Assembly (NCBI GenBank): GCA_031256725.1
Contig: JAIRQE010000026.1
Location: forward strand, 30,001-62,000
DNA from: Propionibacteriaceae bacterium
Lineage (GTDB): Bacteria; Actinomycetota; Actinomycetes; Propionibacteriales; Propionibacteriaceae
Direction of reading: 5' to 3'
Length of the DNA: 32,000 bases
Position 1 is the first letter of the stretch. Every line of letters begins with the position of its first letter. A program made the position numbers and the translations under genes. Below, piece by piece: positions 1-32,000 of the stretch. The notes beneath the pieces were generated by a model. It was not told the DNA's origin. It was given only the letters and a program-made list of their open reading frames with translations, and did not search any database.

Positions 1-316
1 GATTTTGGAAAAGCCCTGGGTACTCGCTCCAGGCACTGTTCAAGAAACCATAGGCAATCCAGGAGAGGAGGACCCAACCCACATCATACTGAGGCGACGG
101 GATGGGCTTTACCGCGCAACACAGGTATCGACCGCTCTCGGAGCCATTTTAGGTGCCTGTGATGGGGACCTGGGATTGGGTCAGATTATCCACGCGGTTG
201 CCAGTATTCTGGATACAGATCCAGCACGGATGATCACCGAAGTTCTCCCTGAGATCACCTCTTTGATTTCCCAAACCTGGCTGAAACCAGGTGTCGAGGA
301 TTCTCAACCATTGTGA
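1..316 (+). CDS. 3' end of a gene that starts upstream of the window; hypothetical protein, function not assignable
   Basis: The frame is open from the window edge to the TGA at 314-316 (ORF track 5..316). Composition looks coding. I recognise no catalytic motif in the 103 aa. Confidence 0.45.
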   Translation, partial: ILEKPWVLAPGTVQETIGNPGEEDPTHIILRRRDGLYRATQVSTALGAILGACDGDLGLGQIIHAVASILDTDPARMITEVLPEITSLISQTWLKPGVEDSQPL

Positions 317-386
317 GGGGTTTCCCAGTTTCGCAATAGCTCGCTAAGGTTGTGTGTCTGTAGTACACATGTGAGAGGTATATGGC

Positions 387-3008
387 ATGGGCCACACATC
401 ACTGGTCATTGTGGAATCACCCACGAAGGCGGCCAAGATTTCGTCCTATTTGGGATCTGCGTACATCGTGGAGTCCTCCAGAGGGCATGTCCGTGACCTT
501 CCCACCACCGCTGCCGAAATTCCAGCAAAGTACAAAAAAGAGAAGTGGGCGCGTACCGGTGTCGATGTCGACAATGAATTCCATCCCCTGTATGTAGTCT
601 CCTCTGACAAGAAGAAGACGATCTCGGAACTGAAAAAGATCCTCGCCGGAGTCGACGAACTCCTTCTGGCCACTGACGAGGACCGCGAAGGCGAGGCCAT
701 CGCGTGGCATCTCATTGAGGAACTCAAGCCAAAGGTGCCAGTGAAGAGGATGGTCTTCCATGAGATCACTGAGCAGGCCATCAAGGCCGCTGTTGCCAGT
801 CCACGCGAAGTGGACACAGACCTTGTTGACGCCCAAGAAACCCGCCGAATCCTTGACCGTCTCTATGGTTACGAAGTCTCCCCAGTACTGTGGCGCAAGG
901 TGATGCCACGCCTCTCAGCAGGCAGAGTACAATCCGTGGCGACAAGGCTTATTGTGGATCGCGAGAAGGAACGTATGGCTTTCCGCAGTGCCTCGTACTG
1001 GGACATCACTGCCATGATCGACGCAGGAGCAACCGTAGATCCGCGCCGCTTCAGCGCTCGACTCACCCAGGTTGGTGACACCAGGATCGCCCAAGGACGG
1101 GATTTCAATTCACGAGGGGAGATGCGGGATAACCTCGTCGCCCTCAGCGAGACATTGGCAACAATGCTTGCCGCGACTTTGGAAAAAGCCACCTACTCCG
1201 TTGTTGATGTGGAGTCTCGCCCGTACACGCGAAAGCCCTATGCTCCTTTCCGTACCACCACCCTCCAGCAGGAGGCCGGTCGCAAGTTAGGTTTCACCGC
1301 GCAAAGGACAATGGCGATCGCTCAGGATCTCTATGAGGCCGGGTGGATCACCTATATGAGAACTGACTCGGTGACCCTGTCGAGCCAGGCCATCCAGGCA
1401 ACCAGGACCCAGGTCAAGCAGCTTTTCGGTGAGAAGTACCTCCCTGAGAAGCCCCGGGTGTACACCTCAAAGGTGAAGAATGCTCAGGAGGCCCACGAGG
1501 CTATCCGTCCTGCTGGTGACTCCTTTAGAACTCCCAAGGATTCGGGGCTCGTTGGTGATCAACGCCGCCTCTACGAACTCATCTGGATGAGAACCCTAGC
1601 CTCACAAATGGCCGATGCACTAGGGGAATCAGTCTCAGTCAAGATCAACGCTGCCCACCCAGAACTCACGATTGGCGAGAAAACTATCACCGACTGTCGG
1701 TTCGTTGCCTCCGGTCGTACCGTCACCTTCCCCGGCTTCCTCAAGGCCTATGTTGAATCCCATGATGACCCTGATGAGTCCGAGGATGACGCCCAAGCGC
1801 GTCTGCCACACCTTGAGAAGAACCACCCACTGTCGGTCGTGGATCTTAATCCCGAAGCTCACGCAACTAAGCCTCCGGCCCGCTACACGGAGCCAAGTTT
1901 GGTGGCCAAACTTGAAGAGTTGGAGATTGGAAGGCCGAGTACCTACGCCTCCATCATTCGTACCATCACCTCCCGTGACTATGTCTTTAAGCGTGGGGCA
2001 CAGTTGGTGCCAACCTGGCTGGCTTTCGCAGTAACCCGCCTCCTCGAAGAACAGTTCTCCCAACTCGTGGACTACACCTTCACCGCCACCATGGAAGATG
2101 ACCTTGACGAGATCGCCAACGGCGGCGCCAAGAGACTCGACATTCTTAACCGTTTCTATTTCGGTACGGATTCCTCGCGCGGATTGAACTCGCTGGTCAC
2201 TGAACTGGGTGACATTGATCCACGCAAGCTATCCACCTTCGGGATTGCGGGGGATGAAGGATTAGTCGTACGAGTGGGGCGCTATGGGCCGTACATCGAA
2301 GACTCCCTCGGCAAGAAGGTGACCATTGCTGCAGACCTTCCCCCCGACGAACTCACTGAGGAGAAGGCTCTTGCCCTCATCCAGGCCCCTGTCGCTGAAG
2401 AGCGTGAACTGGGGATCAGCGAAACCACTGGTTATCGTGTCGTCACCAAGGATGGGCGCTTCGGCCCCTATGTCACCGAGGTACTTCCCGAGGATGCGCC
2501 CAAGTCCGCCAAGGCGCGTACAGGGAGCCTCTTCTCGTCGATGAGCATTGAGACGGTGACCTTAGAGCAGGCAGAATCCCTGATGAGCCTGCCACGTACC
2601 CTTGGAGAAATCAATGGTGTCGCAGTCACAGCCCAAAATGGGCGCTATGGGCCGTACATCAAAATGGACAAAACCTCGCGACCCCTGCCAACCCAGGAAG
2701 CCATCTTCGAGATCACTCTTGATGAGGCGAAGGTGCTCCTTGATGCGCCACCAGTTAGGGGAGGTGGGCGAAGCACAGGGCCGCTCAAAGAATTGGGAAA
2801 TGATCCCGAGACCGGCAAACCTGTTACAGTCAAGGATGGGCGCTTCGGGCCGTACGTCACGGATGGGACAACCAACGCGACCTTACGCCGAAGTGATTCT
2901 GTCGAGGAGATCACCCCCGAGCGGGCCTTTGAACTATTGGCCGAAAAGAGGGCGAAACCCCCGACACCGAAGAAAACGACTCGCCGTACGACGAAGTCCA
3001 AGAAATAG
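387..3008 (+). CDS. topA: DNA topoisomerase I (type IA), actinobacterial zinc-finger-less form
   Basis: 873-aa ORF. Toprim N-terminus (LVIVESPTKAAKI), DEDREGE acidic cluster, and catalytic-Tyr region (ITYMRTDS). Four C-terminal G-R-[FY]-G-P-Y repeats and a Lys/Arg-rich tail (KRAKPPTPKKTTRRTTKSKK). GAGAGG Shine-Dalgarno about 10 nt upstream. Confidence 0.97.
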   Translation: MGHTSLVIVESPTKAAKISSYLGSAYIVESSRGHVRDLPTTAAEIPAKYKKEKWARTGVDVDNEFHPLYVVSSDKKKTISELKKILAGVDELLLATDEDREGEAIAWHLIEELKPKVPVKRMVFHEITEQAIKAAVASPREVDTDLVDAQETRRILDRLYGYEVSPVLWRKVMPRLSAGRVQSVATRLIVDREKERMAFRSASYWDITAMIDAGATVDPRRFSARLTQVGDTRIAQGRDFNSRGEMRDNLVALSETLATMLAATLEKATYSVVDVESRPYTRKPYAPFRTTTLQQEAGRKLGFTAQRTMAIAQDLYEAGWITYMRTDSVTLSSQAIQATRTQVKQLFGEKYLPEKPRVYTSKVKNAQEAHEAIRPAGDSFRTPKDSGLVGDQRRLYELIWMRTLASQMADALGESVSVKINAAHPELTIGEKTITDCRFVASGRTVTFPGFLKAYVESHDDPDESEDDAQARLPHLEKNHPLSVVDLNPEAHATKPPARYTEPSLVAKLEELEIGRPSTYASIIRTITSRDYVFKRGAQLVPTWLAFAVTRLLEEQFSQLVDYTFTATMEDDLDEIANGGAKRLDILNRFYFGTDSSRGLNSLVTELGDIDPRKLSTFGIAGDEGLVVRVGRYGPYIEDSLGKKVTIAADLPPDELTEEKALALIQAPVAEERELGISETTGYRVVTKDGRFGPYVTEVLPEDAPKSAKARTGSLFSSMSIETVTLEQAESLMSLPRTLGEINGVAVTAQNGRYGPYIKMDKTSRPLPTQEAIFEITLDEAKVLLDAPPVRGGGRSTGPLKELGNDPETGKPVTVKDGRFGPYVTDGTTNATLRRSDSVEEITPERAFELLAEKRAKPPTPKKTTRRTTKSKK

Positions 3009-3016
3009 GGCGGATC

Positions 3017-3670
3017 ATGGGTAGCAAGAAAAACGGAATGTTCATCGTCTTCGAGGGTGGGGATGGTGCAGGAAAATCCACGCAGTCGGCAAGGTTGGCT
3101 GCCTGGCTTTCAGCAGAGGGGTACAAGGTCCGTACGACCTTCGAACCCGGAGACACTGAGCTTGGGGCAACGGTACGAGAGATCGTACTTCATACAGAGA
3201 TGAAACTGTGTCCCAGAGCCGAAGCCCTTCTATATGCCGTTGACAAGGCGCAACACATGGCAGAGGTGATCAAGCCCTGCCTGGAGGAGGGGATGATCGT
3301 CATCTCCGACCGTTATGTCGACTCCACAATTGCCTACCAGGGGGCGGGGCGTGCCCTCAGCGATGAGGAGGTTGGCCGTATTGCATGGTGGTCGGTTTCC
3401 AATGTTGTACCTGATTTGACCGTGCTGATGGATGTACCCGTCGTCCAGGGTCTCTCCCGCAAGGATTGGCTCGACCGTATTGAGTCCCAAGGCATGGAGT
3501 TCCACGAGAGAGTACGCGACTACTTCCTTGACTTGGCTTCCACTGGTCCTGGGCGTTATTTAGTTGTTAACGGTCGTGATCCCAAGGATGAGGTGACCTC
3601 CCAGGTACGTGAGGCCGTCACCGAACTCATCGCTGGTGGAAACAACACCCTGACAAGAGATCCATCCTAA
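3017..3670 (+). CDS. tmk: thymidylate kinase
   Basis: P-loop FIVFEGGDGAGKST and DRY motif (SDRYVDS). Starts 8 nt after the topA stop. Confidence 0.95.
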   Translation: MGSKKNGMFIVFEGGDGAGKSTQSARLAAWLSAEGYKVRTTFEPGDTELGATVREIVLHTEMKLCPRAEALLYAVDKAQHMAEVIKPCLEEGMIVISDRYVDSTIAYQGAGRALSDEEVGRIAWWSVSNVVPDLTVLMDVPVVQGLSRKDWLDRIESQGMEFHERVRDYFLDLASTGPGRYLVVNGRDPKDEVTSQVREAVTELIAGGNNTLTRDPS

Positions 3671-4344
3671 TCTTCTGACGACCTCCACTAGTTCGCAGCA
3701 TCACCTCGTACTCGTGGTGTGGCGGGTGGTTTGAGAAGCTAGACCTCATGTAGCGTCGATTTTGATGTACTAAGCTTACAATCCCAGCGCGAGCGTACCC
3801 ACGAGGTCGATTTTGAGAACTTGTGCAACCCCTGTACAGAGATCACGCCAATCATTTTCCTGGGGATGACCTGTTCCCATCCTATGAGTCCTTCTCAATG
3901 AAGGCCATATTTATTGCCGATTTCAAGGGAAAACAATTCAAACGAGTCTTAGGAAAAACCCTTGACGGACCATATCAATGAGGGTACGCTGACCATATCT
4001 GAGTACGAGAGACTGTACAAAGAAGTGGCCAATAATCGGGGATAGGGGACACACAATCATGCTGGTTGTGGTTTCTCGGCCACACGGGGAATGAAACGAG
4101 GGAAAGATTCTTATACCCACTGGCCTGACAGTGGGTAACTATGCACAACACCACTGTCGGCCTTTGCGCCGATCAGTTATGTGGGTTGCCATGCCCACAT
4201 AATTAGGAGACATCACTCATCTCCTAATTCTGTCCTATCAATGCAGAAGGGCAACCATGGATTCGCCTCGCACAGAGGCGACCTTAGGGTGGGGGGACTC
4301 CCCCCTGCCCCCCACCTTGAGGATCTATCGCAGACGTCAAAGAG

Positions 4345-4370
4345 GTGTCAGGGGAGGTATCTCCTGACAC
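4345..4370. repeat. 26-bp hairpin-forming dispersed repeat, copy A (GTGTCAGGGGAGGTATCTCCTGACAC), inverted relative to copies B and C
   Basis: Its reverse complement matches copy C at 25/26 positions. The 8-bp arms GTGTCAGG/CCTGACAC are internally self-complementary. Confidence 0.8.
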
Positions 4371-4431
4371 TCAATAAAGACGAGTGCAGAAGGGATGACG
4401 AGTCCTGAAGGAACGAAGGTGAGGACAAGTA

Positions 4432-4451
4432 TCAGGAGATACGTCCCCTGA
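4432..4451. repeat. Same dispersed repeat, copy B (core TCAGGAGATACGTCCCCTGA)
   Basis: The 20-nt core is identical to the core of copy C. It lies 61 bp from inverted copy A, so A and B can also pair with each other. Confidence 0.8.
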
Positions 4452-4510
4452 CTCCACTCGGCCCCAGGATCCATAAGATGTATAAACCCATGAAATGATC
4501 AGTAAACGAT

Positions 4511-4639
4511 GAAGTGAAGGGTGGGGTACATCTGTTCAAATACATCTGTTCAAAACCGTCTACCCGAACGGAGGAGTTGATTCCAAAGGAAACGACTCCG
4601 CGAGTGTGTTTTGAACAGATGTACTCCACCCTTCACGTC
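4511..4639. repeat. 129-bp element bounded by 30-bp imperfect terminal inverted repeats (MITE-like, or a long bidirectional terminator hairpin)
   Basis: Left arm is GAAGTGAAGGGTGGGGTACATCTGTTCAAA (4511-4540). Right arm is TTTGAACAGATGTACTCCACCCTTCACGTC (4610-4639). The arms are complementary at 28/30 positions. TACATCTGTTCAAA is tandemly duplicated (4527-4540 and 4541-4554). The element abuts the 3' end of the SDR gene. Confidence 0.75.
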
Positions 4640-4659
4640 CACCAACCTAAAAAGGTTAA

Positions 4660-5394
4660 TCACCCAGAACGTACGACCTTATGATGAGCAGCCTGAGCCA
4701 CAGGACGTACCACTAACCGATCAATGTTCACATGAGAAGGACGGGAAGCAATCCAAGAAATAGCCTCAGCAATGTCCTCAGCGATAAGGGGGTTTTCCAC
4801 ACCAGCGTAAACAGCATCTGCCCGAGACTGGTCCCCATCAAAGCGAGTGAGTGAGAATTCTTTCGTAAAAACCATACCAGGTGAGATTTCACATACACGG
4901 ATGGGTTCCCCAGCGAGTTCGAGGCGAAGGGAACCAGCCATGGATCGCTCCGCAGCCTTGGCTCCGCAGTACCCACCGCCACCTTCGTAGGGGGCCTCAG
5001 CAGCAGTGGAGGTGACGAAGACAATGGTTCCACGACTGGCCCGAAGTGCAGGGAGGAGGGCTTGGGTGACCCGGGCTGTACCAAGGACATTGATTTGGTA
5101 CATCCTGTCCCAGCGTTCCAAATCATCTGTGGCGAGGGGTTCCTGACCGAAGGCCCCACCAGCATTGTTCACAAGTAAATCAACGTGATCTCCGACCGTA
5201 TCACCAAGATGAGCAATCTCGTCGACCTTCGTAAGATCGCAGGGGAGGGCCACCCCACCAATCTCAGCCGCCAGGATTTCAAGATTCTCCCGTCGCCGGG
5301 CCACGCAGTACACAGTGAAATCTTGGGCCAAGGATCGAGCCGTAGCCTCCCCGATACCCGAGGAAGCGCCAGTGACAACAGCAATCGGTTTCAT
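4660..5394 (-). CDS. short-chain dehydrogenase/reductase (classical SDR), substrate unknown
   Basis: TGASSGIG cofactor motif, NNAG, and catalytic YxxxK (YCGAK). 244 aa. Confidence 0.9.
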   Translation of the reverse strand: MKPIAVVTGASSGIGEATARSLAQDFTVYCVARRRENLEILAAEIGGVALPCDLTKVDEIAHLGDTVGDHVDLLVNNAGGAFGQEPLATDDLERWDRMYQINVLGTARVTQALLPALRASRGTIVFVTSTAAEAPYEGGGGYCGAKAAERSMAGSLRLELAGEPIRVCEISPGMVFTKEFSLTRFDGDQSRADAVYAGVENPLIAEDIAEAISWIASRPSHVNIDRLVVRPVAQAAHHKVVRSG

Positions 5395-5464
5395 GGATTT
5401 ATTCTAGGACCATGGCCGGATCTCCTGGAGGGGTATTTATGAAAGATTACCCAGGGATTTTGGG

Positions 5465-5491
5465 CGTCAGTTTCCCTTTGATAAACTGACG
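5465..5491. promoter_or_regulatory. Perfect 9-bp inverted repeat (CGTCAGTTT-N9-AAACTGACG) ending 2 nt before the hemA start codon; candidate operator or RBS-occluding hairpin
   Basis: Read directly from the sequence. It occupies the position where a Shine-Dalgarno would be expected, and no obvious SD is present. Confidence 0.4.
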
Positions 5492-5493
5492 TA

Positions 5494-6726
5494 ATGCCAT
5501 TGTTGTCAGTAGGTGTTTGCCATAGAGAAGCAACACCAGAGCAGTTGGCTGCGTTGGGGCATGCAGAGAACGACCTTTGTGACCATCTAGCGCATCATAC
5601 TGAAGGTCTCATCGACGGTTTTGTGGTCTTATCTACGTGCAACCGTTTCGAGATCTATCTTGATGCCATCACCTTCCACGGTGCGCTAGGGATGGTCATG
5701 GAAGCTATTGCCACGGTTGTTCCTGAAGCTTCAAACGGTCTCGCTGATGCTGTGTACACCCATGTCTCTGCAGGTGCGATTACCCATCTGTACAGGGTGG
5801 CCGCTGGACTAGAGTCCATGGTCGTGGGGGAGAACGAAATCATTGGGCAGGTACGATCTTGCCTCGCAGGTGGAAGGATGGTTTCCCCACGTCTGCGTCG
5901 TGCCTTCCAGGGTGCTCTGACAACCGCTAAGGCAATCACCACCAATACATCTTTGGGTCGCGTCAGGCGATCCCTCGCATCGGTTGGTATGGATCTTGCC
6001 GCATCCGAGCATTCTCTAGAAAACCCTGAAGAGACCCTGTTGCCTCCGTGGAGCGAAACTCGGGTCCTCATTCTGGGAACAGGACAGTACGCCGGTACTG
6101 TCGTGGCTGATCTGACTCGCAGAGGTTGTACCGACATGATCGTCTACTCAGCCTCAGGAAATGCCCTCGCATTCGCGGAAACCCACCCGGTTGTACCGAC
6201 CGCAGATCTTTCAGCGGCACTCAAGTCCACTGACCTGCTTGTCACCGCCTCAGGTAATGGTATCGCAAGGATTGATCCTGAACTCTTGGAGGGTGCCCAA
6301 ATCCAGGTCATCGTTGATCTCAGTGGCGGGGTTGACCTTGCTGAGGATCTTCCGGTGAGGGTGATTGGCTTGACTGAGATCGGATGTCATGCACCTCCAG
6401 CGTGTCAGGAATCCGTGGATCAGGCTGAGCAGATGGTTTCTGATGCTGTCGCAGAGCTTATGAATGCTGAACTGGGTCGCGGTGCAGCACCCGCCATCAC
6501 TGCGATGCGTGGACATATCACGGGAATCATTGAAGCTGAGGTTGCTCGGGCACGGAACACCTATACACCAGAGGTTGCGGACGCTATCGAAAAAGCTCTT
6601 CATCGGGTTACTGGGGCCATGCTTCATCATCCGAGTGTGGCTGCCACAGAGCTTGCCCGTATAGGGCGTATGGAGGAATACAACCAGGCCCTCCAAACCC
6701 TCTTCGGAATCATGGTGGAGGCTTAA
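5494..6726 (+). CDS. hemA: glutamyl-tRNA reductase
   Basis: Active-site Cys motif STCNRFEIY and a central NADPH Rossmann segment (ILGTGQYAG). First gene of the heme operon. Confidence 0.95.
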   Translation: MPLLSVGVCHREATPEQLAALGHAENDLCDHLAHHTEGLIDGFVVLSTCNRFEIYLDAITFHGALGMVMEAIATVVPEASNGLADAVYTHVSAGAITHLYRVAAGLESMVVGENEIIGQVRSCLAGGRMVSPRLRRAFQGALTTAKAITTNTSLGRVRRSLASVGMDLAASEHSLENPEETLLPPWSETRVLILGTGQYAGTVVADLTRRGCTDMIVYSASGNALAFAETHPVVPTADLSAALKSTDLLVTASGNGIARIDPELLEGAQIQVIVDLSGGVDLAEDLPVRVIGLTEIGCHAPPACQESVDQAEQMVSDAVAELMNAELGRGAAPAITAMRGHITGIIEAEVARARNTYTPEVADAIEKALHRVTGAMLHHPSVAATELARIGRMEEYNQALQTLFGIMVEA

Positions 6727-8750
6727 TGCAAGGGGACGATAAACAACGACCCCTGCGTCTTGGAACCCGTGGTTCTCCTTTGGCGATGGCCCAATCGGGT
6801 CATGTTGCTCGGGACCTTGAGGCTGTCACTGGTTTGAAGTCTGAATTGGTACCAATCCGGGTTGAGGGTGATGACCATTCTCTTGCGATGAATAGTGCCT
6901 CAAGGCCTGGGATCTTCGTCTCGTCTCTTCGCGATGCTCTGATTGCTGGGGAGGTCGATTACGTCGTCCATTCTTTCAAGGATCTTCCCTCAGCTCCTGT
7001 GCCAGAGCTCCATGTTGCAGCTATCCCTGCACGGGCGAATCCGTGTGATGTTCTCGCTGGAACTACGCTGGGGATCTTTGATCTTCCTCGACGTGCGGTC
7101 ATTGGTACCTCCTCCCCACGGCGCCAGTTCTCGTTGAAGAGAATGCGTCCAGATCTCATCATCGCCCCTATACGCGGAAATGTGGACACTCGCTTACGTA
7201 AAGTTGCCCAAGGGGAGCTTTCAGCAGTGATCATGGCCTATGCTGGCTTGGAGCGTTTGGGTGTATTAGATCCGTCATGGCAGGTTTTCGATCCTGAGGA
7301 ACTCTTACCCGCCCCAGCTCAAGGGGCCCTGGCCGTCGAATGTCGAGTGGATTCACCATTCCTCGTATCTTTGTCGCGCTTGGACCACAGACCTACTCGG
7401 TTAGCCGTCATGGCTGAGCGGGCCGTACTATCCGGGGTGGAAGCGACGTGTACCACTGCTATTGGCGCCCTGGCTACTTGGGAAGGAAGAACCCTAACTT
7501 TGACTGCCGAATTAATCGAACACCGATCCGTGGGCTATGCGCGGGTGACCCGTAGTGCGGTCATCGGTTTCTCGTCTGGCGGAACTGAAATCCCTGATGT
7601 TCCCGGTGTTGAGGCTTTAGCCAGTGAAGTCGTTGAGGGTCTCTTCGATCCGGGTACGATGCAGCCGCGTGTGAGTGTTTCCGAGCCTCCTGCAGCAGCC
7701 GAACCCACCGCAAGCGAACCCACATTGGTACGTGCATATAAGGGGCAGCGTACCAAGTCACGTCCAGTGTGGTTTATGCGCCAAGCCGGACGTTCCCTTC
7801 CTGAATATCGGGCAGCCCGCGAGGGTACAGCCATGCTCGAATCATGTTTGACTCCAGAATTGGCTGCCGAGATCACGGTCCAACCTGTACGTCGCCACAA
7901 GGTGGATGCCGCGATCTTTTTCTCCGACATCATGATCCCAGCCAAGTGTGCTGGAGTGGATGTGGAGATCGTCCCAGGTCGTGGCCCTGTACTAGCCAAG
8001 CCCATTCGTACAGCTGCTGATGTGGATGCCCTCCCTGAACTCACTCCTGAGGCTCTTGCACCCATCACTCAGGGTGTACAAGCCACTATTGCAATGCTGG
8101 GGGATACCCCGCTCATCGGTTTTGCAGGCGCGCCTTTCACGGTTGCCTCCTATCTCGTTGAGGGTGAGCCTTCGCGCAGTTTCCCCTTCACAAAGGCACT
8201 TATGGTTGAGGATGAGGCAACATGGTCTCGTTTAGCCTCCTGGGTTGCTCGTACAACCGAAGCCTTCCTTGTAGCTCAGATTGAGGCCGGAGCCCAAGCG
8301 ATCCAGTTGTTTGATTCCTGGGTTGGAGCCCTCAGTGAGGACGAATACATTCGCCTAGCCCAACCCTATTCAGCTAAGGTCTTCCAGGGCATTGGGTCCC
8401 GTTTTGACGTGCCAAGAGTTCACTTCGGTACGGGCACAGCCCACCTTCTGCCGGCTATGCATGCCGCTGGGGCGACCGTCATGGGTGTCGATGTTCATCT
8501 CACTTTGGAGGAGGCGGAAGCTAAGCTTGGCGGGAATGTACCTCTTCAGGGGAATATCAATCCTGAGATGCTGACCGCACCTTGGGAACAACTTGAAGCT
8601 CATGTTCGTGCTGTCTTGACTTCTGGGAAGGTAGCACCTGGGCATGTGGTCAATCTGGGTCATGGAGTACCACCCACCACCGATCCCGATGTTTTGACTC
8701 GTGTGGTTGAACTGATTCATTCAGTACCAGATTCTGCCGCGACTGCGTAG
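6726..8750 (+). CDS. hemC/hemE: bifunctional fusion: porphobilinogen deaminase (hydroxymethylbilane synthase) N-terminal half plus uroporphyrinogen decarboxylase C-terminal half
   Basis: The N-terminal half has LRLGTRGSPLAMAQ, RGNVDTRLRK and the cofactor Cys (VEATCTTAIG). A Pro/Ala/Glu linker follows (SEPPAAAEPTASEPT). The C-terminal half has PVWFMRQAGRSLPEY and NLGHGVPP. The start overlaps the hemA stop (TAATG). Confidence 0.9.
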   Translation: MQGDDKQRPLRLGTRGSPLAMAQSGHVARDLEAVTGLKSELVPIRVEGDDHSLAMNSASRPGIFVSSLRDALIAGEVDYVVHSFKDLPSAPVPELHVAAIPARANPCDVLAGTTLGIFDLPRRAVIGTSSPRRQFSLKRMRPDLIIAPIRGNVDTRLRKVAQGELSAVIMAYAGLERLGVLDPSWQVFDPEELLPAPAQGALAVECRVDSPFLVSLSRLDHRPTRLAVMAERAVLSGVEATCTTAIGALATWEGRTLTLTAELIEHRSVGYARVTRSAVIGFSSGGTEIPDVPGVEALASEVVEGLFDPGTMQPRVSVSEPPAAAEPTASEPTLVRAYKGQRTKSRPVWFMRQAGRSLPEYRAAREGTAMLESCLTPELAAEITVQPVRRHKVDAAIFFSDIMIPAKCAGVDVEIVPGRGPVLAKPIRTAADVDALPELTPEALAPITQGVQATIAMLGDTPLIGFAGAPFTVASYLVEGEPSRSFPFTKALMVEDEATWSRLASWVARTTEAFLVAQIEAGAQAIQLFDSWVGALSEDEYIRLAQPYSAKVFQGIGSRFDVPRVHFGTGTAHLLPAMHAAGATVMGVDVHLTLEEAEAKLGGNVPLQGNINPEMLTAPWEQLEAHVRAVLTSGKVAPGHVVNLGHGVPPTTDPDVLTRVVELIHSVPDSAATA

Positions 8751-8782
8751 ACTTAACTGACTTCGTCGAAGAAAGAAGAGAT

Positions 8783-9964
8783 ATGAACGCTCATCCTCAT
8801 GCTGGTCATCCAGGAGGTCATCCGGGTGGAGGACACCCTGGAGGTCATCCGGGAGCTATTGGTTCTGTGAAGCCGGAGAACTGGGTTTATGGTCGCGCCC
8901 CGATGATCGTCTACTGGGAGTTGACGAATGCGTGTGCGCTGGCGTGTCGACATTGTCGTGCGACTGCTCAACCCGATCCTGGTCCCAATGAGTTGACGAC
9001 CGCCCAAGCGATTGCAGTCTTGGATCAGGTCTTGGAGTTCGGGGAACCCACACCACATGTGACGATGACCGGTGGGGACCCACTGAAGAGACCAGACCTT
9101 ATCGAACTATTGGATGCGGCTGCTGAGCGTGGACTGGGTGTGTCATTGGCTCCTGCGGTGACCCCATTGTTGACGAAGGAGAAGCTCACCGAGGTGAAGG
9201 CTCATGGTGTTCAAGCGATTTCTTTGTCACTTGATGGGATCAATGCTGAGTCCCATGATGGGCTTCGTGGAGTGCCTGGTACTTTCCAGGGAACCATGGA
9301 TGCCCTCGACATTGCTGCCGAGGTTGGTTTGGCCGTACAGGTCAACACATTGGTCTGCGAAAACAATGCCGATGAGATCCGTGACATCTATGAACTGTTG
9401 AAGACGAAGACCCTTATGAGGTGGTCGCTGTTCTTCTTGATCTCTGTGGGTCGTGGCGCTGAGTTGACTGAGATCAGCCCTGGTGCAGGGGAACGCCTGA
9501 TGATCGATCTGATGGCCTTTAACCGCGAGGCACCCTTCCAGGTTCGTACCACCGAAGCCATGAGCTACCGCCGTGTCGCAGCCCAGGCACTCGCCAAGCG
9601 CGGAATGACCCCTGAAGAGATTGAGGCCTCCAAGATCGCGATGTCTTTCGGTATCCGTGACGGTAATGGTGTGGTCTTTATTTCCCATGATGGCGACATT
9701 ACTCCGTCGGGTTTCCTGCCTGTACCTCTCGGAAATGTGAAGACTGACCGGTTGGCGAAGGTCTATCAGGAGCATCCCACGATGTTGGATCTGCGTGATC
9801 CGTTGAAGTTCAAGGGCCGTTGTGGTCGCTGTGACTTTCAATTGTGGTGTGGAGGATCACGAGCGAGAGCTTGGGCGTGGACCCAGGATCTTCTCGAAAC
9901 TGATCCGCTATGTCCCTATGTACCTTCCGCGGATGCCATTCCACAAGCACAGGTATCGCGTTGA
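8783..9964 (+). CDS. radical SAM/SPASM-domain enzyme with an N-terminal His-Pro-Gly-Gly repeat; AhbD-like candidate for the terminal heme step
   Basis: CxxxCxxC cluster motif (C51-ALA-C55-RH-C58). C-terminal Cys-rich SPASM-type segment (GRCGRCDFQLWCGG...DPLCPY). N-terminus is HPHAGHPGGHPGGGHPGGHPG. The gene is embedded between hemE and hemY. The rSAM call is secure. The function is inferred. Confidence 0.85.
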   Translation: MNAHPHAGHPGGHPGGGHPGGHPGAIGSVKPENWVYGRAPMIVYWELTNACALACRHCRATAQPDPGPNELTTAQAIAVLDQVLEFGEPTPHVTMTGGDPLKRPDLIELLDAAAERGLGVSLAPAVTPLLTKEKLTEVKAHGVQAISLSLDGINAESHDGLRGVPGTFQGTMDALDIAAEVGLAVQVNTLVCENNADEIRDIYELLKTKTLMRWSLFFLISVGRGAELTEISPGAGERLMIDLMAFNREAPFQVRTTEAMSYRRVAAQALAKRGMTPEEIEASKIAMSFGIRDGNGVVFISHDGDITPSGFLPVPLGNVKTDRLAKVYQEHPTMLDLRDPLKFKGRCGRCDFQLWCGGSRARAWAWTQDLLETDPLCPYVPSADAIPQAQVSR

Positions 9965-11319
9965 AACTGCTTGTCATTGGGGGAGGGCTCACAGGCCTAG
10001 CAGGTGCCTATGAGGCGGTTCGTCTAGGCGCTGAAGTGACCCTCATCGAAGGATCGTCCCGCCTTGGCGGCAAGGTGTGGACGGAGTACACAGACAACCT
10101 CGTCATCGAACATGGTCCCGATTCGGTGGTTTCCTATCGACCTGAGGCCTTGGGTCTTGCGCGTGAACTGGGGCTCGGCGACAAGATCGAAGAGGTGGCC
10201 TCCTCCCGAGTTGTGTACATGAGATCCGGCAACAAACTGCGTCCCCTTCCTGCGTCGATGGGAATCATCCTTCCTGCACGTCTGTGGCCTTTCGTGACCA
10301 CGGGGATACTCTCGATTCCTGACAAGCTGCGTGCCGGATTTGATCTCGTCTTGCCTCGAAAGTTAACTACGGGCGAGGATATCTCCATCGGGGAGTTCCT
10401 GAAATATCGCCTTGGTCCCGCGATGGTACGCAAGTTCGCTGACCCTCTTGTTGGGGGCATCTATGGGGCAAGTGTTGATGATTTGAGCCTGGATGCTGTA
10501 CTTCCGAGCCTTCGTCACAATGAAGAGAAACACAGGGCATTGCTCTTGGCCGCCCGAGCTGGACGTCCACGCGGACCCCAGAAGAAGGGTGCCAGCCCAT
10601 TTCGCTCCCTCCAAGGGGGAATGGGTACACTCATTGATGCTGTCGCTGGGGCCACGCGATCTTCGGGGGTCACGATCATCACGGGCGAGATGGTGGAGGC
10701 TTCCATTCTGGATTCGCACGAGTACGACGCTGTACTCCTGGCTGGGGGAGTTGGATCTTCGGCGAAGCTCCTCGCCGATCGGGTACCTGAGGCAGCTACT
10801 ATTTTGGGTCAGATTCCCATGAGCAGTTCCACCGTGGTGACCTTGGCCTATACCGAAGACCAGATTGGTACTGGAGCTGCCGCCCACGGATGGTTGGAGG
10901 CCCAAGCAGCCCCCGTGAGTGGGATCACGGTATCCACAGCCAAATGGGCTGAACGCGCTCCTGAGGGTCAGGTACTCCTGCGGGCCTTCGTACCTGCACG
11001 TCTGGGGGCCATCGCCAGTGCCCCTGATGACGAGTTGCTCACTGCGATCAAGACCCACCTAGCTCAGATTATGGGGGTACGAGGTGAGCCCTGGTTGACG
11101 AGGATCACCCGCTGGGCTGGTGTGATGCCAAGCTACACTGTCGGACACCTGACTCGGGTTGCCGCCATCGAGAAGGCCTTGGAATCTACCCCCTGGAGGA
11201 TCGCTGGTTCCGCCCTTCACGGTGTGGGTCTTCCTGATTGCATCGGTTCTGCGAAGAGAGCAGTAGGTGCATTGCTTGGGGTTGATTCTGTCGTTAGTTC
11301 GGGGGACTCTCGTGTATGA
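9961..11319 (+). CDS. hemY: FAD-dependent coproporphyrinogen/protoporphyrinogen oxidase (HemY/CgoX type)
   Basis: FAD-binding N-terminus LLVIGGGLTGLAGAYEA...EGSSRLGGK. I place the start at TTG 9961, overlapping the rSAM stop as GTTGA, rather than at ORF-track position 9910. Confidence 0.85.
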   Translation: MKLLVIGGGLTGLAGAYEAVRLGAEVTLIEGSSRLGGKVWTEYTDNLVIEHGPDSVVSYRPEALGLARELGLGDKIEEVASSRVVYMRSGNKLRPLPASMGIILPARLWPFVTTGILSIPDKLRAGFDLVLPRKLTTGEDISIGEFLKYRLGPAMVRKFADPLVGGIYGASVDDLSLDAVLPSLRHNEEKHRALLLAARAGRPRGPQKKGASPFRSLQGGMGTLIDAVAGATRSSGVTIITGEMVEASILDSHEYDAVLLAGGVGSSAKLLADRVPEAATILGQIPMSSSTVVTLAYTEDQIGTGAAAHGWLEAQAAPVSGITVSTAKWAERAPEGQVLLRAFVPARLGAIASAPDDELLTAIKTHLAQIMGVRGEPWLTRITRWAGVMPSYTVGHLTRVAAIEKALESTPWRIAGSALHGVGLPDCIGSAKRAVGALLGVDSVVSSGDSRV

Positions 11320-11338
11320 CCTCGTGTATGGCAGTGTT

Positions 11339-11461
11339 CAGGGTGAGACGTGGCTTGCCGGGACATTCACGCCGGGGTCCTCTCGGACCCCGTCTGCACT
11401 AAGACGACGCGATAGCGCTACGCTTTTCGCTTTTATTCCCGACAAACCACGTCTCACCCTG
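11339..11461. repeat. 123-bp hairpin/MITE-like insert in the hemY-hemH spacer
   Basis: Perfect 15-bp inverted repeat CAGGGTGAGACGTGG (11339-11353) / CCACGTCTCACCCTG (11447-11461). It extends to 24 bp with 2 mismatches. An inner hairpin CGGGGTCC-tctc-GGACCCCG is present. Confidence 0.7.
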
Positions 11462-11571
11462 TCCACCCTCGTTTTCTTGCCTACCCCGTCATCCTGCGCG
11501 CAGCACAGGCTTCATCGCAGAATCCAGACACCATAGTTCCATTGCAGGATTCAGAAAAGGATAAACCCAAT

Positions 11572-12681
11572 ATGACCAACTTTGACGCTCTCATGGTGGT
11601 GGGCTTCGGTGGCCCAGAGTGCATGGATGATGTGATCCCATTCCTGGAGAGAGTCACTGCTGGTCGTGGAATCCCGAGGGAACGCCTTGCCGAAGTGGGA
11701 GAACACTACATTCACTTCGGAGGATATAGCCCTGTCAACGAGCAAAATCGCGGATTGACTGAGGCTCTTGCTGCACGGCTCAGGGCCAAGGGTTTTGATC
11801 TCCCAGTGGTCTTAGGTAACCGCAACTCACCGCCGTTTATCACTGATGTTCTGAGTGATCTCACAGATCAAGGTGCGAGGAAGGTACTCGCCCTCGCCAT
11901 TGCCTCCTTCTCGTGTTATTCCTCCTGTAGGCAGTACCGTGAGGATCTTGGGGTTGCCCTGGGAAATCTCGCAGATGGGAACGTGACCATAGCGAAACTC
12001 CCACCCTTCTGGGATATTCCAGGTCTGGAGGATGCCTATGTTGAGGCACTCACTGCGGCCCTTGCTGGTCTCGCGTGTGGATCCTGCGATGAAGCCAGTG
12101 CGCACAGTCGCAGAATCCAGACACCTGACTTAAGTAAAACTCGTGTCATGTTCGCGATCCATTCACTGCCCCTATCCATGGCGAGTACTGCCGGTGCGAA
12201 GGGCAATGCCTATGTGGATCAGCAGCGGGAACTCAGTGCGCGCGTACTAGCTCGGGCTTCAAACCAAGCAGGTTTGGACGAGGGGCCAACCTGGGAACTG
12301 GTCTACCAGTCCCGCAGTGGTCCACCGCATATTCCGTGGTTGGAGCCGGACATCTCTGATGCGATCACCACGGCCCACGAGCAGGGGGTCACGAATGTGA
12401 TCTGTGTGCCGATCAGCTTTCTGACTGACCATATGGAAGTCATCTGGGATCTCGACACCCAGGCCTTGGAGACTGCGACTGAGTTGGGGGTCGAGTTCAC
12501 CCGCGTACCAACCCCAGGAACGAACCCAGTCTTCCTCGACAGTTGGGCCGAGTGGGTTGCCTCCTTTCTGACAGGGGAGGTACGCCTACCCCGCGAGGGC
12601 GAGGACTGCTTTGGTACATGCTGCCCGGCCCCACCTATGGGTCCGCCGAAGCCCGTGGTAGATGGAGTCGTTCTCGCATGA
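11572..12681 (+). CDS. hemH: ferrochelatase (coproporphyrin ferrochelatase type)
   Basis: N-terminus DALMVVGFGGPE...PFLERVT, AIHSLP, and a C-terminal Cys cluster (CFGTCC) plus an internal CGSC, compatible with an Fe-S-containing actinobacterial form. ATG 11572 is preferred (AAGGA about 11 nt upstream). ORF-track TTG 11542 remains possible. Confidence 0.9.
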   Translation: MTNFDALMVVGFGGPECMDDVIPFLERVTAGRGIPRERLAEVGEHYIHFGGYSPVNEQNRGLTEALAARLRAKGFDLPVVLGNRNSPPFITDVLSDLTDQGARKVLALAIASFSCYSSCRQYREDLGVALGNLADGNVTIAKLPPFWDIPGLEDAYVEALTAALAGLACGSCDEASAHSRRIQTPDLSKTRVMFAIHSLPLSMASTAGAKGNAYVDQQRELSARVLARASNQAGLDEGPTWELVYQSRSGPPHIPWLEPDISDAITTAHEQGVTNVICVPISFLTDHMEVIWDLDTQALETATELGVEFTRVPTPGTNPVFLDSWAEWVASFLTGEVRLPREGEDCFGTCCPAPPMGPPKPVVDGVVLA

Positions 12682-13403
12682 CCTGGCGGGCCCTCGTTCA
12701 CACCCAACGAGATTCCTCACTAGCCGATGCTGTTGCCGCAGCCGGAGGGGTACTTGATGAGGTGGATCTGATTGATCGCCATCCACTTCCCGCCGAAGAA
12801 GTACGCGCGCGCCTCGACGGGATCGCCGACATTGAATGGGTGGTTGTCACCTCGCCCTACACTGTTCAAGCCCTCCAAGAATTGGGATTGGAATCGGTCT
12901 TGGCCTCAGGCAGGAACCTCGCTGCCGTCGGGCCTTCAACAGCAAAGGTACTCGCCGAGCTCAATTTTGTTGTCGACCTCGTTCCCTCTGGGGGATCCAG
13001 TGGCGCAGCTCTCGCTGCAGTGTTCCCTGCACCGCAGGACCATCCACACACTGTACTCATTCCAGGGGCAAAACAAACCGCTGGTACTCTCGAACCGGGG
13101 CTGAAGGCCAAAGGATGGCAGGTGTACTCAGTACCCGTCTATGAAACCCATGAAACTACAACCATTGATGAACAGATCGCAGAGAGTTGGAACTCGGGGG
13201 AATATTCAGTATTCGTGGCGACCTCACCTTCGACCGTACGTGCTGCTGCAGCGCTACTCGGGACGACGGTACCCACCCTCGCCATCGGTCCCTCGTCGTA
13301 TAAGGCTGCTATAGCTGCGGGGTTTCCGCGTGTACTCGAATCTGAGAGCCCAACTGCGGCAGATATGGTTGCCGCCATGACTCGAATCCTGCAAGAAAGG
13401 TAG
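12678..13403 (+). CDS. hemD: uroporphyrinogen-III synthase
   Basis: Two-lobed HemD-like pattern (WVVVTSPYTVQAL ... VFVATSPSTVRAA). Located between hemH and hemB. The start ATG overlaps the hemH stop (ATGA). The longer ORF from 12543 lies inside hemH. Confidence 0.78.
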   Translation: MTWRALVHTQRDSSLADAVAAAGGVLDEVDLIDRHPLPAEEVRARLDGIADIEWVVVTSPYTVQALQELGLESVLASGRNLAAVGPSTAKVLAELNFVVDLVPSGGSSGAALAAVFPAPQDHPHTVLIPGAKQTAGTLEPGLKAKGWQVYSVPVYETHETTTIDEQIAESWNSGEYSVFVATSPSTVRAAAALLGTTVPTLAIGPSSYKAAIAAGFPRVLESESPTAADMVAAMTRILQER

Positions 13404-13412
13404 GGTTGCTCC

Positions 13413-14387
13413 ATGAGTTTCTTTCATGCTCGCCCACGAAGGTTGCGTACGACTCCTGCGATGCGGCGAATGGTTGCTGAGACGAGAATCCATCCGGCAT
13501 CCCTTGTTTTGCCTGTCTTCGTTCAGGAGGGGATCGACACTCCTGTTGATATCGTGTCCATGCCAGGGGTGCAACGGCACAGTCTCGACTCCCTAGCCAA
13601 GGTCGCTAGTGATGCGGTCTCAGCCGGGTTGGGCGGGATCATGCTCTTCGGTGTACCGACTGAGGAGCACAAGGATCCCAGCGGTTCCTATGGCGTTGAT
13701 GAGAACGGAATACTGAACCAGGCTCTGAGAAGGGTCAGATCTGAGGTTGGGGATGAGATTGTTATCATGGCCGACACCTGTCTTGACGAGTTCACCACTC
13801 ACGGGCACTGCGGGGTACTAGATTCCGAAGGAAGAGTCGACAACGATAAGACAGTCCAGATCTATACAAATATGGCTGTTGCCCAAGCCCAGGCGGGGGC
13901 CCATATGGTGTGTCCCTCCGGAATGATGGACGATCAGGTGGAGTCGATCCGTTTCGCGTTGGAGTTGGATTTCCATGATGTGGGGATACTCGCCTATTCG
14001 GCAAAGTATGCGTCGGCTTTTTATGGTCCCTTCCGAGATGCAGTGGCCTGTTCTCTGACTGGGGACCGCCGTACCTATCAAATGGATCCAGCAAACCGCC
14101 GCGAAGGCTCCTATGAAGCTGAAATTGATATTTCCCAGGATGCAGACATGGTGATGGTCAAACCTGCGGGGTACTACTTGGACGTCCTCTCCGATGTGGC
14201 CAGGCTGAGTCCTGTACCTGTGGCTGCTTATCAGGTCTCGGGGGAATACTCCATGATTCAAGCGGCTGGGCAACGCGGTTGGATTGATGCTGAGAATGCG
14301 TTGAGGGAGTCGGTACTGTGTATCCTCAGAGCAGGCGCTGACGTGGTGTTGACATATGGAGCAATGGAATTGGCAGGAGAGAAATGA
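13413..14387 (+). CDS. hemB: porphobilinogen synthase (delta-aminolevulinate dehydratase)
   Basis: RPRRLR...MRRMVAET N-terminus, metal-site segment [14 protein letters not shown], and Schiff-base lysine region MVMVKPA. Confidence 0.95.
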
Positions 14388-15679
14388 GCGAGGTTTTTGA
14401 GGCTGCACGCAAGGTAATGCCTGGAGGGGTATCCTCCCCGGTGAGGGCCTTCGGGTCTGTGGGTGGTTCTCCAGTGTTTGTGAAGAGCGCGAAGGGTGCT
14501 TATGTCACCGGAGTCGACGACCGTGAGTATCTGGACCTTGTTGGGTCCTGGGGTCCTGCATTGTTGGGTCACGCTCACCCTGAGGTTGTCGAAGCGGTAC
14601 GTCAGGCCGCCGGTCGAGGACTATCCTTCGGGGCTCCCACAACTGGTGAAACCGAGTTGGCCGAACTTATCATTGGTCGCGTTGGCGGGATTGAGAAGGC
14701 ACGCTTCACCTCCACCGGTACAGAGGCCACCATGACGGCTATCCGCTTGGCAAGGGGTTTCACCGGCCGTGAACTCATCATCAAATTTGCTGGTTGTTAC
14801 CACGGGCACTCTGATGGGTTGCTGGCTGAGGCTGGGTCCGGGGTTGCCACTGCTGGGCTTCCTGGGTCTGCTGGAGTCACCAAGGCTGCCGCTGGTGACA
14901 CCATCGTACTTCCCTATAATGACCTGGATGCTGTCAAGGAGGTCTTTGCTTCTCGTGGGTCCGAGATTGCTGCCATCATCACTGAGGCTGCTGCTGCGAA
15001 CATGGGGGTCGTACCACCCAACCCAGGATTCAACCAAGGTCTGCTTCGGATCGCCAAGGAACATGGTGCTCTGTTGATACAGGATGAGGTGTTGACTGGG
15101 TTTCGGGTCTCCGATGCCGGATACTGGGGCTTGGAGGGTCGTCGCGACGGATGGACCCCAGACATCTATTGTTTCGGCAAGGTCGCAGGTGGAGGAATGC
15201 CTTTAGCGGCACTCGCCGGTCGTACTGAGATCATGGACAAGTTAGCCCCCTTGGGTCCGGTGTACCAAGCTGGTACCCTCTCTGGAAATCCGCTCGCTGT
15301 TGCCGCCGGAAAAGCGACACTGACCCTGGCTGACGCAAAGGTGTACGCCCGTATCGATGCGATGGCCGACAAACTGGCCGGGATCCTAACCGGGAGACTG
15401 ACCGAAGCCGGAATCCCGCACCGACTTCAAAGAGTAGGATCACTGATGAGTGTCTTCTGGGGTGAGGGCCCGGCTCAAGCACCTGTCATAAACTACGCCG
15501 AAGCCCAGAAACAGGATACCTCAATCTTCACACGATTCTTCCACTCCATGCTCGACCAGGGTGTACTCCTACCCCCATCAGCTTTCGAGGCATGGTTCCT
15601 GTCCGCCGCCCATGGTGAGAGTGAACTAGATCGCCTAGACGTGGCTATCCAGAAGGCAACCCAAGCTATCTCAAGCTAA
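14384..15679 (+). CDS. hemL: glutamate-1-semialdehyde 2,1-aminomutase
   Basis: Class-III aminotransferase pattern ([24 protein letters not shown]-lysine segment [11 protein letters not shown]). ATGA overlap with the hemB stop. Confidence 0.95.
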
Positions 15680-16367
15680 AGCGCAAAGCCTATTGAAGAA
15701 AAGGCCCCGGAGCCAGGAGTCGCATTGGGTTCCCACTCGTAGTTTCAAGGTTGGACAGGATAAGTTCCTTGTGCTTTTTAAGAGCGACGACAGGACCCTT
15801 TATACGAGCGGTACTCTGTAATGCCTCCTGGAATCTGGGGTTGGGTTGAGCCTAGAGATAAGATCATCATTATTCAAGTAATGTCTTGATGAGATGGAGC
15901 ATAGTTGAGCAGGGATTCAAGTGGCTGATATCGTGACAAACCTTCTTCGTATTGACTGTCTCTGGGTCAACGATTCTCTCTTCCTGCGAGTTGTTGACCT
16001 CAATTTTTAAGAACAGCCAACCCTCCCTCGCTGACCGCTATCTTATTGAGTGCACTGTCTCCACCGCCGCCACTCCACTGTGGAGCTTCGATAAGAGTCG
16101 CGCTCGCAAGCATGAACATGCCTGTCCTGTTCCCTAGGTTGTCGGCTAGATTTTTAGTAGCGATGGCGGTTTGAGTTTGTCGTTGCCGAAGTCTCGGTCG
16201 AGGGCTTGGTGCCATAGAGTCGAAGCATCTTATCTTCCAGCAGTTCATGAGCCCGATCATAGGGGTCAATGATGATTCTTAGAAGCTTGTTTTTGGGTCC
16301 TTGGGAACTGTTCGACTCTGGGTTGCAGTTTGAACGCAGGCTCTTTTGGGGATGTTGATGCTTTGAG

Positions 16368-16446
16368 TTCCCCGGGTAGGAGTCGAACCTACTTCGCTAA
16401 TCCTGATTCAAAGTCAGGCGGGCCCTGCCGGAAGACCAACCGGGGA
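16368..16446 (-). tRNA. tRNA-Gln (anticodon UUG) with an atypically long variable region
   Basis: Hand fold: acceptor UCCCCGG/CCGGGGA, anticodon arm CCUGA-CUUUGAA-UCAGG, T arm GUAGG-UUCGACU-CCUAC, discriminator A. Length is 79 nt without CCA, because about 5 extra nt (AUUAG) follow the anticodon stem. Confidence 0.75.
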
Positions 16447-16642
16447 ATGTGCGTCATCTAGTGTATCCCTGAGTTGGCCCTCTTGGCATCTTGAGTGCTC
16501 AGGAGTGGCCGAAATCTGACTTCCGGGGGTCAAAGGGCTAGGATGTACCGTACTAAATGTTTCAGGTATCCACCGGGTGGTTATGTGGCTGACCACGGGA
16601 AAAGGGATCGGTGGTTGTGATCGGTGAACTCGGAAGTACGGT

Positions 16643-18109
16643 GTGATGGTTGAGCGTGATTCCTCGGTAGCAGCAGTCGTTTTGTTGGCTGCGGGTAGTG
16701 GTACTCGAATGAAGTCGTCCACATCCAAACTCTTGCATCCTCTGTGTGGGAAATCACTATTGTCATGGGCACTCGGTGCAGCTGAAGGGGTTGCACCGGA
16801 AAAACTTGTCGTCGTTGTCGGACACCTCAAGGAACAGGTTGAAGCCCACCTTAAAGAGGTGGCCCCCCATGCGCTCACTGCAGTACAGGAAACCCAAGAC
16901 GGTACAGGCCACGCAGTCCGCTGCGCAATGGAAACCATCGAAGGTGTGACTGGTGACATCGTTGTGACCTATGGTGATGTACCCATGTTGACGGGTGAAA
17001 CCCTGCGCCGCCTCGTGGGTGTACATCGCCGTGCCGGTAATGCTGTGACAGTGATGACATCGATCCTGGACAACCCTACCGGTTACGGAAGAATCCTTCG
17101 TTCAGGCAATGACATTACTGGGATCGTCGAGGAGCGCGACGCCGATGATGCCCAGAAGGCCATCAAGGAAACCAACTCGGGGATCTATATCTTTGATGCC
17201 ACCATCCTTCGTGATGGATTGGCCCAACTCAAACCCGATAATGATCAAAACCAGCTCTATCTCACCGATGTTGTTGGGTACGCTGTCCACAATGGTCATA
17301 AAGTTGGCGCCTATATCGAAACCGACAGATGGCAGACCGAGGGGATCAATGATCGCGCCCAACTCTCAGCCATGACTGCCGAACTTAATCGCAGGATCGT
17401 TACCGGCTGGATGCTTGAAGGGGTGACCATCATTGACCCCGCAACCACCTGGATTGAGGCCGGGGTCTCCATCGACCAAGATGTGGTGCTGTGGCCCGGT
17501 ACCATCCTGTGCGGAGCGACCTCCATCGCAAGCGGGGCAGTAATCGGGCCTGATACGCGCCTGACTGATGTCGAAGTTGGGGCTGGAGCCTCAGTGGTAC
17601 GAAGCGAAGCAATCCTTGCTGTTATTGGTGAGGATGCAAATGTGGGGCCTTTCTCGTACCTTCGTCCGGGGACTACCTTGGGCAGGGAGGGTAAGATCGG
17701 CGCCTATGTCGAAACAAAGAACGCCCAGATTGGGGATGATGCCAAGGTACCTCATTTGACCTATTGCGGGGATGCTGTTATTGGTGCGGGGACGAATATC
17801 GGCGCAGGAACGATTTTCGCGAACTATGACGGTACGACCAAGAGTGTCACGACCGTGGGTAGGAACGCTTTCGTTGGTTCGCAGTCTGTTTTGGTTGCGC
17901 CAGTCCACATTGGCGATGATGCTTTCGTCGCGGCAGGATCGGCGCTCACAGGTGATGTTGCGGAAGGGGAACTTGCGGTGGCTCGCGGCAGGCAACGCAA
18001 TATCGCCGGCTGGGTGACCGCTTTCAGAGATCGTACGCGCGGCAAAAAGGCCGCATCCCCCGCGCCTACCCAGGGCGAGGGTACGTCAACCTCAACTGAC
18101 AAGGAGTGA
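16643..18109 (+). CDS. glmU: bifunctional UDP-N-acetylglucosamine pyrophosphorylase / glucosamine-1-phosphate N-acetyltransferase
   Basis: LAAGSGTRMKS nucleotidyltransferase motif. C-terminal hexapeptide-repeat (left-handed beta-helix) region. Pro/Ser/Thr tail. Confidence 0.95.
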   Translation: MMVERDSSVAAVVLLAAGSGTRMKSSTSKLLHPLCGKSLLSWALGAAEGVAPEKLVVVVGHLKEQVEAHLKEVAPHALTAVQETQDGTGHAVRCAMETIEGVTGDIVVTYGDVPMLTGETLRRLVGVHRRAGNAVTVMTSILDNPTGYGRILRSGNDITGIVEERDADDAQKAIKETNSGIYIFDATILRDGLAQLKPDNDQNQLYLTDVVGYAVHNGHKVGAYIETDRWQTEGINDRAQLSAMTAELNRRIVTGWMLEGVTIIDPATTWIEAGVSIDQDVVLWPGTILCGATSIASGAVIGPDTRLTDVEVGAGASVVRSEAILAVIGEDANVGPFSYLRPGTTLGREGKIGAYVETKNAQIGDDAKVPHLTYCGDAVIGAGTNIGAGTIFANYDGTTKSVTTVGRNAFVGSQSVLVAPVHIGDDAFVAAGSALTGDVAEGELAVARGRQRNIAGWVTAFRDRTRGKKAASPAPTQGEGTSTSTDKE

Positions 18110-19086
18110 TTGTGTCCGACCTTCACAAGAAAGATATCAAGCATTTGATGCTTTTTGCTGGAAGGTCGCACCCTCATCTCGCGACCGAGATTGCTGATTT
18201 GCTTGGTACAAAGCTTGTACCTTCTCGGACGGTCACCTATGCCAACTCCGAGATCTATGTTCGCTTTGAGGAGTCTGTACGAGGCTGTGATGCCTTTGTG
18301 ATCCAGGCCCACACGGCGCCGGTCAACGACTGGCTCATGGAGCAACTGGTCATGGTCGATGCGCTCAAGAGAGCTTCAGCCAAGCGGATCACCGTTGTAT
18401 CCCCCTTCTATCCCTATGCCCGTCAGGATAAGAAGCATGCTGGTCGCGAGCCGATTTCTGCCCGTCTGGTGGCCGACATGTTCCGGGTTGCTGGTGCCAC
18501 CCGCGTGATGAGTGTTGACCTGCATGCCTCCCAGATCCAGGGTTTCTTCGATGGTCCCGTTGACCACCTCTATGGTCTGCCGATCCTTGCTGATTATGTA
18601 CGAGAGAACTACGACATCGACAATTTTGTGGTCGTCTCTCCGGATGCTGGGCGTGTACGCATGGCCGACATGTGGTCTGATCGTCTGGGTTGCCCCCTAG
18701 CGATCATCCACAAGCGTCGAGATCCTTCCGTCGCCAACACAGTTTCGGTACACGAGGTGGTCGGTGAAGTTGAAGGAAAGACGTGTTTGCTGGTTGATGA
18801 CATGATCGATACTGCGGGTACGATCTGTTTGGCTGCTGAAGCCCTGAAGGTTCATGGGGCTGGCAAAGTGATTGCTGCTGCCACCCATCCTGTGTTGTCT
18901 GGGCCTGCTGCTGATCGTCTGAACAGGTCGGCTTTCGAGGAGGTCATCGTGACCAATACTCTGCCTATTGACCCGAAGGTTCAGATTGAGAAGATGACGG
19001 TCTTGTCGATTGCCCCACTTATCGCTAAAGCCATCAAGGAGGTCTTCCGAGATGGTTCAGTCGCTGCCCTTATGAATGATCAGTGA
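18106..19086 (+). CDS. prs: ribose-phosphate pyrophosphokinase
   Basis: VSPDAGRVRMA and PRPP loop LLVDDMIDTAGT. The start overlaps the glmU stop. This is the conserved glmU-prs pair. Confidence 0.95.
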   Translation: MIVSDLHKKDIKHLMLFAGRSHPHLATEIADLLGTKLVPSRTVTYANSEIYVRFEESVRGCDAFVIQAHTAPVNDWLMEQLVMVDALKRASAKRITVVSPFYPYARQDKKHAGREPISARLVADMFRVAGATRVMSVDLHASQIQGFFDGPVDHLYGLPILADYVRENYDIDNFVVVSPDAGRVRMADMWSDRLGCPLAIIHKRRDPSVANTVSVHEVVGEVEGKTCLLVDDMIDTAGTICLAAEALKVHGAGKVIAAATHPVLSGPAADRLNRSAFEEVIVTNTLPIDPKVQIEKMTVLSIAPLIAKAIKEVFRDGSVAALMNDQ

Positions 19087-19901
19087 TTTGTCCCCACCTC
19101 GTTTCTGTGATCGATGAGTCGGTCGAGTACCATTGCAACCCCGTCTTCATCGAAGGATCCAGTGACCTCGTCTGCTATGTCAAGTACTGGGGCAGGAGCC
19201 TCAGCCATGGCCACTCCTTGACCTGCCCAACGTAGGAGTTCGATGTCGTTGTAGTCGTCCCCGATAGCTAGGATCTCTGATTGGTTGAGATCCAGGATTG
19301 AGGCCAACTCGATGGCTGCGGAGCCCTTGGAAACACCACTTGGCATGAGATCAAGCCAGGCTTCCTCCTTCCACATGACAGAGTCGATTCCTGGGGGTAA
19401 TTCGATGTTTAGGATGATGGGGAGAAGATCATCGGGGCCCATGTCTGGCCACCTGAGTATGACCTTCGTTGATTTTTCTTTCAGGATTTCGTCTAGGGAA
19501 ACGATCTTTTCGTTTGTAAGCTCACCTGAAGGAAAGGGTTCAGAACTGAGATAATGGTCGCCCTGCCAGGAGGCGACCAGCCCACCTGGGATGGCATTGA
19601 GAATAGTGTGTACGGCTTCTCCAGGATTAAAGAAGTCTTGTCGAACTATCTCGACTCCACTGGGTAAGGATTTTGAGTATCTCGCAATGACTGATCCTGT
19701 ACTGCAGATGGCCCAGGCTTCATCAAGGTCGAGATCGCGTACGATCGTGTGAAGGCTGAGGGGGCATCGTCCAGTTGCGAACCCGAAACCTATACCAGCT
19801 TCGATTGTACGGTGGATGGATTCACGTACCCGTGGGGTCACAAGCGCAGTGATGCTTCCAGCTAGGGTTCCATCAACATCACAGAGTACGAAACGAATCA
19901 T
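19080..19901 (-). CDS. Cof-type HAD-IIB phosphatase
   Basis: Motif I DVDGTL and motif IV GDDYNDIELL. Convergent with prs, with a 7-nt overlap. Confidence 0.85.
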   Translation of the reverse strand: MIRFVLCDVDGTLAGSITALVTPRVRESIHRTIEAGIGFGFATGRCPLSLHTIVRDLDLDEAWAICSTGSVIARYSKSLPSGVEIVRQDFFNPGEAVHTILNAIPGGLVASWQGDHYLSSEPFPSGELTNEKIVSLDEILKEKSTKVILRWPDMGPDDLLPIILNIELPPGIDSVMWKEEAWLDLMPSGVSKGSAAIELASILDLNQSEILAIGDDYNDIELLRWAGQGVAMAEAPAPVLDIADEVTGSFDEDGVAMVLDRLIDHRNEVGTNH

Positions 19902-19954
19902 TATGGAAGTCTATCTTCTGTACGGGTCTGATCCCTGAGTTCTCGTGGTACACG

Positions 19955-19988
19955 AATGACGGTCATGAAGTAATGACGGTCATGAAGT
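19955..19988. promoter_or_regulatory. Exact tandem duplication of a 17-mer (AATGACGGTCATGAAGT x2), each containing the palindrome ATGAC-G-GTCAT; candidate double operator
   Basis: Read directly from the sequence. It lies in the divergent HAD/upp intergenic region, 54-87 nt upstream of the HAD start. A partial third half-site (ACCGTCAT) follows. Confidence 0.45.
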
Positions 19989-20047
19989 ACCGTCATCCTG
20001 TGCTCGGTCGCAGGGTCGAGGGGAATGTACCTTTGTTCTTGCTGGAT

Positions 20048-20157
20048 GGGAAGGGTGGGAGACACCTCTCCTGGACACACTTACGGAGTCTATTCCCTGT
20101 GGAATTGACTCCTTCGTTCGGGGGGACGTCCCAGAAGAGGTGCCTCCCACCCTTTCC
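20048..20157 (+). promoter_or_regulatory. About 110-nt structured element in the upp 5' leader (candidate attenuator or regulatory RNA)
   Basis: 21-nt arms GGGAAGGGTGGGAGACACCTC (20048-20068) and GAGGTGCCTCCCACCCTTTCC (20137-20157) pair at 20/21 positions, including one G-U. An inner hairpin GGAGTC...GACTCC is present. The 3' side contains GUCCCAGAAGAGGUG, which only loosely resembles the PyrR-binding consensus. Confidence 0.4.
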
Positions 20158-20321
20158 GATTTTGGGAAGTTACGGCGGCTGAATCAACTCAGATTTGGTC
20201 CAAGATTCATAATTCTCTTTGGGGAGGCATCTGGCGTGTTGGTATTGTGAAGTTAGGGGTCGGGCCGGGGAATTCATGGCACGTTGTTCCCAACAACCAT
20301 GAAGTGTGCAAAGCTGGACCT

Positions 20322-20963
20322 GTGGAATTGCGTGTAATCGACCACCCTTTGGTGGCTCACAAGCTCTCGCTTCTTCGAGAGAAGACAACCCCCTCACCAA
20401 TGTTTCGTCAGCTCGTTGAAGAGTTGGTGACCTTGCTTGCGTACGAGGTCACCCGCGACGTACGTACGGAACCCTGTCAGGTCATCACTCCTGTGGCGCC
20501 CACGATGGGGTTGCATCTATCCAAACCCCGACCCTTAGTGGTACCCATCCTTCGGGCCGGCTTGGGCATGCTTGAAGGAATGACCCGCCTCATGCCTTCT
20601 GCGGAGGTCGGCTTCGTAGGAATGGTACGAGATGAGACCACTCTTCAGCCGTTTACCTATGCTGAGCGTCTCCCCAAGGATCTGACTGGGCGCCAATGTT
20701 ATGTCCTGGATCCCATGCTCGCCACAGGCGGCTCCCTTGGGGGAACGGTACAATTCCTGCGCGATCGCGGAGCCGATGACATTACAGCTGTATGTCTGCT
20801 GGCAGCACCCGAGGGTGTCGAGTACATCACCAATCTCACCAAGGATCTGGGTGTACCCTTTACCCTAGTTGTGGCTGCTGTGGATGAACGCCTCAACGAA
20901 AACGGGTACATCGTCCCTGGGCTTGGGGATGCTGGCGACCGACTCTACGGCCTGGCTGAATAA
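20322..20963 (+). CDS. upp: uracil phosphoribosyltransferase
   Basis: [12 protein letters not shown]-terminus, PRPP loop [13 protein letters not shown], and C-terminal [18 protein letters not shown] 20322 gives the usual ~213 aa. The ORF is open from GTG 20247, so the start is uncertain. Confidence 0.92.
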
Positions 20964-20988
20964 CAAGGGACCTCGCATAAATGGTGAT

Positions 20989-21014
20989 GTGTCAGGAGAT
21001 ACGTCCCCTGACAC
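20989..21014. repeat. 26-bp hairpin repeat, copy C (GTGTCAGGAGATACGTCCCCTGACAC), 26 nt after the upp stop; possible terminator
   Basis: Same element as at 4345-4370 (inverted) and 4432-4451. 8-bp stem with a 10-nt loop and no U-tract. Confidence 0.8.
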
Positions 21015-21202
21015 TCCTTGATTCTGTGATACGGAAACATGGCTAAACAAAGTCAGTACCCACCTCCTGGTGTAGGAAGGTGGGGAGTGGGTAGAATCGA
21101 TGGTAACGATTTGGTAACGGGCAGTATCCGTTGGAGACTGGGCCTATGCTGAATTGAACAGACCTGCAAAGATAGTAATGCTTGGCGTAGCAAGGAGGAA
21201 AG

Positions 21203-21874
21203 ATGGCCGCATGGGACCCGGACGACATGGCCGACGAGGTTCTTGACGATGATCTCGACTCTGAGGACGAGTTTGATGACGAGGATTCTGAGGACGCTGA
21301 TCCAGAAGACGAGGATGACGACCTGGATGAAGCTGACTTCGATGACGAAGACGATGAGGATGACGAACTCGAAGATGCCGACGATGACGAGATCGATTTC
21401 TGTATAGCTCTCTATCGCGAGGATGGAGTACCAACAGGCGTGGCCTTGGAGCCTGAGTTGGCCAATGATTTCGAGGGTCTCATTGATCATCTGCAGAGGA
21501 TTCCCGGGGATGCGGGGGCCTTGGGTTTGATCTCACTTGAGGGGGATGTACTCGTGGCTGTACGGGTACGCGGGGCCCGGCATGTGCAAGTCTTCGTCTC
21601 GGATGCGTACTTTGTTGACACCTGGCCGCTGGTTCGCGATGCGATCGACTTCCTGGGTCTTGATAACGGTGACGTGCCTGAGGAGGGTCTCGTTGGGGAT
21701 CTCGGAATGTTCGCTGATCAGGGTGTCTCCGAAATGGATCTTGAAGCCATGTTCATGGATGCTGATGAGATGACAAGCGAAGACGTAGCCGAGAAGGTTG
21801 CCGAGGGCATGAGGTTCGGTAAGGCCTTCCGCAAGGCCGTTGATGACTACTGGGATCTTGAGGATGAAGCCTGA
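21203..21874 (+). CDS. acidic protein of the actinobacterial 'tRNA adenosine deaminase-associated' type
   Basis: About 65-aa Asp/Glu-rich N-terminus, followed by a conserved-looking core (FCIALYREDG...LISLEGDVLVAVRVRG...VFVSDA). This matches my memory of that family. No tadA follows it here. Confidence 0.6.
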   Translation: MAAWDPDDMADEVLDDDLDSEDEFDDEDSEDADPEDEDDDLDEADFDDEDDEDDELEDADDDEIDFCIALYREDGVPTGVALEPELANDFEGLIDHLQRIPGDAGALGLISLEGDVLVAVRVRGARHVQVFVSDAYFVDTWPLVRDAIDFLGLDNGDVPEEGLVGDLGMFADQGVSEMDLEAMFMDADEMTSEDVAEKVAEGMRFGKAFRKAVDDYWDLEDEA

Positions 21875-21888
21875 GCCTGTACTGTACC

Positions 21889-22239
21889 GTGGGTACTGAG
21901 ATATCGGCTCGGTTTGCAGAACGCATACTGGTCATCTGTGGTCGTTGTGGACATCCTGGGGTTGCGGGAGGTGCAGACAAGCGTTTCGTGTGATGTACCA
22001 ATTGTGAGAGCCTGCCCTCAAAGAGACTGGCTGGACGACATCATGAAGAGACTGTTTACTGGGGGGTGGAGTTGCTATTAAAGGTACGTACGCGCCACGG
22101 GTATCTATGGGTCCTTAATGAGGAGCATCTGGCCCAAATGAAGGCTTTAGTGGGTGTCAAGGTACGAGTGGACACCCCAGGGGATTACCATTCGGGATGC
22201 TGCTGTTATTCGGCTCCCTGGTGGAAGGTACTTCCATGA
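21889..22239 (+). pseudogene. possible decayed gene: Cys4 zinc-ribbon ORF interrupted by an in-frame TGA (21991-21993)
   Basis: Translation: VGTEISARFAERILVICGRCGHPGVAGGADKRFV*CTNCESLPSKRLAG...LWVLNEEHLAQMKALVGVKVRVD. The stop falls between the two CxxC pairs. No family recognised. Confidence 0.3.
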
Positions 22240-22423
22240 TGGATCACCTCCGCAAAACACCGTGACGAGGTACTGAGGGGGGCTTGGGGAAACTTGAGGA
22301 GATGGTACATGGTCAGCCCTAGAACGAGGCGTGGCCAGCCAGTCCAAAAAATGTCGGACCTCCCTTGTAGGCTGATTATTCATAAACTACCGTTGTGAAC
22401 AGCGTAGATGGAGGTGGGGCTTT

Positions 22424-24835
22424 ATGGATATAAAGGACTGGATCTGGGAGCAGGTCGCTGCTGATCAGGAGTTATCTGAGAAGGCTCAATGGCTTATTGT
22501 TGCCGCAGTGGAAGGTGACGCGGAGTTTGCTGCGGTTGTTGGGGGTGAGACTCCGCAGAAACCAGTCTCGACCCAGGTAGTCGCTGATCCGAAGAGAGCG
22601 TTCCTCAAGACGATAGTAGTTGAGGGGTTTCGCGGGATTGGCCCCAAATCCAAACTGGAACTCACCCCAGCGCCAGGGTTAACAGTTGTTGCTGGTCGCA
22701 ATGGCTCAGGTAAGTCTAGTTTTGCGGAAGCGGTTGATATTGCCCTGCGAGGGCGCAGCGAACGTGGAAAAAAGCGTCCAACTCTAGGTGATGATCAGTG
22801 GAGGAACTTGCATCACGCCAAGCCCTCTATTGAGGTTCAAACGGTGTTAGAGGGTGCAGGGTTGACGACTCTGGGCGTGCAGTGGAGTGAGAATGCTGGT
22901 CTGGATGAGTGTCAGAGGTGGACCCAGGAGTTGTCCCAAAAGCGTGTTGCAGGAGCAGAGACTCTGGGCTGGAATCAAGCACTTGAACTGTATACGCCGA
23001 CCTTGTCTTATGACGAGTTGGGTGGAGTCTTTGATAGGAATCCCTCTCAGTTCCATGACGCATTGGAGGCTTTCCTAGGGCTGGCACAGGTGACGGAAGC
23101 AACCAAGAGATTGAACAACTACGTGAAGGCTGTGAGTGAGCCATCTACCAGATTGAGGGCTGCGACGTCGAGAGTCAAGGCAGCCTTGAGTGGTGTCGAT
23201 GACGAGCGGGCGAGTACGACTCTCACAGTCATCTCCTCTCGCGCTCCAGATATCGAGGTCGTACGTACGCTCTTGGCGGGAGGAAGTGGTAGTGCTGATC
23301 CTAGGGTGAGTGCTCTAGAAAGACTTGCCACCTATGTACTACCCGACTGGAGTCTTGTGGTGTCCGCCCTGGCTGAGGTACAAAGCGCGGAAAACAATCT
23401 CAAGGAAGCCTTAGTCAAGACTGGGGATATTGGAATGGATGCTCATGACCTCTTGATTGGCGCGTTGGCCTATCACCAGGATCACGGTGATGGTCTGTGT
23501 CCTGTGTGCGGCCAAGGCCAGTTAGGTCAGGAATGGGCACAGAAGGCCCAAGAGACCGTGGAAGCCAGCAAGGCTGTTCGCCAATCGGTATCCGAGGCGA
23601 GACAGAGGCGTACACAGGCTGATAGGGGCTGGGTCAACTGCCAACCTATGACTCCACGGCTAGAGGGTGTCCAGGATGTGCTGAATGTTGAGAGCTTGGC
23701 TTCAGCTGTACAAGCCTGGCAGGAGGTGGCTAAGCATCCATGTGAGGTAACAGTGGAGGACGCTGGTCGTGTGTACGAAATCTTCAGGGTCGAAGCAGTC
23801 GCTGTTGTGGGCAGGGCTCAAGAGGAGGCCCGATCTCGGCAAAACAAATGGGCAGAGGTTGTTCAGCATGTCGCTGAATGGTTGAGCGCTTATGAGGCTG
23901 CCGAGAATGGGCGGGATACCTTGGCTAGAGCAAAGGAAGCCCATGAATGGCTTAAAACCAATGGCGAGAAACTACGCAATAGTCGACTAGAGCCCTTGAC
24001 TGAAGAATCTCGAAGGATTTGGTCCAAACTGAAGCAGCAAAGCAATGTTGATCTAGGGGCAATCACCTTGGAGGGTTCAGCCAACCGCCGTCGCGTGGAT
24101 TTACGGGCACGGGTTGATGATTCTGACGAAACTGGAGTGGCGGTTATGAGTCAGGGTGAATTGCATGCTCTGGCGTTGTCATTGTTCATTCCTAGGGCGA
24201 ATAGTGATGCAAGCCCTTTCGGGTTCATTATCTTTGATGATCCCATTCAGGCGATGGATCCCAGCAAGATCGACGGGCTTATTGACGTACTTTCTGATTT
24301 AGCGCGTACCCGTCAGGTTGTGGTCTTCTCCCACGATGATCGACTCCCAGATGCACTACGCCGATCATCTGTCGAGGCGAGGCTCGTGGAAATCGTTCGG
24401 GGAAAGAACTCTGTTGTCAGTGTGAGTGATCTCAGTAATCCGTCTCAAAGATACATCGATGAGGCGCGAGCCGTCTTGCTGGAGTCACACTTGACAACGC
24501 AGGACATGATGCGGGTGATCCCTGGGTTATGTCGGCATGCTTTGGAATCTCAATGCAAGGACATGTTTTATGTACGCTTGCTTGGTTCGGGTTCCTCACG
24601 TGATGAGGTCGAGAAGATGTGGAATGATGCCCACAAGACCAGTACGCGGCTCATGCTGGCAGTCGATAAGGACCAGGATGGCCTCAATCGTTGGCGCAGT
24701 ACTAACACCCTAGTCAATCGTGCCTTGGGGATATGTACCTCGGGTTTCCACAAAGGTTTAGAAAAGACCACCCCTGAAGATGCGATCAGGACTGTGGATA
24801 GGCTTATCGACCACTTGAAGGCCATGAGATTATGA
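22424..24835 (+). CDS. SMC/Rad50/RloC-like ABC ATPase with coiled-coil insert, CPVCG zinc hook and an extra ~130-aa C-terminal helical domain
   Basis: Walker A GRNGSGKS (aa 91-98), signature MSQGE (575-579), Walker B FIIFDD (601-606), H-loop FSHDD. About 470 helix-prone residues lie between the head halves, with C359-P-V-C362-G at the midpoint. The C-terminal domain spans aa 674-803 and carries R704-x3-E708 ... H776. GGAGGTG Shine-Dalgarno sits 7 nt upstream. Confidence 0.85.
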   Translation: MDIKDWIWEQVAADQELSEKAQWLIVAAVEGDAEFAAVVGGETPQKPVSTQVVADPKRAFLKTIVVEGFRGIGPKSKLELTPAPGLTVVAGRNGSGKSSFAEAVDIALRGRSERGKKRPTLGDDQWRNLHHAKPSIEVQTVLEGAGLTTLGVQWSENAGLDECQRWTQELSQKRVAGAETLGWNQALELYTPTLSYDELGGVFDRNPSQFHDALEAFLGLAQVTEATKRLNNYVKAVSEPSTRLRAATSRVKAALSGVDDERASTTLTVISSRAPDIEVVRTLLAGGSGSADPRVSALERLATYVLPDWSLVVSALAEVQSAENNLKEALVKTGDIGMDAHDLLIGALAYHQDHGDGLCPVCGQGQLGQEWAQKAQETVEASKAVRQSVSEARQRRTQADRGWVNCQPMTPRLEGVQDVLNVESLASAVQAWQEVAKHPCEVTVEDAGRVYEIFRVEAVAVVGRAQEEARSRQNKWAEVVQHVAEWLSAYEAAENGRDTLARAKEAHEWLKTNGEKLRNSRLEPLTEESRRIWSKLKQQSNVDLGAITLEGSANRRRVDLRARVDDSDETGVAVMSQGELHALALSLFIPRANSDASPFGFIIFDDPIQAMDPSKIDGLIDVLSDLARTRQVVVFSHDDRLPDALRRSSVEARLVEIVRGKNSVVSVSDLSNPSQRYIDEARAVLLESHLTTQDMMRVIPGLCRHALESQCKDMFYVRLLGSGSSRDEVEKMWNDAHKTSTRLMLAVDKDQDGLNRWRSTNTLVNRALGICTSGFHKGLEKTTPEDAIRTVDRLIDHLKAMRL

Positions 24836-25176
24836 GCAGCGAACATCTGATTGAACAGGCTCAGAAGATCCTTGATGGTTCATCCAGTCTTCCTGGGGTT
24901 AAGATTCGCTTGTCCCTGTGGTATGCACGGGCCGCTTTAGAGGAGTACACAGTTGCTCGACTGGATGGCATTGTGAGTTGTGACCCCGCGGACATGACCA
25001 TGGCTAGTCGTCTCATCTTCCTCAAAGAACTCAATCCCGATGTGGGTCAGCCAGCAAGTTATGCATGGTGGGCATTGAGTCGGGCCTGCCACTACCACGC
25101 ATTTGAGTTAACTCCCACCCAAGAGGAAGCTGAGCATTTGGTGGGGATCGTTGCGAGGGTTTGCGGAACACGGTGA
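24832..25176 (+). CDS. 114-aa helical protein, free-standing paralogue of the C-terminal domain of the upstream ATPase
   Basis: ATGA start/stop overlap with the ATPase gene. Residues 3-37 align without gaps to ATPase residues 674-708, with 10/35 identical including R-x-A-L-E. A second shared block lies near the C-terminus (A-L..C..H...L..T-P..E). Confidence 0.65.
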   Translation: MSSEHLIEQAQKILDGSSSLPGVKIRLSLWYARAALEEYTVARLDGIVSCDPADMTMASRLIFLKELNPDVGQPASYAWWALSRACHYHAFELTPTQEEAEHLVGIVARVCGTR

Positions 25177-25391
25177 GTACTTGGATGGCTAAGACCTTTA
25201 CTGAAGGGATATACATGAGTTGAGGATTTTATTCTTTGGTGGGGAATACCTGAATCGGTTTTCCTGGATTTAGAATGCAATATGTGTCTACGGGATCATG
25301 CCGGAATCTGTGAAAAGTGGTGGCTAACCTGGGTTGTGGGCTAGACTTTCCTGCGGTCGTATTGCGACTCCCCACGTGAAAACCAGGGGAT

Positions 25392-25466
<75 letters not shown>

Positions 25467-25786
25467 TGTGAAACTGCTTGTCAGGTGCCGTTTCCTCTTG
25501 ATCAAGAGGAGCCGCGAAAGTGGCCAAGGCAACACAAACTCACCAAAATGAATCTACGTTCTGGTACCTAGCTGGTACATATCCAGCCTCTTTCCAGAAT
25601 AATCCTGACCTCGTCATTCTGTGCGAAGTCGCGGAACGACGACAAGCATGCCCGAAACTTTACTTTCGAGGGATGTGCGAAGGAGTGACCCAGCAACCGC
25701 AGGTTGCTGGAGAATCCAGACACTCCAATCCTATGAAACTGTAGTGTCGTCACAGGTTCTGGGGAGGTCTCACGTACCTATATGGC

Positions 25787-26002
25787 GTGAGCACCAATAA
25801 TCAGAATCTGGCCCCTGAATTGGAGCCCATGCTTAGTATGGCTGACCTTTCGAAAGCTCTTGGAATTCCCGTAGCCACCATTTACGATTGGCGGACCCGA
25901 GGGAAAGGTCCAAGGGCTTATCGCTTTGGGAAGCATTTGAAGTTCGCAGTTTCCGATGTGAAGGCTTGGATGCTTTCCCGCCGTGAAGGTGGTGAGAAAT
26001 GA
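25787..26002 (+). CDS. xis: excisionase-family / AlpA-like helix-turn-helix DNA-binding protein
   Basis: LSMADLSKALGIPVATIYDWRTRGKGPRAYRFGKHLKFAVSDVKAWM is the typical HTH_17/Xis pattern. The stop overlaps the integrase start (ATGA). The start could instead be ATG 25829. Confidence 0.75.
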   Translation: MSTNNQNLAPELEPMLSMADLSKALGIPVATIYDWRTRGKGPRAYRFGKHLKFAVSDVKAWMLSRREGGEK

Positions 26003-27180
26003 GCCGCCCTAGACTCATCATTGGTACTTTTGGGGAGATCTCATTCCTCCCGAGTTCATCAGGCAAGGTTCAGGCTCGTACTCGTTATAGAGACTGGGAT
26101 GGGCAAACTCGCCAAGTCCAAGCATCAGGAAAAACCAAGCGACAAGCGGAACAAGCCCTGAAAGCCAAACTGACGGATCGGATGCTGATCTCCCCGGTGA
26201 TGACTGATCTGACACCTGACTCGTCGTTCCTGGAGTTGGTTGAGTACTGGAAAGCCAACATGGAATTGGAAGGCCGCCTCGCAGAACAAACCCGTGACCG
26301 TTACGCCTACCATATGCGTCAGCTAATACTTCCAGCATTCGAGCACTTGACTCTTCGGGAGATTGGTGTGGCTAGCTGTGACCTTTTCATTAAGGGAATG
26401 GCTAAGCTCTCCTACAACAAGGCCCGTCAGGCAAAGGTTGTCTTGAGGTTGGTCTTCAGTCTGGCTGTACGACACGAGATTCTGCCTAGGAATCCCATGG
26501 ATGGAATCGCCAGGCTTCACAAACCACCGCACACACCTGACGCGCTAACACCTCAGGAAGTCAATGCCATCCGAATCGCTATTCGCTTCTGGGAAACCGG
26601 GATTGTGTCGAGTGGGCCGAAGCCTGATGGTCAACTCTCCGCGATTGTCGAGGTGATGCTGGGAACCTCAGCCAGAATTGGTGAGGCTCTGGTTGTCCGT
26701 CGAAGAGATGTTGATCTGGACAGTCCCACACCATCGATCTCGATTCAGGGGACCATCATCATGCCCAGAGGCCAAGCGCCAAGCCGCCAGGACCACCCAA
26801 AGACGGCCAAGTCTCGTCGTACTGTCGCAATCCCAGATTTCACTACCAAAGCTATGCTACAGAGGCTTGAGGCTATGAGCGACAAGTCCCCAGATGCGCT
26901 GGTGTTCTGCTCTCGAAACGGAACGCCACTCACGACGAACAATGTCCGCCGCCAGCTCAGGCATGTGCTGAAGATGGCCGGAATTGAAGGAGTAACTCCG
27001 CACAAGTTCCGCCGTACTGTTGCCACGGCTGTGTCTGAAACGGCCAACGTCGAACTAGCTGCGGAGTTGCTGGGCCATGTGGATTCGAGAATCACTGTCC
27101 AGCACTACATTAGAAGAAGCGAAATGGTGAGCTCGGATACGGCTTCGATCCTCCAACGGGCATTCAAGCCTGACCTATGA
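25999..27180 (+). CDS. int: tyrosine-type site-specific integrase
   Basis: N-terminal SAM-like core-binding domain. Catalytic residues are in context: ARIGEAL (Arg), HKFRRT (His-x-x-Arg), LLGH (His), VQHYI (Tyr). Confidence 0.93.
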   Translation: MSRPRLIIGTFGEISFLPSSSGKVQARTRYRDWDGQTRQVQASGKTKRQAEQALKAKLTDRMLISPVMTDLTPDSSFLELVEYWKANMELEGRLAEQTRDRYAYHMRQLILPAFEHLTLREIGVASCDLFIKGMAKLSYNKARQAKVVLRLVFSLAVRHEILPRNPMDGIARLHKPPHTPDALTPQEVNAIRIAIRFWETGIVSSGPKPDGQLSAIVEVMLGTSARIGEALVVRRRDVDLDSPTPSISIQGTIIMPRGQAPSRQDHPKTAKSRRTVAIPDFTTKAMLQRLEAMSDKSPDALVFCSRNGTPLTTNNVRRQLRHVLKMAGIEGVTPHKFRRTVATAVSETANVELAAELLGHVDSRITVQHYIRRSEMVSSDTASILQRAFKPDL

Positions 27181-27313
27181 TCGGAAGAGTGAGTGGATTC
27201 CACGGTCCCGGAAATTTTGCGGCACCGTCCCACAAGGAGTTTTGCCCACGGTATCGTTACTTTTAACGACTCCGTTGGATGAATAGATTAATGCGTCAAC
27301 CTGGTTTCACTCT

Positions 27314-27335
27314 GGTGGTGGATATTTCCACCACC
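27314..27335. terminator. candidate bidirectional terminator hairpin GGTGGTGGA-TATT-TCCACCACC
   Basis: Perfect 9-bp GC-rich stem with a 4-nt loop, between convergent int and the small minus-strand ORF. No U-tract. Confidence 0.4.
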
Positions 27336-27400
27336 GTGGATAAGTCGATCATCTATTGAAGCCTGCCTCTTTCCAGAGTAGGTGATGATGTGGGCCACCT

Positions 27401-27766
27401 TCAAGCCCCTCTACCCTTGTCATTTTCGTTCCGAGCTTCTTTGAGAAGTGTGTTCTCGTATGCGATGCGGAAGTACGTCCCAGTCACCAGAATGTTGAGG
27501 TCCTCCACAGGAAGTTTTGCCCATAGACCCTGAAGCAACTCAGCCTCCCGAGCAGCCTTCTTTCTGATCTCTGGTTCACCTTCTTCACCAATGATGCGCA
27601 GTTCCTCGATGTGAGCAGCCGCCACAGCCCATACTTACTGTTCCCACTCATCGGCCCCCTCCCGAATATGCTTGAGCGCAAAGAATGCAGCCAACTGCGC
27701 CTGCGGTCGGTCATAACGCTGCACAGTATCGATAAGCCACTCCAGAGCACCCTCCAGGGTAATCAT
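27401..27766 (-). pseudogene. small helical ORF split by an in-frame TAA (43 aa + 74 aa); hypothetical
   Basis: Translation: MITLEGALEWLIDTVQRYDRPQAQLAAFFALKHIREGADEWEQ*VWAVAAAHIEELRIIG... Both parts are in the same frame, with TAA at 27635-27637. The downstream part is ORF-track 27401..27625. Confidence 0.35.
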
Positions 27767-28019
27767 CCTTGTTCAGTACAGCACCGTCCTTAATAAACGC
27801 CTTGTTTCTATGAAGGTGCACAACATCTCCCTGCAATACGATGCAAGGCACCCATGAACTGACCCCGCCCTCGACCTTCACAAGGTACAGATGCGCTCAT
27901 TCCACAGGGATCACACATCTGGATGACGAGGAAACTGCCAATCAAACACTCGACTCTTGAGACAGCTGAATCCATCGCTATCTTGTTAGAAGGGTCATTA
28001 TTAGTAAGGAGGTTTTCCG

Positions 28020-28208
28020 TTGTCGAGCAATAAAATAATTCGGTGCGAGGTGTATCATAATTTGACCACGGGCTCCGCGGTTACGTTGAATCTCATTCAG
28101 GTCGCTAAAGGTTCGACTGCTACGGTTGGCAATCAGGGATTTCCTCAGCATTCGCTACTCCAGTGGTCTCCTTCGTTTGTCCCACATATGTCAGATCAAG
28201 GAATTTGA
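28020..28208 (+). CDS. possible 62-aa protein, hypothetical
   Basis: Consensus Shine-Dalgarno TAAGGAGG (28005-28012) lies 7 nt before a TTG start. No homology recognised. The 3' end overlaps the convergent lipoprotein gene. Confidence 0.3.
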   Translation: MSSNKIIRCEVYHNLTTGSAVTLNLIQVAKGSTATVGNQGFPQHSLLQWSPSFVPHMSDQGI

Positions 28209-28587
28209 CGTTTCCAATTAATTCAGGAAAGGCTAAGCAAAGCTCACGAAGTTTGCTGAAGGCGAAACCCGATGGCTTGGATTCGTTGCCATGTAGATGG
28301 TCTCGTAGAGGTTGCCGAAGGTGGATGACATGCTCGCTTACCGTAACAGTAATTGGATCTGTCACGCGTCGTTCATTCTCTTCCACGAAGTGTGATTCAA
28401 CCAAAGTCACAATCTGGTCATCTGAGAGTGGAGTTGGTGGTTCTAGTGACTGTTCCTCGTCGGGTTCTAATGACTGTTCCTCGGTGCGGTCAGAACTTGA
28501 ACTTGAATCCATGATGAAGCATCCAGAGGCCACCGTTAGTAGTAGCAACACACCCAGCGTTGACAAAAGCATGAGGGGTTTATTCAT
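28120..28587 (-). CDS. putative lipoprotein with a tandem EEQSLEP repeat, function unknown
   Basis: Signal peptide plus lipobox: MNKPLMLLSTLGVLLLLTVAS-G-C. The mature N-terminus is Ser/Glu-rich. A 24-bp tandem duplication (28439-28462 and 28463-28486, 22/24 identical) encodes the repeat. ATG 28587 is preferred over ORF-track 28614. Confidence 0.65.
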   Translation of the reverse strand: MNKPLMLLSTLGVLLLLTVASGCFIMDSSSSSDRTEEQSLEPDEEQSLEPPTPLSDDQIVTLVESHFVEENERRVTDPITVTVSEHVIHLRQPLRDHLHGNESKPSGFAFSKLRELCLAFPELIGNVKFLDLTYVGQTKETTGVANAEEIPDCQP

Positions 28588-28697
28588 ATTGGAAGCATAC
28601 ACGCGTTTCCCCACAGTGACGTAGTTTGTATGAGTGGGAAGTGGTAGGGCCCGCTGGAGACGAGTGGGCGGTAGAATAAGAGAAAGGAGGTGTGAAC

Positions 28698-28940
28698 ATG
28701 TGGAGGGTTCGCAAGTTCATGCATACGCTTGATCGGCTAGGTTTGGTGGTACGTGAGGAGCGTGCCACTCTTAGGCTGACCGTGGATTCTCTCGCCCAGA
28801 AATCGGGTGTTTCACCTCAGTTTGTTAAACAAATCGAAAGCAATAAAGCGCCATGTGATATATCTGGAGTTCTTCGTGTTCTAGATGCTCTTGGGGTGAA
28901 GGCTCTTGTTCTTCCACCTGGTCTCATCAAGGTTGTCTGA
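28698..28940 (+). CDS. XRE-family helix-turn-helix protein (HipB-like antitoxin)
   Basis: LRLTVDSLAQKSGVSPQFVKQIESNK HTH pattern. AGGAGG lies 8 nt upstream of ATG 28698. The stop overlaps the start of the hipA fragment (TGATG). Confidence 0.8.
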   Translation: MWRVRKFMHTLDRLGLVVREERATLRLTVDSLAQKSGVSPQFVKQIESNKAPCDISGVLRVLDALGVKALVLPPGLIKVV

Positions 28941-29160
28941 TGCGCTCGCTTGATGTGTGGCGGGAAGCCGAGTTCGTTGGGCGGTTCACTCTTGGCGACA
29001 CAGGTTCTGTGAGTTTTGAGTACGACAGTCATGATGGTTTGCCTATCTCCTTGTCTCTTCCCCGGCATGGGCAATGGTCCCGTCATGCTCCGCATCGCTT
29101 TCTTGAAAATCTTCTACCAGACCGTCCGCAAGCTCGACTGCAAATGGCTGCCCAAAACCA
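28940..29160 (+). pseudogene. hipA: hipA 5' fragment (N-terminal coupling domain only, ~74 codons)
   Basis: MRSLDVWREAEFVGRFTL...FEYD...PISLSLP...FLENLLPDRPQAR matches the E. coli HipA N-terminus pattern (V.W...VG.LT...F.Y...PLSLSLP...F.NLLPD.P..R). The kinase domain is absent. Confidence 0.75.
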
Positions 29161-29399
29161 GCGTGACGATCCGGGAGGGACTGCCCGTAACCACGCTCGA
29201 GCAGACTATCGCCGACCTAGTGGAGAGCAACTTCGACCTATCGCTGATTGCCGACATGATGGCCGAAGCACCCAGCCTCGACCTACAGCAACTCGGAGAA
29301 CTGCTCTCGCGCCTGGCCGCCCGGAACGGTCAAGCTGCTGGCGATGGTCGTGCGCTACTGGAACGCATTCGTCACAGAAATGTCGTAGGTGGCAACTAG
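29154..29399 (+). pseudogene. 3' fragment of an AbiEi-like (type IV TA antitoxin) gene
   Basis: In a different frame from the hipA fragment: KTSVTIREGLPVTTLEQTIADLVESNFDLSLIADMMAEA... resembles the AbiEi C-terminal region. No N-terminal wHTH part is present. The base composition shift begins here. Confidence 0.5.
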
Positions 29400-29431
29400 C
29401 GTGGACCCCGACGAGTCAGAAGGAGTTGGCT

Positions 29432-29542
29432 ATGACTGATCGAGCACCGTACCCGAACGCCCGCGCCATCAAGACTGGACTCCGTGCCATGACCTCCAGG
29501 TCGCACACGCTCAGAGTCGGACTACGACCTTGTGAGGAATGA
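29432..29542 (+). pseudogene. possible 5' stub of an AbiEii-type nucleotidyltransferase toxin gene
   Basis: MTDRAPYPNARAIKTGLRAMTS... resembles AbiEii N-termini and sits where abiEii would follow abiEi. Only about 36 codons remain before a stop. Confidence 0.3.
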
Positions 29543-29549
29543 TGACTCA

Positions 29550-29996
29550 ATGAACGGTTCGAGTAACCATGGACCGGTCCGGAAGTTCAAACGCTTCGGT
29601 TGGGTCTTCTACATTGGTGATGACAGCACCCTCGCGCCGGACAAGACAGGCAAATGGATGTACTTTTTCAATAATCTGTCGTTCGTACGGGATGCCTGTG
29701 AACGGGCTGTAGCGAATGGTGTGGTTGTCGAGGCAAAACACAGTGATGCCTCTCGAGGCGTCGCTTGCTTCTATCTGAACTCCGACGACATAGCAGCTCA
29801 CCGAAAGACTATCACTTTTTTTCTGGAGAACAACCTGATTCGACGAACGAAGTCCGGTCGGTTGTACGACATTTCATTCAAGCTGGATAGTCAGACGGAG
29901 GCCGGCGAGTATGCGGGTGGCTTTCACTCGGACACTCGACTGTCCACATTCCTCGACTTGAACACTGCGGAATGGATCAATCTACAGCCCGAGTGA
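29550..29996 (+). CDS. DUF1917/Bles03-like small protein (family labelled 'putative phosphothreonine lyase domain' in some annotations)
   Basis: Pattern GKWMYFF ... VVVEAKHS ... VACFYLNSDD ... ISFKLDSQTEAGEYAGG matches my memory of that family (GKW-hydrophobic; hCVYt.D; YK.D..T..G.Y). GAGGAA lies 10 nt upstream of ATG 29550. The 3' end overlaps the convergent helicase gene by 20 nt. Confidence 0.55.
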   Translation: MNGSSNHGPVRKFKRFGWVFYIGDDSTLAPDKTGKWMYFFNNLSFVRDACERAVANGVVVEAKHSDASRGVACFYLNSDDIAAHRKTITFFLENNLIRRTKSGRLYDISFKLDSQTEAGEYAGGFHSDTRLSTFLDLNTAEWINLQPE

Positions 29997-31773
29997 ACCC
30001 TATCTGCCTGTATGCGGCCCAACGTCGTCTGTACTGCGAGTTCAGGATGGACACGTTCGCATCAACGTAGTCGTGAACTACGACCTCGGTCTTGCCCTCA
30101 TAGCGGCGTAGAGCGCGTCCGACTGCCTGCGTCACCAAACCAGGATAGGAGATTGGGCCGACAAGGAACACCGTGTCGATGGCGGGCGCGTCAAAGCCCT
30201 CGCCGCCGAACGGTACGGTCGTCATGACCAGCAGAGGATCGCCTGGTCCAGCCTCCGTGATCTTGCCTCGGATTGCCGCCAACACCTTGCTGCCGGTGCC
30301 TCCACGCATGATCATCGCCTCAGCGTCAGGCAGCATGTCCGCCAGGGTTGTGAGATGGTTTCGGCGGCGGGACACCACCAGACACTTGCGGCCTTCGCTG
30401 AGCGCGGCCTTGATGTCGCCAGCGATTTGGCGGTTACGATCCTCGTCCTCAGCAACCATGCCGCCCAATCGGGTGAAGGCGCCTGGTTCCGAAGGGGTGA
30501 AGTCGGTCGGCGTACGGTAGCTCGTCTCGTGAACCCGGAGGATGCGGCGTGGCCCGTCGTACGGGGTGACGAGGTTGGCCTCTCCAGGCAGAATGTCACG
30601 CATGGCGTGACGAGTAGGGCCGAGTTGCCAGTGCATGACTTGCTCTGTGCCATCGCGGCGCTCTGGGGTGGCCGTCAAGCCAAGCCACCATGCGGCGCCT
30701 ATATACGAGACCACGTTCTCCCACGATCCGGCCGCGACATGGTGACACTCGTCAACGATCACCTGGCCGTACCCACTGGTCAACTCACGGATCTCGTCGG
30801 ATGTCTTCCTGGACAGCGTCTGCAACATCATGATGTCGATCTGTCCACGTAGCTTTGTTCGCCCACCGCCGAGTTGTCCAGTCTTGACGCCCAGCAGCGT
30901 CTGTATTTGATCTCGCCATTGCGATGTGAGAGACCTCGTGTGCAACAAGACGAGCGTGCTGATGCCACGTTCGGCGATGATCGCGCAAGCCATGACCGTT
31001 TTGCCAGAACCAGTGGGTGCATGCAAGACGCCATCTTCGTGGGCCAGTATCGCATCCACGGCGACAGTTTGACGTTCGTCCAACTCACCCAAGAATGACG
31101 CGTCGAGTTCGTTGCCGTGGTTGCGCTCGTCGTCGCAGACCAGCTCGCTGCCCGCCTGAGAGATTAAGCTTGTCGCCTGATCGCGTATGCCGCGAGGCAG
31201 GATCAGGTCACCGCTGATGGCGACATCGAAGCCTTGGATGAAACGCGGGAGTGCCCACGTAGACCGTCGAGCCCGTTGCGCTTCATAGAATGCCGGGTTG
31301 TGGATTGTCGCCGAGTGCCGCAGCGCTGCGGATAGTTCCGGGGTCAAGTCCTCGTTACGGATTATCAATCCCGTACCCAGCACAGCCCGGATCTGCGCCG
31401 GTGGCTTCGGATGGATGACTGTTGCTGGCGACTTTTCCAGACACTTAACGTCTGGACCGACGACAATCTTGTCCTTGCGGGCAACCGCCGTCACCTGCCT
31501 GGGCGTCATCCGATCAAGCTTGCTCGACAAGTATTCCCATTGATCGTCGTATGGTTCCCACGTCACCAAATCGATAAACAGCGTGGTGCCGCGTTCCTTC
31601 TTGCGTTGTCCGTTCAGAGGCGCCGCGATCAGGTTTCCGAGCTGACCTGACGTGACTGGCACCGTGTCCTGGCTTGGGAACAGCCGGTCGTAGCTGGCCA
31701 GCGGCTGTACCCATCGCCCTGGCTTCTGCTGCCGGTACTGGGGCCTCAAAGAATGTCCAGACGTGAGCGCCAC
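29977..31773 (-). CDS. SF2 (DEAD/DEAH, ResIII-type) helicase part of a primase-helicase fusion; reading frame broken at ~31702
   Basis: Motif I HAPTGSGKT, II IVDECHH, III GLTATPERRDG, VI QAVGRALRR. Upstream of the helicase, this ORF carries the C-terminal half of an AEP fold (LASYDRLFPSQD...GNLIAAPLNG...TTLFID). Its first ~25 codons look out of frame. Confidence 0.9.
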   Translation of the reverse strand: MALTSGHSLRPQYRQQKPGRWVQPLASYDRLFPSQDTVPVTSGQLGNLIAAPLNGQRKKERGTTLFIDLVTWEPYDDQWEYLSSKLDRMTPRQVTAVARKDKIVVGPDVKCLEKSPATVIHPKPPAQIRAVLGTGLIIRNEDLTPELSAALRHSATIHNPAFYEAQRARRSTWALPRFIQGFDVAISGDLILPRGIRDQATSLISQAGSELVCDDERNHGNELDASFLGELDERQTVAVDAILAHEDGVLHAPTGSGKTVMACAIIAERGISTLVLLHTRSLTSQWRDQIQTLLGVKTGQLGGGRTKLRGQIDIMMLQTLSRKTSDEIRELTSGYGQVIVDECHHVAAGSWENVVSYIGAAWWLGLTATPERRDGTEQVMHWQLGPTRHAMRDILPGEANLVTPYDGPRRILRVHETSYRTPTDFTPSEPGAFTRLGGMVAEDEDRNRQIAGDIKAALSEGRKCLVVSRRRNHLTTLADMLPDAEAMIMRGGTGSKVLAAIRGKITEAGPGDPLLVMTTVPFGGEGFDAPAIDTVFLVGPISYPGLVTQAVGRALRRYEGKTEVVVHDYVDANVSILNSQYRRRWAAYRQIGFTRAVD

Positions 31774-32000
31774 GACCAGACTGGGAAATCTCCAGGCCGC
31801 ACGGCACCCGCAAAGATGAGGCCGCCTTTACATAGGCGTGGGCGTCCAGCATCGCCTGCGCACCGTCGAAGTCGGCGGCTAACCACCAGCAAGTCGAGTC
31901 CGGTAAGAGTGGATACAGGCCAATGAACAAGTCGAAGTTCGGATTCAAATGTGCAGCGATCACATCTGTGGTCAGTGGCAATGGACCACGTTCCCAGATT
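31703..32000 (-). CDS. N-terminal archaeo-eukaryotic primase (AEP) segment of the same fusion gene, in another frame; 5' end beyond the window
   Basis: AEP motif I (WWLAADFDG) and motif II (SQSGRGAHVWTFF). The frame is open to position 32000. It continues as nonsense after ...AEARAMGTA, while the helicase ORF frame picks up with LASYDRLF. Confidence 0.75.

Follow-up and report, generated by a model that had tools for sequence, protein, structure and literature searches.

A widespread unnamed gene pair encoding a zinc-hook ABC ATPase and a small predicted HEPN protein: a candidate RloC-type defence module

The locus and its two genes

Analysis was done of a 32,000-nucleotide stretch of DNA from a Propionibacteriaceae bacterium (GCA_031256725.1, contig JAIRQE010000026.1, positions 30,001 to 62,000; the window in what follows), in which an ABC ATPase gene runs directly into a small gene. 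The positions of both ORFs and the overlap at the stop codon, which a first-pass annotation had reported, agree with the ORF list and the sequence: the ATG of the small gene and the TGA of the ATPase gene share four nucleotides (ATGA). The features of the locus are given below; invariance refers to the family alignments described in the text.

22410..22414, + strand: Shine-Dalgarno-like GGAGG, 10 nt 5′ of the ATPase ATG, read from the sequence
22424..24835, + strand: ATPase gene, 803 aa (ORF call); CxxC-type SMC/Rad50-like ABC ATPase to which a HEPN-like domain is fused C-terminally
22694..22717, + strand: Walker A GRNGSGKS, aa 91-98; G91, N93, G94, G96, K97 and S98 invariant
23498..23509, + strand: zinc-hook motif C359-P-V-C362, halfway along the helical insert (about aa 205-540)
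24146..24160, + strand: ABC signature MSQGE, aa 575-579; S576, Q577, G578 and E579 invariant
24224..24241, + strand: Walker B/D-loop FIIFDD, aa 601-606, followed by PIQAMDP (sequence and alignment)
24332..24334, + strand: H-loop (switch) histidine H637, in FSHDD; invariant
24440..24832, + strand: all-helical HEPN-like C-terminal domain of the ATPase, aa 673-803 (AF2 model, Foldseek and profile link)
24533-24535, + strand: R704 of this domain, invariant
24545-24547, + strand: E708 of this domain, invariant
24749-24751, + strand: H776 of this domain, invariant
24832..25176, + strand: small-protein gene, 114 aa (ORF call)
24928-24930, + strand: R33 of the small protein, invariant
24940-24942, + strand: E37 of the small protein, invariant
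25078..25119, + strand: signature loop S-R-A-C-H-Y-H-A-F-E-L-T-P-T, aa 83-96 (AF2 model and family alignment)
25090-25092, + strand: H87 of the small protein, invariant
25096-25098, + strand: H89 of the small protein, in R84-x4-H89
25392-25466: tRNA-Pro, 3′ of the small gene

The pair had been described as lying between a decayed spacer and a tRNA-Pro integration hotspot. The spacer said to be decayed is simply a stretch of 550 bp with no convincing ORF or Rfam match. The tRNA-Pro and the excisionase and tyrosine integrase genes trailing it in the window are all real, but the pair lies 5′ of the tRNA and hence outside the integrase-bearing island, so the remark on the hotspot adds little. A direct-repeat search found the tRNA-Pro 3′ end only once in the window and so no att site, scans of the locus for Rfam families, promoters and terminators returned the tRNA only, and no GC anomaly was found at the pair, which adjoins the core genes upp, prs and glmU.

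The ATPase was compared with 30 diverse relatives of 37-48% identity, and all the motifs quoted for it in the first-pass annotation (Walker A, CPVCG, MSQGE, FIIFDD and FSHDD) lie at the residues given there. The Rad50/RloC-style architecture proposed for it was also borne out, with a split ABC head, a helical insert of about 340 aa and the CPVC hook at the midpoint of that insert, where C359 and C362 are invariant and P360 and V361 conserved to 90% or more (CPVCG occupies aa 359-363). Hydrophobic 3.5-residue periodicity, a crude measure, is elevated at aa 201-400 and 451-500. F601, D605, D606, P607, Q609, A610, M611, D612 and P613 of the Walker B/D-loop region are invariant. Pfam SMC_N matches aa 60-641 (3.6e-14) and AAA_23 and AAA_21 also match, while the top PADLOC match is LmuB (9.6e-21; LmuB models at most 72.6 bits). 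The NCBIfam models for Rad50, SbcC and RecN gave only 12-36 bits against cut-offs of 418-1087, and the Rad50/SbcC equivalogs were missed by the same measure (cut-offs 453-1087). More than 2000 full-length relatives of the ATPase were found, the closest having just 48% identity and another gene context. In RefSeq the pair goes under 'AAA family ATPase' and 'hypothetical protein', and 'double-strand break repair' GO terms and names such as 'Nuclease SbcCD subunit C' are also in use there.

The fused and the free helical domain

The extra helical domain said to follow the ATPase head is present: its AF2 model has eight helices and a pLDDT of 93.8. Foldseek gave a sole credible PDB match, the HEPN protein 4nqf (probability 0.94/0.87, TM 0.41-0.46), with all remaining PDB matches below TM 0.3 and only noise among viral structures (BFVD). 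Scans against Pfam, NCBIfam and PADLOC returned no significant family for this domain, a PDB sequence-profile search with its alignment gave no meaningful match, and PADLOC v2 gave 0 families for aa 672-803 at E up to 10, in a release that may not cover all RloC/PrrC models. Its invariant residues are R704, E708 and H776, spaced as R704-x3-E708-x67-H776, together with E730 and W733. The nearest arginine before H776 forms R766-x9-H776, and no arginine stands 4-6 residues ahead of this histidine. The PDB match and a weak profile similarity with the small protein lend moderate support to a HEPN assignment of the fused domain.

The small protein is confidently predicted to have a HEPN fold. Its AF2 model (pLDDT 94) has five helices, and its top PDB matches by Foldseek are almost all HEPN (2q00, 2hsb, 4nqf, 7bxo, 7ae6, 8jbb, 3o10 and 5yep), at probability 0.84-1.0 and TM 0.47-0.67, with E-values of just 0.07-0.6. 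The leading ones reach a probability of up to 1.0 and TM 0.55-0.67, and they comprise mostly HEPN toxins, Csm6 and sacsin HEPN, with HepT structures too. Weak Pfam matches within the family are to DUF4145 (5/79 members) and HEPN (1/79), and UniRef labels some members 'SAV-6107-like HEPN' or 'DUF86'. The small protein itself has no significant family in Pfam, NCBIfam or PADLOC scans, three small proteins gave 0 families in PADLOC v2 at E up to 10, and the family alignment found no meaningful match in a PDB sequence-profile search.

The small family forms 1360 clusters at 50% identity. In a set of 128 sequences R33, E37, H87, E92 and P95 are invariant (128/128), H89 is present in 127 and R84 in 100. 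The triad is spaced as R33-x3-E37-x49-H87, and the signature loop (family consensus LSRACHhHxYELaPT) lies in the model between the fourth and the last helices, a site which we take to be the usual position of the HEPN Rx4-6H motif. The nuclease-like nature suggested in the first-pass annotation thus agrees with the predicted fold of the small protein and with the R-x3-E...H residues, invariant in both proteins.

The gapless alignment on which the two domains had been equated (ATPase 674-708 with small protein 3-37) was counted correctly as 10/35 identical, but shuffling the small protein 300 times gives 10/35 somewhere in 15 cases, so that by itself it is marginal. Alignment of the two families with hhalign gave P = 8e-5 to 3e-4 and a probability of 39-60%, and it is colinear, placing R704/E708 on R33/E37 and H776 on H87. 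The native score is 30.7, whereas the reversed profile scores 10.7 and none of 40 block shuffles exceeds 26.5. One helix, L-x-R-x-A-L-E, gives much of the native score, and block shuffles which keep this helix reach 19-26. HMM cross-searches stand well above reversed decoys in both directions (medians 10 vs 0.2 bits and 6.4 vs 0.2 bits). Rosetta-stone fusions were limited to one chimera (P0389) among the best 150 small-protein relatives. The profile link, with P about 1e-4, is weak, but since it carries the R-x3-E...H residues in the same order, there is moderate support for the statement that the operon encodes this domain two times, and the small protein and the fused domain are, to that degree, probably distant paralogues. 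A free-standing relative of the fused domain in a translationally coupled gene, as had been proposed, is in keeping with this link and with the ATGA overlap.

Pairing, distribution and neighbours

The supposed pairing of the two genes proved strict. An initial scan found a homologue of the small protein directly 3′ in 82 of 84 ATPase loci, and both exceptions do carry the small gene, one frameshifted and the other cut by the contig end, so that it lies directly 3′ of an intact ATPase in 84/84 other loci. The identical 4-nt overlap occurs in 63 of 79 pairs, and in the reverse direction, from the small proteins, the ATPase is directly upstream wherever the contig permits. In some loci further genes overlap the stop of the small gene; these are mutually unrelated, and a conserved third component was rejected.

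A patchy spread near defence genes, in line with the idea of a conflict module, was found as well. At least 559 species have a relative; they come from several phyla and mostly from Actinomycetota, and the family ranges mainly over Actinomycetota, Acidobacteriota and Gemmatimonadota. Neighbourhoods of the pair vary and synteny is not conserved. Many of the 104 directly flanking genes belong to ResIII, Mrr, MTES_1575 REase, GmrSD, PLD, AbiEii and SF1 helicase families, and in PADLOC some of them are called as, for example, Hhe, type IV REases, DISARM DrmA/D and BrxH. No constant linkage to restriction-modification (R-M) genes was seen in the loci scanned, and the top 25 Pfam families of the flanking genes include no Mre11/SbcD-type metallophosphoesterase. 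AbiEii-type NTases account for 2/104 flanking genes; a HEPN-MNT toxin-antitoxin system was rejected, the constant neighbour being the ATPase with no adjacent MNT. Plasmid copies are limited to 3 records and a search of phages found the family absent, which suggests that it is less mobile than many defence systems.

Proposed working and relation to known systems

The pair has no match among the named systems in PADLOC v2, NCBIfam 20 and Pfam, as the first-pass annotation had supposed, and it is most likely a variant of the RloC-type antiviral suicide nucleases. The reading which we prefer, at a probability of roughly 0.45, is a two-gene defence module of the abortive-infection type that works like RloC. 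The two long antiparallel helical arms ending in CPVC would presumably dimerise the ATPase through the zinc hook, and the heads may detect DNA ends, damaged DNA or foreign DNA, because in RloC a DNA-dependent ATPase switches the nuclease on and Lamassu LmuB offers an analogy. The small protein would be made in step with the ATPase through the ATGA overlap. HEPN RNases cleave RNA at a site between two HEPN domains, and for this reason the fused and the free copy are proposed to heterodimerise as the working RNase pair. Movement of the heads and hook, driven by ATP and DNA, would decide whether this pair is catalytically competent; as output it may cut tRNA or other RNA in a metal-independent way, by which translation in the infected cell would be stopped.

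A more specific and more doubtful form of this reading is that the pair represents an undescribed, widespread SMC-type immune module, whose RNase site is assembled asymmetrically from a tethered and a free HEPN domain and gated by DNA sensing. Such a module would be a two-polypeptide analogue of Cas13 HEPN1/HEPN2, gated by DNA and not by guide RNA, in at least 559 species and about 1,400 small-protein clusters.

Other readings were also weighed. The small HEPN protein may be a built-in, antitoxin-like inhibitor which covers the dimer face of the fused HEPN until the DNA-sensing ATPase releases it and head engagement joins two fused HEPN domains into the active RNase. This reading is rather unlikely. 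Translational coupling and 100% co-occurrence suit a toxin with its guardian, PrrC depends on an external silencer where RloC is credited with an internal switch (PMC3458546), and the small family diverges faster (mean column identity 23-39%, against 53% for the ATPase). A mere plug, however, needs no invariant R33, E37, H87 and E92 or near-invariant H89, the small family retains the more canonical Rx4H, and, as the putative toxin gene has the small gene downstream, the guardian would be made after or with the toxin and not before it. SMC complexes as a rule have small accessory subunits which bridge or cap their heads, and a kleisin- or LmuC-like structural role of the small protein, with its conserved residues binding nucleic acid or the head and with the effector being the fused domain alone or an unlinked protein, would accord with LmuB as top PADLOC match of the ATPase and with the existence of non-catalytic, binding HEPN domains (PMC3710099). 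It is improbable, as the small protein is predicted by Foldseek to be HEPN and not winged-helix, has no PADLOC match to LmuC with E allowed up to 10, is probably a relative of the fused domain and not of head-binding modules, and shows the very R/E/H pattern of a proven nuclease triad, hard to explain by binding alone.

Very improbable is a non-immune role, in which the ATPase would be a lineage-specific, SbcC-like protein of DNA repair or chromosome maintenance with the helical domains as regulators. The repair-related RefSeq terms and names point that way, as do the chromosomal location of the pair, its rarity on plasmids and absence from phages, and the housekeeping genes beside it in the window. 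Against it stand the low Rad50/SbcC/RecN scores, the lack of an Mre11/SbcD-type phosphoesterase in the top 25 neighbour families, and the patchy, non-syntenic spread with restriction and abortive-infection genes in the flanks.

If the RloC-like reading is confirmed, a common unannotated defence module would join the immune repertoire of Actinomycetota (Mycobacterium, Rhodococcus, Streptomyces and Micromonospora among them), which is poorly charted, and the R-x3-E...H HEPN site of PrrC/RloC type would extend to a stand-alone protein of 115-130 aa. The pair would also be a tractable case for how Rad50/SMC-like heads and zinc hooks relay a DNA signal to an effector and how HEPN RNases stay silent; since a co-translated paralogue on its own polypeptide serves as partner, simple genetics can tell masking of the active site from its completion.

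RloC is a Rad50-like zinc-hook ABC ATPase with a HEPN anticodon nuclease (Davidov & Kaufmann 2008, PMC2610378; Klaiman et al. 2012, PMC3458546). The PrrC and RloC nuclease domains, both HEPN (PMC3710099), are defined by Arg-X3-Glu-X36-52-His, with essential triads R320/E324/H356 in PrrC and R692/E696/H737 in Geobacillus kaustophilus RloC (PMC2610378). Our comparison with RloC and PrrC was made through this motif and the Pfam model. The order of parts is the same as in RloC (ABC head, coiled-coil insert with CxxC hook, C-terminal helical nuclease-type domain), the triad is R704/E708/H776 here and R692/E696/H737 in the G. kaustophilus protein, and both families are sporadic and at times lie beside R-M genes. 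The proposed PrrC/RloC pattern thus holds for the residues of both proteins and for the spacing of the small protein (49, inside 36-52), but not for the Glu-to-His spacing of 67 in the ATPase, which lies outside that range because extra helices are inserted. The pair also differs from RloC in that a second gene, encoding a free HEPN paralogue, is obligatory, no partner gene being mentioned in PMC2610378 or PMC3458546, in a C-terminal domain which no model recognises, and in its range, chiefly Actinomycetota, Acidobacteriota and Gemmatimonadota. Pfam AAA_13 (PF13166, the PrrC/RloC family) gave 17-32 bits against a cut-off of 36 for the window ATPase and five relatives, and its matches to the head C-lobe end at profile position 569-570 of 713, reaching only to the H-loop. 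The lateral transfer of RloC has been ascribed to its internal switch without external silencer (PMC3458546). In PrrC, too, the R-x3-E...H nuclease domain is C-terminal and governed by an ABC ATPase, and its activity is under the control of another protein, but PrrC has no coiled coil or zinc hook, and the protein which partners and silences it is the type I R-M enzyme EcoprrI instead of a HEPN paralogue.

Fusions of an ABC ATPase with HEPN form an established class, in which the APECO1_4465 and ERFG_01251 families share the C-terminal HEPN and the defence contexts; by their description they are single proteins, some HEPN/TOPRIM-NTD1, which carry Rx4-6H, with no free HEPN paralogue in the operon and no zinc hook mentioned (Anantharaman et al. 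2013, PMC3710099). HEC-01, PDC-S06 and MADS mad3, top PADLOC matches, were rejected as only ATPase motifs match; the HEC-01 ATPase pairs with a TOPRIM protein (bioRxiv 10.1101/2024.01.29.577857). The six new actinobacterial systems of Mordret et al. (bioRxiv 10.1101/2025.01.08.631966) were set aside, as HEPN and SMC proteins do not appear in the text.

Lamassu also joins a CxxC-class SMC-like ATPase, as presumed DNA sensor, to a nuclease effector, but its effector is Cap4, Mrr or similar, while here it is fused to the ATPase and HEPN-like; in PADLOC at E up to 10 neither the small protein nor the C-terminal domain matches LmuA or LmuC, and no third gene is conserved. The RNase site of Cas13 is formed by two diverged HEPN copies, and with such two-HEPN nucleases (Cas13 HEPN1/HEPN2, Csm6/Csx1, HepT dimers) the pair shares the prediction of one RNase site from two HEPN domains, though here they lie on two polypeptides, one of which is tethered to a Rad50-like ATPase.

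Locus and genomic setting

The pair consists of the gene of a zinc-hook ABC protein of the Rad50/SbcC type (the ATPase), which ends in a fused HEPN-like domain (aa 673-803), and the gene of a small protein that is a free-standing HEPN candidate. Both ORFs were recovered with exactly the coordinates and lengths of the first-pass annotation, and the ATGA overlap that it had described, shared by the TGA of the ATPase and the ATG of the small gene, is present in the sequence.

Features of the locus (window positions; strand where assigned)
22424-24835, +, ATPase ORF, 803 aa
24832-25176, +, small-protein ORF, 114 aa
10 nt 5' of the ATPase start, GGAGG, read from the sequence
25392-25466, tRNA-Pro(CGG)
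25787-26002, HTH_17 excisionase-like gene, in the element 3' of tRNA-Pro
25999-27180, tyrosine integrase, in the same element
28940-29542, HipA N-terminal (Couple_hipA) fragment, then an overlapping 154-aa ORF of no family
29977-31773, -, ResIII helicase with an AEP-TOTE conflict-system domain

Because the integrase element lies 3' of tRNA-Pro, the tRNA separates it from the pair, which is 5' of the tRNA and not part of the integrated element. This element spans 25787-31773, and no attR copy of the tRNA-Pro end was found within the window. The pair is adjoined by core genes (glmU, prs, a HAD hydrolase, upp and an acidic protein of the Rv3753c family) and does not differ in GC content from its flanks; the source is a Propionibacteriaceae metagenome-assembled genome. 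The acidic protein (21203-21874, 223 aa, highly acidic) is assigned to PF27101 (Rv3753c) by the precomputed annotation and had no match in the Pfam scan, a discrepancy that probably comes from different library versions. At 21000-24000 the GC skew is +0.18 to +0.23, strongly positive, against about 0 to 0.1 elsewhere in the window; this stretch takes in the gene of the acidic protein, a non-coding spacer of 550 bp and the ATPase gene as far as its middle.

The two proteins and the proposed kinship of their helical domains

The ATPase was matched in Pfam by SMC_N (3.6e-14, aa 60-641), AAA_23 and AAA_21, and below threshold by AAA_13; its top PADLOC matches were the Lamassu component LmuB (9.6e-21), mad3 and HEC-01A, and the NCBIfam models of Rad50, SbcC, RecF and RecN matched only the head motifs, far under their cut-offs. 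Its full-length relatives, about 800-830 aa long, number more than 2000. In an alignment of 30 relatives (37-48% identity) Walker A, the Q-loop region, the signature, Walker B/D-loop and H637 are invariant, and so are the CPVC hook cysteines C359 and C362 and the fused-domain residues R704, E708, E730, W733 and H776. The hook stands at the midpoint of an insert of about 340 residues, across which a crude measure showed raised 3.5-residue hydrophobic periodicity. The ATPase belongs to the 'CxxC SMC' class, which takes in Rad50/SbcC and in whose analysis RloC and DndD were among the LmuB homologues (PMC12663957). Before the ABC head there is a conserved N-terminal helical extension (aa 1-58, window 22424-22597) with no family match and the consensus ...ADxDxxLSExAKLxVLAALEG..., in which L17 is invariant and D14 and A28 are at least 90% conserved.

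The small protein was modelled by AF2 as five helices (pLDDT 94), and its Foldseek matches in the PDB are nearly all HEPN proteins: 2q00, 2hsb, 4nqf, HepT (7bxo/6m6w), 7ae6, Csm6 (8jbb), sacsin (3o10) and SO_3166 (5yep), with probability up to 1.0 and TM 0.55-0.67 but weak E-values. Pfam gave only faint DUF4145 and HEPN matches, and a few members of the family are named SAV_6107-like HEPN or DUF86 in UniRef. The family signature L-S-R-A-C-H-h-H-x-Y-E-L-a-P-T lies in the loop preceding the last helix, which we take to be the Rx4-6H position of other HEPN domains; 78% of members have R84-x4-H89, and R33, E37, H87, E92 and P95 are invariant. One relative, P0393 (243 aa), carries a C-terminal extension of about 110 aa bearing 'SLCHFTRRESMAGIIHTGAIL', which resembles the start of DarT-type ADP-ribosyltransferases; the extension may be a read-through into the neighbouring gene.

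The fused domain was recognised by none of the sequence libraries scanned. Its AF2 model (pLDDT 93.8) places eight helices behind the final beta-hairpin of the head; R704 and E708 are on the second helix, a long one, and H776 is just ahead of the loop that leads into the last helix. The modelled layout is that of the small protein with further helices inserted. The sole credible PDB match is the HEPN protein 4nqf (probability 0.94/0.87, TM 0.41-0.46), the rest being noise.

The gapless match of 10/35 residues earlier reported between the two domains is real but marginal alone, as 5% of shuffles equal it. Local profile-profile alignment of the first two helices gave P = 3e-4, and the extended alignment, colinear across 111-112 columns, gave P of 8e-5 to 2e-4 and placed R704/E708 over R33/E37 and H776 over H87; the native score was 30.7 against 10.7 for the reversed control and at most 26.5 in 40 block shuffles. 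The small-protein HMM scored a median of 10 bits on 182 C-terminal domains and the reciprocal search a median of 6.4 bits, with reversed decoys at 0.2 in both directions. These comparisons give moderate support to the reading of the two domains as paralogues, with much of the signal supplied by the L-x-R-x-A-L-E helix. A natural chimera from outside the window, P0389 (507 aa), matches the ATPase profile to about two thirds of the fused domain with residues 1-391 and, in frame, nearly the whole small HEPN profile with residues 371-485. The chimera may be a genuine product of deletion and fusion, and would then speak for joint action of the ATPase and the small protein, or it may be an assembly artefact; for the relatedness of the two domains it is a single, suggestive case.

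Obligate pairing and distribution

The ATPase and the small protein form an obligate unit. A test of co-occurrence, as the first-pass annotation had suggested, bore this out from both sides: the small-protein profile found a homologue directly downstream in 84/84 retrieved loci with an intact ATPase ORF, a count which includes L035 (frameshifted), L053 (start mis-called) and L052 (cut by a contig end), and searches that set out from small-protein relatives find the ATPase immediately upstream wherever the contig reaches far enough. The identical 4-nt overlap is kept in 63 of 79 pairs. With each species represented by a single genome, a scan found relatives in at least 559 genomes, of which most are Actinomycetota and the others include Acidobacteriota and Gemmatimonadota. 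The small-protein family comprises 1360 clusters at 50% identity, nearly all stand-alone proteins of 110-165 aa.

The small HEPN gene of L035 (9742-10093, Mycobacterium sp. MYCO198283), the sole disrupted copy in the 84 loci, lies in two frames downstream of an intact ATPase ORF, by frameshift or sequencing error. No conserved third gene was found across the pair loci examined. At six loci (L005, L006, L007, L016, L041 and L023) a gene of 320-520 aa overlaps the stop of the small gene by 4 nt, as an operon member would; these genes are mutually non-homologous, and a conserved third component was rejected.

Proposed role and comparison with RloC

The genes that flank the pair change from one locus to the next, and defence functions are frequent among them, including the Pfam families ResIII, Mrr_cat, MTES_1575, GmrSD_N, PLDc_2, AbiEii, and SLFN-like and other SF1 helicases, and the PADLOC calls Hhe, type IV restriction enzymes, DrmA/DrmD and BrxH; in single loci there are also type III R-M genes, McrBC, transposases and toxin-antitoxin pairs. 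The nearest relative of the window ATPase is just 48% identical and sits in another neighbourhood. Together with the variable, defence-rich flanks this speaks for an accessory immune module that moves horizontally and against the rival reading of a non-immune, housekeeping repair role; on the other side, the pair is rare on plasmids and was found in no phage records.

In such a module, ATPase dimers joined via the hook may detect DNA ends, damaged DNA or foreign DNA, and ATP-dependent head movements would govern a HEPN pair, formed by the fused domain with its free paralogue, that would cut tRNA or other RNA and halt translation. The free copy could mask the RNase site or complete it, and completion is preferred because this copy retains all catalytic-type residues; a kleisin-like structural role of the small protein is a further rival to its proposed RNase role. 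The first-pass observation was confirmed, and its interpretation, an SMC-like sensor with a nuclease-like domain masked or completed by the free paralogue, is partly supported. The family is large, carries no annotation and is tractable by experiment.

ABC ATPase-HEPN fusions are generally a known class, and PrrC and RloC each have a HEPN nuclease domain (PMC3710099). A fusion of this kind with a zinc hook and a free HEPN paralogue was described neither in the literature searched nor in PADLOC v2, NCBIfam 20 or Pfam; RefSeq names the two proteins 'AAA family ATPase' and 'hypothetical protein'. RloC is defined by its ABC motifs, a coiled-coil insert bearing a CxxC zinc hook and, near the C-terminus, an Arg-X3-Glu-X36-52-His triad, the mutation of which ends nuclease activity and toxicity (PMC2610378). 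Both the hook and a DNA-dependent ATPase act as switches of the RloC nuclease (PMC3458546). The window ATPase shares this order of parts and carries a triad of this type at another spacing. Unlike RloC, it and five relatives score 17-32 bits against the Pfam AAA_13 cut-off of 36, with a C-lobe match that, where present, ends at the H-loop; its Glu-to-His spacing is 67 against 36-52 in RloC (the 49 of the small protein is inside this range), and it always comes with an extra gene. For these reasons we do not count it in the RloC family, although on paper it would work like RloC.
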